Shown: in pieces, positions 1 through 64,000 of the stretch
Layout of the letters: the number at the start of each line of letters is the position of its first letter
How positions within the stretch are numbered: the stretch's first letter is position 1
Made by a program: the position numbers and the translations under genes
The notes under the pieces: generated by a model
The model's database searches: none
Told to the model about the DNA's origin: nothing
Seen by the model: only the letters and a program-made list of their open reading frames with translations
Origin: Halarcobacter sp.
GTDB lineage: Bacteria; Campylobacterota; Campylobacteria; Campylobacterales; Arcobacteraceae
Assembly (NCBI GenBank): GCA_963676565.1
Contig: OY781089.1
Coordinates: 128,001 to 192,000 of the forward strand
Length of the DNA: 64,000 nt
Reading direction: 5' to 3'

Positions 1-1232
1 ATGCAAATCCAGAATATATGAGAAATATAAAAGGTTATGAGGAATTAGCTGATCAAATCCCTGAAGTAGCAAGACAATATGCTAGTAAAAAATCTATGTT
101 TTTCTGGGGACTAGGAATAACTGAGCATCTTGATGGAAGTTTTGCAGTTATGGCAATTGTTCATTTAGCACTTTTAACAGGAAATATTGGAAAAGAGGGA
201 ACGGGTCTTATGCCATTAAGAGGACAAAACAATGTTCAAGGGGCATGTGATACAGGATGTTTACCATATTTTGACCCAGATTATGCAACTCCAAAAGAGA
301 TTGGACTTATGACTCCAGAACTTATTGATGAGATGTTAAAAGACAATATCAAAGCGATGTATGTAATGGGTGAAGATATTGCCCATATCCATCCAAATCA
401 AAATAAGATTCACAAAGCATTGGAGCATTTAGAGTTAATTATTTCAAATGAACTATTTATGAATGAGATCTCTAAAAAAGCAGATATTGTATTTGGTGTC
501 AAATCTGCCTATGAAAAAACAGGTGTTTATGTAAATGCAATGAGAAGACTTCATTTATCTCAACCTTTAGTTGAAACAGATTTACCCGATGATTGGGAAG
601 TATTAAGGGATATTGAAAATAAGATAAATGGTGAATTTATATACGAAACTAGTGAAGATGTTTGGAATGAAACTAAAGAGAAAGTTTATTCTAGATTTCA
701 TGGAGCAACATACCATAAACTATCAAAAAATAGAAATAGAGGTATGCAGTGGCCAATTACAAAAGAGGATACTCCAATTTTACATCTTGAACAGTTTAGA
801 ACTGAAAGTGGAAAAGGATATTTTCAATACCACCAATACAAATTAAGAGAACAAATTGAGAAGCTTGTAAAAGATATACCATTTGAAAAAAATGAGTTTT
901 ATCTAACAACAGGGAGAACAATAGTTCACTACAACAATTCAGCTCAAACAAGACATAGTGATGCTCTAAATTCAAGATATGACAAAGATGTAGTTTTAGC
1001 CTCAAAAGAGGATTTTGAAAGAATTGGAAGTGATCAAATCATAATGAAAACCCAATATGGTGAAACTGCAATTTTACCAGTTAAATACACAAATAAAATA
1101 AAACCTGGAACACTTTTTACAACCTTCCATCACCCAGAATCAAAAGTTAATTTTATCTTTGGAGATGAAGCTGATGAACTTATACTAACTGCTAGATTTA
1201 AATCTCTACGAGTAGAAGTTGAGCCGGCATAA
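1..1232 (+). CDS. Molybdopterin oxidoreductase, formate dehydrogenase alpha-like (5' end outside window)
   Basis: PLRGQNNVQGACD motif, YVMGED, EKTGVYVNAMRR, C-terminal molybdopterin dinucleotide-binding LTTGR motif; frame open to the window edge. Confidence 0.85.
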   Translation, partial: ANPEYMRNIKGYEELADQIPEVARQYASKKSMFFWGLGITEHLDGSFAVMAIVHLALLTGNIGKEGTGLMPLRGQNNVQGACDTGCLPYFDPDYATPKEIGLMTPELIDEMLKDNIKAMYVMGEDIAHIHPNQNKIHKALEHLELIISNELFMNEISKKADIVFGVKSAYEKTGVYVNAMRRLHLSQPLVETDLPDDWEVLRDIENKINGEFIYETSEDVWNETKEKVYSRFHGATYHKLSKNRNRGMQWPITKEDTPILHLEQFRTESGKGYFQYHQYKLREQIEKLVKDIPFEKNEFYLTTGRTIVHYNNSAQTRHSDALNSRYDKDVVLASKEDFERIGSDQIIMKTQYGETAILPVKYTNKIKPGTLFTTFHHPESKVNFIFGDEADELILTARFKSLRVEVEPA

Positions 1233-1551
1233 GGGTAATATTGCTGAAGAAAAAGCTTGCGATTACTTAAAATCGCAAGGCTTTAATATCATTGAACAAA
1301 ACTTCTATGCTAAAAAACTAGGCGAAATAGATATCATTTGTAAAAAAGAAAAGGTATATCATTTTGTTGAAGTAAAATCAGCAGATGATTATGAAATTGC
1401 TATCAACAATGTTACACTTTCTAAACTTTCAAAATTAAAAAGAAGTGTTGATTATTATTTACAAAAAAACTCTTTAGATACTGATTTTTGTATTGATGTT
1501 ATTATTGTAGTTGAAGATAAAATAGAAATTTTAGAGAATATTACATTTTAA
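1219..1551 (+). CDS. YraN/UPF0102 family PD-(D/E)xK protein
   Basis: GNIAEEKACDYL...GEIDII...HFVEVK motifs; TTG start overlaps the upstream gene. Confidence 0.9.
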   Translation: MSRHKGNIAEEKACDYLKSQGFNIIEQNFYAKKLGEIDIICKKEKVYHFVEVKSADDYEIAINNVTLSKLSKLKRSVDYYLQKNSLDTDFCIDVIIVVEDKIEILENITF

Positions 1552-1579
1552 AGCAATGGCATATATTTTGCCATTGCTT
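1551..1579. terminator. Hairpin between convergent genes
   Basis: AAGCAATGGCA / TGCCATTGCTT inverted repeat. Confidence 0.7.
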
Positions 1580-1586
1580 ATATTGA

Positions 1587-3851
1587 TTATAGGTTTTTCC
1601 CATCAAAATTGTTTTTATTAACACCTTCAACAACATCTTTAGAAATGTTTTGCGTTTTAAGTGCAATAGAATTTGTTTGTTCTGCAATTGATGCATTTTC
1701 TTGAGTAAATTTATCTAACATTCCAACGGCATCAGCTATTTGTTGAATTCCTAAACTTTGCTCTTTAGCCGCTGTAGCAACATCATTAATTAATTCACTT
1801 GTTTCAATAACTTTATTTTCTAAGCTTGTGAAACCTTCTATCATATTTGCACTTATAGTTTTACCACTATTTGCTTTTTGAGTTGCTGTTTCAACTAACT
1901 CTTTAATATCTTTTGCAACCTCAGCTGATCTTGCAGCTAGATTTCTAACCTCTTGTGCAACAACAGCAAAACCTTTTCCAGCTTCTCCAGCAGTTGCTGC
2001 TTCAACAGCTGCATTAAGTGAAAGAATATTTGTCTGGAAAGCAATTTGATCAATCATAGTAATCGCTTCATTAATAGTTAATACAGTTTCATTTATATCA
2101 TCCATTGAACTTGCTGTATCACTTGCAAGTTTTTTACCATCATTAGCTGAAACCCTTGTATCTTCTGATAAAGAGTTCATTTGTTGTGCTTTAATATTTG
2201 TTTGTTCAATATTACTAGTAATCTCATCAATAGAAGCCGCAGTTTCCTCAAGTGAAGCTGCTTGTCTTGTAGCATTATTACTAATTGTGTATACACTTTG
2301 AGATAGATTATCTGCACTTTCTTTTAATGAAGCTCCATCTTTTTGACTATCTTGAAGCATTTTAGTAATCATCTCATTCATATGCATAATTTCACTACCA
2401 ATTTTCCCAGAAGTTGAATCAAGTTTAACAGTAAAGTCTCTATTTGAATAACTCTCTAAAGCTTTAATAATCTTATTAATATCTTTTCCAACTTGAGTTT
2501 CTAATTGATCAAGCATATGATTTAAAATCTCTTTTAATTCATTTAAAGAATCTATTGATGTTTTTTTATTTACTCTTTTATCAAACTTACCGTCTGATAT
2601 TGTTTGAGCTATATCTTTTACATCTTCAATTAACTCCATATCTTCTTGTGTTGAGATTTTTATTTTCTCTACATTTTCGTTAATTGAGTGTGCCATAACA
2701 CCAAACTCACATGTTGTATTTATATCAATCTCTTTTGTTGTTGATTTCTTTGTATTTAAATACTCAAAGAAACTTTCAAGTCCTGAAGTGATTTTTAGTA
2801 AATAAGTATTTAGTTTTTTTACAGAAATAAGAATAATTAGTCCAATAACTAATAAACTTAATATTGAAGAGATAATTGAAACATTTCTAATGAAATTTGC
2901 ATTTGCTAAATACTCTTCTTCTGGTGCTGAAATTACAAAACTCCAGTTAGTATCTGTATATTTTAAACCAAAGGCATAAGAGTAGTAAATTGAGTTTTGC
3001 CCTGTAGTGAATGACTTTTTAAAGAAAAAGTGATCTTCACCTTTTTTACTATTTTCAAGTAATGATACATAATCTGAATCATTTTTAACAACATCTAATA
3101 TTTTCTTATTCTGAAGATCTTTTTCAATATGACCAACAAGAATCCCATTACTATCTAGAATAAATCCATAACCATTATCATAAAGTTTTATAGAAGAGAT
3201 AAGTTTTGATAACCCATTTAAAAGTAGATCAACTCCAGCTGAACCTATAAATTCACCATCTTTATACATAGGGATACAAATAGAAACAAGAAATTCATCA
3301 ACCCCATCAATTTTCCAAAGATATGGTGCAGTTATAAAAGGTTTTCCTGCATCTTTTGGTCCTTTTATCCAACTCTTTGATTCATCATAGACTGATGGCT
3401 TTGTAAAAACTAATTTACCCTTTGATTTTAATATATATGGATGGAATATTCCATCATTATCATAACTAGTTGAACCATCACTATTATCACCTTTTGGTGT
3501 TAACTTCTCTCCATATTTAGGACTATACCAAATACTATTTATTGCCACATTTCTATTTAATATTGATTTTTCCCATGCTATCATCTCTTTTTCATCAATC
3601 ATAGCACCATTTACAGCAGCTGCTTCTATTCTTGTAGCAAAAGACTGTGCAACTTCTAATGCTATATTTAACTCTTCTTGAACAGCTGTACCATGTTTTT
3701 GGGCAAATGTTTTTATGTAAGATTCTGCATCACTTTGTGCTGCTTCATAAGAAAACTTCACTATTATTACTGAAGCTAAACCAAATACAATAAAAACAGT
3801 TCCAAGGATATTAAATAGTAATTTTTTACCAAAACTTGATTTTTTTTTCAT
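1587..3851 (-). CDS. Methyl-accepting chemotaxis protein with dCache sensor
   Basis: Two TM segments, Cache-like ITAPY/GVDL motifs, [37 protein letters not shown] signature. Confidence 0.95.
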
Positions 3852-4022
3852 GCAAATTTCCTTAACTTATATATGGCTAAAATTATACCATAAAATAAAT
3901 AATTTTTAAAACTTATTTATTATTTCTTTAAATAAAGGTTTATTTTAAATTTGAACACTAATTTTTAATAAAATAATAAAAAAATCTGCTCTTTTATATA
4001 TTTTCAAATTTATCTTTAATCT

Positions 4023-4388
4023 CTAAAGATGTGTATTAATTCTTGATAATACTTCCTTTACCCTAAATGGCTTAGTTATATAATCTACTCCTCCTACTTC
4101 ATAGGCTTTTTCAATTGATTCTTCATCTGTATTTGCAGTTATAAAAATCACAGGGATATTTTTTGTTTTTTCATCGTTTTTTAGTTTTTCACAAACTTCA
4201 AAACCATTAAGCTTTGGCATTAAAATATCTAAAAGAATTAGATCAACCCTTTCTTCTTTTAAAAGCTCCATCCCTTCTTCTCCATCAAGTGATGCTAAAA
4301 TATCATATTTGTCATCAAGTAAATCCATTAATGTATTTACATTTACTTCATTATCATCTATTATTAGAATTGTTTTCAACTCATTCAT
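4023..4388 (-). CDS. Single-domain response regulator
   Basis: ILIIDD, LLDILMP, ITA, KPF receiver motifs; ATG at 4388 overlaps the kinase stop. Confidence 0.9.
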   Translation of the reverse strand: MNELKTILIIDDNEVNVNTLMDLLDDKYDILASLDGEEGMELLKEERVDLILLDILMPKLNGFEVCEKLKNDEKTKNIPVIFITANTDEESIEKAYEVGGVDYITKPFRVKEVLSRINTHL

Positions 4389-7300
4389 CAAATAGCTCCA
4401 AGGCATCTTTAAACTTAAATTTAGAAGTAATTTTTTTTATTTCTTCAAAAAAGATTCTATCTTTTTCATTTAATTTCAGTCCTTCTAACTTTTCAATTAT
4501 AGGTTTACAATTTTTTGCTCTTTTTGTTTTTATCGCTTCTTTTAAATTATTGAAAAGTTCATCTCTTAAATCTTTTGAAATATCTTCCTTTTCTATTTTT
4601 TCATTTGGTAGCTTTTCTTCAATCTCTTCAATAACTGTATTTAATTTTGAAATAAATAAAGGCAATAACTGTTTATTTGAGCTTTTTTCAATCTCTTCTG
4701 CCATTTTTGAAATTTCTAAAGCCCCTGCACTAGCACTTAAACCTTTTATTGAATGCATTGTTCTTTTAAACTCTTCTCCATCTAAAGTTTCATAATTTAA
4801 ATTTTTGTAATTTAATAAACCTTTTACAATTTTTATATAAGTATCTTCCATATCCATTACAAGTTTTAAACCATACTCTGTATCTAAATTTTCAAAATTA
4901 GGAATTGATGATTTGTTATTATTTTCGATTTTATTATCCATTGAAACATCAATTTTTTTTGAGATATATTTAATCAAAACATTATAAAGTTTTTCTATTT
5001 CTATAGGTTTGTTTAAATGTTCATCCATACCTACTTGTTTTGTTTTTTCTATATCTTCTCTCATAGCATTTGCAGTTAAAGCAATAATTGGAATATCTTT
5101 ATCTTTTTGTCTAATTGCTTTTGTAGCTTCATAGCCATCTAAGATTGGCATTTGAATATCCATTAATATAAGTTCAAATTTATTTGTTTTTGATTCATGG
5201 GCAATTATAGCCTCTGCTCCATTTGATACAATATCAATATTAATATCAAATTCCTTTAAGATATCAACTATTATCTCTTGGTTAGTTTCATTATCCTCAA
5301 CTAGTAAGATACTACTACCTTTTAAAGATTTCATTTTATTTACTAAATCTTTTTTATCATTAATACTTTTTTTTCTTTTTATACTTGGTTCCCCTAAAAA
5401 TATCTCCGATAAAATATCATTAATTTGTGAAGGGTTAACAGGCTTATGAAGATAATATTTAATCCCAATATCTTTTATGGCTTCTTCTATACTATCAGTA
5501 GTATTTCCACTAAGAAGAATTATTTTATTAGAATCGATTTTTAACTCATTTTTCATTTTTAAACAGACATCTAAGCCATCAATATCATCAAGTCTCCAAT
5601 CTACAATAACTAAATCAAAACTTTTAGGATTACCTGAAACAATCTGTAAACCATCATTTCCACTTTTTGTTAATAAAGCTTCGATGCCAAATCTTTTTAA
5701 TAAATTATCAATTATCTCCAACCAACTTGCACAGTCATCAATTACTAAAACTTTTTTATCATGAAAAATATTGTATGTGCATTCAATTGTTCTTTTTTCT
5801 AATTCTATTTCAAATTTAAAATTGCTTCCTTTGCCAATACTACTTTCAACACTAATTTCTCCATCCATTAATTCAAGAAGTTGTTTAGTAATAGCAAGAC
5901 CTAAACCTGTTCCTCCAAATTTTTTACTTGTACTACTATCAGCTTGAGAAAAAGATTTAAATAGCTTATTTTTTTGTTCTTCAGTTAAACCTATACCTGT
6001 ATCTTTTACCTCAAATCCTATTCTATCTTCATTTATTTTTCTAACCTTTAAGGCAATTTCACCTTCATTAGTAAATTTAACTGCATTTCCTAAAAGATTC
6101 ATTAAAATCTGATTTATTCTTAAGCTATCTCCATAATATTCTTTCCCTAAGATTGGGTCATATTCTACAGTTAAGATAAGGTTTTTTTCACTTGCTTTAA
6201 GTTCAATTAGATTAATTACATTTTCAATCAATGCAAATAAATCAAAATTTGCTTTGTTTAATTCAAGTTTACCTGCTTCAATTTTGCTTATATCTAGAAT
6301 ATCATTTATTATTGTTAAAAGTGTATTTGCAGAATGACTGATTTTATTATTATAATGCTCTTGTTTTTTATCTAATTTTGTTTTTGAAAGAAGATAAGAC
6401 ATTCCTAAGATTCCACCCATAGGGGTTCTAATCTCATGGGACATATTTGCAAGAAAAGTCGATTTTGCTTTTGTTGCTAATTCAGCCTCTTCTTTTGCAC
6501 TTACTAAAGCTTTTTCTGCCTTTTTTTGTATTGTAATATCTTCAATAATACCTTGTATTTCAATAATCTCATTGTTTTCATCTTTAATTGAATAGGCAAA
6601 AACATTACAATACACCAACTCTCCATTGGGTTTTAAAAGTTCTGTTACATGATAATTATAATCTGATCTTTTTTCTAAAAGTTCATTATGACTTTTGATA
6701 TTTTCTTTTAAACCCTTTTCTGTCCAATTAATGAAATCTGTCCAAGAATTATTGATGATTTTTTCTCTGCTAATCCCAAATATCTTTTGAGCTGCATTAC
6801 TTAAATATAAAACCTTTATATCCTTTGGTTCATAAGAAAAGATCGCAAATTCACTACCAATATTTTCAATAAAATTCTCATATTGGTTTTTTATTTCAAA
6901 TATTTGTTTTGTTTTCTTTTCAACCTCTTCTTCTAAATGTTCAGATAATCGTTTTTGTTCAGTTATATCTTCTGAAACACCCAACAAAAATTTAGGATTC
7001 CCATCTAAATCATCAATTGTAATCTTCTTAGTATGTAAAACTCTTACTCCTATTGGAGTATCTATTAACTCCTCTTTTATATCTTCTAATTTTCCTGATG
7101 AAATAACTTTTCTATCTTTAGTTACAAAAAAATCGGCTTGCTCTTTAGGGAAAAAATCATAATCACTTTTACCAAGCATTTTTTCTTTTGCTTGTCCAAC
7201 TAGCTTTTCAAATGAATCATTTAAATGTACATATTTTAATTTTTCTGCATCTTTTATAAATAGTGGTGTGGGAATTGTATTTATGATTGTTTTTAATTGA

Positions 7301-8742
7301 GTTTCACTCTCTTTTATCTCTTTTAGTAATTTATTATTTTCAGTAATATCTCTAAAAGATACATAAATAAACTCTTCATTATTTAATTTTATTTTAATTG
7401 CATTAATAGAAACATCTAATGTTTCTCCATCTTTTCTTTTATATTTTGATTCAAAATTTAAAGGCTTATAATCTAAAGAATTAATATTTTTTCTAATTTG
7501 TTCTTTCGTATGACGTGTTTCGAAAAAAGATACATGTTGTCCTATTAACTCATTTTTTTTGAACCCTAAAGTTTTTAGGGCTTGTGTACTACATTCTAAA
7601 ACAATACCTTTAAAATTAGAAATAAAAATCGAATCTGAAGATTTTTCTATCATACTTTTATATTTGGTTCTTTCATCTTCTAAAGCTCTTTGATTCTCTT
7701 CAAGCTTTTCTTTTTGAATCATTAATCTATATAACACAATACACAATATAGTATAAAGTACAAAAAATATAAGCTCAATATATGTAACAGTTTTTTTCGT
7801 AAAAGCTATAGATTCATCATCAGTATAATTTACAATCCAAGCTTTTTTATCTTCATTATCAGAAGATAAAGGTAAAAAAGATGCTGCTGTATATTCTACT
7901 GTATGTTTGTTAAAAATGGCAAGTGCAAATGGTTTATTTAAATCCATTTTTTCTTTTATCTCATCTTTTTTTAATTTAATCTCTTCTGATAAACCTTTCC
8001 ATGTATTTATATGAGCTTCGTTTTCTTCTTTACTAAAGTTTACTACATACTCATCATTTTCAATACTTTTAGTTAGTTTTTTATTTTCCCCTACAGTCCA
8101 AACTCTATGCTCAAGCATTTTTTTGTTTAATAAAAGATGGGTGTGTTTCCCTTCTGCATCAGCTAACTGCTTTTGTAAAAAAGTCGTTGGAAAAGCTATA
8201 TCAACTAAACCAATATAATCTCCTTTTTTATTAAACAATGGGTATATTTGCCTATAAGAAGAGATTGTTTTCCCAGAAGTAAGACCTTGAAAAACAGTTT
8301 TAGTTTTATGAACCTTTAAATAATCTTTTCTTATTTTGTCTAAATTGTCTCCAAAATAATTTGGTTTATGCATTCTTAAAAAAGAATTGTTATCTTCAAA
8401 GACAAAATGCACTTGATAAACACCTTTTACCTTAGCATCCAAATAGTCTTCTTCAAATATTTTATAAATAACTTTTCTATAAGTATTTAATAATTTAACA
8501 TCTTTTTCATTTTTAGCTTTATTGAAAATATTGATTAGTTTTTCATTTTTTGTGATTTTTTTATGTAGTAAATTTGATTCAGTTTCTAGGGATTTAATTA
8601 ATCTTTTTACTTGCTTTTTTACACTATCTAAGTGACTATTTAAGGATAGTTCAACTCTTTGAACACTATTTATTTCACTAATTAAATAAACTATTGCATT
8701 TAATATAATAAATACAAATAAAAGTATAGTCTTCTTTTTCAT
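4381..8742 (-). CDS. Hybrid sensor histidine kinase (periplasmic sensor, 3 PAS, HisKA-HATPase, 2 REC, Hpt-like)
   Basis: FLANMSHEIRTPM, NAVKFT, GGTGLGL, two receiver domains, MHSIKG Hpt motif. Confidence 0.93.
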   Translation of the reverse strand: MKKKTILLFVFIILNAIVYLISEINSVQRVELSLNSHLDSVKKQVKRLIKSLETESNLLHKKITKNEKLINIFNKAKNEKDVKLLNTYRKVIYKIFEEDYLDAKVKGVYQVHFVFEDNNSFLRMHKPNYFGDNLDKIRKDYLKVHKTKTVFQGLTSGKTISSYRQIYPLFNKKGDYIGLVDIAFPTTFLQKQLADAEGKHTHLLLNKKMLEHRVWTVGENKKLTKSIENDEYVVNFSKEENEAHINTWKGLSEEIKLKKDEIKEKMDLNKPFALAIFNKHTVEYTAASFLPLSSDNEDKKAWIVNYTDDESIAFTKKTVTYIELIFFVLYTILCIVLYRLMIQKEKLEENQRALEDERTKYKSMIEKSSDSIFISNFKGIVLECSTQALKTLGFKKNELIGQHVSFFETRHTKEQIRKNINSLDYKPLNFESKYKRKDGETLDVSINAIKIKLNNEEFIYVSFRDITENNKLLKEIKESETQLKTIINTIPTPLFIKDAEKLKYVHLNDSFEKLVGQAKEKMLGKSDYDFFPKEQADFFVTKDRKVISSGKLEDIKEELIDTPIGVRVLHTKKITIDDLDGNPKFLLGVSEDITEQKRLSEHLEEEVEKKTKQIFEIKNQYENFIENIGSEFAIFSYEPKDIKVLYLSNAAQKIFGISREKIINNSWTDFINWTEKGLKENIKSHNELLEKRSDYNYHVTELLKPNGELVYCNVFAYSIKDENNEIIEIQGIIEDITIQKKAEKALVSAKEEAELATKAKSTFLANMSHEIRTPMGGILGMSYLLSKTKLDKKQEHYNNKISHSANTLLTIINDILDISKIEAGKLELNKANFDLFALIENVINLIELKASEKNLILTVEYDPILGKEYYGDSLRINQILMNLLGNAVKFTNEGEIALKVRKINEDRIGFEVKDTGIGLTEEQKNKLFKSFSQADSSTSKKFGGTGLGLAITKQLLELMDGEISVESSIGKGSNFKFEIELEKRTIECTYNIFHDKKVLVIDDCASWLEIIDNLLKRFGIEALLTKSGNDGLQIVSGNPKSFDLVIVDWRLDDIDGLDVCLKMKNELKIDSNKIILLSGNTTDSIEEAIKDIGIKYYLHKPVNPSQINDILSEIFLGEPSIKRKKSINDKKDLVNKMKSLKGSSILLVEDNETNQEIIVDILKEFDINIDIVSNGAEAIIAHESKTNKFELILMDIQMPILDGYEATKAIRQKDKDIPIIALTANAMREDIEKTKQVGMDEHLNKPIEIEKLYNVLIKYISKKIDVSMDNKIENNNKSSIPNFENLDTEYGLKLVMDMEDTYIKIVKGLLNYKNLNYETLDGEEFKRTMHSIKGLSASAGALEISKMAEEIEKSSNKQLLPLFISKLNTVIEEIEEKLPNEKIEKEDISKDLRDELFNNLKEAIKTKRAKNCKPIIEKLEGLKLNEKDRIFFEEIKKITSKFKFKDALELFDE

Positions 8743-8866
8743 AGGAAATCCCTAAAAACAATTTTATTGCCTATTTTAAAATTACTTTTTTATTATAATT
8801 AAATATACTAACATATTAATAATATAAAAATAATGATTATATTTTATAAGAAGTGTTTAAAATAAT

Positions 8867-10294
8867 TTATAATTTAGGGGGATTTTCTTTTCTTCTTTTT
8901 TTCCTTATAGAAGACCTTTTTGATTTAATATATAAAATTCTAATAATTCTTTTTATATTTATAAAAAACCTAGTTGTATAAGAAGCTTCAGTATGTTCTA
9001 TCTCTTCACCTAAATTTACATTTAAGGCATCACTTTTTTTAACAGATAAAATTTGTGAAGGGAAAACACTTCTATGACCTGTCATTAAAAAAGCAATAAT
9101 AATAGATAAAGCTGAATAATGGGCAACATTAATACCAAATAGTTCAACAGCCATAATCATAGCAGCAATTGGCGCACTTGTTGTCCCTGCTAATACACTA
9201 ACAAATCCTAAAGCTGCAAATAATGGGATATAACTATCAACTAAACTCCCAAAGAAATTACCACTTGTTGCACCCATATAAAAAATTGGAGTAATAACTC
9301 CTCCACTTCCACCAAATCCTAAAGTTAAAGCAGTAAACAAAGTTTTTAAAATAAAAGCATACCAAGGGACACTTTCATGGTCCATAGAACTTGCAGAAAT
9401 AGAATCTTTTATTGTTTCAAAACCTAAACCTAGATATTCATCTCCAAAGATTAAAGCAAGAATTACAATTAATACTCCACCTAAAAAAGCTTTTATAACA
9501 TAATGAAGATTAATTGATTTTGCAAGATTATGTATATATCTTAAAGTTGTAATAATAAAATCTGAAACTAGCCCAAAAAATACACCGGCTAAGATAACTT
9601 TTGCTATTAAAACATAATCAAAATCGAAGCTTACATAATATGCAATATCAAAGTAAGTATAACTTATTCCAAACATTTTTGCCACAAAAAAAGCAGAGAA
9701 TCCAGCAACAATTGAAGGTAATAAAATATCATACATCAAAGCACCAACAATAAGAATTTCAACTCCAAAAATAGCTCCAGCTAAAGGTGTTCCAAATACA
9801 GAAGCAAAACCTGCACTAATCCCACAAATAACCATTTTCTTTCTATCTCTTTTTGAAAACTTAAACATTGTTGCAATAAACGAAGCTGATGCAGCACCAA
9901 TTTGTGCTCCAGGTCCCTCTTTACCAACAGAACCACCAGCAAATATTGTAATAACAGTAGCCATAAGTTTAATTGGGACTACAGCAACATTCATTTTTCC
10001 TTGATTTTTATGAACCGCTTCAATAACTTTTTCAGTCCCATGTCCTTCAGCTGTAGGAGCAAATTTTTTTACAATAACAACTGTTAAAACTAAAGCAAAA
10101 GGTAGAGTATAGTAATACTCAAAAGGTAATTCACCCCTTTGATTTTCAAAGTATTCTAGAATTTTTAAAAAACCTGCAACAATAGCTCCAATCAAACCTC
10201 CAATAAGTGAGGAGAGTAGTATCCATTTTGTGATTGATGCGAACATTACAGTTTGTTCTGTAATGTGAGTTGTTACTTTTTTATTATTATCCAT
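8867..10294 (-). CDS. ClC family chloride/fluoride channel-transporter
   Basis: GGSVGKEGP and GGSGGVITP motifs, many TM segments. Confidence 0.9.
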   Translation of the reverse strand: MDNNKKVTTHITEQTVMFASITKWILLSSLIGGLIGAIVAGFLKILEYFENQRGELPFEYYYTLPFALVLTVVIVKKFAPTAEGHGTEKVIEAVHKNQGKMNVAVVPIKLMATVITIFAGGSVGKEGPGAQIGAASASFIATMFKFSKRDRKKMVICGISAGFASVFGTPLAGAIFGVEILIVGALMYDILLPSIVAGFSAFFVAKMFGISYTYFDIAYYVSFDFDYVLIAKVILAGVFFGLVSDFIITTLRYIHNLAKSINLHYVIKAFLGGVLIVILALIFGDEYLGLGFETIKDSISASSMDHESVPWYAFILKTLFTALTLGFGGSGGVITPIFYMGATSGNFFGSLVDSYIPLFAALGFVSVLAGTTSAPIAAMIMAVELFGINVAHYSALSIIIAFLMTGHRSVFPSQILSVKKSDALNVNLGEEIEHTEASYTTRFFINIKRIIRILYIKSKRSSIRKKRRKENPPKL

Positions 10295-10408
10295 ACTATG
10301 CGCTTTTTATGAGAATCTTTTAAGAGATTCTAACATAAAAGTTATTATTTTCCGTTACAAAAGTGATGCAAAAATAACTTTTTTTTAAAATTATTGGACA
10401 TATGTTCA

Positions 10409-11080
10409 TTATTTACTCTTTAGATGTTCATTTAAGGTTTTATATTCTTCAATATCTTTAGGTTCAACACCTAAAATTTCAGGTAATGATTTTACTCCCA
10501 TTGATAAAAGATATTGTAAATTTGAGTCAAAAGTAGCTTCTTCTATAACCCAAATATTATCCTTGTGAGTTTCAAACATATACCCACCATTTGGAATTGG
10601 AGTCATTGATAAAACAACAGTATAATGATCTTTTACAATAGATTCTTTAGTAGAATACATAAGACCAACATTATATTCATTCTTTGAAAAACCACGAATT
10701 AAAACAACTAAAACTTTCTTCTCACCAGACTTTGAAGTGTTAAAAATATTTATAAGCTCTTTAATAGTCTCATATCCAGGAATTTTAGAATAAAGTTTTT
10801 GGATAAAATCCATCATACCAGTTTCTACAAAAACACCTAATACATATGCTAAAAACCCCAATGATGCTAAACCTATAAATGTCCATAATACTGGATAATT
10901 ATTTGGTTCAAATCCAACTAAATGAAAAAGTTGTCCCGTTAATAAATTTACATTTTCATAAAGCCATAAAATAATCATTGTAATTGCTGCAATAGGAGCA
11001 AGCCAAAATAAACCTTTTAAGATAACAGTTATTATATGATCTTTACCATGGGCAAAAAACTCTTTTATTTTTTCAAGCAT
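10409..11080 (-). CDS. DUF502 family membrane protein
   Basis: PIAAIT, YSKIPGYETIKEL, TPIPNGG pattern; start reassigned to ATG 11080. Confidence 0.75.
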   Translation of the reverse strand: MLEKIKEFFAHGKDHIITVILKGLFWLAPIAAITMIILWLYENVNLLTGQLFHLVGFEPNNYPVLWTFIGLASLGFLAYVLGVFVETGMMDFIQKLYSKIPGYETIKELINIFNTSKSGEKKVLVVLIRGFSKNEYNVGLMYSTKESIVKDHYTVVLSMTPIPNGGYMFETHKDNIWVIEEATFDSNLQYLLSMGVKSLPEILGVEPKDIEEYKTLNEHLKSK

Positions 11081-11172
11081 TAAAAAACCTTTTTTTAAAT
11101 TATATCTTTGTATTATAACCATTTGATAACCGAATTTAATTAAAATCTAAACAATATTGAAAAAGAGTAAAA

Positions 11173-11541
11173 ATGAGAAACCAACCTAAATATCATTTTA
11201 TAAAAAATACTACTTATGCCTTAAAAGGTTTAAAAGATATTATTGCAACAGAAAACTCATTTAAAATAGAATTGATATTTTTTATTTTTGCTGTAGTTTT
11301 ATTGTTTTTAATAGATACCTCACTTACAAACAAAATTATACTTTTTTCAACAATTTCTCTTGTCCTTTTAACAGAAGCTATAAATTCTGCAATTGAAAGA
11401 GCGATAGATTTAGTAACCTTAGAGCATGAAGTTTTAGCAGGTAAAGCTAAAGATGCAGGAAGTGCAGCAGTTTTTATATCAATAATTATAGCCTTGGTTT
11501 CATGGAGTTTAATTTTATTAGATAGTTTTAATTTGATATAA
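11173..11541 (+). CDS. dgkA: Diacylglycerol kinase
   Basis: EAINSAIERAIDL...AKDAGSAAV. Confidence 0.92.
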   Translation: MRNQPKYHFIKNTTYALKGLKDIIATENSFKIELIFFIFAVVLLFLIDTSLTNKIILFSTISLVLLTEAINSAIERAIDLVTLEHEVLAGKAKDAGSAAVFISIIIALVSWSLILLDSFNLI

Positions 11542-11594
11542 AACTTATACAGAAAACAAGATTATTTTTTTGTTTTTTTGGATAAAATCTATCC

Positions 11595-13196
11595 ATGGAA
11601 ACAACACTATTAATAATATTTTTATCCCTTGCCCTAGCAACAGTATTAAATTTGATTTTAAAAAAATTATCAATATCACATATAATTGGTTATATATTAA
11701 CTGGTGCAATTATGGCACCAATTTTTAATATAGGGCCTCATAATGATGTACTTTTATTAATAGCAGAGTTTGGTATTGTATTTTTAATGTTTACAATTGG
11801 ATTAGAGATGCCAATTGAAAAACTAAAAAAGATGAAAGAGCTTTTATTTCTTAATGGCTCACTTCAAGTTGGTATTAGTGCAATCATAATCTTTACAATC
11901 TCAAAATTTATATTTTCAATTGATACAAATTCATCAATTATAATTGCCCTAGCTTTTTCACTTTCATCAACAGCAATCGTTTTAAGTTACTTAAAACAAT
12001 CAAAAGATATTTACACTCCATATGGTGAAGCTTCAACTGCAATTTTAGTTTTCCAAGATTTAGCAGTAATTCCAATACTTCTTTTAATCTCATTTTTATC
12101 AAATGAGACATTAAGTATGAGTGAGATAATTCTAAAAACAGTTTTATCTGCTGTGATAATTATAGTATTTATGTTTACAATAGGTAAAAAAGCCTCAACA
12201 TGGCTATTACAATTTTCATCAAATAGTAGACTTGAAGAGTTATTTTTAGGCTCTGTAATGTCAATTTTATTTGGGGCTTCTATTTTAGCTCATTATTTAG
12301 GGTTTACTTATTCATTAGGAGCATTTATAGCTGGGATGATTATTGCCGAAACAAAATTTCATATAAAGGTTGAATCAGATATTGCTTCCTATAAAGATTT
12401 ACTACTAGGAACTTTTTTCTTTTCAGTTGGTACAAAAATAGATGCAAGTTTTTTAATTAGTAATATACATTATGTATTTTTAGTATTTATTTCAGTAATG
12501 CTTATTAAAGCCTTCGTGATTTATGCCATAATCAAAAGAAAATTAAACAAAAGTGATTCTATAAAATCAGCTTTAGCCTTATGTCAAGTTGGTGAATTTT
12601 CCTTTGCAGTTTTTGCCTTAGCTAGTGCAGATGGATTATTAGAAAATGATATGGCAAAATTTTTAATACTAGTTACAACTTTATCTATGATTTTAACACC
12701 TTTTATTGTTAATAATATCTATAAGTTAGCTTCATATTTTGTTGTAGAATTTTATGAATCAGATAAAATCACGCCAATTAATAAAAAAGATCATATAGTT
12801 ATTTGTGGTTACTCTATGCTTGGAAGAATTATTGCTATGCAGTTAAATGAAAAAGGCAAACCCTTTGTAATAATTTCAGATAATTTAAAACATGTATTAT
12901 TAGCAAGAAAAAATGGTTACATGGCTTATTTTGGACATATTGAAAAATTACCAGTTTTAGAATCACTTAAAGTTGATGAGGCACAATCTATTATTGTAGC
13001 TTTATCAAATTTAAAGGAAAAAAGATTAATTTGTGAAGCAATTTTAAACTTTAAAGCAGATTCAAAACTAATTGTAAAAATTGACTCTTTAGATGAAAAA
13101 AAAGAATTAAGGGATTTAAATATAGATCAATTTGTTCATTCTCAACTTGAAACTGCAAAACTAATTGTTGATAAAGCTTTAGATATACAAAAATAA
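11595..13196 (+). CDS. CPA2 cation:proton antiporter with TrkA-N domain (Kef-like)
   Basis: AEFGIVFLMFTIGLE, LSSTAIV, FQDLA, QVGEFSF, C-terminal IVICGY. Confidence 0.92.
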   Translation: METTLLIIFLSLALATVLNLILKKLSISHIIGYILTGAIMAPIFNIGPHNDVLLLIAEFGIVFLMFTIGLEMPIEKLKKMKELLFLNGSLQVGISAIIIFTISKFIFSIDTNSSIIIALAFSLSSTAIVLSYLKQSKDIYTPYGEASTAILVFQDLAVIPILLLISFLSNETLSMSEIILKTVLSAVIIIVFMFTIGKKASTWLLQFSSNSRLEELFLGSVMSILFGASILAHYLGFTYSLGAFIAGMIIAETKFHIKVESDIASYKDLLLGTFFFSVGTKIDASFLISNIHYVFLVFISVMLIKAFVIYAIIKRKLNKSDSIKSALALCQVGEFSFAVFALASADGLLENDMAKFLILVTTLSMILTPFIVNNIYKLASYFVVEFYESDKITPINKKDHIVICGYSMLGRIIAMQLNEKGKPFVIISDNLKHVLLARKNGYMAYFGHIEKLPVLESLKVDEAQSIIVALSNLKEKRLICEAILNFKADSKLIVKIDSLDEKKELRDLNIDQFVHSQLETAKLIVDKALDIQK

Positions 13197-13200
13197 GAGT

Positions 13201-13231
13201 AAAAAAAAAGAGCAAATTAATTTGCTCTTTT
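13201..13231. terminator. Intrinsic terminator, strongest on minus strand
   Basis: AAAAGAGCAAAT/ATTTGCTCTTTT palindrome preceded by A9. Confidence 0.75.
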
Positions 13232-13263
13232 CTCTACTATGAAGGACGTTTAATTAGTAGGTG
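13201..13263 (-). ncRNA. Candidate small RNA with anti-SD loop
   Basis: Minus-strand TATAAT (13269-13274), CTACTA/TAGTAG stem with GTCCTTC loop, terminator ending in U9 with no minus-strand gene to explain it. Confidence 0.45.
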
Positions 13264-13377
13264 AAATAATTATAATAAAGCATCATAGCAAAACAGTAGC
13301 ATTTAAAAGAAATTTAACAATTTTTAATAGCTTTTTCAATAGAATTACAAAATTTAACCAAAAAAGAGACACTTATC

Positions 13378-14472
13378 TTGTATTCCAAAGAGCTTAATTC
13401 AATAAAAAAATCAAATCGTTATAGAAAAAGAGAAGTCTATGATGTAAACTTAATTGACCTTGCATCAAACGATTACCTTGGATTATCAGTAAAAAAAGAG
13501 CTTTTCGAAAATGCATATAAAAGAGTTTTAAATGAAAAATATTCTTCTCCAAAAGCATCTATGCTTGTAAATGGATACTCAAAAATTCATAAAGATTTTG
13601 AAGATGCTTTAAAAAAAGCCAATAATTTTGAAGATGCATTAGTTGTAGGAAGTGGTTTTTTAGCAAACCTTTCTATGATAGAAGCACTTGTAAGAAAAGG
13701 TGATGTTTTATTTCTTGATGAAGATTACCACGCAAGTGGAATGTTAGCAAGTAAATTATTAGATGAGAAACAACTTGTTATTTTTAAACATAATGACCAC
13801 AAAGATTTAGATGAAAAAATCAATTCAAGCATAGTAAAGGGTCGAAAAATAATCGCCATTGAAGGTGTTTATTCTATGGGTGGAGATTTAGCTTCAAAAG
13901 AGATTTTTGATATTGCCCAAAAACAAAATGCCTTACTAATTGTAGATGAAGCGCACTCTTCTGGGGTTTTAGGTGATAACCTTCTTGGTATTTTTAGTCA
14001 CTATAAAATCAAACCACAAAATAACCATATTAAAATGGGTACCTTAGGAAAAGCCTATGGAAGCTATGGTGCATACATTTTAGCATCAAATGAGATTATT
14101 GAATTTTTACTAAATCGTGCAAAGGCAGTAATTTATACAACTGCCCCATCGCTATTTGATATTGCTTTAGGGCATGAGGCTTTAAATTTTATTTTAGAAA
14201 ATACTAATTTATTGAAAAAAAGAATTAAGTCCAATTTACAAGTAATAAATGATATTTTAGGTATAAATTCAGATAGTTTAATTATTCCAATTGAAATTGC
14301 TGATAATAAAAAAGTTATTGAAATTCAAAGTCAATTGAAAGAAAAAGGCTATTTAGTTGGTGCAATCAGGCAACCAACAGTTAAAAGTGCAATTATTAGA
14401 CTTATTGCAAAAATTGATATTAGTAGTGATGAACTTACAAAAGTTTGTACTTTAATTAAGGAGTTAAAATGA
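13378..14472 (+). CDS. bioF: 8-amino-7-oxononanoate synthase
   Basis: DLASNDYLGL, EGVYSMGGD, VDEAHS, GTLGKAYG, IRQPTV. Confidence 0.9.
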   Translation: MYSKELNSIKKSNRYRKREVYDVNLIDLASNDYLGLSVKKELFENAYKRVLNEKYSSPKASMLVNGYSKIHKDFEDALKKANNFEDALVVGSGFLANLSMIEALVRKGDVLFLDEDYHASGMLASKLLDEKQLVIFKHNDHKDLDEKINSSIVKGRKIIAIEGVYSMGGDLASKEIFDIAQKQNALLIVDEAHSSGVLGDNLLGIFSHYKIKPQNNHIKMGTLGKAYGSYGAYILASNEIIEFLLNRAKAVIYTTAPSLFDIALGHEALNFILENTNLLKKRIKSNLQVINDILGINSDSLIIPIEIADNKKVIEIQSQLKEKGYLVGAIRQPTVKSAIIRLIAKIDISSDELTKVCTLIKELK

Positions 14473-14711
14473 AAATATTATTACTAGTTACCTCTTTAGT
14501 TTTATGCTCCCTGGCAAATGAAAATTTTACAAATATGAAAAAATGTGAAGTAATTAAATTATCAAAATTTACAACTTTAATATCTTGTCACAAAGTTGAT
14601 TACTTAGTTAAATATAAACTTCAAGATGATGAAGAGAAAGATAATATCAAAAAAATTACAGTTATAACAACAAAAGATCAAAAAATAATATTAGGTGAAG
14701 AGAGAAATTAA
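14469..14711 (+). CDS. Small secreted hypothetical protein
   Basis: AAGGAG RBS, signal-peptide-like N-terminus, overlaps bioF stop. Confidence 0.7.
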   Translation: MKILLLVTSLVLCSLANENFTNMKKCEVIKLSKFTTLISCHKVDYLVKYKLQDDEEKDNIKKITVITTKDQKIILGEERN

Positions 14712-15368
14712 ATGCCTTTAGAAAAATTAATTGAAGGAAATGCATACTTTGTGGAAGAGAGATATCCTCATATGGAAGAGGAACTTCTAAACTTAGTTAA
14801 ATATGGACAACATCCAGAAGTGATGTTTATTGGTTGTAGTGATAGTAGAGTAACTCCAGATTTAATGTTAAATACAAAACCTGGCGATATGTTTATTTTA
14901 AGAAATGTTGGGAATTTTGTTCCACCATTTAAACATGATGAGGATTTCCATGGAAGTGCAGCTGCAATTGAGTTTGCAATTGCAGTTTTAAAAGTAAAAC
15001 ATATTATAGTTTGTGGTCATTCACATTGTGGTGCCTGTAAATCTTTATATCAAGAGATACCTGAAAATGAATCATATATTCACATAAAAACGTGGTTAAA
15101 ACTTGGTCAAAAAGCAAAAGAAAGAACCCTAAAGAATAAACAATTCACAACTGAAGAAGAGATGTATCGAGTAACAGAGCGAAACTCTATTAGACATCAA
15201 CTTGATAATCTAATGACCTATCCAGATGTGGAAAAACTAGTAAATGCTGGAAAGCTTCAAATCCATGGCTGGTATTATGATATAGCAACAGGTATTATTA
15301 ATTTTTATGAAAAAGAAACAGATACATTCAAACCATTAAGTGAGTTTAACTATGAGCCAACAAAATAA
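14712..15368 (+). CDS. Beta-class carbonic anhydrase
   Basis: GCSDSRV, RNVGN, CGHSHCGA zinc ligands. Confidence 0.95.
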   Translation: MPLEKLIEGNAYFVEERYPHMEEELLNLVKYGQHPEVMFIGCSDSRVTPDLMLNTKPGDMFILRNVGNFVPPFKHDEDFHGSAAAIEFAIAVLKVKHIIVCGHSHCGACKSLYQEIPENESYIHIKTWLKLGQKAKERTLKNKQFTTEEEMYRVTERNSIRHQLDNLMTYPDVEKLVNAGKLQIHGWYYDIATGIINFYEKETDTFKPLSEFNYEPTK

Positions 15369-15681
15369 TATAGAAGTAAGAAAACTACCAAAGAAAACTG
15401 TAATTATTATAGTAATTATGAGTGTAATTTGTTTTTTAGGTTTTCTTTTTATAATGTTTACGAAAAATTTAAAGATGGAAGAGGTTCTACATGGCCTTGG
15501 ACATAAAAACATTTCTGAAGTAAAAGTAATTAATAAATTAAGTGTTGAAGATAAAGAAACAAAAATAAAAAGTACAGTTTACAAAGTTATGTTTATAGAC
15601 AAAGATTTAAATAAAGAGTGCATTGGTTTCGTTCATAGAAGTAACCATGGAAAATATAGTGAAGATATAGACTGTAAATAA
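15352..15681 (+). CDS. Single-TM hypothetical protein
   Basis: Operon position, one hydrophobic helix. Confidence 0.7.
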   Translation: MSQQNNIEVRKLPKKTVIIIVIMSVICFLGFLFIMFTKNLKMEEVLHGLGHKNISEVKVINKLSVEDKETKIKSTVYKVMFIDKDLNKECIGFVHRSNHGKYSEDIDCK

Positions 15682-15693
15682 AAAGAGAAATTT

Positions 15694-16755
15694 ATGAGTA
15701 TTTTAGAAAAATTAGAGAATAAAGAAAGATTATCATATGAAGAAGCGATAAAGCTTTATGATTTGGAACTTTTTGAATTGGCAGAAATTGCAAATGAGAT
15801 TAGATTAGATAAGCATGGCAAAAAAACATATTTTAATATCAATAGACATATAAACCCAACAAATATTTGTAAAGATGTATGTCAATTTTGTGCTTATAGT
15901 GCAAGTAGAAAAAACCCAAATCCATATACAATGAGCCATGAACAAATTTTAGATATTGTAGAGAATTCAAAGAAAAATGATATAAAAGAGGTTCATATAG
16001 TTTCAGCCCATAATCCAGATACTGGATTAGAGTGGTATTTAGATGTATTTAGAAAAATCAAAGAGAAGTTCCCTGATATTCATGTAAAAGCGTTAACAGC
16101 TGCTGAAATACACTTCTTAGCCCAAGAATATAATTTAACATATGAACAAATTATTGAAAAAATGATTGAAAGTGGTGTTGATTCAATGCCAGGTGGTGGA
16201 GCAGAAATCTTTGATGAAAAGGTTAGAAAAAGAATTTGTGGAGGGAAAGTAACTTCACAGCAATGGCTTGATATTCATAAACTTTGGCATAAAACTGGTC
16301 ACCAAAGTAATGCAACTATGCTTTTTGGACATGTTGAAAGTAGAGAACATAGAATTGACCATATGTTAAGATTAAGAGATTTACAAGATGAAACAGGAGG
16401 ATTTAATGCTTTTATTCCACTTGTTTATCAAAAAGAGAATAACTATTTAAAAGTAAAAGATTTTTTAACTGGTCAAGAGATTTTAAAAACTATGGCTATT
16501 GCGAGAATTTTACTTGATAATATTCCACATATTAAAGCTTATTGGGTAACCTCAACAATAAAACTTGCTTTACTAGCTCAAGAGTTTGGAGCAAATGATT
16601 TAGATGGTACTATTGAAAGGGAATCAATTCAAAGTGCAGCAGGCGCAGCTAGTAAGCATGGAATGCCTCTTAATTCTTTTGTTGATTTAATCAAAAACTC
16701 TGGATTTACACCAGTTGAAAGAGACTCAATTTATAATGAAGTAAAAGCTTGGTAA
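15694..16755 (+). CDS. mqnE: Aminofutalosine synthase (radical SAM)
   Basis: NPTNICKDVCQFCAY, MPGGGAEIF, HIKAYW, GANDLDGT. Confidence 0.88.
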   Translation: MSILEKLENKERLSYEEAIKLYDLELFELAEIANEIRLDKHGKKTYFNINRHINPTNICKDVCQFCAYSASRKNPNPYTMSHEQILDIVENSKKNDIKEVHIVSAHNPDTGLEWYLDVFRKIKEKFPDIHVKALTAAEIHFLAQEYNLTYEQIIEKMIESGVDSMPGGGAEIFDEKVRKRICGGKVTSQQWLDIHKLWHKTGHQSNATMLFGHVESREHRIDHMLRLRDLQDETGGFNAFIPLVYQKENNYLKVKDFLTGQEILKTMAIARILLDNIPHIKAYWVTSTIKLALLAQEFGANDLDGTIERESIQSAAGAASKHGMPLNSFVDLIKNSGFTPVERDSIYNEVKAW

Positions 16756-16764
16756 CCAAAGCTT

Positions 16765-18045
16765 TTACTTGAAAAGACCACCTTTTTTTATTTTTAAATC
16801 GCCATTTTCTTTTTGTAAATTTGTAACTAAATCTCTAAGTTCATTTATTCTTTTTTGATTTTCAATCTCTTTTTCTATTAGACTTGAAACCTCACCCTCT
16901 TTTGAATCATACATTGCTTGCATAGATTTTAAATCATTTTCTAATTTTAAGTTTCTAGTTTTTAAAGCATTTAAAGATTTATACATATCATCAAATTGTT
17001 TTGATTTATCTTGTTTTGCCATGATATCCATTTTATTGTGTTGTAAATTACTACTTTCATATGCTTCCAACTGCTTTAATAATGATTTTCTTTTATCTTC
17101 CGAAACTCTTGCTTTTTCCTCTAAAACACTAAAAGTTTTTTGAGTTTCAAGTAATCTTTTATCAAGATTTTCTTTATCAGTTTTTAATTTTCCAATTGTT
17201 TTTTTATATTCAGTTAACTGCTCAATAAATCTTTTAAAATTTTTTCGTTTCTCTTGTTCCTCTTCAGTTACTAAAAATCTAACTGCCATATACTCAACAA
17301 TATTTTCTCTATTTATATCAAAAATTGGAAAAATTTTAGTGTTTACAAAATATGTTGTTCCATCTTTTGTTATGTTTTTATGGGTACCATTCCATATTTT
17401 ACCCTCTTTTATAGTAGACCACATATCTTCAAAAAAAGACTTATTTACATCAGGATGACGAACAATATTGTGGGGTGAACCTATTAACTCTTCCCTTGTA
17501 TATCCCGAAACTTCACAAAAACCATCATTTACAAAGGTAATTTTACCTTTTAAATCTGTTTTTGAAACCAATGCTTCTTGATTTATAATCTCTAAGTAGT
17601 TATCTAATTCTGATTTTTGAGCTTCAATTTTTTTCTCTAAATTTAAATTGTTACAAATTTTATCTAGTTTTTTTGTTATCTCTTCTAGGTCAATAGGTTT
17701 TAAAATATATTCAGTAACCTGTAAAGAGATAGCCTTTATAAGATTTTCACTTTCATTTCTTGCAGTAATAAAAGCACAAGGGATTTCACTATCAAACTCT
17801 CTTATTTTTTCAAGCATCTCAAGTCCATCCATTTTTGGCATATTGATATCACTTAAAATCAAATCAAATTTTTTTCCACTATTAAATGCCTCTTGAAATT
17901 TTAAAAAACCATCAAGTCCATTTTCACATAGTTCAACCTCTTCAAATCTACGTCTAAGAAATTTTCCTAATTTTTGCCTAGCTAAATCTTCATCTTCAAC
18001 AAATAAAACTTTTAATTTTTCTTTTTCTAATTTAACTTCTTCCAT
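16765..18045 (-). CDS. Response regulator REC-PAS with long coiled-coil tail
   Basis: Receiver motifs, VSKTDLKGKITFVND/HNIVRHPD PAS domain, heptad-rich C-terminus. Confidence 0.85.
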   Translation of the reverse strand: MEEVKLEKEKLKVLFVEDEDLARQKLGKFLRRRFEEVELCENGLDGFLKFQEAFNSGKKFDLILSDINMPKMDGLEMLEKIREFDSEIPCAFITARNESENLIKAISLQVTEYILKPIDLEEITKKLDKICNNLNLEKKIEAQKSELDNYLEIINQEALVSKTDLKGKITFVNDGFCEVSGYTREELIGSPHNIVRHPDVNKSFFEDMWSTIKEGKIWNGTHKNITKDGTTYFVNTKIFPIFDINRENIVEYMAVRFLVTEEEQEKRKNFKRFIEQLTEYKKTIGKLKTDKENLDKRLLETQKTFSVLEEKARVSEDKRKSLLKQLEAYESSNLQHNKMDIMAKQDKSKQFDDMYKSLNALKTRNLKLENDLKSMQAMYDSKEGEVSSLIEKEIENQKRINELRDLVTNLQKENGDLKIKKGGLFK

Positions 18046-18772
18046 CTTTCATCCTTAGCTTATATCCAAAGCCATACATATTTTCAATATTTAAATCTTG
18101 TATTTTAACCCTTAATCTTGAAATAAGATTTTTCAAATTTGCTACTGCAGACTCTAAATCTTTTATATCATCCCAAATAGAGTTAATAATATCATCTGTA
18201 TTTACTACCCTATTGATATTCTTACACAAAATATCAATTAGTAACAACTCTTTTTTTGTCAATTTAATTGTATTGTTATCTTTGTATAAAATTTTATCTT
18301 GAATATCCCATTCATAATCATTTTCTAATAGTATAGAGTTTTTCTCCCCTATTAAAAAACTTTTTTTATAACTCTTATTCAAAGTTTTTTCAATACTATG
18401 AAGTAAAGGCTCCACATCAATTGGTTTTAAAATATAATCATTGATATCAAGTTTTACCACATCTAATAACTGTTTAACATCAAGTTGAGCTGTTAAAAAA
18501 ATAAAAGGTAAAAGTTCATCAATATGTCTTACATTTTTTAGTAAATCAACACCATCCATTATTGGCATATTAATATCACTAATAACTAAATCAAAAGATT
18601 TACCCCTTAAATAGAAATCTCTAATTATCATCAAGGCATCATCTCCATTTTTTGCCACAATAATATTATTATAAATTCTATTTAATATCTTTAACAACTT
18701 AACTTGAGTGTCATATTCATCTTCTACAAGAAGTATTCTTGCATTTTTTTTGTAATTTACTATATTTTCCAT
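18032..18772 (-). CDS. OmpR family response regulator
   Basis: VEDE/SDINMP/KP receiver; LTKKE...LISRLRVK...GFGYKL winged helix. Confidence 0.92.
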   Translation of the reverse strand: MENIVNYKKNARILLVEDEYDTQVKLLKILNRIYNNIIVAKNGDDALMIIRDFYLRGKSFDLVISDINMPIMDGVDLLKNVRHIDELLPFIFLTAQLDVKQLLDVVKLDINDYILKPIDVEPLLHSIEKTLNKSYKKSFLIGEKNSILLENDYEWDIQDKILYKDNNTIKLTKKELLLIDILCKNINRVVNTDDIINSIWDDIKDLESAVANLKNLISRLRVKIQDLNIENMYGFGYKLRMKDGRS

Positions 18773-18794
18773 AACTTAATTCTATTAATAAATC

Positions 18795-18811
18795 GTACTA
18801 TAATGGTATCA
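18795..18811 (-). promoter_or_regulatory. Direct-repeat operator TGATAC-N5-TAGTAC
   Basis: Same motif at 19573 and 19621. Confidence 0.5.
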
Positions 18812-18815
18812 TAAA

Positions 18816-19499
18816 TTAGTAAATTTTATAATCATTAATTATATATCCTTGATTTGATATATTTTTAATTATTTCATAATATGATTTTTCTCTAATTTTA
18901 TTAACTACATTTCGCATACTGAAAATTGAACATTTTTTCCCATCCCAAACACTTTCTATTATTTTTTCATATGGAACTATTCTATTTTTATTTTCAAGCA
19001 ACACTTTTACAAAACTAGTTTCTAGGCTTGTTAAATTAACTTCTCTATCTTTGAAATAAAATCTATTTTTTCTCATACAAAAAGAGTAATCATGATTAAA
19101 ATAAACTCTGCTATTTTTTTTCATTGTTATTGCAATGTATATATCAATATAATCTAATTGTTCGTTTTTTAAAAGAATATTATTTAAAGGAACATTTTCA
19201 ATATATTCTAATATTGAAAGCTCTAAAGTAGAAGAGATATAAATAATTGGTAGATTAAAATTTTTTAGTTTATCATTAAATAATGAATTATCAAGATAGT
19301 GAACATCAAAATAATCAATATCAATAATAATCATATCGTATAATGAAAAATCTGACTTATAAATAAAATCATTTACATAAAAACTTTTTACTAATGGTGT
19401 AAGCTTTTCATTTATTCTATTTGTTACATTTGCATCTTTTGTCAAGAGAAGTACTCTCTTTGTATTTAGAAAGTTAACATTATAAATCTTCTTAGTCAT
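18816..19499 (-). CDS. OmpR-type winged-helix regulator with degenerate receiver
   Basis: LTSLE...IIESVW...VVNKIREK...GYII; N-terminus lacks the acidic DD pair and KP. Confidence 0.8.
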   Translation of the reverse strand: MTKKIYNVNFLNTKRVLLLTKDANVTNRINEKLTPLVKSFYVNDFIYKSDFSLYDMIIIDIDYFDVHYLDNSLFNDKLKNFNLPIIYISSTLELSILEYIENVPLNNILLKNEQLDYIDIYIAITMKKNSRVYFNHDYSFCMRKNRFYFKDREVNLTSLETSFVKVLLENKNRIVPYEKIIESVWDGKKCSIFSMRNVVNKIREKSYYEIIKNISNQGYIINDYKIY

Positions 19500-19572
19500 C
19501 TAAAACTCCTAATTATTTTAAATTATTATAACAATTAAGAATATTTAAATAATATCTTTTGATATCATAAAA

Positions 19573-19637
19573 TGATACTTTTTTAGTACTTTTATAAATT
19601 AAATCAACTCAAAAATATAATGATACGATTGGAATAC
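19573..19637 (+). promoter_or_regulatory. Two direct-repeat operators in the divergent promoter region
   Basis: TGATAC-TTTTT-TAGTAC (19573-19589) and TGATAC-GATTG-GAATAC (19621-19637), followed by TATAAT. Confidence 0.5.
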
Positions 19638-19673
19638 TCTTTTATTCTATAATTGCATTATAAGGAGTACAAG

Positions 19674-21470
19674 GTGATTAAAAATAATTATCTAAAAAGT
19701 TTAAATATATTATATGTAGAAGATGAGCCCACAACCGCAAAAAAATTTTCATCTATTTTAAAAAAAATATTTAATGAGGTTTTTTATGCTCCAAATGGGA
19801 AAGAAGCCCTTGATATTTTTTACAGTAACAATATTAATATAATCATTAGTGATATCAATATGCCAATTTTAAATGGTTTAGAATTAGCAAAAGAGATTCG
19901 AAAAACTGATATAAACATCCCTATTGTATTAATCTCTGCAAGAAATGAAAGTGATACACTATTACGAGCAATTGATTTAAATATAGATAGTTACATTTTA
20001 AAACCAATTACTCTAGATGGTTTCATAGAAAAAATTAACTCAATAAGTGAAAAAATTGAAGCAAAAGAGAATCAAAAAATATTAGACCAATATAAGCAAG
20101 TTATAGAGGATGCTTCAATTGTAGTTAAATTTGATTTAGATGGAAAAATTACATATATAAATAAACAATACTCAAAAGTATCTGGCTTCAATTTTGATGA
20201 AGTTAGCGAAAAATATTTTAATTTTAATCAACATAATGAGGAAAAATCAAGCATTTATTTAGAACTTTGGGAGAAGTTAAGAAAAAAACAACAATGGAAA
20301 GGTAGACTAAGAAACTACACAAAAGATAAAAATGAATACTTTATTGACTCTATTATTATCCCTATAATAGATATTAATAACAATATAAAAGAGTATATCT
20401 CAATCTCAAATGATGTTACTGACCAAATTTCACTGAACAATCTTTTAGATATTGAAATAAAAAGTTACCAAGACAATCTTACAAATAAAAGTCATTTATT
20501 AACTGAGTATCAAAGGGGATTAAATGAAATAACCTCAATTGCAAAAATCGATAAAGATTTTAATATTATTACTATAAACACAAAGTTTTTAAAAATTTTA
20601 GAATTAAAAAGGAAAGATTTAATAAATAAAAACCTTTTTAGCTTTATTAACACAAAAGAGAATAATTGTTTTGAACTTTTAGAAAACTTAGAAAATAAAA
20701 AAGCTTCTGAACAAATGATTATCTTTAATACTAAAAAAGAGAAAAAATTTATTGATATAAATATTTCACCAGTTTTAGACTCTAATAGAAATATTATTGA
20801 ATACTTAGTTGTGGCAAATGATTTAACCCATAGTATTAACCTACAACATGAGATTGAACTAACCCAAAAAGATGTTATTTTAACTTTAGGTGAAATAGCT
20901 GAACAAAGATGTAATGAAACAGGAAATCATGTAAAAAGGGTTTCAAAATATTCATATCTCTTAGCAAAAAAATTAGGACTTAGTGAAGAAGAAGCAAACT
21001 TAATACAGTTAGCAGCACCAATGCATGACATAGGTAAGATTGGTATTCCAGATTCTATCTTACATAAAAAAGGGAAACTTACTAAAGAGGAATTTGCAAT
21101 TATAAAAACCCATACAACAATTGGTTTTGATATGTTAAAAAACTCCCAAAGAAAGATTATGAAAGCAGCTGCAATTATTTCCCATGAGCATCATGAAAAA
21201 TGGAATGGGAGTGGATATCCAAGGGGATTAGCAGGAGAAGAGATACATATTTATGGAAGGATATTATCTGTTGTTGATACTTTCGATGCTTTAGGAAGCC
21301 AAAGATGTTATAAAGAAGCTTGGGGATTAGATGCTATATTAAATTATTTTAAAGAAAAAGCAAATAAAGACTTTGATCCTAAATTAGTTGATATCTTATT
21401 AAACAATATAGATGAATTTCTAAAAATAAAAGAAGAGTTTACTTCTGAAGTTGAAGGAGAAGTGGCATGA
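19674..21470 (+). CDS. REC-PAS-PAS-HD-GYP cyclic dinucleotide phosphodiesterase
   Basis: ETGNHVKRV, MHDIGKIG, HHEKWNGSGYP; GTG start after AAGGAG. Confidence 0.92.
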   Translation: MIKNNYLKSLNILYVEDEPTTAKKFSSILKKIFNEVFYAPNGKEALDIFYSNNINIIISDINMPILNGLELAKEIRKTDINIPIVLISARNESDTLLRAIDLNIDSYILKPITLDGFIEKINSISEKIEAKENQKILDQYKQVIEDASIVVKFDLDGKITYINKQYSKVSGFNFDEVSEKYFNFNQHNEEKSSIYLELWEKLRKKQQWKGRLRNYTKDKNEYFIDSIIIPIIDINNNIKEYISISNDVTDQISLNNLLDIEIKSYQDNLTNKSHLLTEYQRGLNEITSIAKIDKDFNIITINTKFLKILELKRKDLINKNLFSFINTKENNCFELLENLENKKASEQMIIFNTKKEKKFIDINISPVLDSNRNIIEYLVVANDLTHSINLQHEIELTQKDVILTLGEIAEQRCNETGNHVKRVSKYSYLLAKKLGLSEEEANLIQLAAPMHDIGKIGIPDSILHKKGKLTKEEFAIIKTHTTIGFDMLKNSQRKIMKAAAIISHEHHEKWNGSGYPRGLAGEEIHIYGRILSVVDTFDALGSQRCYKEAWGLDAILNYFKEKANKDFDPKLVDILLNNIDEFLKIKEEFTSEVEGEVA

Positions 21471-22591
21471 AGAATATAAAATTATATAAAAACCTAGAAG
21501 AGTTTATTTCAAATAATCAAAATTCTAAAAAAGAGTACTATCTTTTAGTAGCTGAAAATTGTGACTTTGATTATAAAAAATTAAAAACATCAGCTATCAA
21601 ATTCCATGGGGCAATTGTTACTCAAGTAATCTATAATGACTCAAACTATGATAATGCGTTAATTGCTTGTGAGCTTGAAGATGAAAGAATCAATTTAATT
21701 GAAGATTTAGAAAATCCTATTTTAATAGAAAATGATTATAAAGATGCTAGTTCCCTATTAGTTTTATTAGATGGATTAAGTGCAAATATAACTGCTTTTT
21801 TAGATTCACTATTTAATATTTTACCTTTAAATATTGAAATTTTAGGTGGAGGGGCTGGAAAGTTAACACTAAAACAAGAACCAGTAATATTTAACAATAA
21901 TGGTATTTATCAAAATGCTGCTTTAACTGTTATCACAAAATCAAAACTTTTTATTGGTGTTGAAAATGGTTGGGAGTTTTTAGAAGGTCCTTTTATGGTA
22001 ACTTCATCAAATAAAAATATTTTAAAATCTCTTAATTTCATGGATGCCTTTGAAATTTATAAAAGTGTTGTTGAAAAAGACTCTGGACTTAAATTTAATA
22101 ATGCCTTTGAAACATATAAAAATGTTGTTGAAAAAGAATCAGGGAAACAAATAACAGAGGATAATTTCTTTGATATAGCAAAATCTTATCCCCTTGGAAT
22201 TGTAAAATTTAATAAAGAGATTATTGTACGAGATCCTATTGCAAAGGATGAAAAGGGGAATATGATATTAGTTGGTGATTTAGAACAAAATTCAACTATC
22301 AATATTTTAAAAGGGAATAAAAAATCTTTAATCAAATCATCAAATAATGCAATCAAAAATGCCCTTGAATCAAACAATGAAAAATTAAAGATAAAAAATG
22401 TAGTCTTATTTGATTGTATCTCAAGGTGTATTTTTTTAGAAGATGATTTTACAAAAGAACTTGATGGAATTAAAAAACAAGTTGATAATGAAACATTATT
22501 TGGAGCTTTAACTTTAGGTGAGATTGCAAATAATGGAAATGAATATATTAACTTCTATAATAAAACTTGTGTAGTAGGTGTCTTATGCTAG
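21467..22591 (+). CDS. FIST domain sensor protein (NosP-like)
   Basis: LVLLDGL, ILGGGAG, NGW..GPFMVT, YPLG, FDCISR, GALTLGEI, FYNKT. Confidence 0.88.
   Translation: MKNIKLYKNLEEFISNNQNSKKEYYLLVAENCDFDYKKLKTSAIKFHGAIVTQVIYNDSNYDNALIACELEDERINLIEDLENPILIENDYKDASSLLVLLDGLSANITAFLDSLFNILPLNIEILGGGAGKLTLKQEPVIFNNNGIYQNAALTVITKSKLFIGVENGWEFLEGPFMVTSSNKNILKSLNFMDAFEIYKSVVEKDSGLKFNNAFETYKNVVEKESGKQITEDNFFDIAKSYPLGIVKFNKEIIVRDPIAKDEKGNMILVGDLEQNSTINILKGNKKSLIKSSNNAIKNALESNNEKLKIKNVVLFDCISRCIFLEDDFTKELDGIKKQVDNETLFGALTLGEIANNGNEYINFYNKTCVVGVLC
22031..22144 (+). repeat. 57-bp in-frame tandem duplication in the FIST gene
   Basis: ATGCCTTTGAAA..TATAAAA.TGTTGTTGAAAAAGA at 22044 and 22101. Confidence 0.85.
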
Positions 22592-24144
22592 TACAAAATC
22601 TCGCCATAACATATAAATGTTATAGTTCCATTGGAAACTCTTTAGATTTAAAAGAGATGATGGATCAAACGTTAAAAACCTTTGTTAGTGAAACTTATGC
22701 TATCTTTGCTCAATATTGTATTAAAAATGAAGAAGGGTTTTTAGTAAAACTCTCTACTTTTGGTAAAATTGATAATTTTAATCCAAATGATTATTCCCAC
22801 TATGAAGATGACATTAAACTTGTTGTTGAAGAGGATAGAAAAGTACTTATAATAAAACTTGATTTTGGTTCTATATATTTAATCACTAAAAATATGGAAG
22901 CACAATGTTCATTTTTTATCTCAATGTTTGAAAGTTTTTTACAAAAACTAAATATGAGTGTGCATGCTTGTTTAAATGTTCAAAAAATGCAAAAGGCAAA
23001 TAAACTTTTAAAAGAACAAAAAAAGGCATTAAGAGAAGCAAGTAAAGCAAAAGATGACTTTATGGCAAATATGAGTCATGAGTTAAAAACTCCACTAAAC
23101 TCAATCAATGTTATCTCATCAGTTATGAAAAAGAATAAAGATGGTTCATTAAACGAAAAACAAATTAAAAATCTAGAGATTATAAATAGTTGTGGAAATT
23201 ATCTTTTAACTTTAATAAATGATGTTCTTGATATTTCTAAACTTGAAGCAGGAAGAATAAATACAAGCTATTCAAAGGTTTATTTAAAACAAACACTAAC
23301 TGAAGTTTATGAGATGTTTTTACCACAAGTAAAAGAAAAAGGTGTAAAACTATTTTTTAATTTTGAAGATACAATTAATCATATTTATAGTGATGACCAT
23401 AAAATCAAGCAAATAGTAAAAAATCTTTTGAGTAATGCATTGAAATTTGTTGGCGATGGTTCAATTTATCTAGATGTAAAAGATGAAGATAATTATGTAA
23501 CAATTAGTATAAAAGATGAAGGAATTGGAATCCCTAAAGAGAAACTTGAAAATATTTTTGACAGATTTAAACAAGCAGATGCTACAACAACTAGAAAATA
23601 TGGTGGTACTGGTTTAGGATTAGCAATATGTAAAGAGTTACTTGATTTATTAAAAGGAACTATATATGTAAAAAGTGAAGTTGATATTGGGACAACTTTT
23701 TATGTAACTATTCCTAAAAATCTAGATAATTTAGAACATATGGATTTATTAGATTTAAATAATGAAAACAATTTAGATACTCCTAGTATCCCTTTAAATT
23801 TTGAAAATTCAAATGAAGATGAGGAAAAAGAAAAAATTGTTGTTTATAACACAAACCCTTCAGAGTTTTTCAAATTGATAATTGACTTGCAAAAGGATTT
23901 TGAAACAATTCAAGTTTTCAAAAAATATGAACTTCAAAAAGTAGCAAATAATGAGATTAAAAAAATTATTATTGACATAGATACAGTTGATAAAGATGAA
24001 TTAAATGATATTATTTTAGAATATGGTGAGAAACTGATTATTTTAACGGAAGATGAAAACTTACAATATTCAAAAGATATTGAAATAGATGTTGCTTTGA
24101 AAAATGAGATAAATTCTATAAATAAGAAAATAAAAGGAATATAA
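22585..24144 (+). CDS. Cytoplasmic histidine kinase with degenerate C-terminal receiver
   Basis: FMANMSHELKTPL, NALKF, GGTGLGL; ATG 22585 overlaps the FIST stop. Confidence 0.9.
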   Translation: MLVQNLAITYKCYSSIGNSLDLKEMMDQTLKTFVSETYAIFAQYCIKNEEGFLVKLSTFGKIDNFNPNDYSHYEDDIKLVVEEDRKVLIIKLDFGSIYLITKNMEAQCSFFISMFESFLQKLNMSVHACLNVQKMQKANKLLKEQKKALREASKAKDDFMANMSHELKTPLNSINVISSVMKKNKDGSLNEKQIKNLEIINSCGNYLLTLINDVLDISKLEAGRINTSYSKVYLKQTLTEVYEMFLPQVKEKGVKLFFNFEDTINHIYSDDHKIKQIVKNLLSNALKFVGDGSIYLDVKDEDNYVTISIKDEGIGIPKEKLENIFDRFKQADATTTRKYGGTGLGLAICKELLDLLKGTIYVKSEVDIGTTFYVTIPKNLDNLEHMDLLDLNNENNLDTPSIPLNFENSNEDEEKEKIVVYNTNPSEFFKLIIDLQKDFETIQVFKKYELQKVANNEIKKIIIDIDTVDKDELNDIILEYGEKLIILTEDENLQYSKDIEIDVALKNEINSINKKIKGI

Positions 24145-25259
24145 TGGAAAATAGATTCTCTATACTAATAATTGATGATGTTGAAGAAAACATATATTCA
24201 TTAAAACTTCTTATTGAAGAGTTTGATGTAGATATATATAGTGCCTTGAGTGCGAATGAAGGAATCTCGATTCTAACAAAACACTCTATTGATTTAATCC
24301 TTTGTGATATTCAAATGCCAGAGATTGATGGTTTTCAATTTGCAGAATATCTAAAAGGGATAGAAAGTTTAAAAAACATCCCTATTATCTTTGTTACAGG
24401 TATTTATGACAAAGATTCTTACCAACAAAGGGGTTATGACCTTGGGGCCATTGAATATATTACAAAACCAATTGATGATGTTTTACTAACTTCAAAACTA
24501 AAAGTTTATATTGAGTTATTTAATAAAAATAAAGAAACAAAAGAATCTCTAGAATTAGCAAATAAACTAGTTGTTCATAATACAAAAATGGCAAGTATTG
24601 GGGAGATGATTGGAGTTATTTCTCACCAATTAAAACAACCATTAAATGTACTTTCTTTATATTGTGAAGATATTAAATATTCGTATGATTATGGTGATTT
24701 AGATAAAGAAACAGTTGATGATTTTTCTGTAAATACAAAAAAACAAATTCACCATATGAAAGATACTATTGATGGTTTCCTAGGTTTTTTCAATCCAAAT
24801 AAACCAAAAGAGAATTTTTCAGTAATAGAGTCTTTAAAAGATTCATTAGCACTTATGCATTCCCATTTAGATAAAAATAAAGTACAGCTTCATGAAAAGT
24901 TTGAGGATGATTTTTTATTAAATGGAATTACTATGGAGCTTTCTCAAGTAGTGATGAACTTTATAACAAATTCAATCCAAGCTTTCAATGAAAGAGAAAT
25001 TGAACAAAGAAATATAGAGATTAGATGTTATAGTGAAGATGGTAAAAACTATATAACTTTTACTGATGATGCAGGTGGAATCAAAGAAGATAATCTAGAA
25101 AAAATATTTGACCCATACTTCACAACAAAAAGTGAAGGTAGCGGAATTGGATTATATATGGTAAAACTTGTAATTACAAAAACATTTGGTGGAAAGTTAA
25201 GTCTTGAAAACTTTGAGAAGGGTGTAAGATTTATATTAGAATTTGACAAAGTAGATTAA
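24144..25259 (+). CDS. Hybrid REC-histidine kinase
   Basis: IIDD/CDIQMP receiver; ISHQLKQPL, DDAGG, PYFTTK, GSGIGL. Confidence 0.9.
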   Translation: MENRFSILIIDDVEENIYSLKLLIEEFDVDIYSALSANEGISILTKHSIDLILCDIQMPEIDGFQFAEYLKGIESLKNIPIIFVTGIYDKDSYQQRGYDLGAIEYITKPIDDVLLTSKLKVYIELFNKNKETKESLELANKLVVHNTKMASIGEMIGVISHQLKQPLNVLSLYCEDIKYSYDYGDLDKETVDDFSVNTKKQIHHMKDTIDGFLGFFNPNKPKENFSVIESLKDSLALMHSHLDKNKVQLHEKFEDDFLLNGITMELSQVVMNFITNSIQAFNEREIEQRNIEIRCYSEDGKNYITFTDDAGGIKEDNLEKIFDPYFTTKSEGSGIGLYMVKLVITKTFGGKLSLENFEKGVRFILEFDKVD

Positions 25260-25262
25260 TTT

Positions 25263-26846
25263 CTACTTTGGTTGATGAAATTGTAAGATAAACTCCACTT
25301 CAATTCCAGCTTCTGTTTTAATAAAATTAATTGGATATGAGATATTTATTGAATATAACTCATTATTTAATCTATTAATCAATTCAAAAAACTCCAATGG
25401 GTTTTGTATAACAACATTAACTAAATAATTAAAAGTTACAACTTCAGATTTAAAACTTGATTTAAAAGTTACAATTGCATTTTCAGGAAGTAAAATTTTT
25501 ATTTGCTCTGTAACTCTAATAATTGGCATAAACTCATTTTGAATATATATATCTTTATAATCTTTTAATATAGGTTTTTCTTTCTCTTTTAAACCCTCTG
25601 CACTAAGAGTAGCTTCTAAAATAGGTGTTTTATTTTCTTCTTTAAATTCAATTTGTGAAACAACATAAGATTTAAGTAATTCTGGTTGTAAAATTTTGAT
25701 ATAAGTATCTTTATTTAAAAGATTTATATCCATTTTTAGATAGTTTCTTTCAAGGCTTAGTTCATTTAAAACAACATCATAAGGAATTAGTTCTAAAGCT
25801 TTTAAAACTCTTGTTTCAACAAAAGAATTCTTCTCAATATGATCTGGCAGATTAATTGGCTTTAGAGAGGTTGCACTTTCCTCTTTTAGATTCTCTTGTG
25901 TATTTATCTTTGAAACTTGATTAAATAATTCTTTTACAGGTAAAAAGTAGTATCCTATACCTAAAATCAAAACTATCATAATTATCGATATGAAAAAAGT
26001 TTTTAGTGAATTTTTAGGTTTAATTCTAGGCTTTATAAAACTTTTTACACTATGAGAATCCTTTGAAAGCTGGAAAAGCTCTTCATCAACAGAGATAGGA
26101 TGATATGAAAGTTCTATCATAAAATCATCACTCATTTGTTGAATTTGTTCTTCAGAGATAAGTTTTAAATTATAAAGGATAGAAATCTTTTCAATAAATA
26201 CATTTTTAGTAATAGAATAAAACTCTTCAATTGTATTTTTAATAAGCTCATAAATCTCTAAAGCATAAACCTCATCATAAAGCTTTTGACCCATAATCTC
26301 ATTTTCATAAAATTCACTTTGTTTTATCTCTTCAAAAGCTGTAACATCAACTCTTTTATTAAATATAATCTCACCCTTTGAATTTAAAATAAAACAAAAT
26401 GCTTGGTTATTAAATAAAAGAATTACAAGATTGTTATTGCAAGGGTTTTGCTCAATATGTAAATTTAAAATATGGTATGCTGAAAAAATATAATCAATAC
26501 CACATTTTTCAAAGAAATTTTTAGATTCAAATAGTATATTTTTAGATACGGCTATATTATATTCATCATTTAAAGGTGATACTACATAATCTTTTGGTTT
26601 AGGTTGATTCTTTTTTAGAAGTCTTGTTTCATCTTGTAAAAGAAGTGTTGAGATAAAAGTGTTTTCAGTCTCTTCTTGTTGTGCATTTATCTTTGTAGCT
26701 ATATCACGACCTAGGATATCATCTTTTACTACAAAGGTCGAGCTATTAGTTTCAACTATATCATTATTACTTAATTTTTTATAATTTATTTTTAGTTGGG
26801 TTTTATATTTTATAGCATTTATATACAAAGACTCTTTAGCAAACAT
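25263..26846 (-). CDS. Single-TM hypothetical protein, possibly PilM/N/O-like
   Basis: Large cytoplasmic domain, central TM, periplasmic IPYDVVLNEL segment. Confidence 0.55.
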   Translation of the reverse strand: MFAKESLYINAIKYKTQLKINYKKLSNNDIVETNSSTFVVKDDILGRDIATKINAQQEETENTFISTLLLQDETRLLKKNQPKPKDYVVSPLNDEYNIAVSKNILFESKNFFEKCGIDYIFSAYHILNLHIEQNPCNNNLVILLFNNQAFCFILNSKGEIIFNKRVDVTAFEEIKQSEFYENEIMGQKLYDEVYALEIYELIKNTIEEFYSITKNVFIEKISILYNLKLISEEQIQQMSDDFMIELSYHPISVDEELFQLSKDSHSVKSFIKPRIKPKNSLKTFFISIIMIVLILGIGYYFLPVKELFNQVSKINTQENLKEESATSLKPINLPDHIEKNSFVETRVLKALELIPYDVVLNELSLERNYLKMDINLLNKDTYIKILQPELLKSYVVSQIEFKEENKTPILEATLSAEGLKEKEKPILKDYKDIYIQNEFMPIIRVTEQIKILLPENAIVTFKSSFKSEVVTFNYLVNVVIQNPLEFFELINRLNNELYSINISYPINFIKTEAGIEVEFILQFHQPK

Positions 26847-26859
26847 AAAACTTTTTATC

Positions 26860-27474
26860 CTAATTTATGGCATTAATGAGCATTTTGTTTTTTATAACCT
26901 CTTTAGCTTCTTCATTTTCAAGATCACTAACATCTAAAGGCTCACTTATAAAAAATTCCAATGTACCAAATGGCTTAGGAACAATAAACTTATCCCAAGA
27001 GTTAAACTGCCAATATTTTGTACACTTACAATTAAATATCAATATTTTAGCATTTGTTTTCTTATGAATAGCGACAATTCCATCTGCAACTGAATGTCTA
27101 GGTCCTCTAGGGCCATCAGGAGTAATAGCTATATCATCTCCACCTTTTATCTCTTTAATTGCAGCAATTAGTGCTTTTGCTCCACCTTTTGAGCTTGAAC
27201 CTCTAATTGAATCAATCCCTAAATACTCTACTGTTTTTGTAATTGCTTCACCATCTTTATGCTCACTAATCATAGCACTTACTTTTCCCGATGGTTTTAA
27301 TTTTTGATAGTTAAATGGTTGCATAAGAAGCTCCCCGTGCCAAAAGGCTACGATGAAAGCTTCATTTTTATCTATGTTTGGGTGGTGGTAAACTTTTTTA
27401 CTAGTTAAATAGATTATTCTTACAATAAGTTGCATTATAAAAGGAACAACTTTTGTTACTAAAAAAAGTTTCAT
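26860..27474 (-). CDS. DUF374 / lysophospholipid acyltransferase family protein
   Basis: AFWHG, SEHKDGE, RGSSSKGG, TPDGPRGP, SWDKF..PKPF. Confidence 0.88.
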   Translation of the reverse strand: MKLFLVTKVVPFIMQLIVRIIYLTSKKVYHHPNIDKNEAFIVAFWHGELLMQPFNYQKLKPSGKVSAMISEHKDGEAITKTVEYLGIDSIRGSSSKGGAKALIAAIKEIKGGDDIAITPDGPRGPRHSVADGIVAIHKKTNAKILIFNCKCTKYWQFNSWDKFIVPKPFGTLEFFISEPLDVSDLENEEAKEVIKNKMLINAIN

Positions 27475-28790
27475 TAATTTACCACTTCACCTTTTAAAGC
27501 AGTCCTTGTTGCAGCAGTTACTTTAACATCCACAAGTTTTCCTAGAAGTTCATCACTTCCTTTAACAAAAACTTGACAATAATTATCTGTAAATCCAGCA
27601 ACTTCTCCATTTGGTTTTAAAGTATCAAATAAAACAGTTACTGTTTTTCCAACATTTAAATCCATTAGTTCACTTTGATGCTCTTTATGAAGTTCAATAA
27701 CCTCAATTAATCTTTTACTTCCAATCTCATCAGGAATCTCTAAATCTTTTAATTCTAAAGCTTCAGTATTTGGTCTTGGAGAATATTTGAAATTAAAAAT
27801 CTGGTCAAATTTAACTTCTTTTATAACATCAATAGTATCTTGAAAATCTTCATCAGTTTCCCCAGGGAAAGCTACAATAATATCAGTTGTAATTCTAACA
27901 TCAGGAACCAAACTTCTTATTTTTTTAGCTCTTTTGATAAAACCTTCTTTAGAATATCCTCTTTTCATAGCCTTTAAAATAGATGTTGACCCACTTTGTA
28001 ATGGCATATGAATACATTTTGAGATCTTTGGATTTTTTGCAAACTCTTCAATAAATTCATCATCCATATGTAATGGGTGTGGTGAAGTAAATCTGATTCT
28101 TTCAAGTCCTTCAATTTTTGAAACCTCTTGAAGAAGTTTAGTAAATGAAGTTTTTTCTCTTTTGTCTGAGAATCTTTTCCCATAAGAATTTACATTTTGT
28201 CCTAGTAAAGTAACCTCTTTGGCTCCTTTAGCAACATCTTTTTCTACTTGATCAACAATCATCTCAATTGGAATAGAAATCTCATCACCTCTAGTTGCAG
28301 GAACAATACAGAAAGTACATTTCTTATCACACCCTATAGAGATGTTTACAGAAGTTTTATATAAATTGTGTCCGCTTTGAGCAAATTGGTAAGTTGAATC
28401 ATCATAATCGATATCAATCTCAACTGCACCTTTTTTATCAACAACATCTTTAATTTTTGAAATATTTCTAGCACCTAATACAAAATCAACATAGGGTGCT
28501 CTTTTCATAATATCTTCACCTAAATGTGAAGCTGTACAACCACAAACTCCAATTTTGGCATTCTCTTTTTTCTTTACATTAAATTGCCCTATTTCTGAAA
28601 AAAGTTTAGAAACAGGTTTTTCTCTAACTGAACAAGTATTAATAATAATTAAGTCTGCATCTTCCATTTTGTCAGTTGTAGAGTAATTTTTATGCTCTTT
28701 TAATTCAGCAATAATATGTTGGCTGTCAGTATCGTTCATCTGACAACCAAGTGTTTGTATAAATAGTTTTTTTTCTTCTTGTTTACTCAT
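27474..28790 (-). CDS. miaB: tRNA i6A37 methylthiotransferase
   Basis: TLGCQMN, NTCSVRE, GCDKKCTFCIVP, RFTSPHP, TRAM domain. Confidence 0.95.
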   Translation of the reverse strand: MSKQEEKKLFIQTLGCQMNDTDSQHIIAELKEHKNYSTTDKMEDADLIIINTCSVREKPVSKLFSEIGQFNVKKKENAKIGVCGCTASHLGEDIMKRAPYVDFVLGARNISKIKDVVDKKGAVEIDIDYDDSTYQFAQSGHNLYKTSVNISIGCDKKCTFCIVPATRGDEISIPIEMIVDQVEKDVAKGAKEVTLLGQNVNSYGKRFSDKREKTSFTKLLQEVSKIEGLERIRFTSPHPLHMDDEFIEEFAKNPKISKCIHMPLQSGSTSILKAMKRGYSKEGFIKRAKKIRSLVPDVRITTDIIVAFPGETDEDFQDTIDVIKEVKFDQIFNFKYSPRPNTEALELKDLEIPDEIGSKRLIEVIELHKEHQSELMDLNVGKTVTVLFDTLKPNGEVAGFTDNYCQVFVKGSDELLGKLVDVKVTAATRTALKGEVVN

Positions 28791-28811
28791 TAAGTTTTTT
28801 AATTCCTTATC

Positions 28812-29054
28812 TTATAAAGCATGAACCTCATACATATATTCATCATCAGCAAGTCCATATTTAACTTCTCTAAAATACACATTAAAACCTTCATCTTCCA
28901 AAGAGTCAACAAGCGCCATCATGTCTTTATGAGAATTATCTTTATCAAAATAAAATATTTTTTCACCTAAGTTTTTTAATTCTTCTTTAACTTTGTCTAG
29001 TTGTACTTTTTTTGGCTTTTCACTTAACTCATTTCTTGCAAGTAATAATTCCAT
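28812..29054 (-). CDS. HP0268 family protein
   Basis: FYFDKDNSHKD, FREVKYGL..YMYEVH; typical position next to miaB. Confidence 0.8.
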   Translation of the reverse strand: MELLLARNELSEKPKKVQLDKVKEELKNLGEKIFYFDKDNSHKDMMALVDSLEDEGFNVYFREVKYGLADDEYMYEVHAL

Positions 29055-29208
29055 CTCAATAAACCCTTATCTTTTTAAATTAGCTAAATAGTTTATCTTA
29101 AAATTGCTTTAATTTCTATAAAAGCTGTTTTTAGATAATATATCATCCTACTCTCACATTGAAAATCAAAACATTACATTTCAATGTTAAAAAAACAGAA
29201 GGTTACTA

Positions 29209-30384
29209 ATGGACAAAATAATAGATATTTTAGACTCTATTGCCTATGAAAAAGGTCTAAAAAACGAAGATGTTGAAACAGCATTAAAAGAATCGTTAAT
29301 TAAAACTGCCGAAAAGATGGTTGATGCAACTCTTAGATATGATGCAGAGATTGATAGAAAAAATAAAAAATTAGAACTATTCCAAAAAATTGAAGTTGTT
29401 GAAAATGGCGACGAAAGATTGCTAGAAGATGGAGTTGATCAATATGATAACATTATCAGTAAAGAAAACTTTATCTCAATTGATGAAGCAAAAGAGATTG
29501 ATGAAAGTTTAGAAATCGGAGACTTTGTAAACTACGATTTAGAATTTGAAAACATGGGAAGAAACGCTGCAACTATTTTGCACAATAACTTCGAATATAG
29601 AGTTCAAAGATTTTTAGAAGAATCACTACTAAGTAAATATAAAAATAAAATTGGAAAAACGATTAGTGGAACTGTAACAAGGGTTGATAGACAAGAAAAC
29701 ACCTTTGTAGAAATTGGTGAAGTTAAAGGTATGCTTCCAAGAAAAAGTAGAATCAAAGGTGAATCTTTTAGAGTTGGAGATACTGTAAAAGCTGTTGTTA
29801 GAGGTGTTAATATCGACAAAACAAATGGTTTAGTTGTTGAGATTTCAAGAACATCTCCAAAATTCTTAGAATCACTTTTAGCTTCTGAAGTTCCAGAATT
29901 AAAAGATGGAATCATCTCAATTGAAGCAAGTGCTAGAATCCCAGGAAGTAGAGCAAAAATTGCCCTTTTATCAACAGATTCAAATGTAGACCCTATTGGT
30001 TCTATTGTTGGGGTAAAAGGTGTTAGAATTGGTGCTGTTTCAAAACAATTAAGTGGTGAAAACATTGATTGTGTTGAATACTCAACAATCCCTGAAATGT
30101 TTATCTCAAGAGCTTTATCTCCTGCAATTATCTCAAGTGTAGTTATTGAAAAATATGCAGAGGGAAATGAAAAAGGTAAGGCAATTGTTACAATTCCAGG
30201 TGATCAAAAATCAAAAGCTATTGGAAAAGCTGGATTAAATATCAGATTAGCTTCAATGCTTACAAAATATGAAATTGAGTTAAAAGAGATTGGCGGAGCT
30301 TCTGTTCAAAGTGGAGATAAAAATAATTCACAAGAACAAGAAAAAGTAACAGATACAGCAAGTTTAGAGGCACTATTTAAATAA
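29209..30384 (+). CDS. nusA: Transcription termination factor NusA
   Basis: S1 and KH domains, EVPE, ARIPG.RAK, AIGKAGLNIRLA. Confidence 0.96.
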   Translation: MDKIIDILDSIAYEKGLKNEDVETALKESLIKTAEKMVDATLRYDAEIDRKNKKLELFQKIEVVENGDERLLEDGVDQYDNIISKENFISIDEAKEIDESLEIGDFVNYDLEFENMGRNAATILHNNFEYRVQRFLEESLLSKYKNKIGKTISGTVTRVDRQENTFVEIGEVKGMLPRKSRIKGESFRVGDTVKAVVRGVNIDKTNGLVVEISRTSPKFLESLLASEVPELKDGIISIEASARIPGSRAKIALLSTDSNVDPIGSIVGVKGVRIGAVSKQLSGENIDCVEYSTIPEMFISRALSPAIISSVVIEKYAEGNEKGKAIVTIPGDQKSKAIGKAGLNIRLASMLTKYEIELKEIGGASVQSGDKNNSQEQEKVTDTASLEALFK

Positions 30385-31784
30385 TGAAAATTGAAATCTT
30401 TGATTCAGTAAAAAAAACAAAAGTTCTATTTGAACCAATTAAAAATGATGAAGTAAGAATATATGTTTGTGGACCAACAGTTTATGACGATTCACACTTA
30501 GGACATGCAAGATCTGCGATTGCTTTTGATTTACTCCATAGGGTTTTAAAAGCTAATGGATATAAAGTTATTATGACTAAAAACTTTACTGATATTGATG
30601 ATAAGATTATCAAAAAAATGCACGAAACTAAAAGAAGTTTGGAAGATATTACAAGTCTTTATATCAATGCTTATAAAAGTGATATGGAAACTTTAAATAT
30701 CTTACCAAACTCACTTGAACCAAAGGCAACACAAAATCTTCAAATAATGATTGATATGATTGAAGATTTGATGTCAAAAGATATAGCCTATAAAATCTCA
30801 GATGGTGTTTATTTTGATGTATCAAAAGATAGTGAATATGGTTCTTTATCAAAAAGAGCTAGTGACGAAAACTCAATTGCTAGAGTTGAATCAAACACTG
30901 AAAAAAGAAACCCTAGTGATTTTGCACTTTGGAAATTTGAAAAAGCAGATGATGTAGCCTATGAGTCTCCTTTTGGGAAAGGAAGACCTGGATGGCATAT
31001 TGAATGTTCTGCAATGATTAATAAACATCTAGCTTATAAAGATGAGCCTTTTCAAATAGATATTCATGGTGGCGGTGCTGACCTTCTATTTCCTCACCAT
31101 GAAAATGAAGCTGCTCAAACTAGATGTTCAACAAAATCACACCTTGCAAAATATTGGATGCACAATGGTTTTGTAACAATTGATGGTGAAAAGATGAGTA
31201 AATCTTTAGGGAACTCATTTTTCCTAAAAGATATCTTAAAATCTTATTCAGGTGAGGTTGTTAGATTTTATCTATTAACTGCACAATATAGAGCAAACTT
31301 TAACTTCAATGAAGAGGATTTAATCTCTTCTAAAAAAAGACTTGATAAATTATATAGAGTTAAAAAAAGAGTTTATGGTGGTGGAAAATCTGCTGTAAAC
31401 AAAGAGTTTAAAGAGTCTTTACTAACTGCTTTAAATGATGATTTAAACTCAGCAAAAGCTATCTCAATCATAGATGAGTATATAAATAAAGCCAATGAAA
31501 CACTTGATAAAGAACCAAAAAATAAAGCTTTCAAAAAAGAGCTTGTTGCAACTTTGGAGTTTATTGATGAAGTGATTGGAATTGGTGGAAGTGATGCTTA
31601 CTCTTATTTTCAATTTGGAATTTCAAATGAAGATATCTCTAAAATTGAAGAACTTATTGAAAAAAGAACTGAAGCTAAAAAAGCAAAAGATTTTGAAACA
31701 GCTGATAAAGTTAGGGATGAATTAACAGCACTGGGAATTTCTGTAATGGATACGCCTAATGGTGTTGTTTGGGAAAAACTGTAA
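30384..31784 (+). CDS. cysS: Cysteine-tRNA ligase
   Basis: CGPTVY, HLGH, GRPGWHIECSAM, KMSKS. Confidence 0.97.
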   Translation: MKIEIFDSVKKTKVLFEPIKNDEVRIYVCGPTVYDDSHLGHARSAIAFDLLHRVLKANGYKVIMTKNFTDIDDKIIKKMHETKRSLEDITSLYINAYKSDMETLNILPNSLEPKATQNLQIMIDMIEDLMSKDIAYKISDGVYFDVSKDSEYGSLSKRASDENSIARVESNTEKRNPSDFALWKFEKADDVAYESPFGKGRPGWHIECSAMINKHLAYKDEPFQIDIHGGGADLLFPHHENEAAQTRCSTKSHLAKYWMHNGFVTIDGEKMSKSLGNSFFLKDILKSYSGEVVRFYLLTAQYRANFNFNEEDLISSKKRLDKLYRVKKRVYGGGKSAVNKEFKESLLTALNDDLNSAKAISIIDEYINKANETLDKEPKNKAFKKELVATLEFIDEVIGIGGSDAYSYFQFGISNEDISKIEELIEKRTEAKKAKDFETADKVRDELTALGISVMDTPNGVVWEKL

Positions 31785-31797
31785 AATTAGTTTTTCT

Positions 31798-31820
31798 CAT
31801 ATCCTTTTATAAGGTATATG
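31798..31820. terminator. Hairpin between cysS and the end of the array
   Basis: CATATCCTT-TTAT-AAGGTATATG. Confidence 0.5.
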
Positions 31821-31822
31821 TA

Positions 31823-32224
31823 CTATTCACGAGTATATTCATTTGCCATTGTTTCTAATTCTAGTACACGCTTTATGTTTTGTTCCATTGGACAAAAATA
31901 ATACATTGGTGAACCTACATAATTTCCCATCAATTTGCAATGGATATTTCTATATTTGAGCCATGCTATTTGTGAGTTTTCAAATTGCTTTGCATCATCT
32001 ATTGAACGCTTTGATATGTTTTTATAAATAATTTTATATAGTCTATTCATCTCTTTTTTTGCAAATGCAGATGTATTTTCACTGCACATAGCAACAACCG
32101 TATTATTTATTTGACCTTCTTCATGAATACAATCATTGTAATTTTTCTCATATTTATTTTTTGTTTCAGCAAATAAAATAAAAGGCATTAATGCAATAAA
32201 TAATAGTAAATTTGTGACCTTCAT
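31823..32224 (-). CDS. LprI/DUF1311 family secreted protein (last cassette)
   Basis: Signal peptide, C...MC...MNRLY, SQIAWLKYRNIHC; AAGGAG RBS. Confidence 0.8.
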   Translation of the reverse strand: MKVTNLLLFIALMPFILFAETKNKYEKNYNDCIHEEGQINNTVVAMCSENTSAFAKKEMNRLYKIIYKNISKRSIDDAKQFENSQIAWLKYRNIHCKLMGNYVGSPMYYFCPMEQNIKRVLELETMANEYTRE

Positions 32225-32243
32225 ATATTACTCCTTTGTATCA

Positions 32244-32295
32244 ATATAACGCCTACCTCAGCCGCTGAAGATCGGCTCAGAGTCTCTTGTTAGCC
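32244..32295 (-). other. attC site, GC-rich short type (52 bp)
   Basis: GGCTAAC-AAGAGACTCTGAGCCG-ATCTTCAG-CGGCTGAG-GTAGGC-GTTATAT. Confidence 0.75.
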
Positions 32296-32668
32296 ATTTT
32301 CTAGTTATTATAGGCAACCATGTAGCCCCTATAGCACACAGCTGAAAATAGGCTAACCGGTACGGGTGAGCCCAGCCACCCGAGTAGCCAACATCAAAAG
32401 CCAGCCACACAACAAATGTGGAACTTGAAGCCAAAGCCGCAATCAGCACCCTTTCTGGAAATCTCAGTACAGCAAAACCCTCTAATACCGCCAATATTCC
32501 GAACCACGCTGTAAAAAAGCCTAAGGTTAGCCCCCAGGAATACCCACCTCTGTATTCTCTACCTATAGCTTCCGCCACGAAGTGGCCGACTCCATATATC
32601 GCGGTCAGAAGAAGCACCCTGATTATTGGCCGTAACAAAAGCAGATAAACTATGCGCTTTGTCATCAC
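32258..32668 (-). CDS. GC-rich 4-TM hypothetical cassette protein
   Basis: Hydrophobic ORF; 33/60 and 30/60 GC in two hand-counted lines; reads into its attC. Confidence 0.7.
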
Positions 32669-32736
32669 GATTAACCTTTGAAACGCTTAGTTAATAAATC
32701 GGAAACTTTCATGTAAATCCTTCTTATAATTTTAGT

Positions 32737-32805
32737 GTATAATGTTTAAAATGAGCCGATAAATTTCCCTCAGGGTAATTTATTGGCTCCTCTGATTTGT
32801 TAGAC
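32737..32805 (-). other. attC site, 69-bp family (R' GTT changed to ATT)
   Basis: GTCTAAC-AAATC-AGAGGAGC-CAATAAATTACCC-TGA-GGGAAATTTATCG-GCTCATT-TTAAAC-ATTATAC. Confidence 0.88.
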
Positions 32806-32808
32806 GTT

Positions 32809-33693
32809 TTATAATTCAAATCTAAATTCTTCTGGATGTTCATCATTAGGATAGTACGCTTTTATTTTGTATACATTTGTTTTGATTACATTTTCATCAA
32901 TATTTATTTCTTTGTCTACCAATAATCCAAACAGCCATGGTCTTTCAAATTTTTCAATGTATTCAAATGAAATGAGCTTTCCTTCTTCCGTATCAACTTC
33001 ATTAATATTTATTATATTTGATATTTTAACTAATTCAGTTAGAAAAATTAATACACTTTCATCAATATATAAAGAAGACCCACCAATATCTTTTTTTGAG
33101 CCCATATCATCTAGAATATATGCTTTTGCTAAGGCTGTATTCATTTGAAGTTCTTTAAGATTACTTATTACAATTGGATTACCTGTTCCTTTTGCTATAT
33201 TAGAATAACCACCTTTAGGTCTTGTATAATTTAAAACGAAATCATCAATTCTTGCCTCACTAAAAGTATATTCAGCTTTTTCACCAAATGCAATTACAGT
33301 TCTTGCACCTGGCAAATTATTTGAAATCTCTGATTTCATAATAAATACATGAGACATAATAATATCTCTAAGCCATAGCTCAATACCATGGAGAATATTT
33401 ATAGCTTTATCCATAATATTGTTTTCAATGAAATATGTTTTGATAACTCCATCGTTTAACACAAACATATAACTATTTGATGGAGAAAAATGTCTACTAT
33501 GAATTTTGTAAAATTCATCTAATCTATTAGTGATTTTTAACCAATCTTTTTTAGATAATTTCCAATTTGTTTTTGTAAAATGAGAACCAAATCCTAATAA
33601 GTCAGACCATGCACAAAGATTTAAGGATATTTGAAAACCCTCTTTATTTTGCAGTTTATCTCCTAAAGGACTAGAATACTTATTACTATACAT
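32809..33693 (-). CDS. Hypothetical protein, divergent class III nucleotidyl cyclase-like
   Basis: AWSDLLGF, FVLNDGV, ARTVIAFG, ALAKAY motifs in cyclase order. Confidence 0.55.
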   Translation of the reverse strand: MYSNKYSSPLGDKLQNKEGFQISLNLCAWSDLLGFGSHFTKTNWKLSKKDWLKITNRLDEFYKIHSRHFSPSNSYMFVLNDGVIKTYFIENNIMDKAINILHGIELWLRDIIMSHVFIMKSEISNNLPGARTVIAFGEKAEYTFSEARIDDFVLNYTRPKGGYSNIAKGTGNPIVISNLKELQMNTALAKAYILDDMGSKKDIGGSSLYIDESVLIFLTELVKISNIININEVDTEEGKLISFEYIEKFERPWLFGLLVDKEINIDENVIKTNVYKIKAYYPNDEHPEEFRFEL

Positions 33694-33870
33694 TTATATA
33701 TCAATCTTTTTTCCACTTAACTTGAAGTAAACAAATCCAGCACTCACTAACGCTATTACAAAAATAATTCCTGTTTCTTCTTTTGCTGGGTTACCTACTA
33801 GACTTAAAAGTCCAATAAATAATCCAAAAAATATAACAATACCTATAGTTCGTGCAAAATTTTCTTTCAT
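33694..33870 (-). CDS. 58-aa two-TM protein (below the ORF track cutoff)
   Basis: GAAGGA RBS, MKENFARTIGIVIFFGLFIGLLSLVGNPAKEETGIIFVIALVSAGFVYFKLSGKKIDI, TAA directly followed by the next ATG. Confidence 0.75.
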   Translation of the reverse strand: MKENFARTIGIVIFFGLFIGLLSLVGNPAKEETGIIFVIALVSAGFVYFKLSGKKIDI

Positions 33871-33886
33871 TTTATTCCTTCATATG

Positions 33887-33921
33887 ACGTTATCGGGTCG
33901 CCGCAGGCGAGCCGATAACGT
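33887..33921. repeat. 35-bp GC-rich hairpin overlapping an attC R' box
   Basis: ACGTTATCGG-G-TCGCC-GCA-GGCGA-G-CCGATAACGT. Confidence 0.85.
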
Positions 33922-33981
33922 TTAAAATGAGCCGATGAATTGCCCACAGGGTAATTTATTGGCTCCACTGATTTGTTATGT
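33913..33981 (-). other. attC site, 69-bp family (both core triplets intact)
   Basis: ACATAAC-AAATC-AGTGGAGC-CAATAAATTACCC-TGT-GGGCAATTCATCG-GCTCATT-TTAAAC-GTTATCG; 8-nt L'' with an extra base versus 7-nt L'. Confidence 0.92.
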
Positions 33982-34755
33982 TTTTTTCTTATTTATAATT
34001 AAGTTATAAGCTTGTACTTTATAAAAGTCTAGCATTACTTCTTGCCCCTTTTTGTTTTTATCATTAATTTTCTTTAGTTTTGCAAGCTCATTCGCATTTT
34101 TACCAGTTAATTCAAAAGCTTTTAAATACATAGTTATATTATTAGGGTTCTCTATTCTAAAAGTATTCAAGCTTTTTTTATCTTTATTGTTAATTTTAAT
34201 GCCTACAAATACATGACCACCTTCTTCATTTCCATTTTCATCAATAAAAGACTTACGATGAAAAATATAAGTCTCATACCCAATATAACTCAACAGTGCA
34301 GCTGCAAGAATTGATTGATCTTCGCAATCTCCTAACTTTGTTTTGTAAGTTGCATTTATTGATTTTAAGATATCCTCATTTTTTTCATCTTCTTGGTATT
34401 TAACTTCATAAATCATAAAATCCAATACTTTTTTTAATTTATCCTTTTGAGACATATCGTTTTTAATTCCTATTTCAATTGCAATACTTTTTACATTTTG
34501 GATATTAGAATTTACATAATTTGCATATTCTTTCATTTCAATTTCAGAAAGAATATTTTCTATTTTATTTTTAGAATAATTTTGTAATCCATATTGATAA
34601 AGAATATTTTCTTGTTCTTGTATAGTTTTTGCTTTGTTTAATTTATTTTGAATTGATAAAAAACTATTTTGTTCTTGTATAGTTTCATTATCACCTAATA
34701 CATAAATTATAATTAGTAATAAAACTGCTATTGCTATTAATATGTTTTTTTTCAT
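33976..34755 (-). CDS. Transglutaminase-like (Cys-His) membrane-anchored cassette protein
   Basis: GDCEDQSILAAALL and GHVFVGI; stop TAA lies within the R'' box. Confidence 0.8.
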   Translation of the reverse strand: MKKNILIAIAVLLLIIIYVLGDNETIQEQNSFLSIQNKLNKAKTIQEQENILYQYGLQNYSKNKIENILSEIEMKEYANYVNSNIQNVKSIAIEIGIKNDMSQKDKLKKVLDFMIYEVKYQEDEKNEDILKSINATYKTKLGDCEDQSILAAALLSYIGYETYIFHRKSFIDENGNEEGGHVFVGIKINNKDKKSLNTFRIENPNNITMYLKAFELTGKNANELAKLKKINDKNKKGQEVMLDFYKVQAYNLIINKKKT

Positions 34756-34800
34756 TTTTAATCTTTCCTCTTAAAAAATAATTGAAACTGCAGACATTAA

Positions 34801-34869
34801 ACATAACGTTTAAAATGAGCCGATGAATTACCCACAGGCTAATTTATTGGCTCCACTGATTTATTATAA
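34801..34869 (-). other. attC site, 69-bp family (R'' AAC changed to AAT)
   Basis: TTATAAT-AAATC-AGTGGAGC-...-GCTCATT-TTAAAC-GTTATGT. Confidence 0.9.
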
Positions 34870-35156
34870 GTTACTGACTTGAAATGTTCTACTATAGGAA
34901 AAGGATCATAAAAATGATGAAGCAGTGTTTTCCATTCTTGATATTTTTCAGAACCTCTAAAACCTTCCGTATGGTCTTCTAATGTCTCCCAATTTACCAG
35001 TAAAATATATTTATTTGGTGTTTCTATGCATTTTTGTAATTGATGTGAAACATACCCTTTCATTTTTGAAATAATGGCTTGTGCTTTTTCAAATGCAATT
35101 TCAAAATCATTTTCTTGACCAATCTTTACATCTAAAACTGCTACTTCTAATATCAC
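34839..35156 (-). CDS. Antibiotic biosynthesis monooxygenase (ABM) family protein
   Basis: MILEVAVLDVK, LLVNWETLEDHTEGFRGS, LLHHFYDPFP. Confidence 0.85.
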   Translation of the reverse strand: MILEVAVLDVKIGQENDFEIAFEKAQAIISKMKGYVSHQLQKCIETPNKYILLVNWETLEDHTEGFRGSEKYQEWKTLLHHFYDPFPIVEHFKSVTYNKSVEPIN

Positions 35157-35173
35157 TTTATTTCCCCTTTGAT

Positions 35174-35192
35174 TTATAACTCTTTGTTAAAT
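35174..35192 (-). other. Collapsed attC (R''-5 bp-R')
   Basis: ATTTAAC-AAAGA-GTTATAA at the gene end; GTTATAA matches the end box of the next cassette. Confidence 0.65.
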
Positions 35193-35500
35193 AACTGATT
35201 GCTACCAATTACTTCATAGACTTTAACTTCTGTATCAGGTTTAATGCGAAATTTTTCGTCTTCTGGATAAAGAACAGCTTTATACAAATTATCACCTGTG
35301 TATCGTTTCATAATATCTAGTTCTTCCCAATGTGATACGAATGTAATTTCAATCTCACCATTTAACTCACGTTTTAGAACATGATACCCTATACACCCGT
35401 CAATATTTTGAGTATCTTTTATACCTGTTTCTGAAAGGTAATTAATAAATCCATTTGCTGTCTCTTTAGGGCAAACACATTTCCATTCTCGATGATACAT
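35174..35500 (-). CDS. ABM-like dimeric alpha-beta barrel protein
   Basis: R.W.., TGI...GC.G..VLKR, SHWE, AVLYPEDEKF; ATG 35500 with AAGGA RBS. Confidence 0.75.
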   Translation of the reverse strand: MYHREWKCVCPKETANGFINYLSETGIKDTQNIDGCIGYHVLKRELNGEIEITFVSHWEELDIMKRYTGDNLYKAVLYPEDEKFRIKPDTEVKVYEVIGSNQLFNKEL

Positions 35501-35520
35501 ACTATTCCTTTGCAATTTTT

Positions 35521-35587
35521 ATATAATATTTAAATACACCAATAAAGTGCCGCAGGTACTTTATTAGTGTGCTATGATTTGTTATGT
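35521..35587 (-). other. attC site, 67-bp variant (R' GTT changed to ATT)
   Basis: ACATAAC-AAATC-ATAGCACACTAATAAAGTACC-TGC-GGCACTTTATTGGTGTAT-TTAAAT-ATTATAT. Confidence 0.8.
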
Positions 35588-36303
35588 GCTTCATTTTCGT
35601 TTAAGTTTACTTTGATTATTTCTTCATTATCTTTTCTTTTAATTAATAAAGTTGCAATGGAAAAATTTTTAACACCTCTATACTCTTCAACATTTTTTTC
35701 GCCAAATATAAAATAACCTTCTTCGTCAAGTTTTTTTATTTGGTTATCAAATTCTAAGCCTATATTAATTTTATCTCGAATTTCTAAATCACTACTGATT
35801 TCACCATAATCAATAAATGTTTGTAATGTACTTCCAATATAGTCAGCTTCATCTTTTGAAATTATATTATCGTAATCGACCCTATATCCCATCACATCAG
35901 ATAAGATATTCATTAACTCTTTCCCAGATGAGATTCTTACTAAAAATTTTATTTCTTCTATATTTTTATTGCCATCAAGTTCTTTTTTTAAAGTCTTTTG
36001 TACCCAGTTTTCATGATTTTGTTTCATATATCTTAATATTTCTTCTGGAAAAGAATCTATTAAAGTATCAATTTCTTTGTGATGATTTCTACATAATAAA
36101 ATCAAGTTATCAAATGTATCATAATCATTTAAATTTGGCTTATGTCTTGGTCCTTTTGATTTGCTACTTATAATATGACATTCTTCACCAATATTTAGGT
36201 TACTATCTGTTTCTTGTTCTGTAATTAGTTCGATTTTACAGATAGCACATCTATTACCTGATTTTGCCCAAAGCATTTTTCTAGTTTTTTCTGATATTGC
36301 CAA
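35572..36303 (-). CDS. HNH endonuclease with unrecognised C-terminal domain (first cassette)
   Basis: LWAKSGNRCAIC, ECHII...GPRH, NLILLCRNHHKEID; TTG start at 36303 after AGGA. Confidence 0.85.
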   Translation of the reverse strand: MAISEKTRKMLWAKSGNRCAICKIELITEQETDSNLNIGEECHIISSKSKGPRHKPNLNDYDTFDNLILLCRNHHKEIDTLIDSFPEEILRYMKQNHENWVQKTLKKELDGNKNIEEIKFLVRISSGKELMNILSDVMGYRVDYDNIISKDEADYIGSTLQTFIDYGEISSDLEIRDKINIGLEFDNQIKKLDEEGYFIFGEKNVEEYRGVKNFSIATLLIKRKDNEEIIKVNLNENEAHNKS

Positions 36304-36334
36304 TCTACTAATTCCTATTTTATTTTTAAATCTC

Positions 36335-36353
36335 ACATAACTATCTATTGAAT
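36335..36353 (-). other. attI-like simple site at the head of the array
   Basis: ATTCAAT-AGATA-GTTATGT (7-5-7); GTTATGT is the exact complement of the first cassette's ACATAAC. Confidence 0.6.
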
Positions 36354-36357
36354 ACCC

Positions 36358-36397
36358 ATTATATAAATAAAGCACTTAAATCCACTTATTTATTATA
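36358..36397 (-). promoter_or_regulatory. Candidate cassette promoter(s)
   Basis: Two minus-strand TATAAT hexamers at 36358-36363 and 36392-36397. Confidence 0.4.
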
Positions 36398-36456
36398 TAT
36401 TCTTAAAAGAGCATATTTTAGGTATAGCTTCTAAAATGTTGGATTTTTAGAGAATC

Positions 36457-36577
36457 GAAAATTCATATTTTTATTAAAATCAAGGCAAAGAGAATTTTTC
36501 ATGAAGGAGTTTACTGTAGTAAATGACTGATTAAAGAATTTTATTTAACGAAGATTCTGATAAAAAGATGGATTTTC
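36457..36577. repeat. 120-bp imperfect palindromic (MITE/RPE-like) element
   Basis: GAAAATTCATATTTTTATTAAAATC pairs with GATTCTGATAAAAAGATGGATTTTC; apical TTTAC-TGTA-GTAAA. Confidence 0.7.
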
Positions 36578-37099
36578 CCTCATCATACATTTTAATATCT
36601 CATAAGTTTTACTAACATCATATGTAGCACTATGATAAGATTCTTGGTCAAAATCTATATTATAAAAAATACAAGTCTCATCTAGTTTTGGATTTTTTAT
36701 TCTCCCATTTTTATTTAAAGCTTTTACAATATGCTTATTCTCTTTCATAGTACAAATATGATTTTCAAAGGAAGCCAAGCCTTCGACTCTTGCAAGCTCA
36801 AAACTTATATTGTGAGCAACTAAAGTTTTTGCATCTTCACAAAATTTTACAAAGTCCTCATCCTCTTTAAAATATGAGGCATATTTTTCTTCACTTTTAT
36901 TTCTATGTTCAAGTATTAATTCAGGGGTTAATCTATGAACTTGAAAGGCGTAATAATTAACTGGATATCTTGAAAGATAATATCTATGAAATTTGTCTAC
37001 AACTTTTAACTCATTATTTTGTATTTGAACTTTAACTGCAGCTGCTTCTATAACGTCATGTGGGTTTAAAGTATTTGTTTCGAAGTCTAATATAATCAT
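36545..37099 (-). CDS. DEDDh 3'-5' exonuclease
   Basis: IILDFET, LVAHNISFE, HSATYDV; start reassigned to ATG 37099. Confidence 0.88.
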   Translation of the reverse strand: MIILDFETNTLNPHDVIEAAAVKVQIQNNELKVVDKFHRYYLSRYPVNYYAFQVHRLTPELILEHRNKSEEKYASYFKEDEDFVKFCEDAKTLVAHNISFELARVEGLASFENHICTMKENKHIVKALNKNGRIKNPKLDETCIFYNIDFDQESYHSATYDVSKTYEILKCMMRENPSFYQNLR

Positions 37100-37301
37100 A
37101 GTGCAATTATATTCAATAAAATGTAAATAATATGTAAGAAAATAAGCACTTTCCACAAATTTTTAAAGAGTTTTAGAATTATTCAAAAAAAAATGGATTT
37201 TTCCTTTCAATTTTATTTATTTTTTGATTTTTTTTCATAATACTTAGTTATAAAATGTGCCTGACTAGCATATATGGTTAAACAAAAAATAAAAAAGGAC
37301 A

Positions 37302-37811
37302 ATGATGTATTACCAAACTGCAGACTTATGTGATTTGAATCAAGATAAAAAAATTCAAGTATTATCCCCCAACTTTAAATCTTTTGGAGGGAAAAAAGGT
37401 TTTCAAGGAAGGGTCATAACTATAAAACTTGATAAAAGTAATTGGGATTTAATTGATATTTTAAAAAATGAAGATGGAACAGGAAAAGTTGTTGCTATTG
37501 ATGTTGATGAAGCTTATTATGGAGTTGTGGGTGATAAACTATCAGCATTTGCAGCAAAAAACAACTTTGTAGCTATGATTATAAATGGATATGTTAGAGA
37601 TACTAGAGAAACTGTTAAATTTGATATTGGTTTATTTGCTTTAGGAACTTGCCCACTTAGAAATTTTGAAAAAACAAAAGGTATTAGAGATATTGAGCTA
37701 AACTTTGGTGGAGTAACTTTCAATAATGGAGATTATGTTTATGCAGATGAAGATGGAGTAATAGTTTCATCTATCGAGCTTGACACAAGTGATGCCCCTA
37801 TAATCTCTTAA
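37302..37811 (+). CDS. rraA: RraA/HMG aldolase family protein
   Basis: TADLCD, FGG..F.G, VGD, GYVRD, YADEDGV. Confidence 0.85.
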   Translation: MMYYQTADLCDLNQDKKIQVLSPNFKSFGGKKGFQGRVITIKLDKSNWDLIDILKNEDGTGKVVAIDVDEAYYGVVGDKLSAFAAKNNFVAMIINGYVRDTRETVKFDIGLFALGTCPLRNFEKTKGIRDIELNFGGVTFNNGDYVYADEDGVIVSSIELDTSDAPIIS

Positions 37812-37893
37812 TACATTAAAAAATTATTCAAGTTTTTCTTATTAAATATAAAAAATTTAAGTATAATTCGAAAAAATTTAATAGGATAAAAAC

Positions 37894-38691
37894 TTGGATA
37901 AAATTAAATCCCTTGTAGAAGCAAAAAAGTTTCAAAACTTTATTATTGTACTTATCATTTTAAATGGTATCTCAATGGGTCTAGAAACCTCAAAATCAGT
38001 TATGTCAAGCTATGGTAGCATACTTCATGCTTTTGATGTGTTTGTGATTTCTGTCTTTACTATAGAGGTAACTCTTAGAATAATTGCCCATAGATTATCT
38101 TTTTTCAAAGACCCATGGTCTTTATTTGATTTCTTTGTTGTGATTATCTCACTAATTCCATCAAGTGGAAGTTTCTCCGTTCTAAGAATCTTAAGAGTTC
38201 TAAGACTTTTTAGACTTATTACAGTAGTTCCACAAATGAGAAAAATTGTTGCTGCACTAATAAGTGTTATTCCTGGAATGATTTCTATTATTGGACTTAT
38301 GAGTTTAATATTTTATGTTTTTGCTATCATGGCTACATCTTTATATGCAGAAACTTTTCCCCAATGGTTTGGAACTCTTGGAGAATCATTTTATACCCTA
38401 TTCCAAATTATGACTTTAGAATCTTGGTCGATGGGAATTGTAAGACCTATAATGGAGCAACACCCACTAGCTTGGGTCTTTTTTATTCCATTTATATTTG
38501 TGGCAACTTTTATTATGATTAACCTTGTTGTTGCAATAATTGTAGATGCAATGAGTATAATAAAAGAAGAAGAGATTGAAAAGATAGAAGAAGTAAAAAC
38601 TTCTGAAAGTGAATTGAAAACTGAAATCAAATCTTTACAAGAAGAGATTAAAGAGTTAAAACATCTAATTATAAAATCAAATAGAAAGTAA
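37894..38691 (+). CDS. Bacterial voltage-gated sodium channel (NavAb-like)
   Basis: S4 [12 protein letters not shown], filter TLESWSM, C-terminal coiled coil. Confidence 0.93.
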
Positions 38692-38712
38692 ACCCTAATT
38701 AGGGTTTACTTT
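38685..38712. terminator. Perfect 28-bp palindrome spanning convergent stop codons
   Basis: AAAGTAAACCCTAA-TTAGGGTTTACTTT. Confidence 0.7.
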
Positions 38713-39489
38713 TTTTATTAGTGATGGAGTATACCCAGAATATCTTCTAAAAACTTTTATCATGTATGATTGGTCAGAGAAACCACACTCATAGGCTATA
38801 TCAGACAAAGACATATCAGTTTTTAAAAGTTCTCTTACTTTATTAACTTTTTTTATTTGAATAAAATGGGAAGGGGAAATACCAAAGTTTCTTTTAAACT
38901 CCCTAGAAAAATGGAACCTTGACAAACCTGCATTTTTTGATAAATCATCCAATGAAATATTTAGATCCTTTATATTTGCATCTATAAAATCTATTGTTGA
39001 AGAAAAACTTTTTGTAGTTTTTTTATCTTCAATTATTTGATTCTCTTTAATTGTTGAATGGTATTTTAATATATAATCTAAAAAATCAAATATTGCATTA
39101 TCAACGGCTAAATCATTTGTCCCTTTAGTTTCAAAAGTTTCAAACATAGTGATAAACAGATACGAAGCTTTTTCATCATCTATCAAACTGTTAAAATGAA
39201 TCGTTTCTAAACTATCCTTTTTAAGTATATCTTTTGCGATAGAGTTAACCAAAGAAACAGTTGGCATAATATTTAGATGAGACCATGTACTATTATTTGT
39301 TGTGTGTATCTCATATGGGTTTACTACTTGAATTATTCCAGGCACTATTTTATGCTTTTCTTTTTCATTTGCAAAAAAGTGTGCACCTTCATATACTAAA
39401 CTAATAGTATACTCTTCATGAAAATGCTTAGTTAAAGTAACATTTTTAAAATTGTTGTTAACATAAAATATATCGCTCATATTTTTCAA
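38695..39489 (-). CDS. AraC family transcriptional regulator
   Basis: HFHEEY cupin, LSRFHFSREFK, IAYECGFSDQSY. Confidence 0.93.
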   Translation of the reverse strand: MKNMSDIFYVNNNFKNVTLTKHFHEEYTISLVYEGAHFFANEKEKHKIVPGIIQVVNPYEIHTTNNSTWSHLNIMPTVSLVNSIAKDILKKDSLETIHFNSLIDDEKASYLFITMFETFETKGTNDLAVDNAIFDFLDYILKYHSTIKENQIIEDKKTTKSFSSTIDFIDANIKDLNISLDDLSKNAGLSRFHFSREFKRNFGISPSHFIQIKKVNKVRELLKTDMSLSDIAYECGFSDQSYMIKVFRRYSGYTPSLIKKVNPN

Positions 39490-40055
39490 TTTTCTTTTAA
39501 AACTCTTTTTGAAGTATCATAAACAAACTCATAATAGTTGTTATTGTTAAACTCGAACTCTTGAATAACTTCAAGTCCCATTTTTCTTTTGTGAGCTTCG
39601 TATGATCTTGGATTAATTTTATTTACAAAGGTAACTAATATCTCATATTTTTTTGACATTTCATCTAAAGCAAAATCAAATAGTTTTTCTAAAAGTCCAC
39701 TACCTCTATATCTTTTATCTATACAAACAGGTCCATATTGGTATGAATTATCTATAGTGATTTGTTTTCCAAGATATTGTAAATTTGGTAAATCTTTTAT
39801 CATAAATGCAAACATTGGCCATTTTGACCAATACTGCCACGATGCAGACATAACATACCCAACAACTTCACCATTATCAACTGCTACAAAAATACCTTTT
39901 TCTTTTTCTATAATATCTTCTAATTGTTCTTTTGAAAAAGCTGTTGTAACAAAACCATCTTTTTTATCTTCTTCATCTATTGTATCAACTTGATATTTAC
40001 TATGTAGTTTTAAAATATTTTCTACATCTTCAAAACTTGCTATTTTTAAAACCAT
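39486..40055 (-). CDS. GNAT family acetyltransferase
   Basis: YGPVCIDKRYRGSGL, NPRSYEAH. Confidence 0.85.
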   Translation of the reverse strand: MVLKIASFEDVENILKLHSKYQVDTIDEEDKKDGFVTTAFSKEQLEDIIEKEKGIFVAVDNGEVVGYVMSASWQYWSKWPMFAFMIKDLPNLQYLGKQITIDNSYQYGPVCIDKRYRGSGLLEKLFDFALDEMSKKYEILVTFVNKINPRSYEAHKRKMGLEVIQEFEFNNNNYYEFVYDTSKRVLKEN

Positions 40056-40115
40056 GCATACTCCTTAAAACAGAGATTATAGTAGTTTCTATATTATTTG
40101 TATAGTAAAATATTG

Positions 40116-41123
40116 CTATATATTTTTTCTAACTACTTTTATATCTTTAATATCCATATCTAAATAGCAAGAAGATGAGTCTTCTAATCCTTCAATAGAA
40201 AAAGTTTTTACTATGATTTCACTTTTTTCATAATCATCTAAAATTATATTTAATTCAAAGAAATCGCCACAATAAGAGATATCAAGAATTGTCCCTTTTA
40301 TCTTAGATTTATCATCTACAATTTTTACTTTATCAATTGGAATAATTCCAACATAATCTTTAGGAACACTACAAGCAATCTTTTCCACTAAAGGTTTAGG
40401 TAATTTATTTATTCTATTTAAAAAATTAGCTATATAAAAAGATTTTGGATTTTCAAATAACTGCTTTGGTGTTCCAAATTGCTCTATCTTTTTGTTATTT
40501 ATAATTGCAATTTTATCTGACATACTAAGTGCTTCTTTTTGATCATGGGTAACAAGAATAGCACTTAAACCCAACTCTTTAATAAGTTTTTTTAACCAAA
40601 TTTTTGTTTTATATCTTAATAAAGTATCTAGATTTGCAAAGGGTTCATCAAGGAGTAAAACCTTAGGTTCATAGGCTAAAACTCTAGCTATTGAAACACG
40701 CTGTTGTTGACCACCACTTAATTCATGAATTTGTTTATGTCTATGCTCAACTAAATCAAACTGCTTTAGAAGATTATCAACCCTTCTTTGTCTTTCATTT
40801 GCTTTTAATCTATATAGGGCAAACTCAATATTTTGTCTAACATTTAAGTGAGGGAATAAAGCATAATCTTGAAATATATAACCTAAATCTTTGTGACACT
40901 CTCTTTTTCCATTTTGAATTAAACAGTGTTCATTAATAAAAATTTCACCGTCATATTGTTCTTGTAGCGATGCAATACTTCTTAAAATAGTACTTTTACC
41001 ACATCCACTAGGACCCAAAATTGTTACAATCTCTCCTTGTTTTACACTAAAAGAGATATCTTCTAAAATTTGTGTTTGTCCAAAAGCAATAGAGTAATTT
41101 TTTACACTTATACCTGTAATCAT
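40116..41123 (-). CDS. fbpC: Fe3+ ABC transporter ATPase
   Basis: GPSGCGKS, FQDYALFPH, LSGGQQQR, LLLDEP. Confidence 0.88.
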   Translation of the reverse strand: MITGISVKNYSIAFGQTQILEDISFSVKQGEIVTILGPSGCGKSTILRSIASLQEQYDGEIFINEHCLIQNGKRECHKDLGYIFQDYALFPHLNVRQNIEFALYRLKANERQRRVDNLLKQFDLVEHRHKQIHELSGGQQQRVSIARVLAYEPKVLLLDEPFANLDTLLRYKTKIWLKKLIKELGLSAILVTHDQKEALSMSDKIAIINNKKIEQFGTPKQLFENPKSFYIANFLNRINKLPKPLVEKIACSVPKDYVGIIPIDKVKIVDDKSKIKGTILDISYCGDFFELNIILDDYEKSEIIVKTFSIEGLEDSSSCYLDMDIKDIKVVRKNI

Positions 41124-41178
41124 TATATTAATCCTTTAAAATGTCCCATTTTAAAGGGACAATAATTGTCTTAATGTC

Positions 41179-42759
41179 TTAATCTTTTACCATCTTTTTT
41201 GCAAGTATTAAAACTGATACCATACTAAATAATACAATAAACATAGCAGGAACTGCTGATTCTATAATCTGCGCTTGAGTTACAAGTTCATGGGATAACA
41301 CAGGTAAAGTATCAAAGTTAAATGGTCTTAATATCATAGTTAAAGGCAACTCTTTTAAAGTTTCTATAAATATCACAATAAAACTTGCCATTATTGACCC
41401 TCTAAGTAGAGGAAAAATCACTTTTAAAAAAGTATAAAAACCATCGACATTCATAGTCTTACATGCATCATCATAACTTTGAGGTATCTTACTAAAACCT
41501 GATTCATAATTATTAATTGAGATAGCTATAAATCTAACTAAATAACCAAACACAACAGCTATAACAGTTCCACTAATCAAAATATCAAAGTTCTTATCAA
41601 TAAATGAAAAGAAGCTTAACACCCCAATTGCAACAACTGCTCCAGGGATTGAATACCCTAGTTTAGAAATTTGCACAAGATTATCAGCTATTTTACTTTT
41701 ATGCACTCTTACATTATAAACAATAAAAAATGCCAATATAGTTATTAAAATAGAACTTGTTATACCAAGGGCTAGGGTTTGATAAAGTATTGTTAAAAAA
41801 TCCTCATCAATAATCTCTTCATATGAAATATAAAACCAATAAGACATTTGAGAAAAAGGTAATAAAAATCCAAAGAAAAAAGGGATAAAACATGCAAGCC
41901 ATGCAAAAAAACCTTTTACTCCTGTAAGTTTTTGTTTTATAATTGGTTTAAAATCCTTACCACTACTTTTATATTTTTTATTTCTTCTTTGAAATCTTTC
42001 CAAGAAGATTATAATAAAAATAAAAAGCATCAACATAGAAGCCAATTTTGAAGCATCTTCAACACTTCCCATACCAAGCCATGTTCTAAAAATACCTGTT
42101 ACAAAAGTTGATACCCCATAATAATCCATAACCCCATAATCAGCAACAGCTTCCATCACTGCTAATATGCTTCCTGCAACAATTGCAGGTCTTGAAATTG
42201 GTAAAATTACCTTATAAAATATCTGAAAATTACTAAGTCCCATAGTCTTAGAAGCATCAAGAATAGAGCTTGATTCAGCTTTTAAGTATGTTTTAGAGAT
42301 TAGATACACATAAGGGTACAAAACCAAAGACATTACAATAATAGCACCCTCTATTGACATAATATCAAAGAAATAAACTTCATTTAAACTCTTACCTAAT
42401 AAATCCAATATAAATGTAGTAACTGAGCCTGTAATATCAAACATACCACCATAAATATATGACATAATATATGTAGGGATTGCAAAGGGTAAAATCAAAC
42501 CATAGTGGAAAAATCTTGAACCAGAAAATTCAAAAAATGTAGTTATATAAGCTGTTGTAAAACCTAAAAGAATAGTTAATATTGCAACTCCAAACATAAT
42601 ATATAAAGAGTTATAAATATATTCAAATAAAACTGTATCAACTAAATGTGACCAATTATCACTAGTTACAAAAATATTTGAAATTAGTATAAGTCCTGGT
42701 ATAGAGATAAGAAGTGTTAAAAGAACACTACTTATTGTAAGCTTATTTAAAATTTTCAA
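41179..42759 (-). CDS. fbpB: Fe3+ ABC transporter permease
   Basis: Duplicated permease, LYPYVY, RPAI, KELPLT..LRPFNF. Confidence 0.88.
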   Translation of the reverse strand: MKILNKLTISSVLLTLLISIPGLILISNIFVTSDNWSHLVDTVLFEYIYNSLYIMFGVAILTILLGFTTAYITTFFEFSGSRFFHYGLILPFAIPTYIMSYIYGGMFDITGSVTTFILDLLGKSLNEVYFFDIMSIEGAIIVMSLVLYPYVYLISKTYLKAESSSILDASKTMGLSNFQIFYKVILPISRPAIVAGSILAVMEAVADYGVMDYYGVSTFVTGIFRTWLGMGSVEDASKLASMLMLFIFIIIFLERFQRRNKKYKSSGKDFKPIIKQKLTGVKGFFAWLACFIPFFFGFLLPFSQMSYWFYISYEEIIDEDFLTILYQTLALGITSSILITILAFFIVYNVRVHKSKIADNLVQISKLGYSIPGAVVAIGVLSFFSFIDKNFDILISGTVIAVVFGYLVRFIAISINNYESGFSKIPQSYDDACKTMNVDGFYTFLKVIFPLLRGSIMASFIVIFIETLKELPLTMILRPFNFDTLPVLSHELVTQAQIIESAVPAMFIVLFSMVSVLILAKKMVKD

Positions 42760-42765
42760 TTTCTC

Positions 42766-43767
42766 TTATTTCCATCCTGATTTATCAAATATTTTAACTG
42801 CATTAATATTATATTTTCCCATAGTATTTATTGAGATATTATCATCTTCAAACGTCCCCCATGAAGAAACCACATCATTTTTCTTAACACCCTTTGCAAC
42901 AGGATATTCAAAGTTCCCATTTGCAAATAAATCTTGTGCCTCAGGACTTAATAAAAACTCTATAAATTTAATAGCATTTTCTTTATTAGGAGAATATTTT
43001 GCAACTCCTGCACCACTTACGTTTATGTGTGTTCCACCATTCTCAAATTTAGGAAATATAATCTTTACTTTTTTAACTGCTTCACTTTCAGCAATATCTT
43101 TATTACCAATCATTTTACCAACATAATAAGTATTTGCAATAGCAATTTTTCCAATTCCATTTGCTACAGCTTTTACTTGATATCTATCATTTCCTCTAGG
43201 TCGTCTTGCCATATTCTTTACAACGCCTTTTGCCCATTTTAAAGCGTACTCTTCACCATGGTGAGCAATAACAGCGGCAAGCATTGATTGATTGTAAACA
43301 TGGTTTGATGATCTAACCATAATCATTTTTTTATACTCTGGTTTTATTAAATCTTCATAGGTTTTAATCTCAATATTACTATCAATTGGAACAATAAAGG
43401 CTCTTACTCTTTTTGTCAATGCAAACCATTTATTATCTTCATCCCTTAGATTTTCAGGAACAACTTCCATTAGATATTTTGATTCAATTGATTGAATTAA
43501 GCCTTTTGATTTTGCTTGATAAAGTCTTCCTGCATCAACAGTGATTAAAACATCTGCTGGTGACTTTTCACCTTCACTTTCTAATCTTTTAATTAAAGCA
43601 TTAGCATCTGCATTTACAACATTTACTTTAATACCTGTTTTTTCCTCAAACATTTTATATAATTGTTTATCTGTATCATAATGTCTGTGAGAATATACAT
43701 TTACTTCATTTGAAGCAAAAACAAAATTTGTAAAAATAAAAAAACTTAATAATATTTGTTTAATCAT
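42766..43767 (-). CDS. Fe3+ ABC substrate-binding protein, paralog 2 (FutA/FbpA)
   Basis: VNVYSHRHY, SPADVLITVDAG, YNQS, ANTYY, HINVSG. Confidence 0.92.
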   Translation of the reverse strand: MIKQILLSFFIFTNFVFASNEVNVYSHRHYDTDKQLYKMFEEKTGIKVNVVNADANALIKRLESEGEKSPADVLITVDAGRLYQAKSKGLIQSIESKYLMEVVPENLRDEDNKWFALTKRVRAFIVPIDSNIEIKTYEDLIKPEYKKMIMVRSSNHVYNQSMLAAVIAHHGEEYALKWAKGVVKNMARRPRGNDRYQVKAVANGIGKIAIANTYYVGKMIGNKDIAESEAVKKVKIIFPKFENGGTHINVSGAGVAKYSPNKENAIKFIEFLLSPEAQDLFANGNFEYPVAKGVKKNDVVSSWGTFEDDNISINTMGKYNINAVKIFDKSGWK

Positions 43768-43825
43768 ATTTGTACCTTTTTAAAATATAGATTATATCAT
43801 TTATGAAGTAAAACATTTCTTATAG

Positions 43826-43850
43826 TAATAATTGTTATCAAAATGATAAT
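43826..43850. promoter_or_regulatory. Fur box-like site
   Basis: TAATAAT-T-GTTATCA then AATGATAAT, upstream of an iron-binding protein gene. Confidence 0.65.
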
Positions 43851-43857
43851 AAGAGAT

Positions 43858-43890
43858 AAAAAAAGGGAGTAGCAAAAACTATTCCCTTTC
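43858..43890 (-). terminator. Intrinsic terminator after paralog 1
   Basis: AAAGGGAGTAG / CTATTCCCTTT stem with A-run. Confidence 0.7.
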
Positions 43891-43914
43891 TTCTTTGTTA
43901 AATATTAGATTGTA

Positions 43915-44922
43915 TTATTTCCAACCAGCTTTATCAAACACTTTTACTGCTGCTGCATTGTTTTTCCCAAGCTCATTAATTGAAATTGTGTCATCTTCAA
44001 ATTCACCCCAAGATTCAACTATAGGATTTTTCTTTACACCATCAATAACTGGATATTCAAAGTTCCCTCCAGCAAATAATTCTTGTGCATCTTTGCTTGC
44101 TAAAAACTCAATAAATTTAATTGCATTTTCTTTATTAGGAGAATATTTTGCAACCCCTGCACCACTTACATTTATATGTGTTCCACCATTTTCAAATTTA
44201 GGAAAGAAAATCTTAACTTTTTTTACAGCTTTAGCTTGTGATTCATCTTTATTATCAACCATTTTACCAATATAATAAGTGTTTGCAATTGCAATTTCAC
44301 CAATACCATTTGCAATAGCTTTTACTTGATATCTGTCATTACCTTTTGGAGCCATTGCCATATTTGCAACTACACCTTTAGCCCAGTTTAAAGCATATTC
44401 TTCACCATGGTGAGCAATCATACCTGCTAATAATGATTGGTTATATGTATTATTTGAAGATCTAACCATGATTTTACCCTTAAATTTTGGGTCTGCTAAA
44501 TCTTCATAAGTAGATAATTCTTTTTCTATTCCTGATCCTAATTTATAAACTGTAACTCTTGCTCTTTTAGTTAAACCAAACCATTGGTTATCTTTATCTC
44601 TTAATTTTTGAGGAATTGAATTTATTAATTTTTCAGACTCAATTGCTTGAAAAAGACCTTTTTCTTTTGCTGTATATAATCTTGCAGCATCTACAGTGAT
44701 TAAAACATCAGCTGGTGATTTTTCACCTTCAGATTCAAGTCTTTGAACTAAAGCAGAACCTTTTGCTTTTACAACATTTACTTTTATACCTGTTTTTTCT
44801 TCAAACATTTTAAACAATATTTTATCTGTGTCATAATGTCTTGTTGAGTAAATATTAACCTCATTTGCAGCATAAATTGAACTTGTCAATAATAATGCAC
44901 CTAAAAATAATTTTTTTAGCAT
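43915..44922 (-). CDS. Fe3+ ABC substrate-binding protein, paralog 1 (FutA/FbpA)
   Basis: Same motifs as paralog 2; ATG 44922 after AAGGA. Confidence 0.92.
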   Translation of the reverse strand: MLKKLFLGALLLTSSIYAANEVNIYSTRHYDTDKILFKMFEEKTGIKVNVVKAKGSALVQRLESEGEKSPADVLITVDAARLYTAKEKGLFQAIESEKLINSIPQKLRDKDNQWFGLTKRARVTVYKLGSGIEKELSTYEDLADPKFKGKIMVRSSNNTYNQSLLAGMIAHHGEEYALNWAKGVVANMAMAPKGNDRYQVKAIANGIGEIAIANTYYIGKMVDNKDESQAKAVKKVKIFFPKFENGGTHINVSGAGVAKYSPNKENAIKFIEFLASKDAQELFAGGNFEYPVIDGVKKNPIVESWGEFEDDTISINELGKNNAAAVKVFDKAGWK

Positions 44923-44936
44923 ATCTATTTCCTTAA

Positions 44937-45004
44937 TGATAATTATTATTGAAATAATACACATCTTATACTTAATTTTTTATTAATAATAATAATGACT
45001 ATCA
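44937..45004. promoter_or_regulatory. Two Fur box-like sites
   Basis: TGATAAT-T-ATTATTG (44937-44951) and TAATAAT-G-ACTATCA (44990-45004). Confidence 0.65.
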
Positions 45005-45021
45005 TATATGAAGTTGGGCAT

Positions 45022-45051
45022 AAAAAAAGGAAGCAGTAAAACCACTTCCTT
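45022..45051 (-). terminator. Terminator of rpsF-ssb-rpsR
   Basis: AAGGAAG / CTTCCTT stem with A-run. Confidence 0.7.
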
Positions 45052-45075
45052 AAATTTATTGTTTAAAAATGTAAA

Positions 45076-45333
45076 TTATCTAGCGTATGCTGCGTCAGTT
45101 ACATCTTGAGTATCAACAATATATGGAACTAATGCCATATGTCTTGCTCTTTTAATAGCTTTTTCTACCATTTCTTGAGCGTTTTTAGAGTTACCTGTAA
45201 GTCTTCTAGGCATGATTTTACCTCTTTCACTCATAGATAGTTTTAATAACTCAGTGTTTTTATAGTCAATGAAATCAATTTTCATTTCACTATATTTACA
45301 AAATTTTTTTCCGTATTTTCTTCTTTCTGCCAT
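45076..45333 (-). CDS. rpsR: 30S ribosomal protein S18
   Basis: [24 protein letters not shown]. Confidence 0.97.
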
Positions 45334-45349
45334 CTTTAATCCTTATATT

Positions 45350-45898
45350 CTAGAAAGGTATTTCATCATCATCAATATCGATTTCAGGTATTTTATGTTC
45401 AGCTGGTTGAGTAGCTTGATTATTCATACCACCATAATTGTTTTGACCCATGTTGTTTTGAGGTGCTTGTTGCTGATTGTATTGATTTGATTGAGGATTA
45501 TAACCACCACCTTGGTTATTATAAGAGTTTTGATTCCCTTGACCTTGTGGTGCCCCCATATTTTGTGAATCTGCTTTTGAATCTAACATTTTCATAGTAT
45601 CTACTCTTAGAGCATGTCTACTTCTGTTAGAGCCATCTTGTGCAGTCCACTGTTCAAAAACAAGTCTACCTTCTAATAAAACTTTTGAACCTTTTCTTAA
45701 GTATTGATTAGCAACTTCAGCACTTCTACCAAAAATATTGAAATCTAAAAAACAAACTTCTTCTTTTTGTTCACCAGTTTGTGATTTATATCTATGGCTA
45801 GTTGCAATAGCAGATTTAGCTAATGCTGAACCATTTGGCATATATCTTAGTTCAATATCTCTTGTTAAGTTTCCTACCATTACTATTTTATTATACAT
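45350..45898 (-). CDS. ssb: Single-stranded DNA-binding protein
   Basis: VGNLTRD, OB fold, DDDEIPF tail. Confidence 0.97.
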   Translation of the reverse strand: MYNKIVMVGNLTRDIELRYMPNGSALAKSAIATSHRYKSQTGEQKEEVCFLDFNIFGRSAEVANQYLRKGSKVLLEGRLVFEQWTAQDGSNRSRHALRVDTMKMLDSKADSQNMGAPQGQGNQNSYNNQGGGYNPQSNQYNQQQAPQNNMGQNNYGGMNNQATQPAEHKIPEIDIDDDEIPF

Positions 45899-45920
45899 AA
45901 GATGTTCCTACAAAATTTAA

Positions 45921-46274
45921 TTAGTTAGCTTTTTTAGCTGCCTCGTCGCTCATTTTAGTCCATGCAGCGATCTCTTTTTTATTTTCATATTTAATGAAAA
46001 TAAATCTCATGATATTTTCGTTGATTCTATATTGTCTTTCAATTTCAAGAATTCCAGAAGGCTCACCTTTGAAATATGCTACAAAATAGTAACCTCTTTT
46101 GTTTTTTTCAATTTCATAAGCTAAAGGTCTAGTTCCCATATCATCACAAGCAACGATTTCACCACCGTTTTTTGCAATGTCAGCTTTTACTTTTTCGATT
46201 TGCGCCGCAGTCTCTTCTTCAGTAAGAGTTGGCTTTAAGATAAACATTGTTTCGTAATGTTTTAATTTTGACAT
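45921..46274 (-). CDS. rpsF: 30S ribosomal protein S6
   Basis: [19 protein letters not shown]. Confidence 0.97.
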
Positions 46275-46278
46275 CAGT

Positions 46279-46331
46279 TCTCCTTATAGTTTGTGCCGGT
46301 ATCTTTACAAATTGTTAATATCAGCAAGGAT
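46279..46331 (-). promoter_or_regulatory. Probable S6:S18 autoregulatory leader
   Basis: TCCTTG can pair with the TAAGGA SD and an unpaired CCG lies between them. Confidence 0.5.
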
Positions 46332-46351
46332 TTTTTGTAAAGTGGGAGATT

Positions 46352-47332
46352 TTATCTAATAATAACTGATAATTTTCTTAAAGAAGCCTGAAGATAGATA
46401 TTAGAATCACTAATTTTTGAAGACTTTAGTTCTAGCTCTAAACTTAATAAATATTCTAAAATTTCTAAAAATTTTTCTGGTTTAATACTTATTGCAAGTC
46501 TAGATTTTTTCTCCCAAACATTTTTAGGTGGTACAAAACCTAAAATCTCTTTTGCATTTGCACTTCCATAAACTCTAGCATAAGAACTTATCATAAAAAG
46601 TTGTTGAACAAATGAGGTGATTTGATTTAGAAGATATATTTCATTCATCCCCTCTTCTAGCAATAATGCAAGCTCTTCACTTATATCCATACATGATAGA
46701 AGATCATGCAAAAAATCTTCAAAATTAACAGCTCCAATACCAAAACAGTGTTTATTTACAGTGTTTGCTGAAATTTTTTCATCTAATATAGAAAGCTTTT
46801 TTAAATCATTCATACATAAAGACAAGTCTTGTCTGTGCATAAAATATAGATGATTAAGTGCTGAAAGTTCACAATTCATATTTAATTGTTTTGCTTGATT
46901 TTCTATCATTCTTACAGCTTCATTTGGAAAAGGAGAAAACATCCTAACACTAACAGCATTAAGTTTTTTTGTAAAATAACCACCCATAGTTTTAAAATCA
47001 CCATCCCCCATACAAGAGAAAATAACTTTTGAATCTGGATTTGTATTACAAGCTTCAATTAATTCTGTACACTCTTTTTTATTTAATTTTTTTTCTAATT
47101 TAATGATAAGAATATTATTAGCCGCAAAAAGGGAAGATTGAAGTAGTTTATTTTTCGCATATTTAAAATCAAAATCATCAAAATAAAGTTTTTCTATCTC
47201 GTCAGGTGTTCCCAATGAAGAAGCAACTAATTCAGTATAGTGTTCAACTAAATAGTTTGATTGCCCAAAAAACATATAGGCATTAAATTTTATATTTTGA
47301 TTTAAAAGATTATCGAATTCGTTTTTATACAT
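46352..47332 (-). CDS. holA: DNA polymerase III delta subunit
   Basis: Q.SLF motif, size, conserved position upstream of rpsF. Confidence 0.8.
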   Translation of the reverse strand: MYKNEFDNLLNQNIKFNAYMFFGQSNYLVEHYTELVASSLGTPDEIEKLYFDDFDFKYAKNKLLQSSLFAANNILIIKLEKKLNKKECTELIEACNTNPDSKVIFSCMGDGDFKTMGGYFTKKLNAVSVRMFSPFPNEAVRMIENQAKQLNMNCELSALNHLYFMHRQDLSLCMNDLKKLSILDEKISANTVNKHCFGIGAVNFEDFLHDLLSCMDISEELALLLEEGMNEIYLLNQITSFVQQLFMISSYARVYGSANAKEILGFVPPKNVWEKKSRLAISIKPEKFLEILEYLLSLELELKSSKISDSNIYLQASLRKLSVIIR

Positions 47333-47359
47333 GATGGAATATTAGCTAATTATTGCTTT

Positions 47360-48580
47360 TTAAAACATTTTCTCAAGTCTATTAAAAAGTCCAGACCATG
47401 TTTTATCCTCTAAAAGTTTTATAACCTCATCTATATCATATTTTCTACCTTCTAAAATTTCACAAGAGGCCTCATCAATAGTTTGTGCGAGTCTATCTTC
47501 AAACTCACAAACATCCTCTTCATATGGAGTATCAACATTTTTCAACCTTGGCATTTTTATATATCTTATTGCCCCAAGTTCTTTTAATCTTTCACCTAAA
47601 AAGTCATCAAGTCCAGGTAAATCTGTACAAATAACCTTAGCACCACTAGCTAAAGCTTCAATAACAACCAATGGTAAACCTTCAAAAAATGATGGAAGTA
47701 TAAAAAGATCACAAGTTCTAAGTAAAGATTCAAGCTCTTCTTGAGGTACAATCCCTAGATAATTTATCTTCGCTTTTCTATTATCAATGCTTTTTATAAT
47801 CTCATCACTTTCAAGGGCGCTTCCACTTCCTATTAGATTTAATTCAATATTCTCATATTTTTTACAACTATCAATTGCATTTAAAAGATGGGGAACCCCT
47901 TTGGCATTGCACATTTTTCCAACATATGCAATTTTTACATTATTGTTTTTTTCTCTATTTTTATTAGGAAAAAACATATCTGGGTTATATCCACTTCCAC
48001 TTACAATTACTTTTTCTTCTTCCACATCATAATACTCTTGGATTGTTTTAGCTTGGGCAGAATTTAAGGCAAATAGATATTCACACCTTGAAACCTTACC
48101 CTTTACTATTGAAGCTAAACGAGGGGAAAGCTTCATTTGTCTTAAATCTGTTCCATGGCATAAAACTAAAGTTTTTAAGTTTGGATATAAATCCTTAAAA
48201 AAAGTGCTTAAAAGCCAAATATGATTGCAAATAACAACATCAGGTTTAAATTCTTCAACAGCTTTTGTTATAACTTTTTTAAACTCTTTTTCATACATTT
48301 CATACATAGATTCATCCATTGAACTATATTTTGTACTTTTATAAGGCATTACATCACTCATCCCAACAACAGGGAAAGTCAGATTTTCACTTTCAAATAA
48401 AACAGGATAAAAGTTTTTTGACTCAAGGTTATCTATATCTGGATCTTGTTCTAAAAGAGGTACACCTGCAAGTACAGCTTGCTCATAACCTTTTTCATAT
48501 CCAGCTTTAAATAATTGCTGTAAAAAAACTCCACTTCCAGTTCTTCCTGGTCGTTGAGCCAATGCATGTAAAATTCTCAT
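47360..48580 (-). CDS. GT4 family glycosyltransferase
   Basis: YVGK...KG, PSFFEGLPLVVIEALASG. Confidence 0.9.
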   Translation of the reverse strand: MRILHALAQRPGRTGSGVFLQQLFKAGYEKGYEQAVLAGVPLLEQDPDIDNLESKNFYPVLFESENLTFPVVGMSDVMPYKSTKYSSMDESMYEMYEKEFKKVITKAVEEFKPDVVICNHIWLLSTFFKDLYPNLKTLVLCHGTDLRQMKLSPRLASIVKGKVSRCEYLFALNSAQAKTIQEYYDVEEEKVIVSGSGYNPDMFFPNKNREKNNNVKIAYVGKMCNAKGVPHLLNAIDSCKKYENIELNLIGSGSALESDEIIKSIDNRKAKINYLGIVPQEELESLLRTCDLFILPSFFEGLPLVVIEALASGAKVICTDLPGLDDFLGERLKELGAIRYIKMPRLKNVDTPYEEDVCEFEDRLAQTIDEASCEILEGRKYDIDEVIKLLEDKTWSGLFNRLEKMF

Positions 48581-48680
48581 TTAATACCTTAATTTGAAAT
48601 TATTACTGAAATAGTATCCAAGAATTACTTTTCATAAAATATCAATTTAGTTACAATATCAAAAAAATAAAAGGTTTTTT

Positions 48681-49082
48681 ATGGAAATTGAAATATCAAC
48701 ACCTGCCCTACTATTTCCTGCTATTTCATTACTATTATTAGCATATACAAATAGATTCTTAACAACAGGACAATTAATTAGATCACTAAGTAAGCAATTA
48801 AAAGATAATAAAAGCTCAAACCTTAGTGGACAAATCAAAAATCTGAAAAAAAGAGTTGAACTTACTAAATGGATGCAGTTTTTTGGAGCGTTATCAATGC
48901 TTTTATGTACATTGTCTATGGCATGTTTATTTATGGGATATTATGATTTAGGTAAGAAGATATTTGGATTAAGTCTTATTGCTATGACTGGATCATTATG
49001 TATTTCTATATGGGAAGTTTATATCTCATCAAATGCTTTAAATTTAGAATTAAAAGATTTAAATGACAAATATAAAAGCTAA
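48681..49082 (+). CDS. DUF2721 family membrane protein
   Basis: TPALLFPAISLLLLAYTNRF. Confidence 0.8.
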   Translation: MEIEISTPALLFPAISLLLLAYTNRFLTTGQLIRSLSKQLKDNKSSNLSGQIKNLKKRVELTKWMQFFGALSMLLCTLSMACLFMGYYDLGKKIFGLSLIAMTGSLCISIWEVYISSNALNLELKDLNDKYKS

Positions 49083-49113
49083 CTAATCTATAATTTTAAT
49101 AAAGGAGTTTTTC

Positions 49114-49452
49114 ATGCAAAAAGAAGCAAAAATTTTATGGACAACGGATAATAAAGAGACAGCTGAACATATGGTTTTACTTTATGCACATAATGCAAAA
49201 CTAAAAGGGTGGATGGATGAAGTCACTGTTTTAGTTTGGGGAGCCTCTCAACAATTAATAGCCCAAGATGAAGAGATTCAAAAAAAAGTAAAAGCTATGA
49301 TAGATGATGGTATAAATGTTGTTGCATGTTTGAAATGTGCTGAAAATATGGAGATAGAAGATGGCTTAAATGCTTGTAATATTGATGTATTTTACACTGG
49401 GGAATTATTAAGTGAGTGGATAAAATCAGGAGACACAATAATTACTGTTTAA
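49114..49452 (+). CDS. DsrE family protein
   Basis: VLVWGAS, VVACLKCA. Confidence 0.75.
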   Translation: MQKEAKILWTTDNKETAEHMVLLYAHNAKLKGWMDEVTVLVWGASQQLIAQDEEIQKKVKAMIDDGINVVACLKCAENMEIEDGLNACNIDVFYTGELLSEWIKSGDTIITV

Positions 49453-49514
49453 ATACTTAATAAAATAGTTTAATTTTCTTTGTAATTTTTTGATAAACTA
49501 CGAAAAATATTTTA

Positions 49515-50657
49515 TTGGAGAATTACTTGCGAGATTTTGAACTTGAAACATACTTCTCAAAATGGGAGTTTAATGCAAAATACCATATGACCCCATCAGA
49601 TATGGGAAGTATGACCTTAGATGAACTTTTAAAAATGGCAACACCTAAACAAAAAGAGGAATTTAATAATCTTTATTTAGGATATACAGAGATTTGGGGA
49701 GATAAAGAGTTACTTCAAGAAATTTCAAAAACCTATGAAAATATAAAACCTGAAAATATCCTTTGCTTTGCAGGTGCGGGAGAAGGTATTTATATCACTA
49801 TGAGAACAATGCTTAACAAAGATGACCATGCAATTGTTGTTGTTCCAAACTACCAAAGTGCCGAAACAATCCCTTTAGAGATTTGTCAAGTAAGCGGTAT
49901 AGAGCTAAAAGATGAAAACAATTGGCAGTTAGATATTAAAGAACTTGAATCTTTAATCCAAGAGAATACAAAACTTATAGCTATAAATTTCCCACACAAT
50001 CCATCGGGAACTGTATTATCAAAAGAAACCCTTGATGAACTTATAAATTTATGTAGAAAAAATGACATATATTTATTTAGTGATGAAGTTTTTAGAGAAC
50101 TTGAAAGGAATGAAAAAGATACTATGCCTCAGATTGCAGATGTATATGAAAAAGGTCTTTCTTTAAATGTATTATCAAAATCTTACGGTTTCCCTGGACT
50201 TAGAATTGGTTGGATTGCTTCAAAAGATAAAGAAGCTTTAATTAAAATGGAAAAATACAAACACTATATCTCTTTATGTAATTCTGCTCCAAGTGAAAAA
50301 CTAGCAATAATAGTTTTACAAAACAAAGAAAAAATCATAAAAAGAAATAAAGAAATTGCTTCTAATAACCTTGATAAACTAGAAGAGTTTTTTCTAAGTT
50401 ATCCAAAACTATTTCAATGGAAAAGACCAAAAGGTGGTTCAATTGCCTATGTAAAATACTTAGGAGAAGATGGAGTTGAAAACTTTTGTAAATCTTTGAT
50501 TGAAGAAAGCGGTGTATTATTACTTCCTGCTTCTATTTATAAATCACAACTTCTTGAGACCTCAAAAGAGCACTTTAGAATTGGCTTTGGTAGAAACAAG
50601 ATTTTTGAAGCTGGTTTAGAAGCTATGAAAAAACATATAGAAAAAAAATACTTATAA
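49515..50657 (+). CDS. Class I/II PLP aminotransferase
   Basis: NFPHNPSG, SDEVF, SKSYGFPGLRIGW. Confidence 0.9.
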   Translation: MENYLRDFELETYFSKWEFNAKYHMTPSDMGSMTLDELLKMATPKQKEEFNNLYLGYTEIWGDKELLQEISKTYENIKPENILCFAGAGEGIYITMRTMLNKDDHAIVVVPNYQSAETIPLEICQVSGIELKDENNWQLDIKELESLIQENTKLIAINFPHNPSGTVLSKETLDELINLCRKNDIYLFSDEVFRELERNEKDTMPQIADVYEKGLSLNVLSKSYGFPGLRIGWIASKDKEALIKMEKYKHYISLCNSAPSEKLAIIVLQNKEKIIKRNKEIASNNLDKLEEFFLSYPKLFQWKRPKGGSIAYVKYLGEDGVENFCKSLIEESGVLLLPASIYKSQLLETSKEHFRIGFGRNKIFEAGLEAMKKHIEKKYL

Positions 50658-50658
50658 A

Positions 50659-50688
50659 TTAAACTAAGATAATTTATCTTAGTTTAAT
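50659..50688. terminator. Palindrome between convergent genes
   Basis: TTAAACTAAGATAA-T-TTATCTTAGTTTAA. Confidence 0.65.
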
Positions 50689-52534
50689 ATTTAACACTTC
50701 CAATAATTTTCTTTGAAACTATATCTGCTGATTTTATAATAACTCTTATTTTACTAAACAGCACCTGACCTTTATAATTATCAAGATATATTTTTGCCCC
50801 TGGAATTTGTCCACTTGTTACACATATTCCTCTCTCATTATCACTAATTCTTGCTTTTACTTCTAGGCCTATATTTTTTAAAGCCCATCTTGCATATTTT
50901 CTATCTTCATAATCCCAAACCATTTGATCTATTTTTCGCTCTTGAACTGAAATATGCTCACAAATCTCATCGATATTTTTTGGAGTTTGTTTTGATTTTA
51001 AGATTCTATGTAAAACTAAATCTGAATATCTTCTAATTGGACTTGTAAAGTGGGAATATGATTTAAAACCTAAACCAAAATGGCCTAAATTTTTAGATGA
51101 ATATTTTGCTTGGGTTTGAGCATGAATAATCAAATCATCAATCTCTTCCCTTAAGCTAGAATGTTTTGCTTTTTCTTGAATATGAGTGATAGTATCATGT
51201 ACATCATTTTGTAATTTTGCTTTTATTCCTAAAGCATTTACATCATCAATTAGTTTTGAGATTGCCTTAAAAGGTGGCTCTTCATGGATTCTAAAAATCC
51301 CAACTGTATTTACTTTTTTACTAGCTTCAATATTTGCTAATAACATACACTCTTCAACCAATTGATGAGAAGCAGAAGAGGTTTCAACTTCAATACTTTG
51401 TATCTCACTTTTATTATCAAGCTTAAGTCTATTTTCACTTGATCTAAAATCATAACCCTTTTCTAATCTTTTCTTTCTAAAAGATTTTGTTACCTCATAT
51501 AAAGGGATAAGATAATCAAAAATATCTTTTTCTTGTTTGGTATAAGTATCAAGCTTCTCATCTAAAACTCTATCGATTCTTCCATAAGAAAACTTTCTAT
51601 GAGAATTTATAATTGCTTCAAAAACTTCACTTTTTTTAATGCTCATATTGTGTACATCTAAATAAATTTTAAAAACATAAGAGTATCTATTAACATTTTC
51701 TTTTAATGAGCATAAATCTTCACTTAGTTCATTTGGAAGCATAGGTAAAACTTTGCCAGGCAAATATGCAGAAAGACTCTTTTTAAAAGCTTCTTTATCA
51801 ATTTCGCTTCCCTCTTTTACAAAATAAGAAACATCAGCAATTGCCACATACAAGATATTTTCAATAAAATCAAAATAAATAGCATCATCATGATCTTTTG
51901 CACTAGCAGGGTCAATGGTACAAAAAGGAAGCTGTGTTAAATCAACTCTTTGATTTTTATCATCCATTTTTGCATCAACTTCTAGTTTTTTGTATCTGTA
52001 ATCTTCTTTAAACAAAATTGTAGATATTTTTTCATCAATCCTAGCATCACTAATATTTCCAAGATTTTGTGAAACTTCAAAAGATTTTGAATCTACCAAT
52101 AAAACATCACCTTCATTTGCATGAATTTGTGTTTTGTTTTGAAGCATAATATTTTCTTTGATTGTGAAATAATTGTCATTTTTTACAAAAACTAAAATCT
52201 CACTTTTATTTCCATCAAACACTTTTACAATTTTTGCTTTGATTTTACTTCTAGGATTAAAAACTCTTTTTGCTAAAACAAAATCTCCATCATATGCACC
52301 ATTTAACTGTTCAAAATCTAAATTTAGATTTTTATGCTCATTATCTAAATCCTCTAAAACAGCTTTATTTTTTTGAACTTTTATTGTACCCACTCGATAT
52401 TTTGAATTTAGCTCAAATCTATTATTATTTTCATTTACAATGTCATCTTTTATAAATTCATTTAGTATTTTTCTCTCTTCTTCTGTGAAATCATCTTCAT
52501 TATTAACTAGTTTTATAAATAAGTTTTTTATCAA
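50684..52534 (-). CDS. rnr: RNB domain exoribonuclease (RNase R)
   Basis: TIDPASAKDHDDA, EECMLLAN, HFTSPIRRYSDL. Confidence 0.9.
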   Translation of the reverse strand: MIKNLFIKLVNNEDDFTEEERKILNEFIKDDIVNENNNRFELNSKYRVGTIKVQKNKAVLEDLDNEHKNLNLDFEQLNGAYDGDFVLAKRVFNPRSKIKAKIVKVFDGNKSEILVFVKNDNYFTIKENIMLQNKTQIHANEGDVLLVDSKSFEVSQNLGNISDARIDEKISTILFKEDYRYKKLEVDAKMDDKNQRVDLTQLPFCTIDPASAKDHDDAIYFDFIENILYVAIADVSYFVKEGSEIDKEAFKKSLSAYLPGKVLPMLPNELSEDLCSLKENVNRYSYVFKIYLDVHNMSIKKSEVFEAIINSHRKFSYGRIDRVLDEKLDTYTKQEKDIFDYLIPLYEVTKSFRKKRLEKGYDFRSSENRLKLDNKSEIQSIEVETSSASHQLVEECMLLANIEASKKVNTVGIFRIHEEPPFKAISKLIDDVNALGIKAKLQNDVHDTITHIQEKAKHSSLREEIDDLIIHAQTQAKYSSKNLGHFGLGFKSYSHFTSPIRRYSDLVLHRILKSKQTPKNIDEICEHISVQERKIDQMVWDYEDRKYARWALKNIGLEVKARISDNERGICVTSGQIPGAKIYLDNYKGQVLFSKIRVIIKSADIVSKKIIGSVKY

Positions 52535-52592
52535 TTTTTTACCTTCATTTTTATTACATTTACTGTATAATTGTTATTACGAGGATATTAAA

Positions 52593-53354
52593 ATGCAATA
52601 TAGAATCATACTCTCATTCATCTTAACATTTTTATTCATAAACAACTTATTAGCACAAAAACCAACTTTGATATTTTATTGTGGGATTACCATGGTAAAA
52701 CCTATTACAGAAATGGCAAAAATCATAGAAAAAAAACACAACTGTACAATCAAAATATCTCAAGGTGGTTCAAAAGATTTATATGATTCAATTAAATATT
52801 CAAAAAAAGGTGACTTGTTTCTTCCTGGAAGCCAATCATATAGATCAAATAACTTAGAAGATGGATTTTTGAGCGACTTCGTAGAAATAGGCTACAACAA
52901 AGCCGCAATTTTTGTAAAAAAAGGCAACCCTTATAAAGTTAGTTCTTTAGATGATTTTTTAAGTGAAGATTATGCATCAGTCTTATGTGATTCAGAATCA
53001 GGAAGTATTGGTAGGATGACAAAAGATATTTTTTTAAATTATAAAGGTATCCATTTTTATGAAGAAGTTTTAGACAATACCGTTGAGATAGGAACTGATT
53101 CAAGAAATTTAAACAAAGCTCTAATAGATAGTAGAGCAGACATTTCAATAAACTGGAGGGCAACTTCTTTTTGGAATGAAAATAAAAAACATATTGATAT
53201 TATTGAGATTGATGATAAATATGCACCTAAAAAAAAGCTTATGATTTCCCTTTTAAAGTTTTCAAAAAACAAAGAGATTGCAAAAGATTTTATGAATTTT
53301 GCTATTTCTAAAGAGGGGCAAGAAATAATGAAAAAATATGGATTTTTAAAGTAA
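52593..53354 (+). CDS. ModA-like periplasmic substrate-binding protein
   Basis: Signal peptide, GGS..L, GDLFLPG, V.KGNP, GSIG, EGQEIMKKYGF; ATG 52593 after GAGGA. Confidence 0.8.
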   Translation: MQYRIILSFILTFLFINNLLAQKPTLIFYCGITMVKPITEMAKIIEKKHNCTIKISQGGSKDLYDSIKYSKKGDLFLPGSQSYRSNNLEDGFLSDFVEIGYNKAAIFVKKGNPYKVSSLDDFLSEDYASVLCDSESGSIGRMTKDIFLNYKGIHFYEEVLDNTVEIGTDSRNLNKALIDSRADISINWRATSFWNENKKHIDIIEIDDKYAPKKKLMISLLKFSKNKEIAKDFMNFAISKEGQEIMKKYGFLK

Positions 53355-53358
53355 CATC

Positions 53359-55383
53359 ATGAATAAAAAAAATAAAGACAATACCTTACAACAATTGATT
53401 TTATTGTTAGCAATATTTATTTTAGGTATTTTTTCACTAATTTTAATCCATATATTTTTCTTAAATTTAGTAGATAATCTTGATAAAAAAACTGACAATT
53501 TAAAAGCAAAAATTGCCATTGGGGAATATATTGTAAATGATATAAATATGATTCGTTCTGACTTTTACGAACTTGCTACAACAGCAACAAATAGAAGAGG
53601 AAGGGAGATAATAAATAATAGAATTATTGAAAAAGTAAAACTAATGGAAGATGCCCTTGAAGTTCTTAGAAATGGAGGAACAATAAAAAGGCTTATTAGA
53701 TTAAATGTAGTTGAACACAATAGTATTACAAAAAAAATTGTTTATAAAAAAGATGCCAATGACATTTTATTGGAAGTTATTGATTTATCTCCAAAAATCC
53801 ATCAATTTAAACAGATGTTACAAAAATTGAATATCATGTTACAAACACAATATTTTTATAGAAAAAACAAAGATGTTTATAACTTTATGGAACTAAACAC
53901 TCAAATAAAAAGATTTTATAAAAGAACTCCTGCTTTTTTCATAAGAATATCTGAAAATGCAAGTAGACTCTTATATGAAGGCTCACTTGAACTTGAAAAA
54001 CTTGAAAATCATATTAAAAAACAAAAAGAGTATTATATAAATATCGAACTTACAGTGATTTTCTTAATAGTTTTACTATCTTTGATAATAGGTTCAATAA
54101 TCGCATTTAGGATAAATAGAAACACCAAACTCTTAGAAAGACAAGAGAGTTTTACAAGAGGAACATTGGATTCCCAAGACAATATTGTAATTGTAAGTGA
54201 TGGTGAAAAAATGATTGATGCAAATAGTGCCCTAATCAACTTTTTTGATAGTTACAAAAACTTTAATGAATTTGAAAAAGAACACAAGTGTATATGTAAT
54301 TTTTTTGAAGAGGGTATTGGTGAAAATCTAATTACAGGAAAGTATGTCGATGAAACATTATGGTATGAATATATTATCTTAAACCCTGACTCAAGTCACA
54401 GGGTTATTATGAAAAAGAATGGAAAAAGTTACTACTTTATAATCACTGCCACAAAAAAAGATTTAGATAACAACGACTCAATTATAATCGTTACTCTAAA
54501 CGATATCACTAAAGAAATAGAGATTCAAAAAAGACTAAAACATCTAAATGAAAATCTAGAAGATTTAGTTGATGAGAAAACAAAAGAGTTACAAGTTCTA
54601 AATGAAAACCTTGAAAAAAGGGTTCACCAAGAGCTTGAAGAGAATAGAAAAAAAGATAGAACATTAATCCAACAATCAAGATTTGCAGCATTAGGTGAAA
54701 TGTTAGGAAATATAGCCCATCAATGGAGACAACCTTTATCTGCAATTAGCTCAACTGTTAGCTCTATGAAGATTCAATTAGAACTTGACTTAGCTTCCAA
54801 AGAAGAGATAAATAAATCCTATGATTCAATAACAAAATATGTTGACTTTTTAGATCAGACAATTGATGATTTTAGAGGATTTTTTAGAAAAGATAAAGAA
54901 AAAGTTGAGTTTGATATTCTAAAAAAGATACAAAACTCAATAACTATTACAAGTGCAACATACAAAGATAACTCAATTCAAGTTGAAATTAAAAAAGATA
55001 GTGACTCTTACTATGCCTTTGGTTTGCCAAATGAATTAACCCAAGTTTTTTTAAATATTTTAAATAATGCAAAAGATATCTTAATAGAAAGAAAAATAGA
55101 TAATAGAATAGTTTTTATCAAAATAAGTCAGTCAGCGCAAAACTTTATTATTAAGATTTTTGATAATGCAGGTGGAGTTGATGAAGATATTATCCAAAAA
55201 GTTTTTGACCCATATTTTACTACAAAACATAAATCACAAGGTACAGGTATTGGACTTTATATGAGTAAATATATTATTGAAAAAAATATGAATGGACAAC
55301 TTAGTGTTGAAAATGAACACTTCAAGATTGATGATAAAGAGTATTATGGAGCATGCTTTAAAATTAAATTACCTAAATTTTAG
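53359..55383 (+). CDS. Membrane sensor histidine kinase
   Basis: Two TM segments, NIAHQWRQPL, DNAGG, PYFTTK, GTGIGL. Confidence 0.92.
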   Translation: MNKKNKDNTLQQLILLLAIFILGIFSLILIHIFFLNLVDNLDKKTDNLKAKIAIGEYIVNDINMIRSDFYELATTATNRRGREIINNRIIEKVKLMEDALEVLRNGGTIKRLIRLNVVEHNSITKKIVYKKDANDILLEVIDLSPKIHQFKQMLQKLNIMLQTQYFYRKNKDVYNFMELNTQIKRFYKRTPAFFIRISENASRLLYEGSLELEKLENHIKKQKEYYINIELTVIFLIVLLSLIIGSIIAFRINRNTKLLERQESFTRGTLDSQDNIVIVSDGEKMIDANSALINFFDSYKNFNEFEKEHKCICNFFEEGIGENLITGKYVDETLWYEYIILNPDSSHRVIMKKNGKSYYFIITATKKDLDNNDSIIIVTLNDITKEIEIQKRLKHLNENLEDLVDEKTKELQVLNENLEKRVHQELEENRKKDRTLIQQSRFAALGEMLGNIAHQWRQPLSAISSTVSSMKIQLELDLASKEEINKSYDSITKYVDFLDQTIDDFRGFFRKDKEKVEFDILKKIQNSITITSATYKDNSIQVEIKKDSDSYYAFGLPNELTQVFLNILNNAKDILIERKIDNRIVFIKISQSAQNFIIKIFDNAGGVDEDIIQKVFDPYFTTKHKSQGTGIGLYMSKYIIEKNMNGQLSVENEHFKIDDKEYYGACFKIKLPKF

Positions 55384-55430
55384 CTTTACTTGGATATAAT
55401 CGTCCACAAAATTTTCTAGAGGAATATTAA

Positions 55431-56453
<1,023 letters not shown>

Positions 56454-56459
56454 TTTTTT

Positions 56460-56487
56460 AAAGTAAGGGATTTTTTCCCTTACTTTT
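56460..56487 (+). terminator. ilvC terminator
   Basis: AAAGTAAGGGA / TCCCTTACTTTT. Confidence 0.75.
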
Positions 56488-56501
56488 ATTACACTGCATA
56501 G

Positions 56502-57614
56502 ATGACAAAAAGAAAAAATAGAAAAACTCAAAAAAGAAAATCTACTAAAAAGCATATAAAAAAGCCTAGTAATACTAAACTTATAAATATTCTTTTAATT
56601 ATAATTATCTTCTTAATTATACTTATAGGAATTATTCTTTTTAATCTTGATTCTAAAAGATTGAAAGAGGTTAATTCTACGGCAAAAGAAACAACAAAAA
56701 AAGTTGAGAAAACTGTAAATAAAGAGCTTGATAAATATATTGATGAAATAAAGATAAAAAAAGATAAATTTGAAGAATACACAGATCATTTTTATGAAGA
56801 ATATATTGATAAAGAGACTGTAGAAAAACTAAAAGAACAAGTTGAATCTGTTAAACAAGAGATTCAAAAACCTAATGTACCTGATACTAAAGAGGAAGTA
56901 AAAAAAGAGACTCCTAAACAAACTATTGTAAAAGATACTCCAAAAGCAGTTTTAACTAATAAACCAAAACTAGCAATTGTAATAGATGATGTCACAACTT
57001 CATATCAATTAAATAAAATAAAAAATATAGGATATAAAGTTACTCCATCTTTTATGCCTCCAACAAAAAAGCATCCAAACTCTGCAAAAATTGCCCAAGA
57101 TTTAGAATTTTATATGATACATTTTCCACTACAAGCAACATCTTTTAATAATGAAGAATCAAATACTTTACATATAGATGATAACTATGAAAGAATAGAA
57201 AAAAGAGTTGCACAAATTAGACAATGGTATCCAAATGCTAAATACACAAATAACCATACTGGAAGTAAATTTACTGAGAATAAAGAAGCCATGGATAAGC
57301 TTTTTAAAGCTTTAGTTAAATACAATTTTATTTTTATGGATAGTAGAACTACAGCAAAAACTGTAGCTAAACAAATGGCATCAAAATATCATATGCCTTA
57401 TATTGTAAGAAATGTATTTTTAGATAATGAACAAGATTTTAACTATATTCAAAATCAATTAAAAAAAGCTATAAAAATAGCGAAGAAAAATGGTTTTGCA
57501 ATTGCAATTTGCCACCCTCACTCAATAACTTTAAAAACTTTAAAAGAATCTAAACATCTTTTAAATGATTTAGAAATGGTTTACCTAAACCAATTACCTT
57601 TTTTAAATAAATAA
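56502..57614 (+). CDS. Divergent polysaccharide deacetylase family protein
   Basis: LAIVIDD, NNHTGS, FMDSRT, RNVFLD, AIAICHP. Confidence 0.9.
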   Translation: MTKRKNRKTQKRKSTKKHIKKPSNTKLINILLIIIIFLIILIGIILFNLDSKRLKEVNSTAKETTKKVEKTVNKELDKYIDEIKIKKDKFEEYTDHFYEEYIDKETVEKLKEQVESVKQEIQKPNVPDTKEEVKKETPKQTIVKDTPKAVLTNKPKLAIVIDDVTTSYQLNKIKNIGYKVTPSFMPPTKKHPNSAKIAQDLEFYMIHFPLQATSFNNEESNTLHIDDNYERIEKRVAQIRQWYPNAKYTNNHTGSKFTENKEAMDKLFKALVKYNFIFMDSRTTAKTVAKQMASKYHMPYIVRNVFLDNEQDFNYIQNQLKKAIKIAKKNGFAIAICHPHSITLKTLKESKHLLNDLEMVYLNQLPFLNK

Positions 57615-57677
57615 TATAAATACTTATCTTAATCTTTTTTATGTATAATTTTATAAATTATATTTAAAAAGATTATT

Positions 57678-58445
57678 ATGACTAATGAAATCAACAATAC
57701 TATAACTGAATTAAATCTTATGAAAAAAGCTCCTAAAACTTTATATTATAGAGGAGATTTAAAGATCTTAGAAAAAAGAAAGATCTCTATTGTTGGTTCT
57801 AGAAAACCTTCAAAATATACAAATTTAATTACTCACAAAATTGCCAATGAATTAAGTAATAGAGATGTTGTTGTAATTAGTGGTGGTGCAATTGGTGTAG
57901 ATGCAATTGCCCATAAAGCAGCCAAAAGTGAAAATACTATCGCAGTAGTAGCAAATGGTTTAGATATAAAATATCCAGCTATAAATAAAAAACTTCTTGA
58001 TGAGATTGAAAAAAATGGTTTACTCTTAAGTGCATATAAAGATGGAGAAAAACCAAGAAACTATACCTTTGTTCAAAGAAACGAAATTGTTGTTGCCTTA
58101 GGTGAAGTGTTAATTGTAACACAAGCAGATGAAAACAGCGGCAGTTTAACATCTGTAAAATATGCCCTTGATATGGGGAAAAAGGTTTATACTATTCCCC
58201 ATAGATTAAATGAGAGTTTAGGCACTCTAAAACTTGTAGAAAAAGGTTTAATCGAGGTTATTTATGATTTAGATAAATTCTTAGATAATTTTGGAAAAAT
58301 AGAAAAAGAAAAAGATGAATTTACTATGTTTTTAAACACTTTCCCAAGTTATGAAGAAGCAATAAATAAATACTCTAATAAAATATTTGAGTATGAACTT
58401 GAAGGTAAAATCAAAATTGAAAATGGGAAAGTTTTTTTAATATGA
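57678..58445 (+). CDS. dprA: DNA processing protein DprA
   Basis: IVGSR, SGGAIGVD..AH, F.QRN, SGSL. Confidence 0.92.
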   Translation: MTNEINNTITELNLMKKAPKTLYYRGDLKILEKRKISIVGSRKPSKYTNLITHKIANELSNRDVVVISGGAIGVDAIAHKAAKSENTIAVVANGLDIKYPAINKKLLDEIEKNGLLLSAYKDGEKPRNYTFVQRNEIVVALGEVLIVTQADENSGSLTSVKYALDMGKKVYTIPHRLNESLGTLKLVEKGLIEVIYDLDKFLDNFGKIEKEKDEFTMFLNTFPSYEEAINKYSNKIFEYELEGKIKIENGKVFLI

Positions 58446-58451
58446 TTTATT

Positions 58452-59336
58452 CTATCTATTTTGCCTTAATAAAAATATTGTAGCTAGGATAGATAAAATA
58501 ATTCCTATAAACATAAAGATATTGATTCTCTCAGCCTCAAAAATATACATAAGTAAAGCAACAACTGCTGGGTTTAAATATACATAGGCCATTACTTTAT
58601 TTGGTCCAAGGGATATAGTTGCTTTTTGATATAAAAATACAGTAAAAAGAGTTGCACCAATTGATAAATATAACATATAAAAAAGATAATTACTTTGTAT
58701 TTTTTCCCATTGTAAAGGTACATCTAAAACTATTAAAGCAATACTCATCCAAATAATACCACCTAATAAGGTCATCAAAGTCAAAACTAAAGTATTATCA
58801 CCCTCTTCAAAAAAGTACTTTACACTAATAGAGTATAAAGCCATAGATAAAACCCCAAATAAAAATATGATATCCCCATAATTAAATGTAAGTTTGATCA
58901 TAGCTTCTATACTTCCATCAAAAATAACTATCAAAGTACCAATCATACCTAAAAAATATGTTGCTACCTTATTTCTGTTTAATCTATCTTTGAAAACAAA
59001 TCCTGCTAAAAATGCAGTTAATAATGGCACTAGAGTGAATAAAGTAGCTGTATTTAATGCACTAGTATATTCTAAAGCTTTAAATAAAAGGATAAAATAC
59101 AAACTATAAAAAAGACTGATTTTAAGACCTTTTAAAAAACTATTTTTGATTTTTTCTCTAAATCTTTTCTTCATTAGAATAAAGGGTAATAAAGCAAAAA
59201 AAGCTAGTATAAATCTAAATAAAGTTAGAGAAATAGGATGTATAACACCTGATAATTTCCCTGAGACAATAAATGATAATGATACTAGAATTGTTGCAAT
59301 CAGCACTAAAATATGTGCTTTTATTTCTTCATTCAA
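58452..59336 (-). CDS. DMT/EamA family transporter
   Basis: About 10 TM segments with two EamA repeats; TTG 59336 after AAGGA. Confidence 0.85.
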   Translation of the reverse strand: MNEEIKAHILVLIATILVSLSFIVSGKLSGVIHPISLTLFRFILAFFALLPFILMKKRFREKIKNSFLKGLKISLFYSLYFILLFKALEYTSALNTATLFTLVPLLTAFLAGFVFKDRLNRNKVATYFLGMIGTLIVIFDGSIEAMIKLTFNYGDIIFLFGVLSMALYSISVKYFFEEGDNTLVLTLMTLLGGIIWMSIALIVLDVPLQWEKIQSNYLFYMLYLSIGATLFTVFLYQKATISLGPNKVMAYVYLNPAVVALLMYIFEAERINIFMFIGIILSILATIFLLRQNR

Positions 59337-59421
59337 AATAAATTCCTTTTTTTGATAGATTTTATTATAAAAAAAATATTTTGTCATTTACATATGTTGA
59401 TAAATTAGATAATCTATCAAA

Positions 59422-60006
59422 ATGAAAAATGAAGAGATATTTAACAGTTTAAAACAAACTATGGATTCTTATCATCCTTTGGGTGAAGAAACTTGGAATG
59501 AACTAAAAAAGATACTTACTATTAGAGAAATTAGAAAAGATGAATATGCATTTAACTTCAATGAAAAAATAAATGCCATATCTTATGTATACAAAGGCTT
59601 ATTTAGAGTTTTTGCAATGAATCAAAATGGGGAAGAATTTAATAAAAATTTCTTTTGGGAAACTAGAATTTATGGTGATATGATTGCACTATTAGATAAT
59701 AAGGAAACCCAAACATCAATACAAGCATTGGAAAACTCAATTGTAGTTGAAATTGCCCATGATAAATATAGACATCTACTTAATAAATATAATGACTTAA
59801 AAATGTATCATATCTATTATTTAGAGAAACACTGGATATTTCAAAAGGATAATATCAGTTATTCTTTAGTTTTAGAAGATGCCTATGATAGATATAAAAG
59901 ATTTTTAAAAGAGTATGGTCATATAGAAAAAAGATTATCTCAATACCATATAGCTTCATATCTTGGGATTAGCCCTACTCATCTAAGCAGGATTAAAAAA
60001 TATTAA
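59422..60006 (+). CDS. Crp/Fnr family regulator
   Basis: cNMP-binding-like domain, IASYLGISPTHLSRI helix-turn-helix. Confidence 0.88.
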   Translation: MKNEEIFNSLKQTMDSYHPLGEETWNELKKILTIREIRKDEYAFNFNEKINAISYVYKGLFRVFAMNQNGEEFNKNFFWETRIYGDMIALLDNKETQTSIQALENSIVVEIAHDKYRHLLNKYNDLKMYHIYYLEKHWIFQKDNISYSLVLEDAYDRYKRFLKEYGHIEKRLSQYHIASYLGISPTHLSRIKKY

Positions 60007-60067
60007 ATACTATTTAAAAGAAAAGCCCTAATATAACTAACCTAGGGCAATCTTTTATATCAATTTT

Positions 60068-61372
60068 TTAGTGTCTTAATTGATAAGTAATATCCCCTGC
60101 TCCAACACCTAAAATAATACCTTCTGAATATTCATGAATTATTTTACCATCTTTTATAAGTTCAATTTTTCCCTTTGATGTTTTTAAACTATCTGCAAAA
60201 ATTGGATTATAATATTCAAACTCTTTTTCAAAATCAATTTCAATTTTTTGTTCCCCAGCAACTGTCCAAATTGGTAAAATCACTAGTTCATCACATCTTC
60301 TAAAACATTTTTTAAAACCTTCTAGATTGTCATTAGTTCTTGAATATTTATGGGGTTGCCAAATCACTATTCTTTTGTTCAAATTTGTTAGATTATCATA
60401 AAGTTCAACAGATTTCATAGTTGCGTCTATTTCCGTTGGATGGTGGGCATAATCATCAATTACAGCCATTTTTTCATTTTTTTGAACCACATCAAATCTT
60501 TTTTTAATACCCTTATAGTTTGCTAGATTTTCTCTTATTTCATCAATTTCTAACTCATTTAAAGCTGCAAGAATAGCTAAAGAAGCATCAACTGCAATAT
60601 GGTAACCAAAGCCCCAAACTTCAAAAGAACCTAAATCTTTTAATTCAAATTTTGTAAATGGTTCCCCATCTTTTAAGAGATAAGATAGATTTTTAATATC
60701 AACACTTGGATAAAGATAAGTTGCACCTTTTATTTTAAGTTTTTTAATATCTTTATCTTCACCATTTAAAACTTTTTTTTGTGCAAGGTCTATAAATGTT
60801 TCATAAGCTCCATAAAACTTATCTAAGTCATAATGATAATATTCCATATGCTCTGGTTCTGCATTTGTAACAATTGAGCAATATGGATTTGAAAGTAAAA
60901 ATGAAGCATCTGACTCGTCTGCTTCAAAGGCAACTAAATCATTTACATATCTAAAGTTTGAACCAAAATCTTTAGAGATAGCTCCAATTAAAGCTGAACT
61001 TTTCAAGATTGAAGCTAAAATTGCTGTTGTTGTAGATTTTCCGTGGGCCCCAGCTACACAATAGTTTTTTTTATCACCTAAAATTATTGGTAAGGCTTCT
61101 TTTCTAGATAGGGTTCTTATTTGTTGAAGTCTAGCTTCAATCAATTCTGGATTTTCATCTGTAACAGCAGCTGAATAGATAACTAAATCTAAATCATCTG
61201 TAATATTTTTTGAATCTTGCGGACAAGAAACTTTAATACCTTCTTTTTCAAGCTCTTTTGTAATTGGTGAACTTTTCATATCAGAACCACATACTTCGTG
61301 TCCATCATATTTTAAAAATCTTGCTAAGGCAGAAAGTCCAATTCCACCAATTCCTATAAAATGTACTTTCAT
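60068..61372 (-). CDS. murC: UDP-N-acetylmuramate-L-alanine ligase
   Basis: HFIGIGGIG.S, GAHGKSTTT, EADESD, DDYAHHPTE, QPHKYSRT. Confidence 0.96.
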   Translation of the reverse strand: MKVHFIGIGGIGLSALARFLKYDGHEVCGSDMKSSPITKELEKEGIKVSCPQDSKNITDDLDLVIYSAAVTDENPELIEARLQQIRTLSRKEALPIILGDKKNYCVAGAHGKSTTTAILASILKSSALIGAISKDFGSNFRYVNDLVAFEADESDASFLLSNPYCSIVTNAEPEHMEYYHYDLDKFYGAYETFIDLAQKKVLNGEDKDIKKLKIKGATYLYPSVDIKNLSYLLKDGEPFTKFELKDLGSFEVWGFGYHIAVDASLAILAALNELEIDEIRENLANYKGIKKRFDVVQKNEKMAVIDDYAHHPTEIDATMKSVELYDNLTNLNKRIVIWQPHKYSRTNDNLEGFKKCFRRCDELVILPIWTVAGEQKIEIDFEKEFEYYNPIFADSLKTSKGKIELIKDGKIIHEYSEGIILGVGAGDITYQLRH

Positions 61373-61956
61373 TAACCTTCCAATAAGTGTTTTAAATTAT
61401 CATACTCTTTTTGCAAAATATCTTTATTTTTTTCTAAATGAGTATCTAAATCGTATTTGAAATTTGAGATAAAATATCCATATCTTTCATCATCGTTTGA
61501 AGCCTCTAAATTAACTTCTTCATCATAAAAATTATCTAAATCTTTATTGTTTGAAAGAGCAATAATATGCGCTTGTAAACATTTACTTAAAAATGGATCA
61601 TCAATTATATTCGATAAAACAAATAAAAGTTGCTTTGCTCCATCAATATTTTCATAACTATATTTTTCAATTCCATGTTCATAAAAGGCTCTAACATAAC
61701 AAAGATCATCACCTTCTAAACTTAGCTTTTTATTCTCATTTACAATTTTTTCTACATTTGCAAAGGAGATTTCTAAGATATTTTGATAAATATCATTTAT
61801 CTTATCTTCACCTAAATCAAGGATTAAATATGAATCTAAAACCTCATATAAAGCTGAGATATTTTTTGTAGCAATGGCATCACTTCTTGTTTCTTCTAAG
61901 TATTTCAAAAACTCTGGATTTGTTCTTGCCTGAAAAAGCTCTTCTTTATCCATCAA
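61372..61956 (-). CDS. Conserved hypothetical protein
   Basis: Overlaps both neighbours in an operon. Confidence 0.75.
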   Translation of the reverse strand: MMDKEELFQARTNPEFLKYLEETRSDAIATKNISALYEVLDSYLILDLGEDKINDIYQNILEISFANVEKIVNENKKLSLEGDDLCYVRAFYEHGIEKYSYENIDGAKQLLFVLSNIIDDPFLSKCLQAHIIALSNNKDLDNFYDEEVNLEASNDDERYGYFISNFKYDLDTHLEKNKDILQKEYDNLKHLLEG

Positions 61957-63076
61957 TGAAATCCTTTAATCTTTGTAAAACTTTTCTAGTCTTAGTTTCA
62001 TTTTCCACTAATGCAATTCTTACATAACCTTTTCCAATCCCATTTCTTCCTAAGAAGCTTCCTGGCAGTACTTTGATATGTTTCTCTTTAAAAAGCTCTT
62101 TTGTAAATTCTAATTCATCTTCAACTTCTAACCAAATGTAAAATGTGGCCTTTGGAGGAGTTACACCCAAAATCTCTTGTGCTATTTGAAAATTTTTTCT
62201 ATAGATTTTTCTAAACTCTTCCACATGATTGTCATCATTCCAAGCAACTGCAGCAGCTTTTTGTAAAGGTATTGGTGAAGCACATCCTATATAAGTTCTA
62301 TACTTCATATACCCTTCTAAAATCTCTTTATCACCTGCAATAAAACCACATCTTAACCCTGGAGCTGAACTTCTTTTTGAAATTGAGTTCATCACAATAA
62401 CATTTTTAAAGTCACTATTTCCAGCTTCTATTGAAGCTTCTAAAAGTGAAGCTGGTTTTGTTGCTTCTTCAAAGTAAATTTCAGAATAACACTCATCATT
62501 TACTAAAATAAAATCAAACTCTAATGCTTTTTTTACCCAAATTCCCAATTCTTCTTTTGTCATCTCAGCGGATGTTGGATTATTTGGATAGTTTAAAATA
62601 ACTAAATCACATTTTTTTAAGTCTTCATCACTAAGACTTGCTTTAAAATCATTTTCTTTTGTTAAATCAATATGAATAACCTTAGCCCTACTTGCAATTG
62701 CTGCACCTTCATAGATTTGATAAAACGGATTAGTAAAAGCAATAATTGGGTCTTTTTTATCAAAAAGAGCATATTGAGGAAAGTTAAATAATACCTCCCT
62801 TGTACCAAATGTTGGTATTATTTGATTAAGTTCTAAACTTACTGCAAACCTATTTTTAACAAAATTTACTATCGCCTCTTTTAAATAAGGTTCCCCTGCA
62901 CTTGCAGGGTATTTTTGTAATAAAGATGTATTCTCTTTTAATTCAGATTGAATAAAATCTGGTGTTTGGAATTTTGGTTCACCAATTGTTAGAGCTGATA
63001 ACTCATACTCTTCATTTGGTTTAATCCCTTCTAATAATTCATTTAATTTCTCAAATGGATATTTTTCAAAATTCAT
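61946..63076 (-). CDS. dapC: Succinyldiaminopimelate transaminase
   Basis: YPFEKL, LTIGEP, GTREVLF, DECYSEIY, SKRSSAPGLR.GF. Confidence 0.88.
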   Translation of the reverse strand: MNFEKYPFEKLNELLEGIKPNEEYELSALTIGEPKFQTPDFIQSELKENTSLLQKYPASAGEPYLKEAIVNFVKNRFAVSLELNQIIPTFGTREVLFNFPQYALFDKKDPIIAFTNPFYQIYEGAAIASRAKVIHIDLTKENDFKASLSDEDLKKCDLVILNYPNNPTSAEMTKEELGIWVKKALEFDFILVNDECYSEIYFEEATKPASLLEASIEAGNSDFKNVIVMNSISKRSSAPGLRCGFIAGDKEILEGYMKYRTYIGCASPIPLQKAAAVAWNDDNHVEEFRKIYRKNFQIAQEILGVTPPKATFYIWLEVEDELEFTKELFKEKHIKVLPGSFLGRNGIGKGYVRIALVENETKTRKVLQRLKDFIDG

Positions 63077-63096
63077 TTATTTCCTTTTATTGGTGC

Positions 63097-64000
63097 CTAT
63101 TCTTCTATAATAGGTATTAGTAATTGATTAAATTTTCTCATATCAAACGATATTAAATCTGGGTTTGTATATAAAAATTTCCAAGAAAGTCTTTTATTTA
63201 ACATATCCTCTTTTAAAGGTAAGATTTGTAAGATATTTTCTTGTTTTTTTAATTCCCTAATTGGATTTTTATCATTTGAGATAATTTCAATCTTTTCATT
63301 AAATATTTTTGATAGATTTTCAAAATGATCAAGAAGATGAGTTTTATCTTCATGCTCCCCAACAGGGTCCATATCAAAAATCTTTGTTTTAGTTTTAAAC
63401 TGACTTGCAACATCAAATACAACAGGAGATATTTGCTCATAAGAATTTATATCATTTAGAAGAATAACTGTTCTTTTAATAGAAGCATTTAAATTTTCTC
63501 CTAATTTAAATATTGGTAATCTTAAATCCAACAAGTGTTTAATTCTTGCTTTAGTTTTAAAGTTTTCATTTGCGAGGATTATCATCCCAATATCTAAAGT
63601 TTTTGTATCAGATTTTAATAACTTTTCCATCCCAATATCATGATAGTCCATTTTTATCTCAACGGCATCATTTTTCCCAAATACCTCTTTAATATATTCC
63701 AAAACTCCAACATTTGTAGGTCTTGTGATTCTAATAAAAAGTTTACTATTTTTCAATCTTTTATTTAAGTATTTAAGCTCTTCAACAATATCTAAAACTC
63801 TTTTTTTTGTAAGTATAAACATATCAAGATATAAATAAATATTGTGCCCAAAAGGCATTGGAAATTGTCCTTGAGACTTTCCAATTGCATTATAAATTTG
63901 CATCAATACAGTTGGTTTTCCAATTACTAATATAATATCATTTGGTTTTAAAATCAATGATGGTTTTATATTTACTAATTGATCATTTCTGTATAAGCCA
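63097..64000 (-). CDS. TrkA-C-containing COG3400-like protein (5' end outside window)
   Basis: YRNDQL...LKPNDIILVIGKP, GQFPMPFG; frame open to the window edge. Confidence 0.65.
   Translation of the reverse strand, partial: GLYRNDQLVNIKPSLILKPNDIILVIGKPTVLMQIYNAIGKSQGQFPMPFGHNIYLYLDMFILTKKRVLDIVEELKYLNKRLKNSKLFIRITRPTNVGVLEYIKEVFGKNDAVEIKMDYHDIGMEKLLKSDTKTLDIGMIILANENFKTKARIKHLLDLRLPIFKLGENLNASIKRTVILLNDINSYEQISPVVFDVASQFKTKTKIFDMDPVGEHEDKTHLLDHFENLSKIFNEKIEIISNDKNPIRELKKQENILQILPLKEDMLNKRLSWKFLYTNPDLISFDMRKFNQLLIPIIEE

Follow-up and report, generated by a model that had tools for sequence, protein, structure and literature searches.

Eight co-oriented minus-strand open reading frames (ORFs) lie between cysS and a DEDD exonuclease gene in the window, i.e., the 64-kb stretch of Halarcobacter sp. 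DNA analysed here (Table 1). The initial annotation had described them as unrelated, and the two ABM-family ORFs showed no pairwise similarity to each other. The HNH ORF likely begins at the ATG at position 36276, giving a coding region of 234 aa (35572-36276). Interspersed with the ORFs are hairpin-forming repeats, and a further conserved element precedes the HNH gene.

Table 1. Genes, recombination sites and cassettes of the locus (positions in the window).
Feature	Position	Strand	Remarks
cysS	30384-31784	+	Flank of array
Cassette 6, tentative, last	31797-32249	-	LprI-like gene, without own attC
LprI-like ORF	31823-32224	-	Pfam LprI
attC E, putative, short	R'' 32289-32295; R' 32244-32250	-	R'' GGCTAAC; R' GTTATAT; core motifs, weak stem
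Cassette 5, tentative	32250-32742	-	80-aa ORF stump, 136-aa membrane ORF, putative attC E
136-aa ORF	32258-32668	-	High GC, membrane
attC D	32736-32806	-	R'' GTCTAAC 32799-32805; R' ATTATAC 32737-32743, A replacing G
Cassette 4	32743-33918	-	GC-rich palindrome 33885-33922, 58-aa ORF, 294-aa ORF, attC D
294-aa ORF	32809-33693	-	Function unassigned
58-aa ORF	33694-33870	-	
attC C	33914-33982	-	R'' ACATAAC 33975-33981; R' GTTATCG 33913-33919
Cassette 3	33919-34806	-	Transglutaminase-like gene, attC C
Transglutaminase-like ORF	33976-34755	-	Pfam Transglut_core
attC B	34800-34870	-	R'' TTATAAT 34863-34869, AAT replacing AAC; R' GTTATGT 34801-34807
Cassette 2	34807-35526	-	ABM-like and ABM genes, attC B
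ABM ORF	34839-35156	-	Pfam ABM
Vestigial attC between ABM genes, possible	35186-35192; 35174-35180	-	ATTTAAC; GTTATAA
ABM-like ORF	35174-35515	-	
attC A	35520-35588	-	R'' ACATAAC 35581-35587; R' ATTATAT 35521-35527, A replacing conserved G
Cassette 1	35527-36340	-	HNH endonuclease gene, attC A
HNH_2 ORF	35572-36375	-	Pfam HNH_2
attI-like site	36335-36436	-	Core R box GTTATGT 36335-36341, crossover G|TT
DEDD exonuclease gene	36545-37156	-	Other flank of array

Integrons are bacterial gene-capture devices, and their attC sites are imperfect hairpins of about 55-140 nt with L boxes, unpaired central spacers and an extra base in L''. Palindromes of this geometry had been reported to separate the ORFs. 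The geometry was recovered at four sites (A-D), all located closely 3' of ORFs and 69-71 nt in size, with the minus-strand layout R''(7)-5-L''(8)-stem-L'(7)-6-R'(7). Only four of the seven gaps between ORFs, however, contained an attC supported by our covariance model, R1; none was found between the ABM genes, between the 58-aa and 294-aa ORFs or downstream of the LprI-like gene. A hairpin fold was predicted for attC A, while the predicted fold of attC C had an energy of -11.5 kcal/mol on the bottom strand versus -6.4 kcal/mol on the top strand. Sites B, C, and D were ~80% identical to one another and shared 90-99% identity with those of congeneric species.

Model R1 was purpose-built, is distinct from the attC model of IntegronFinder, and was trained on nine attC sites outside the locus under study: five from the complete integron of the congener G088, two from G104 and two from the guaA locus of the same genome. 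With filters off, it matched exactly four places in the window, all on the gene strand, an outcome that upheld the covariance-model check proposed in the initial annotation. The scores were 52.4 bits for attC A (E 1.8e-8), 66.4 bits for B (E 1.9e-11), 72.4 bits for C (E 9.6e-13), and 65.1 bits for D (E 3.6e-11). On the plus strand, A scored 12.4 bits, B yielded a partial match of 21 bits and D scored 25.3 bits, so that 52-72 bits on the gene strand stood against 12-25 bits on the opposite one. The next-best score in the rest of the 64 kb was 16.2 bits (E 0.93). Genome-wide, nine matches had E <= 1: the four described, a second, plus-strand match at one of these sites (E 0.55), three at guaA, and one marginal. 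The putative attC E folded weakly and was not matched by R1, and the spot between the ABM genes gave only a non-significant local match (12.5 bits, E 5.6). R1 has a narrow base, with an effective sequence number of 2.94. Because its training set includes close sequence relatives of sites B-D, the matches at these three sites speak more for shared ancestry with integron attCs than for an independent detection of structure. In an alignment of 36 sites from 13 sources, fitted to the model, 86.8% of cells were paired, compared with 31-43% in slid controls; 17 of the 24 pairs had changes on both sides, a value reached in none of 500 shuffles. A search of positions 28000-40000 against Rfam 15 (E <= 1) produced no matches; to our knowledge, Rfam has no attC family.

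The boundaries of the cassettes were examined via the complementarity of each cassette start to its own R'' box. In IntI-mediated insertion, the folded attC of a circular cassette would recombine with attI at G|TT, and the first six cassette bases would consequently complement the R'' of the same cassette. Over five arrays, all three variable positions matched in 13 of 18 cognate pairs versus 27 of 306 non-cognate pairs. The four pairs at this locus matched at seven, six, seven, and four of seven positions. For the HNH and transglutaminase cassettes, the reported pairing of GTTATGT with ACATAAC was recovered in full (7/7). For the ABM cassette, the GTTATAA said to pair with TTATAAT (6/7) is present, but it coincides with the non-significant R1 match mentioned above, and ATTATAT, the R' of site A, fits TTATAAT equally well (6/7). 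Cassette 2, delimited by the latter, carries both ABM genes. The start of cassette 4 did not match its R'' (4/7), so its 5' end is probably rearranged.

The last two cassettes were delimited tentatively. GC content of cassette 5 was 0.45-0.50 versus ~0.28 in its surroundings, and positions 31927-32683 were 98% identical to the congener G087, whose core genes were only 82% identical. The 80-aa ORF is intact in G087, where cassette 5 is likewise accompanied by the LprI-like gene. Cassette 6 abuts the terminator hairpin of cysS, and beyond the array similarity resumed at position 31796 for G086 and at 31788 for G106.

The palindrome 5' of the HNH gene, initially taken for an attC, is instead an attI-like site, inside which the earlier end coordinate of the array (36353) falls. 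Its conserved block extends to ~36396, followed by weaker similarity to the intI-attI spacer up to ~36436. The site aligned with the stretch that separates intI from the first cassette in G088, i.e., the position expected of an attI, and identity stopped directly after the GTT of the crossover. It was 86-89% identical to the IntI-adjoining copies in G088 (89%) and G096, and G104 and G087 likewise retained its proximal ~26 nt beside their intact IntI genes. In all 11 aligned copies similarity disappeared after GTT(A). A consensus scan called no promoter-like site in attI; a conserved TATAAT that it contains would be the probable starting point of expression.

No IntI or IntI remnant was found in the complete 3.34-Mb genome. 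The best score against the TIGR02249 profile was 50.4 bits (cut-off 265), and tblastn with the G088 IntI found nothing better than a match of 47.8 bits (24% identity) located at 2.2 Mb. The same tblastn search returned nothing, and hence no intI pseudogene, at positions 36300-37300, where only ~110 nt separate the end of attI similarity from the exonuclease gene. Thus, unlike in a complete integron, no intI with the IntI-specific additional domain adjoins the attI, and no integron integrase lies nearby, while the four minus-strand R1 matches include at least two attC within 4 kb. Clusters of attC lacking IntI are termed CALINs (Cury et al. 2016, PMC4889954; IntegronFinder 2.0, PMC9024848), and the minus-strand stretch 31797-36436 is such an integron cassette array without integrase. 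The proposal that the integrase was lost or acts in trans fits the absence of IntI from the genome, and the reading of the array as built by IntI is supported.

We compared the locus with those of 24 congeners, one genome per species. The nusA-cysS pair was kept in all 24, and the content downstream of it differed, consistent with the expectation that the interval after cysS varies among relatives; at least seven congeners had an ion-channel gene directly after cysS. The sister species G086 and G106 each had an intI-less attI at the same locus, followed by a different set of cassettes: the HNH cassette seen here plus an MNT/HEPN cassette in G086, and one other cassette in G106. The HNH protein of G086 was 98% identical to that of the window. 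The window and G086 aligned nearly perfectly as far as the R' of attC A, past which the two sequences were unrelated; from this R' through attI to the exonuclease gene, the alignment was continuous at 90% identity. In G088, five sites of the same attC family lie upstream of, and on the opposite strand to, an IntI scoring 395.5 bits (cut-off 265), and three genomes of other genera (L013, L014, and L015) each had one such site beside IntI in the expected orientation. Of the family's 184 genomes, 44 had an IntI above the curated cut-off. The argument from rarity, based on integrons being much less characterised in Campylobacterota than in gamma- and betaproteobacteria, was therefore overstated, as supplementary Table S1 of IntegronFinder 2.0 (PMC9024848) already includes complete integrons and CALINs among its entries for Arcobacteraceae species. 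Integron remnants without intI often occur in this family.

Several explanations other than a decayed integron were weighed. The palindromes could be common intergenic repeats, such as terminators or REP-like elements, with no relation to integrons, and the cluster a plain genomic islet: they form hairpins downstream of ORFs, the AT-rich genome makes short AAC and GTT motifs common, and a loose geometric scan matched hundreds of places. We nevertheless regard this as scarcely credible. The repeats occupy two loci only in 3.34 Mb and none of the four sites was among the three terminator-like calls, unlike what genome-wide terminators would show. Their scores are strongly strand-asymmetric, sites of the same family lie beside bona fide IntI genes and are oriented as expected, and the complementarity of start and R'' is specific to each cassette. 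It is somewhat less improbable, though still very unlikely, that an IntI from elsewhere dropped the cassettes at a secondary non-att site (attG-type) where no platform had ever been present. Cury et al. (2016, PMC4889954) count secondary-site integration among the origins of CALINs, Loot et al. report that IntI efficiently catalyses insertion at places other than att sites, and the failure of tblastn to find an intI pseudogene at the locus is as expected under this scenario. It predicts, however, no attI similarity upstream of cassette 1; such similarity was found, as ~100 nt at the head of the array resemble the attI located next to intI in congeners, GTT being the exact junction, and an attI at this locus is common to three species.

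More weight is due to the possibility that the attI-like element is a portable, multi-copy landing pad and promoter module, kept by IntI-less genomes to receive cassettes whenever a mobile element brings in an IntI, although we still consider it the less likely interpretation. The genome holds three copies, namely the one described and two further orphans, one of which heads a second array at guaA. Across the genus, 31 copies were found in 15 of 25 genomes, only three of them with an IntI match no more than 1 kb away, and tandem copies occur inside arrays of G104 and G101; the element is thus more than just "the" attI of a single platform. Moreover, an invariant TATATAAT was present in 11 of 11 aligned copies, and cassettes differ at the exact R' junction despite the intI-less flank in common with G086. 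Against this, several copies (the genome's own radA copy, G087, G104_d, and G101_b) retain the complete intI-attI spacer, and the opening codons of intI as well, and so look like decayed platforms, and the conserved triplets of the present array appear to be decaying.

The locus is a real but ordinary integron remnant: a docking site and about six captured cassettes, with the enzyme gone. We are confident, short of certainty, that it derives from a chromosomal integron and comprises attI, about six minus-strand cassettes, four canonical attC and one doubtful one, with intI gone. Loss of intI would predate the split from the sister species G086, as the same sequence upstream of attI is common to both. 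Cassette exchange would then have continued, exactly at the attC R' box, with an IntI encoded elsewhere acting in trans; this step is drawn from one pairwise comparison, and differential loss from a larger ancestral array could also account for it. With no IntI in the genome, the array is now frozen. The R'' and R' boxes of attC carry conserved AAC...GTT triplets (Cury et al. 2016, PMC4889954). Five of eight were canonical at this locus (A and D have ATT, B has AAT), whereas the complete integrons of G088 and G104 had all 16 in canonical form. The three mutated triplets, one scrambled cassette boundary and the lack of an attC in the last cassette appear to reflect decay.

Compared with CALINs as characterized in the published surveys, the array is typical in having neither intI nor an intI pseudogene (no such pseudogene accompanied 95% of the CALINs surveyed by Cury et al. 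2016, PMC4889954), in being small (mean 5 to almost 6 attC per CALIN; PMC4889954, PMC9024848), and in its mostly unannotated cargo. Unlike them, it has a recognisable attI, since congeners with intact IntI supply the reference; in the surveys, as described in PMC4889954, attI searches were possible for classes 1-3 only. With Vibrio-type sedentary integrons it shares a chromosomal location, homogeneous attC (B-D) and, in the sister array of G086, a toxin-antitoxin-type cassette (MNT/HEPN), but it has 4-5 attC, below the sedentary thresholds of >10 or >19 (PMC4889954, PMC9024848), no integrase, and a locus absent from most congeners. The complete integron of G088 (IntI, attI and at least five cassettes) has the same attI and attC families and cassettes likewise transcribed away from attI; it differs in its intact IntI, five of five cognate boundaries matching at 7/7 and ten of ten canonical triplets, whereas the present array lacks intI and has partly mutated sites. 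Xanthomonas integrons with decayed intI, as reported in a preprint (bioRxiv 10.1101/2025.06.18.660453), resemble it in being chromosomal, inherited within the genus and at a fixed locus, and differ in that here intI is wholly deleted and several attI copies exist per genome; this comparison serves as a lead only.

The cargo consists of ordinary accessory genes. Profile searches, Pfam and PADLOC among them, gave no family matches for the 58-aa and 294-aa ORFs; homologues of the latter were present in five of the family's 184 genomes, counting the present one, and all 24 congeners lacked them. Among loci in other genera with homologues of two cassette proteins, an R1-type site adjoined only one of ten, which weighs against the integron reading. 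The N-terminus of the HNH nuclease resembles anti-phage effector nucleases, with its first 100 residues matching HNH effector models of PADLOC (1e-25 to 3e-27).

The eight co-oriented minus-strand ORFs that the initial annotation had noted beside cysS lie between that gene and a DEDD exonuclease gene, and the region is a small, decaying, integrase-less integron array with a retained attI. The annotation's integron-array reading, made from the sequence alone, was right: the attC matches, the attI and the variability of the locus all bear it out. Numbered outward from attI, the cassettes carry an HNH gene (1), a pair of ABM genes (2), a transglutaminase gene (3), a 58-aa and a 294-aa ORF (4) and, tentatively, a high-GC 136-aa ORF (5) and LprI (6). 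The Pfam domains found among the eight ORFs were LprI-like, transglutaminase-like, two ABM-fold and HNH_2. Three of the eight received no family assignment in Pfam and further family searches, and the two ABM ORFs showed no pairwise similarity.

Table. Coordinates of the array, its flanks and related sites. Positions are those of the window, except in the last three rows (G000, the complete genome of the window; L, extracted loci). R1 is the attC covariance model of this study.
Feature	Position	Strand	Remark
cysS	30384-31784	+	flank of array
attC D	32736-32806	-	R1 65.1 bits
GC-rich near-perfect palindrome GTTATCGG...CCGATAAC	33885-33922		directly after R' of attC C
attC C	33914-33982	-	R1 72.4 bits
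attC B	34800-34870	-	R1 66.4 bits
attC A	35520-35588	-	R1 52.4 bits
DEDD exonuclease gene	36545-37156	-	other flank of array
Ion-channel gene	37894-38691		direct cysS neighbour in at least seven congeners
Second integrase-less array	G000:C1:2607219-2610185 (L018 9219-12185)	-	attI-like site and three R1 attC matches, beside guaA
attI-like site of guaA array	2610122-2610185		core GTTAGTC; heads minus-strand cassettes
Third attI-like copy	G000:C1:2659038-2659121 (L025 9038-9121)		beside radA

A repeat search found a ~70-nt imperfect palindrome in three copies (at 32739, 33915 and 34803), about 80% identical to one another. Together with a fourth site of divergent sequence, they showed on the minus strand the proposed attC layout of boxes and spacers, R''(7)-5 nt-L''(8)-stem/loop-L'(7)-6 nt-R'(7). 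A home-made geometric attC finder (R''/R' ≥5/7, L''/L' ≥6/7) returned 508 matches on the window plus strand alone, too many to be of use in AT-rich DNA, and was therefore dropped for R1, a covariance model with a hand-written structure. R1 was trained on five sites from the integron of the congener G088, two from that of the congener G104 and two from a second locus of the window genome, beside guaA; the window sites were excluded from building. Site E (32244-32295) and attI, both misplaced by MAFFT in an alignment of nine candidate sites, were also left out.

R1 recognised attC A-D; as the model is narrow and was trained on close relatives of B-D, the scores show membership in the attC family of the genus integrons, not detection by a general model. 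Over the whole window, with filters off, the plus-strand reading of the same places scored only 12-25 bits, and the best match elsewhere in the 64 kb reached 16.2 bits (E 0.93). Genome-wide, nine matches were obtained at E ≤ 1: attC A-D, a plus-strand echo, three sites beside guaA (spanning 2,607,219-2,609,635) and a marginal one at 972,043. A profile search with nhmmer, based on the three similar copies, returned the same two loci genome-wide, the array and guaA. Terminator-like character was absent at all four sites, and an Rfam scan of window 28000-40000 gave no match. When 36 sites from 13 sources were aligned, 86.8% of cells were paired and 17 of 24 pairs had compensatory changes, values reached by 0 of 500 shuffles (slid controls, 31-43% paired), with the structure favoured by construction as the alignment was fitted to R1. 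Four of the palindromes first read as attCs are thus supported by R1, and the one upstream of the HNH gene is the attI instead. Site E and the ABM1/ABM2 junction, neither supported by R1, are tentative candidates only.

Integration of a circular cassette leaves the first bases of the cassette complementary to its own R''. Outward from attI, starts and R'' matched at 7/7 positions for the HNH cassette, 6/7 for the ABM pair, 7/7 for the transglutaminase cassette and 4/7 for the cassette with the 58-aa and 294-aa ORFs; the two full matches agree with those first reported. Across five arrays, all three variable positions matched in 13 of 18 cognate pairs versus 27 of 306 non-cognate pairs, and the complete integron of G088 had 7/7 in five of five pairs. 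Conserved triplets were mutated in three of eight cases in the window (ATT at sites A and D, AAT at site B), against 0 of 16 in G088 and G104, whose integrons are complete. Cassette 6 (LprI), the last in the array, lacks an attC, and the boundary of cassette 4 is scrambled. The GC-rich palindrome that sits at this boundary may be the stump of an emptied cassette; it was rejected as an attC or a repeat family, as it occurs once in the genome and in none of the extracted loci.

The suggested whole-genome search for an integron integrase (IntI) found none in the complete 3.34-Mb genome: no match passed the cut-off of NCBIfam TIGR02249 (best 50.4 bits versus 265), and the only tblastn match to the G088 IntI was an Xer-like gene at 2.2 Mb with 24% identity. 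In the stretch from attI to the exonuclease gene, very relaxed tblastn for IntI remnants gave nothing above chance level. These results support the earlier proposal that the integrase was lost or acts in trans, and with no IntI anywhere in the genome, the array is expected to be static at present. TIGR02249 passed in 44 of 184 family genomes, so an array without an integrase is to be expected in this family; among the 24 congeners, seven had a full-length match over the cut-off and five had fragments only. In G088, five cassettes lie upstream of the IntI gene (395.5 bits) on the opposite strand, and the same type of palindrome ends each of them.

The array is a further case of a known type, in a family where integrons are common. 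It fits the CALIN class as defined by Cury et al. 2016 (PMC4889954), who count 279 CALINs, half of them in IntI-free genomes and 95% without an intI pseudogene nearby. It differs from a complete integron in having no IntI, and from a sedentary chromosomal integron in having only four to five attC sites. The IntegronFinder 2.0 paper (PMC9024848) places 93% of complete integrons in Gammaproteobacteria; its Table S1 includes Halarcobacter bivalviorum with one complete integron, and Halarcobacter ebronensis, Arcobacter anaerophilus, Malaciobacter canalis and Aliarcobacter faecis with CALINs. We found no paper on chromosomal integrons in Arcobacter or its relatives.

Window 36335-36436 aligns with the G088 stretch between intI and the first cassette, and identity stops directly past the core GTT (GTTATGT in the window, GTTGTAT in G088). 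The similarity likewise vanishes after GTT(A) in an alignment of 11 attI copies. Copies 86-89% identical occur at most ~190 nt from the intact IntI genes of the congeners G088 and G096, and in G106 one lies at ~500 nt from a fragment of IntI; G104 and G087 also keep the proximal ~26 nt, next to IntI genes that are intact. The GTG annotated as start of the HNH ORF (36375) falls within attI, and the true start is likely the ATG at 36276. A promoter scan yielded 24 promoter-like sites against 32.4 expected, none in attI, and is uninformative since it requires a -35 box. Promoters of Campylobacterota often have none. The attI does carry a conserved TATAAT (~36365-36372), from which transcription of the array may begin.

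Comparison of the interval between cysS and the exonuclease gene across the 24 congeners, also proposed at the outset, showed that its gene content varies. All 24 keep nusA-cysS, and in at least seven (G087, G092, G099, G100, G101, G103 and G107) the very next gene after cysS is the ion-channel gene. The DEDD exonuclease and RraA-like genes (36545-37811) are also missing at the locus in most congeners, where an exonuclease homologue occurs elsewhere. As these genes and the array are missing together, ~31.8-37.8 kb is an island, common only to the window genome and the sister species G086 and G106. G106 has attI and one unrelated cassette. G086 shares attI, the HNH cassette and attC A with the window and continues with a different cassette and a short attC abutting cysS. 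That second cassette (L023 3769-4429) carries a nucleotidyltransferase gene (98 aa) and a HEPN/DUF86-like gene; as the latter is split into two short ORFs, it resembles a broken toxin-antitoxin-type cassette.

The alignment of the window with G086 is near-perfect until R' of attC A and unrelated past it, and in each genome the R'' of the cassette after attC A matches its own start (GTTATCC/GGATAAC in G086). The stretch that runs from attC A past attI up to the exonuclease gene is ~90% identical between the two without a break, and TIGR02249 detects no IntI in either genome. The intI-less state is thus common to both, and intI would have been lost before the two species split. At least one precise, IntI-type cassette event would then have followed the split, catalysed in trans. 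The difference may instead reflect differential loss from a larger ancestral array, which would likewise require precise excision. With the attI still recognisable, the history of the array is readable, and the order would be loss of intI, exchange at the exact R' junction, then triplet decay. A recognisable attI in an integrase-less array goes beyond the published surveys; the only non-routine parts are the orphan attI sites, present in several copies, and the evidence that cassettes were exchanged once intI had been lost.

The window genome holds three attI-like copies (in the array beside cysS, in the guaA array and at radA). The first guaA cassette has a 7/7 match (start GTTAGTC, R'' GACTAAC). 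The radA copy keeps the full intI-attI spacer and is followed by 353-aa and 263-aa ORFs, with no intI or attC detected. Across the genus, we counted 31 attI-like copies in 15 of 25 genomes, only three of them beside an IntI match; orphan copies reach five per genome, and in the congeners G104 and G101 attI-like copies stand in tandem within arrays. It is conceivable, though we consider it rather unlikely, that the genus attI is a multi-copy, integrase-independent module, a ~60-100-nt docking site with a built-in TATAAT promoter, letting IntI-less genomes gain and lose cassettes with IntI supplied in trans. If so, the module would persist at several chromosomal loci, even inside arrays, and the exact-junction difference between the window and G086, below an attI that both have without intI, would reflect trans IntI activity. 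With its orphan copies, the genus is a possible natural system for studying how CALINs originate and whether they are substrates of a trans integrase.

The GC content of ORF 32258-32668 is 0.45-0.50 versus ~0.28 in its surroundings. Window 31927-32683, covering part of the LprI gene and the high-GC 136-aa membrane ORF, shares 98% identity with G087:C1:964367-965122, far above the 82% of nusA-cysS between the same genomes, which indicates recent horizontal transfer. Relative to G087, the window is missing ~238 bp of an 80-aa ORF upstream of the high-GC ORF. Homologues of the 294-aa protein were found in five of 184 family genomes (own genome counted) and in none of the congeners; those of the HNH protein in nine of 184. 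At the loci of such homologues in other genera, R1 matched in one of 10, non-adjacently, which carries little weight either way given the narrow model. The N-terminal 100 residues of the HNH protein (35572-36276) resemble PADLOC HNH effector models (E down to 2.7e-27), those matched by the domain being CBASS-type and other defence effector nucleases; the C-terminal ~135 residues matched nothing. This cassette may be a single-gene defence cassette. The cargo, with its nuclease akin to anti-phage effectors, agrees with 10.1101/2024.07.02.601686, which regards chromosomal arrays as reservoirs of genes for accessory functions and defence.

One G087 attI copy retains the first codons of intI, and two copies of a ~480-nt element stand where the gene was. 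This structured element, ~440-480 nt long, lies just upstream of attI-like sites in G087 (L022 5170-6400), G106 (L024 3921-4363) and G104 (L026 ~9415-9560); Rfam scans of L022 and L024 gave no match for it. In the window, a ~119-nt stretch (36458-36576) with inverted ends (36457-36481 and 36553-36577) reaches into the exonuclease gene at its 3' end and begins ~20 nt from the end of the attI similarity. Its own genome has only one partial extra copy, and several congeners carry the stretch at other loci with 80-83% identity.

What the first reader, a model, noticed from the sequence alone, without database searches (positions are those of the whole stretch)
32737..34869. Lineage-specific 69-bp attC family in three near-identical copies
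Seen: sites at 32737-32805, 33913-33981 and 34801-34869 share AAATCAG(T/A)GGAGCCAATAAATTA.CCTG.GGG.AATT.ATCGGCTCATTTTAAAC, and the 67-bp site at 35521-35587 keeps the AAATCA and TTTAAA flanks around a different stem. Established: homogeneous attC families mark sedentary chromosomal integrons (for example VCR in Vibrio cholerae). Inference: an AT-rich host lineage has its own cassette pool, and more copies may lie elsewhere in this genome.
Basis: partly seen in the sequence, partly recalled or inferred. Interest (0 to 1): 0.75.

Follow-up and report, generated by a model that had tools for sequence, protein, structure and literature searches.

The report
Integron attC sites, array without integrase
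The three 69-base repeats are genuine integron cassette recombination sites (attC) of a type shared by many Campylobacterales, sitting in a small five-cassette array that keeps its attI insertion site but has no integrase gene nearby: an ordinary kind of element in a group where it has been little described.

Summary
Three 69-nt imperfect palindromes sit at the stated coordinates, and a fourth site has the same flanks around a compensated stem. None is expected by chance.

They are attC sites. A genome-contig scan found the same family in at least 60 species-level assemblies, 52 of them labelled Campylobacterota. It has conserved ..TAAC/GTTA.. ends and a covarying stem that folds better on the bottom strand. 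Each site lies at the 3' end of a different ORF, and sites within a locus are co-oriented.

In three genomes the arrays lie next to a divergent integron integrase (TIGR02249, 406-415 bits scored for two). Five more loci hold intI pseudogenes or remnants.

The window also holds an attI-like site (36338-36420). Its homology to intI-proximal regions elsewhere stops at the GTT crossover. A fifth, GC-rich cassette has a different, unverified attC-like site.

No integrase is encoded in the 64 kb. Three of the four AT-rich sites carry a substitution in the invariant AAC/GTT triplet, against 8 of 125 elsewhere.

So this is a small intI-less array (CALIN-like), probably a decaying or trans-served integron remnant. 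The family is order-wide rather than private to this host. New member of a known kind; moderate interest.

The parts
36338..36420 (-). attI-like site. It contains a TATAAT (36363-36358), and its homology to other loci ends at GTTA (G 36341 | TT 36340-36339).
   Evidence: 88% identity over 83 nt to L071. Shorter matches to L012, L068 (two places), L072 and L054 all end at window 36337-36339. Downstream sequences are unrelated and start with RBS+ATG. The same motif lies 248-294 nt from the start of intact intI in L068 and L062.
35527..36340 (-). Cassette 1 (814 bp). ORF 35572-36273 (233 aa) has an N-terminal HNH nuclease domain.
   Evidence: Pfam HNH_2. PADLOC HNH-effector models match over residues 1-98, E 7e-27. 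The 267-aa ORF listed starts upstream of the crossover, so its first 34 codons are probably not coding (inference).
35521..35587 (-). attC site 4 (67 nt): same flanks, different stem. R'' is ACATAAC; R' is ATTATAT (A in place of G).
   Evidence: CM 53.3 bits on the minus strand vs 20.7 on plus. Hairpin of -8.9/-9.0 kcal/mol. Top 5' arm is 3 nt longer than the 3' arm.
34807..35526 (-). Cassette 2 (720 bp): two ABM-domain ORFs (35174-35515, 113 aa; 34839-35156, 105 aa).
   Evidence: Pfam ABM, E 6e-5 and 4.5e-13.
34801..34869 (-). attC copy 3. R'' is TTATAAT (T in place of C); R' is GTTATGT.
   Evidence: CM 81.9 bits on minus vs 36.3 on plus.
33919..34806 (-). Cassette 3 (888 bp): ORF 33976-34755 (259 aa), transglutaminase-like with an N-terminal hydrophobic segment. 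Its stop codon is the TAA inside R''.
   Evidence: Pfam Transglut_core, E 1.8e-6. Sequence.
33913..33981 (-). attC copy 2, the only window site with both triplets intact (ACATAAC ... GTTATCG).
   Evidence: CM 90.8 bits on minus vs 43.6 on plus. 98.55% identical over 69 nt to L101.
33887..33919 (.). GC-rich perfect hairpin (GTTATCGG...CCGATAAC) that starts at the R' box of copy 2. Unexplained.
   Evidence: -15.3 kcal/mol, z -5.3. Analogous hairpins with other stems follow R' in L018, L056, L005 and L048.
32743..33918 (-). Cassette 4 (1176 bp): ORFs 33694-33870 (58 aa, hydrophobic) and 32809-33693 (294 aa, no family).
   Evidence: No Pfam, NCBIfam or PADLOC match.
32737..32805 (-). attC copy 1. 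R'' is GTCTAAC; R' is ATTATAC (A in place of G).
   Evidence: CM 84.3 bits on minus vs 42.4 on plus.
32250..32742 (-). Cassette 5 (493 bp, 45% GC against 27.6% for the window): ORF 32258-32668 (136 aa, hydrophobic, no family).
   Evidence: GC content. Three homologues besides itself among 5.8 billion proteins. No plasmid match.
32244..32295 (-). Probable attC of another, GC-rich type (52 nt; GGCTAAC ... GTTATAT). Not verified.
   Evidence: Terminal boxes read. It bounds the GC-rich segment. The fold is weak (z -0.4 and -1.5), and model R1 does not detect it.
31823..32224 (-). LprI-domain ORF (133 aa), co-oriented, starting 25 nt after the last R'. No attC follows it, so its membership in the array is uncertain.
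   Evidence: Pfam LprI, E 1.3e-8. No CM hit between 31785 and 31823.

Best explanation
The repeats are attC recombination sites of integron gene cassettes. They belong to a sequence-conserved attC family used by a clade of integrons found across Campylobacterales.

The window holds an attI-like site followed, on the minus strand, by five cassettes. Four end in this AT-rich attC class. Three of those are the 69-mer and one is a stem variant. The fifth cassette ends in a GC-rich attC-like site.

Inferred mechanism, following the established integron model: when the DNA is single-stranded, the bottom strand (the window plus strand) folds into a hairpin. The terminal boxes pair (..TAAC with GTTA..), and a 17-bp stem forms, stabilised by G.T wobbles. 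An integron integrase cleaves in the bottom-strand AAC of R' and exchanges that strand with attI or with another attC. This excises or inserts whole cassettes in one orientation, downstream of a promoter-like TATAAT inside attI.

No integrase gene lies in this 64-kb window, so the array is CALIN-like. It is most simply read as the remnant of a chromosomal integron whose intI was lost or replaced. Three of its four AT-rich sites are point-mutated in the invariant triplet.

Shown here: the sequences, the fold asymmetry, the covariation, the genomic contexts, and the integrase and attI association in relatives. Inferred: recombination itself, promoter use, and loss of activity.
For: Family and ends:
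- 134 unique sites in 84 loci from 60 assemblies.
- In the 129-site alignment the R'' AAC is intact in 124 sites. In R' the G is kept in 125 of 129, the first T in 127 and the last T in all 129.

Structure:
- 88.2% of cells are paired.
- 12 of 22 pairs change on both sides, and 0 of 500 shuffles reach this.
- Sliding one arm by 1-3 columns drops pairing to 30-43%.

Strand asymmetry:
- Three stem positions carry A.C on the coding strand, which is G.T on the other strand, in 48, 45 and 81 of 129 sites.
- At most 2 sites show the reverse.
- The bottom strand is the more stable one in 120 of 129 sites.

Extra bases: where arm lengths differ, the extra bases lie on the L'' arm in 38 sites against 4.

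Context:
- 97 of 101 sites follow a same-strand ORF of at least 60 aa.
- 40 of those 97 ORFs stop at the TAA inside R''.
- The 97 ORFs form 96 clusters.
- All sites in a locus are co-oriented.

Integrase:
- TIGR02249 gives 415 and 406 bits (cut-off 265) for divergent genes beside arrays in L018 and L062.
- There is an intact homologue in L068.
- There is a pseudogene in L047, and N-terminal remnants in L071, L054, L072 and L019.

attI: window 36338-36420 is homologous to the intI-proximal region, and the homology ends at GTTA.
Against: - No integrase in the window. Pfam was run on 54 ORFs, and tblastn with two IntI proteins found nothing at E<=1e-3.
- The 69-mer's main stem is symmetric. 87 of 129 sites have equal arms, so canonical extrahelical bases are not evident in it.
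- Only copy 2 has both triplets intact.
- IntegronFinder's attC model could not be run.
- The covariance model used here was built from the family itself.
- The GC-rich fifth site is weakly supported.
- No recombination was observed.
- In the 28 attI-like modules elsewhere that have a co-oriented attC within 4 kb downstream and at least 1400 nt of upstream sequence, 23 show no detectable intI remnant. Simple repeated intI loss may therefore not be the whole story.
Confidence: 0.85

Rival explanations
1. Same identity (attC cassettes), but the array is not a fossil. It is a live satellite array whose cassettes are excised and reinserted in trans by an IntI encoded elsewhere in the same 3.34-Mb genome or brought in by a mobile element.
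For: The window covers only 64 kb of a contig of 3,340,668 bp. The Marinarcus genome has one intI but attI-like + attC modules at three further places (L021, L043 and the second module in L068). Core triplets are intact in 117 of 125 sites elsewhere, most of them without an intI within the fetched flanks. Copy 2 is fully intact. Cury et al. 2016 discuss trans-mobilisation of CALIN cassettes (PMC4889954, passages read).
Against: Three of the 4 AT-rich sites here carry a substitution in the AAC/GTT triplet, against 8 of 125 elsewhere (Fisher p 0.0018, post hoc, small numbers). Only about 83 nt of attI homology are retained, against 250-330 nt in many other modules. No IntI was seen in the window.
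Confidence: 0.3
2. The repeats are not integron sites. They are a REP/MITE-like intergenic palindrome or a reiterated transcription terminator that happens to sit after genes.
For: They are hairpins placed just after stop codons and followed by ATTTT on the coding strand. Many loci hold only one or two copies without an integrase.
Against: The consensus terminator scan does not flag them; the tail has only 4 T. There is no Rfam match. The better-folding strand is the non-coding one, which is the wrong way round for an RNA terminator. The conserved AAC/GTT ends, the constant orientation, the association with TIGR02249 integrases and attI, and the 96 different upstream genes are what attC sites predict, and a REP or MITE does not.
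Confidence: 0.04

Closest known systems
VCR (Vibrio cholerae repeats), the homogeneous attC family of the Vibrio sedentary chromosomal integron
   Same: A sequence-conserved attC type reused behind many unrelated, mostly unknown-function ORFs, all co-oriented, with RYYYAAC/GTTRRRY-type ends and bottom-strand folding. The comparison with VCR rests on recalled knowledge and on the introductory passages of PMC5027507.
   Different: The site here is 69 nt with a 3-nt loop and a symmetric 17-bp stem. The family is spread over at least four families of Campylobacterales rather than one genus. Arrays are short: 1-14 sites per 20-kb locus. Most of them, including the window's, have no adjacent integrase.
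Taxon-specific attC types modelled by Ghaly et al. 2021 (PMC8352920)
   Same: The same phenomenon: attC sequence and structure conserved within a taxon, which allows a taxon-specific covariance model.
   Different: Their 11 models are six gammaproteobacterial orders plus Acidobacteria, Cyanobacteria, Deltaproteobacteria, Planctomycetes and Spirochaetes. 'Epsilon' and 'Campylobacter' occur nowhere in the main text. Those terms and three further genus names (Arcobacter, Sulfurimonas, Sulfurovum) occur in none of the 5 supplementary files searched; one further file is a picture PDF and could not be read.
[quoted passage not shown] 2016 (PMC4889954)
   Same: At least two attC sites, no intI nearby, mostly unknown cassettes, small size (passages read).
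   Different: Here an attI-like site is still present at the head of the array, and relatives show intI pseudogenes or remnants at the same place. The origin by integrase loss is therefore traceable. Cury et al. found recognisable intI pseudogenes near only 15 of 279 CALIN.
IntegronFinder reports for vent Campylobacterota (PMC10295459, Table 1)
   Same: CALIN in Sulfurovum sp. NBC37-1, and In0 plus CALIN in Sulfurimonas autotrophica, are listed. Integron elements in this phylum have therefore been seen by routine tools.
   Different: That paper describes neither the attC family nor attI. I did not check whether those elements carry this 69-mer.

Membership tests
integron attC site | Terminal inverse core sites: R'' RYYYAAC and R' GTTRRRY, with invariant AAC/GTT | tested here: met
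   Family: AAC intact in 124 of 129 sites. In R', G is kept in 125 of 129, the first T in 127 of 129 and the last T in 129 of 129. Window: copy 2 is intact. Copy 1 and site 4 have ATT for GTT, and copy 3 has AAT for AAC. The consensus definition is taken from PMC5027507.
integron attC site | Imperfect palindrome that folds as single-stranded DNA, with the bottom strand being the favoured or recombinogenic form | tested here: met
   88.2% of cells paired. 12 pairs show compensatory change, with 0 of 500 shuffles reaching this. The bottom strand is more stable in 120 of 129 sites (mean -13.4 vs -11.0 kcal/mol), through G.T where the top strand has A.C.
integron attC site | Extrahelical bases on the L'' arm (opposite the AAC arm on the bottom strand) and an unpaired central spacer | tested here: inconclusive
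   A 9-nt/9-nt mostly unpaired region lies between the R box and the stem. 87 of 129 sites, including the three copies, have equal arms. Where arms differ, the L'' arm is longer in 38 sites against 4; site 4 is +3.
integron attC site | Lies at the 3' end of a cassette ORF, with sites co-oriented in arrays and variable cargo | tested here: met
   97 of 101 sites. 96 clusters among the 97 ORFs. Sites are co-oriented in every locus mapped. In the window all ORFs from 31823 to 36273 are on the minus strand.
integron attC site | Recombined by an integron integrase | not testable with these tools
   Needs a recombination assay.
complete integron / sedentary chromosomal integron | intI (tyrosine recombinase with the IntI-specific domain) adjacent and divergent to attI and the array | tested here: not met
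   Window: no Phage_integrase hit among 54 ORFs scanned, and no tblastn hit with two IntI proteins. Relatives: met in L018 and L062 (TIGR02249, 415 and 406 bits) and in L068 (intact reading frame, 84% identical to the L062 protein by tblastn).
complete integron / sedentary chromosomal integron | attI site at the head of the array | tested here: met
   Window 36338-36420. The homology ends at the GTT crossover, and the same motif sits next to intI in L062 and L068. IntI binding was not tested.
complete integron / sedentary chromosomal integron | Large array (>19 attC) or presence in all genomes of the species (criteria of Cury et al. 2016) | tested here: not met
   4-5 sites in the window. Species-wide presence could not be tested because no conspecific genome was found.
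CALIN | At least two attC sites within 4 kb of each other and no intI nearby | tested here: met
   Four sites at spacings of 720-1176 nt and no intI within 27 kb on either side. The formal definition uses IntegronFinder's own model, which was not run.
intrinsic terminator | GC-rich stem followed by a T-run on the transcribed strand | tested here: not met
   Not flagged by the scan. The tail ATTTTAAA has 4 T. The stem folds worse on the coding strand.

The most novel reading that the evidence does not exclude
In Campylobacterales the integron may operate as a dispersed system. Many short modules of the form 'attI (with its own TATAAT) + 1-5 cassettes' are scattered around the chromosome without an integrase. 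Several attI subtypes can occur in one genome; Marinarcus has four modules and one intI. These modules would be kept functional, with cores intact in 117 of 125 sites, by a single IntI acting in trans or by IntI arriving on incoming DNA. The nearly invariant 69-mer would then be the common currency of a cassette pool shared across families. The window's array would be one such satellite rather than a dead integron.
Probability: 0.2. Interest if true: 0.6.

Novelty: new member of a known kind. Interest (0 to 1): 0.4.

Why it matters
It adds Campylobacterales to the taxa with their own conserved attC type. This order includes Arcobacter-like organisms of water, sediment and animals. The family consensus, a covariance model and a candidate attI are now available for it, so cassettes in metagenomes can be assigned to this pool.

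The recurring pattern of attI plus a few cassettes without an integrase bears on an open question raised by Cury et al. 2016: where CALIN come from, and whether they remain mobilisable.

For the window itself the result is ordinary. It is a small array of unknown-function cassettes. One encodes an HNH nuclease and one is a GC-rich import. No resistance gene was recognised.

Tried and rejected
- Chance: rejected.
- Further copies in the window: none. The CM with filters off found only the four sites.
- Integrase in the window: none.
- Synteny or shared cassettes with the fetched loci: none. tblastn with 16 window proteins gave only weak miaB and AraC matches, and blastn matched only the repeats and attI.
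- Terminator reading: not supported.
- Known RNA family: none.
- GC-rich cassette in plasmids: no match.
- Defence-system assignment of the cassettes: only the HNH domain of cassette 1 and the DEDDh exonuclease outside the array match PADLOC models. NCBIfam gave nothing above cut-off.
- One NCBIfam call failed because the reference I gave for the L068 integrase included an upstream stop. The translation shows the gene itself is open.
- Literature: six searches found no description of an attC family or attI of Campylobacterota. The library holds open-access papers and preprints only.
Full report
**1. The observation**

The window is AT-rich (27.6% GC). At 32737-32805, 33913-33981 and 34801-34869 lie three copies of a 69-nt imperfect palindrome.
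- A 55-nt pattern with five free positions matches only there, with none in 100 shuffles.
- Each half-motif is likewise unique to the three places.
- Pairwise identity is 84-90% over 69 nt and 91-96% over the 55-nt core.
- The site at 35521-35587 shares the flanks and has a different but self-complementary stem.

**2. Surroundings in the window**

From 31823 to 36273 every credible ORF is on the minus strand. Each repeat lies directly 3' of one. The ORFs are unrelated to one another:
- an HNH nuclease;
- two ABM-domain proteins;
- a transglutaminase-like protein;
- a 58-aa and a 294-aa protein with no family;
- a hydrophobic 136-aa protein in a segment of 45% GC;
- an LprI-domain protein.

The block is wedged between core genes. 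miaB, nusA and cysS lie on one side. A DEDDh exonuclease, rraA and an ion channel lie on the other.

No tyrosine recombinase is encoded anywhere in the 64 kb.
- 54 ORFs were scanned with Pfam.
- Four listed ORFs of 150 aa or more were left out: two alternative forms of scanned ORFs and two ORFs overlapping scanned genes.
- tblastn with two integron integrases found nothing at E<=1e-3.

**3. Relatives**

One scan of genome contigs used a stem pattern derived from the repeat.
- Full flanks were fetched for 80 loci only.
- An nhmmer profile of the three copies hit 84 of the 121 loci. The other 37 are chance pattern matches in unrelated phyla.
- The hits give 134 unique sites in 60 assemblies.
- 52 assemblies are labelled Campylobacterota (Arcobacteraceae, Sulfurimonadaceae, Sulfurovaceae, Sulfurospirillaceae and others). 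Eight are MAGs with other or uninformative labels.
- The best outside copy is 98.55% identical to copy 2 over 69 nt.
- No locus is syntenic with the window, so its own genome was not retrieved.

**4. Anatomy of the family**

In the orientation of the upstream genes (the window minus strand) the consensus is:

xxYTAAC-AAATCAGWG-GAGCCAATAAATTACCC-TGC-GGGCAATTYATYGGCTC-ATTTTAAAC-GTTAKxx.

- The ends fit the attC inverse core sites as defined in PMC5027507. AAC is kept in 124 of 129 sites. In R' the G is kept in 125, the first T in 127 and the last T in all 129.
- The stem is supported by covariation. 88.2% of cells are paired, and 12 of 22 pairs change on both sides. None of 500 shuffles reaches any measure. 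Pairing falls to 30-43% when one arm is slid.
- Three stem positions are A.C on the coding strand, hence G.T on the other strand, in 48, 45 and 81 of 129 sites. The reverse is almost never seen.
- The non-coding (bottom) strand is the more stable one in 120 of 129 sites. This is the asymmetry expected of a site that acts as a folded bottom strand.
- Sister sub-families in the same arrays have quite different stems but the same ends. Where their arms differ in length, the extra bases lie on the L'' arm in 38 sites against 4.
- In the 69-mer itself the arms are equal. Canonical extrahelical bases are therefore not evident, and this defining feature stays inconclusive.

**5. Context elsewhere**

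134 unique sites were found. 101 of them have at least 700 nt of sequence on both sides and were evaluated.
- 97 have a same-strand ORF of at least 60 aa ending within -40 to +150 nt of R''.
- In 40 of those 97 the stop codon is the TAA inside R''.
- 80 are followed by a same-strand ORF start.
- The 97 upstream ORFs form 96 clusters, so the cargo is variable and the site constant.
- All sites in a locus point the same way.

**6. Integrase and attI**

Integrase genes beside the arrays:
- L018 (a Sulfurimonas MAG) and L062 (Arcobacter iocasae) each have a divergent gene at the head of the array. It scores 415 and 406 bits on TIGR02249, 'integron integrase' (cut-off 265).
- L068 (a Marinarcus MAG) has an intact homologue.
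- L047 has a pseudogene.
- L071, L054, L072 and L019 keep only 25-35 N-terminal codons.

The window's attI-like site:
- Window 36338-36420, just upstream of the first cassette, is 88% identical over 83 nt to the stretch beside the L071 remnant.
- It matches shorter stretches in L012, L068, L072 and L054.
- In all of them homology ends at GTTA. Unrelated sequence with an RBS and a start codon follows.

A 28-nt motif from this region was searched with up to 6 mismatches.
- It occurs at 36 non-redundant places.
- All are in the orientation of the attC sites.
- 31 have a co-oriented attC within 4 kb downstream.
- It lies 248-294 nt from the start of the intact intI genes.

I read it as attI, with a conserved TATAAT 17 nt before the crossover as the likely cassette promoter (inference).

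28 of those modules hold at least 1400 nt of upstream sequence.
- Two have an intact intI, one a pseudogene and two a remnant.
- The other 23 show nothing detectable.
- Homology to the intI-attI spacer often runs to about the intI start and then stops.
- One genome (Marinarcus) has four modules of differing subtype and one intI.

**7. The window's array**

Cassette boundaries follow from the G|TT points. The cassettes are 814, 720, 888, 1176 and 493 bp long (coordinates are listed under parts).
- Only copy 2 has both triplets intact. Copy 1 and site 4 read ATT for GTT, and copy 3 reads AAT for AAC.
- That is 3 of 4 sites, against 8 of 125 elsewhere (Fisher p 0.0018; post hoc and small numbers).
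- Only about 83 nt of attI homology remain.
- The position where intI would lie is occupied by an exonuclease gene on the other strand.

Together this suggests an integron remnant that is losing its recombination competence. An IntI elsewhere in the 3.34-Mb contig cannot be excluded.

The fifth site (32244-32295) bounds the 45%-GC cassette and has TAAC/GTTA ends. It folds weakly and is not recognised by my model.

**8. Rivals**

- A terminator or REP/MITE reading fails on strand asymmetry, conserved cores, integrase/attI linkage and the terminator scan.
- The live-satellite reading remains open.

**9. Known or new**

- Taxon-typical attC families, CALIN and integrase loss are established (PMC8352920 and PMC4889954; passages read).
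- IntegronFinder has already flagged CALIN/In0 in a Sulfurovum and a Sulfurimonas (PMC10295459, Table 1).
- The eleven published taxon models include no Campylobacterota.
- Six literature searches found no description of this family or its attI.

It is a new member of a known kind. The somewhat unusual point is the abundance of integrase-less attI-plus-cassette modules.

Noticed in passing
window 33887-33919; also L018 near 9449, L056 near 6741/5872/4792, L005 near 13725, L048 near 9041: A GC-rich, nearly perfect hairpin begins exactly at the R' box (GTTxxxx...xxxxAAC). It therefore mirrors the core site in inverted order. The stems differ between loci, and it stands out against AT-rich DNA. 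It could be an attC-targeted insertion, an empty or minimal cassette, or a repair by-product. It is unexplained.
   Followed up: partly
L021, L043, L036/L068 (one Marinarcus genome); L031 (four motif copies): Several attI-like motifs of different subtypes occur in one genome or even within one array, with only one intI seen. In many modules homology to the intI-attI spacer stops near the intI start codon.
   Followed up: partly
window 32250-32742: This cassette has 45% GC in a 27.6% GC genome. It encodes a hydrophobic 136-aa ORFan with only three other homologues among 5.8 billion proteins, and its attC-like site is of a different type. It looks like an import from a GC-richer cassette pool.
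   Followed up: partly
window 35572-36273: The cassette protein's first ~100 residues match HNH nuclease domains of CBASS/SAVED-type defence effectors in PADLOC. The C-terminal ~130 residues have no match. It could be a stand-alone defence nuclease.
   Followed up: no
window 36545-37156: A DEDDh (RNase T/DnaQ-like) exonuclease gene lies where intI would be expected, on the cassette strand. PADLOC's 'DEDDh, CAS-associated' model matches at E 5e-22. Whether it belongs to the element is unknown.
   Followed up: no
loci generally: In 40 of 97 cassettes the ORF's stop codon is the TAA inside the R'' box (..TAAC). Site and gene end are therefore fused.
   Followed up: yes
window 42766-44964: Two adjacent paralogous solute-binding protein genes (333 and 349 aa) lie next to an ABC permease and ATPase. 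This is a tandem duplication in an iron-type uptake locus.
   Followed up: no
L011, L041, L091, L100 and other short MAG contigs: The 69-mer also occurs on contigs binned as Muiribacteriota, Thiodiazotropha, Flavobacteriaceae and Fusobacteriaceae. These could be mis-binned Campylobacterota contigs or real cross-phylum cassettes.
   Followed up: no

Follow-up and report, generated by a model that had tools for sequence, protein, structure and literature searches.

Two genes in one attC-bounded cassette of Halarcobacter: a probable fusion of a membrane microprotein cassette with a cyclase-fold enzyme cassette

The window, a stretch of 64,000 nucleotides from the bacterium Halarcobacter sp., contains two adjacent open reading frames (ORFs) on its minus strand. 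The first in reading order (33694..33870) encodes a microprotein of 58 amino acid residues, and the second (32809..33693) encodes a stand-alone protein of 294 residues. The TAA stop codon of the former directly abuts the ATG of the latter, and a repeat search of the window finds no attC copy between them. Coordinates and repeat search thus agree with what the first-pass annotation of this DNA had read at the junction.

The pair is bounded by a repeat of 65-70 nucleotides (repeat family D3), which is present in three copies on the minus strand of the window: r1 at 32739-32805, r2 at 33915-33981 and r3 at 34803-34870. The copies flank the two-ORF unit and a neighbouring gene for a 259-residue transglutaminase-like protein. 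On the coding strand its architecture is that of an attC site. An R'' box that ends in AAC is followed by a spacer, then by an L''/L' stem of 17 bp that is imperfectly paired, and after another spacer by an R' box starting with GTT.

The first copy, r1, is the 3' recombination site of the composite cassette, as judged from fold and sequence and from alignment with a related locus in Sulfurimonas (L001). Its R'' box is GTCTAAC (32799-32805), and its R' box is degenerate, with ATTAT in place of GTTAT. The second copy, r2, also recognised by its fold, serves both as the 5' boundary of the composite cassette and as the 3' site of the transglutaminase-like cassette; the stop codon of the ORF at 33976..34755 sits within its R'' box. 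The third and last copy, r3, recognised by fold, overlaps the end of a 105-residue ORF with an ABM domain (Pfam).

A GC-rich hairpin (33887..33921, no strand assigned) lies between r2 and the microprotein gene. Its stem is 15 bp long and contains one mismatch, the R' box of r2 forms the outer arm, and the extended stretch folds as DNA at -29.7 kcal/mol. The hairpin is unique in the genome, where it has a single match. An Rfam scan of 30000-38000 returned nothing relevant. A scan of 32600-35300 found no terminators and, where 17.8 promoter-like sites would be expected, 13 of them; this shows no promoter-like excess and is uninformative.

The genome is complete in a single 3.34-Mb contig, and in it the repeat occurs only four times. 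No integron integrase is found there, the best score against TIGR02249 being 50.4 bits with a cut-off of 265. Thus, the setting is a small integrase-less attC cluster and not a full integron. It resembles such clusters (CALIN) and defence cassettes (BRiCs) in several ways. Sites of attC type bound single genes, the same attC type occurs with the same gene in another genus (L001), and a distant relative of the 294-residue protein lies beside a true integron integrase (L043; 491.8 bits). Likewise, in two metagenomes (runs X4 and X6) the start box of the corresponding cassette complements its end box. Unlike typical integron cassettes, the one described here has no integrase in its genome and only four attC copies to accompany it, and, an internal attC having been lost, it is shared by two unrelated genes.

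The start box of the window's cassette is GTTATCG, located at the R' box of the upstream attC. It does not match the end box GTCTAAC. The first-pass annotation had reported such a mismatch, and in this it was right; the sequence it took for the start box, GTCATAT, lies beyond the GC-rich hairpin and is not the cassette start box. A start box unmatched to R'' is expected if two cassettes have fused.

The microprotein gene bears its own ribosome-binding motif, AAGGA. By hydropathy, its product has hydrophobic stretches at about residues 5-27 and 32-52 around a polar loop, and is predicted to form a hairpin of two transmembrane (TM) helices. Homologues fall into 18 clusters at 70-91% identity, one of which is represented on 142 contigs. 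Their alignment (A3) has an invariant loop, GLLSLVGNPA.EET, and the pN/pS of the gene against four other loci is 0.13-0.19. Together, the homologous clusters and the pN/pS values indicate that the ORF is a real gene. The protein has no match in Pfam, NCBIfam or PADLOC. Among 401 genomes of the order it is found in two, the window's own and one other with a weak match. An origin of the 5' region of the gene from the start of a DUF1488 gene (found beside it at loci L051 and L052) was considered and dropped, the likeness being limited to the ribosome-binding region.

For the 294-residue protein, structure prediction confirms that the modelled chain folds as a class III cyclase catalytic domain. 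The AlphaFold2 model, built from an alignment of 54 sequences (A1), has a pLDDT of 93.5 and a pTM of 0.90. Foldseek returns 136 matches at E<=0.001, and all the matches listed are class III adenylyl or guanylyl cyclases, the best being 2w01_B (E 4.5e-8). The 50 entries listed by VIA-align are also all cyclases, with Z scores from 16.0 down to 13.3. They include 1y11 (Z 16.0, rmsd 4.6, 175 residues aligned), 8sl4_A (Z 15.8, rmsd 3.1, 191 aligned), 7d9t_B (Z 15.7) and the Pycsar-type uridylate cyclase 8jsz_A (Z 13.7). The top scores, with Z of about 16, are to Rv1264, sGC and AC5. Since the matches cover model residues from about 10 to 294, the C-terminal sheet is part of the domain. The approximately 100 residues by which the protein exceeds the cyclases are insertions.

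The relationship to cyclases is invisible to sequence methods and is seen by structure. Pfam (cut-off E<=0.1), NCBIfam and PADLOC give no meaningful match for the protein, and no cyclase Pfam family is detected in any of 54 close or 83 distant members of its own family. A profile of the family searched against PDB sequences found no cyclase. Compared by hhalign in local mode with 25 PF00211 domains of the phylum, the profile gives a probability of 0.2% over only 7 columns. This sole match sets WSDLLGF against FsDIrgF, the cyclase motif that bears the first metal-binding aspartate. The end-to-end match produced by hhalign in global mode is meaningless. In the ESM Atlas, the 30 nearest clusters have no Pfam family in common; the nearest named ones are DUF2652 and PF00211, with a score of 0.89 that is a lead only.

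The motifs SDLLGF, LNDGV, RTVIAFG and ALAKAY, already picked out in the first pass as cyclase-like, occur in that order and coincide with the columns that the family conserves best. Several positions are invariant or nearly so in 174 family sequences: R131, G137 and Q183 are kept in all of them, N80, D81 and N185 in 173, and D31 in 172, while position 190 is lysine or arginine in 170. The candidate catalytic residues are D31, D81, R131, N185 and K190. In the model, D31 ends strand 1, D81 lies in the turn between strands 2 and 3, R131 starts strand 4, and N185 and K190 are on the next long helix. Class III cyclases have their catalytic residues in the same order. One of their metal-binding aspartates closes strand 1 and the other lies in the turn from strand 2 to strand 3; a phosphate-binding arginine is on strand 4, and a transition-state asparagine and arginine are on the helix that follows strand 5. 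The correspondence, which is mapped by the order of secondary-structure elements and not by residue-level structural alignment, makes the near-invariant D31 and D81 a candidate metal-binding pair at cyclase positions of the predicted structure, as the first pass had proposed.

The protein thus resembles the class III cyclase domain (CHD, PF00211; for instance Rv1264, Cya2 and soluble guanylate cyclase) in its fold, with Z of 14-16 over 175-196 residues. It also has an aspartate that closes strand 1 in a motif resembling F-x-D-I-x-G-F, a second one in the strand 2-3 turn, an arginine at the start of strand 4, and an asparagine and a basic residue on the following helix. It differs from these cyclases in lacking detectable sequence membership and in carrying some 100 inserted residues. 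The basic residue of the helix is lysine or arginine at N+5 (lysine in the window), compared with arginine at N+4 in cyclases. Nothing was found that would correspond to the base-specifying Lys/Asp pair, and there are no fused sensor domains. The family has invariant residues of its own (W29, N80 and Q183) and a conserved C-terminal YPxDE. The copy in the window has leucine at position 179, compared with proline in 163 of the 174 sequences. Class III cyclases act as head-to-tail dimers and form 3',5'-cyclic NMPs. Judging from the fold and the conserved residues, the enzyme is most likely a homodimeric, two-metal cyclase or nucleotidyltransferase that would use NTPs.

Relatives of the enzyme form 66 clusters in a word-indexed search. 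An exhaustive search yields 207 representatives at 50% identity with E<=0.001 (130 at 1e-10 and 36 at 1e-30). They are stand-alone proteins of about 290 residues, nearly all between 280 and 330, and their distribution is patchy. Genome loci number 48 and are spread across Campylobacterota, Bacillota, Bacteroidota, Acidobacteriota, Pseudomonadota and others. Within the order, only 2 of 401 genomes have the enzyme, and neither of the two other genomes of the genus that were searched does. The family is accessory and mobile. A literature search of full texts (for bioRxiv preprints, of the main text) found no published description of it, and the word "cyclase" is absent from the main text of two papers on screens of integrons for defence genes (10.1101/2024.07.02.601719 and 10.64898/2026.03.17.712381). 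Table S1 of a preprint on Pucsar (10.64898/2026.08.12.744502) lists cyclase accessions and may bear on the family.

The neighbourhood of the family is rich in genes of genetic conflict. Among 69 immediate neighbours, 26 have Pfam families that are taken here to be of restriction, abortive infection (Abi), toxin-antitoxin, STAND or recombinase type. These include ParE, Mrr_cat, AbiEii, HNH, HEPN_AbiV, SduA_C, AIPR, NACHT and nSTAND3, and further PemK, SymE, HsdS, HsdM, integrases and a transposase. Another 28 neighbours have no Pfam family, and 15 are of housekeeping type. A conserved partner gene was sought by comparing 159 flanking ORFs all against all, and the search left one recurrent family, an Mrr_cat nuclease directly upstream at three loci (L002, L041 and L042). 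It is from the neighbours only that a defence role may be inferred; together with the mobility of the family, they favour a stand-alone defence or abortive-infection enzyme.

One alternative is that the family is an ordinary signalling cyclase or another housekeeping enzyme that became mobile by chance and plays no part in conflict with phages or plasmids. The 15 housekeeping-type neighbours fit this, as do the two PF00211 class III cyclase genes of the host genome and the failure of any defence-system model to match. The extreme patchiness just described speaks against it, and so do the integron cassette context in two lineages, the wealth of restriction, Abi, toxin-antitoxin and STAND genes nearby, the absence of a sensor or regulatory domain from the 294-residue protein, and the fusion of one relative to an AbiGi domain. 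This alternative is unlikely.

The fusion belongs to a second alternative, in which the protein has kept the cyclase (palm) fold without being a cyclase and is a toxin of nucleotidyltransferase type, normally held in check by a variable neighbour, after the logic of AbiEii or AbiGii. In one relative (P0122), an AbiGi domain is fused N-terminally to the cyclase-fold domain. Genes for AbiEii flank two enzyme loci, a HEPN_AbiV gene overlaps the start of another family gene by 1 nt, and the basic residue of the helix and the base-specifying positions are unlike those of canonical cyclases. On the other hand, P0122 is the sole AbiGi fusion in a scan of 83 distant representatives, a close partner on the same strand is missing from most loci, and the best structural matches are all cyclases, with no transferases. 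Such a toxin is accordingly improbable. Another distant relative is fused to ankyrin repeats.

A phage-borne anti-defence role was also considered. Among 2.9 million viral contigs the enzyme has only two relatives, both distant (27-30% identity), and the role was set aside on account of this scarcity. The favoured interpretation remains a stand-alone enzyme of bacterial defence.

The first-pass annotation had suggested that the two genes of the window form a minimal module of a cyclase and a membrane protein. In such a module, a nucleotide made by the enzyme would gate the two-TM microprotein, which would then perforate the membrane. In its favour, the two ORFs are directly adjacent, with probable translational coupling, and the microprotein is conserved and under purifying selection. 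There are also parallels: according to PMC12657218, mCpol genes are sometimes coupled or fused to 2TM domains predicted to perforate membranes, and 10.1101/2024.07.02.601719 reports TM helices in about a third of integron defence cassettes.

The distribution of the two genes already largely refutes the module. Searches by tblastn, in which some flanks were short, find a relative of the microprotein at none of 51 enzyme-family loci and a relative of the enzyme at none of 6 microprotein loci. Near-identical enzyme genes occur without the microprotein, and the microprotein occurs elsewhere with its own attC. Its upstream partner at three of those loci is a DUF1488 protein. No PADLOC or Pfam model matches either protein. 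Finally, 58 residues leave no room for a nucleotide sensor, a difficulty that the first pass itself had raised. The microprotein has no cyclic-nucleotide-binding or sensor domain, unlike PycTM/PucTM and S-2TMbeta. A complex prediction for the two proteins (alignments A1 and A3) scored 0.00; it was run without controls and counts neither for nor against binding. Taken as a whole, the module is very improbable.

Comparison with known systems leads to the same result. Pycsar and Pucsar share with the locus a cyclase-fold enzyme in a defence-type context, and 8jsz_A is among the structural matches. In the effectors described in the Pucsar preprint (10.64898/2026.08.12.744502), a cyclic-nucleotide-binding domain is joined to a TIR domain or to three TM helices, and these effectors accompany the cyclase as conserved members of its operon. 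The neighbour here, unlike those effectors, is a 58-residue two-TM peptide with no sensor, the pairing is absent from all 51 other loci, and PADLOC detects nothing. Panoptes, which consists of the mCpol synthase OptS and the S-2TMbeta effector OptE and may instead have a CARF-2TM or SAVED-2TM effector, is similar in placing a minimal palm-fold nucleotide synthase beside a two-pass membrane protein. In the account of PMC12657218, the 2TM element of S-2TMbeta is always fused to a nucleotide-binding domain of beta-barrel type, and couplings of mCpol to bare 2TM domains also exist but are rarer. The microprotein, unlike OptE, amounts to the 2TM part with no soluble sensor domain; by structure the enzyme is closest to class III cyclases, and its linkage to the microprotein is not conserved. 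A Pfam library that may not contain an mCpol model assigns the enzyme to no family. Because the microprotein is sensorless and the pairing does not recur, the locus is not a member of Pycsar/Pucsar and probably not one of Panoptes.

The other possibility named in the first pass was that two cassettes had been fused by loss of an attC. Evidence for this can be provided by observing the two genes as independent cassettes, and both have been found in this form. The closest genomic relative of the enzyme, at 80% identity, is in a Sulfurimonas MAG (L001). There the gene stands alone with the same attC type on both sides, as a single-gene cassette whose start box, GTTAAAC, complements its own R'' box, GTTTAAC.

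The microprotein gene likewise occurs with its own attC. At L051-L053 it is 90-91% identical to the window's and is directly followed by an attC of the same type, after which the cassettes all differ; upstream, at a gap of 3 nt, is an 88-residue DUF1488 gene. At L054 the gene (83% identity) forms a cassette by itself, and the attC sites on its two sides are of another type.

The most direct evidence comes from metagenomes in which the enzyme cassette is still unfused. In run X6, from wastewater, two contigs join position 33695 to position 33916 through 11 other letters, omitting the microprotein gene and the hairpin. In run X4, from a marine sample, a contig of 974 nt matches 32776-33695 with 33 differences over 920 nt and then continues with the same letters as X6. 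The enzyme gene in these metagenomes is 96% identical to the window's and has no microprotein gene. Read on the coding strand, its cassette begins with GTTAGAC, a start box that complements the end box GTCTAAC exactly, and a ribosome-binding motif, AAAGG, lies between this start box and the ATG. In X6, the microprotein gene is found on a separate contig (144 nt, 17 differences).

Other runs add little. X2 has the fused form too, with 0 differences from the window over the junction (33643-33898), and this observation is not independent, because it comes from the same study and carries the same species label as the probable source of the window. X21-X24, also of that species label, contain next to none of the window's words, and X3 has no contig over 33620-33874; in both cases the gap proves nothing.

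Given the unfused enzyme cassettes of X4 and X6, the single-gene cassettes at L001 and L051-L054, and the lack of co-occurrence elsewhere, the fusion of two cassettes by attC loss is the best reading of the locus. The arrangement in the window is derived, and the two genes came together locally and by accident. Both parents have the short A/T-rich stretch that contains the junction, and the exact breakpoints of the deletion therefore cannot be fixed.

The process would have started with two independent cassettes, one for the conserved two-TM microprotein and one for a member of an unnamed and very divergent class III cyclase-fold family. A deletion would then have removed the attC of the microprotein cassette and, from the enzyme cassette, both the start box and the ribosome-binding site, leaving TAA directly followed by ATG. 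The result would be a composite integron-type cassette within an integrase-less array of three attC sites. Since no Shine-Dalgarno-like motif is left upstream of the enzyme's start codon, translation of the enzyme now probably depends wholly on reinitiation after the microprotein.

The enzyme itself probably acts alone, as accessory cargo that moves horizontally with defence islands and integrons. Its most likely role is that of a single-gene abortive-infection or defence system, and this could take two forms. It may make a nucleotide signal that is read by an effector encoded elsewhere. Alternately, the enzyme may itself be the effector, by draining NTPs or by producing a toxic nucleotide. 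The interpretation preferred here, and held with reasonable confidence, is that of a composite cassette of two unrelated genes, in which the enzyme is mobile, has a cyclase fold and most likely serves a single-gene defence function.

A more far-reaching version is conceivable, though doubtful. The family would be a widespread single-gene anti-phage system with sensor and effector in one protein, acting by the drain or conversion of NTPs or through a nucleotide that would act on targets of the host or the phage and need no dedicated receptor. In the window, the accidental fusion would in addition have placed the enzyme under the translational control of a membrane microprotein, creating a new two-gene unit that is open to selection.

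For annotation, the locus illustrates that neighbouring genes in a cassette give weak evidence of function if their adjacency is not seen again at other loci. It is a clean natural example of integron cassettes merging: once an internal attC is lost, two genes share one cassette, and the second of them has lost the ribosome-binding site of its own. New operons could arise from unrelated cargo in this way, among others.

The enzyme family comprises at least 207 clusters at 50% identity and is covered by no current model of Pfam, NCBIfam or PADLOC. It is a variant of a known fold, occurs in a defence-type context and deserves a phage-defence test. If the family is active, it would add an effector-less branch to cyclase-based immunity, and the question would then be what reads its product or is harmed by it.

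The attC-type repeats that bound the composite cassette are highly abundant in a wastewater metagenome run (X6). Summed contig depth there is about 1,500-3,100 over the repeats (window positions 32753-32803 and 33926-33976) versus 8-50 over the genes, and the repeats are flanked by many differing sequences. The high depth and the varied flanks together indicate that the attC type serves many cassettes in X6. In the window's own genome, a fourth, lone copy lies 2.4 Mb away (locus L088, G000:C1:2607223-2607271), surrounded by small ORFs on the same strand that have no assigned function.

Between the second of the bounding repeats (r2) and the gene for the 58-residue, two-TM microprotein, a GC-rich hairpin (33887-33921) is set in a region of 27% G+C. 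Its stem is 15 bp long with one mismatch, and its outer arms resemble an R'/R'' box pair. The hairpin has no second copy in the 3.34-Mb genome and was not found in the other microprotein loci. In three metagenome loci (L051, L052, and L053), a gene for an 88 amino acid DUF1488 protein (L051:984-1247) shares a cassette with the microprotein gene and lies 3 nt ahead of it. The DUF1488 protein may be the usual partner of the microprotein.

Several other genes of note in the window are on the reverse strand. Just past the first bounding repeat (r1) is a multi-TM ORF of 136 residues (32258-32668), which has no match in Pfam or NCBIfam. With a G+C content of 48%, compared with 23-32% in its neighbours, this ORF has the look of foreign DNA that was inserted separately. 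At a distance of about 2 kb from the cassette, a gene for a 267-residue protein (35572-36375) adjoins one for a DEDDh exonuclease (36545-37156; PADLOC DEDDh, E 5e-22). The N-terminal HNH domain of the former matches CBASS-type HNH effector models (PADLOC, E 1e-29) over the nuclease part only, and about 135 C-terminal residues have no assigned domain. The two genes may be another defence pair. Further along is a pair of neighbouring paralogues, ORFs of 333 and 349 residues (42761-44964; repeat families D1/D2), that share about 78% nucleotide identity and have ABC-transporter-like genes downstream. This pair looks like a tandem duplication.

The window copy of the cyclase-fold protein (32809-33693) has leucine at residue 179, within the N-P-x-x-L-Q-M-N motif of the family, where 163 of 174 members, including that of locus L001, have proline. 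The window copy may be slightly impaired. The family has two rare fused forms: in one (P0122) the cyclase-fold domain follows an AbiGi domain at the N-terminus, and in the other (P0200) ankyrin repeats extend the C-terminus.

The only neighbour of the cyclase-fold gene that recurs is a Mrr_cat nuclease of 232-266 residues, the C-terminal half of which has no assigned domain. Its gene lies directly upstream, at a distance of 8-86 nt, in one Sulfuricurvum MAG and two Alteromonas genomes (L002:5294-5989; L041:321-1118; the -1 gene in L042). The Mrr_cat gene may mark a genuine two-gene subgroup.
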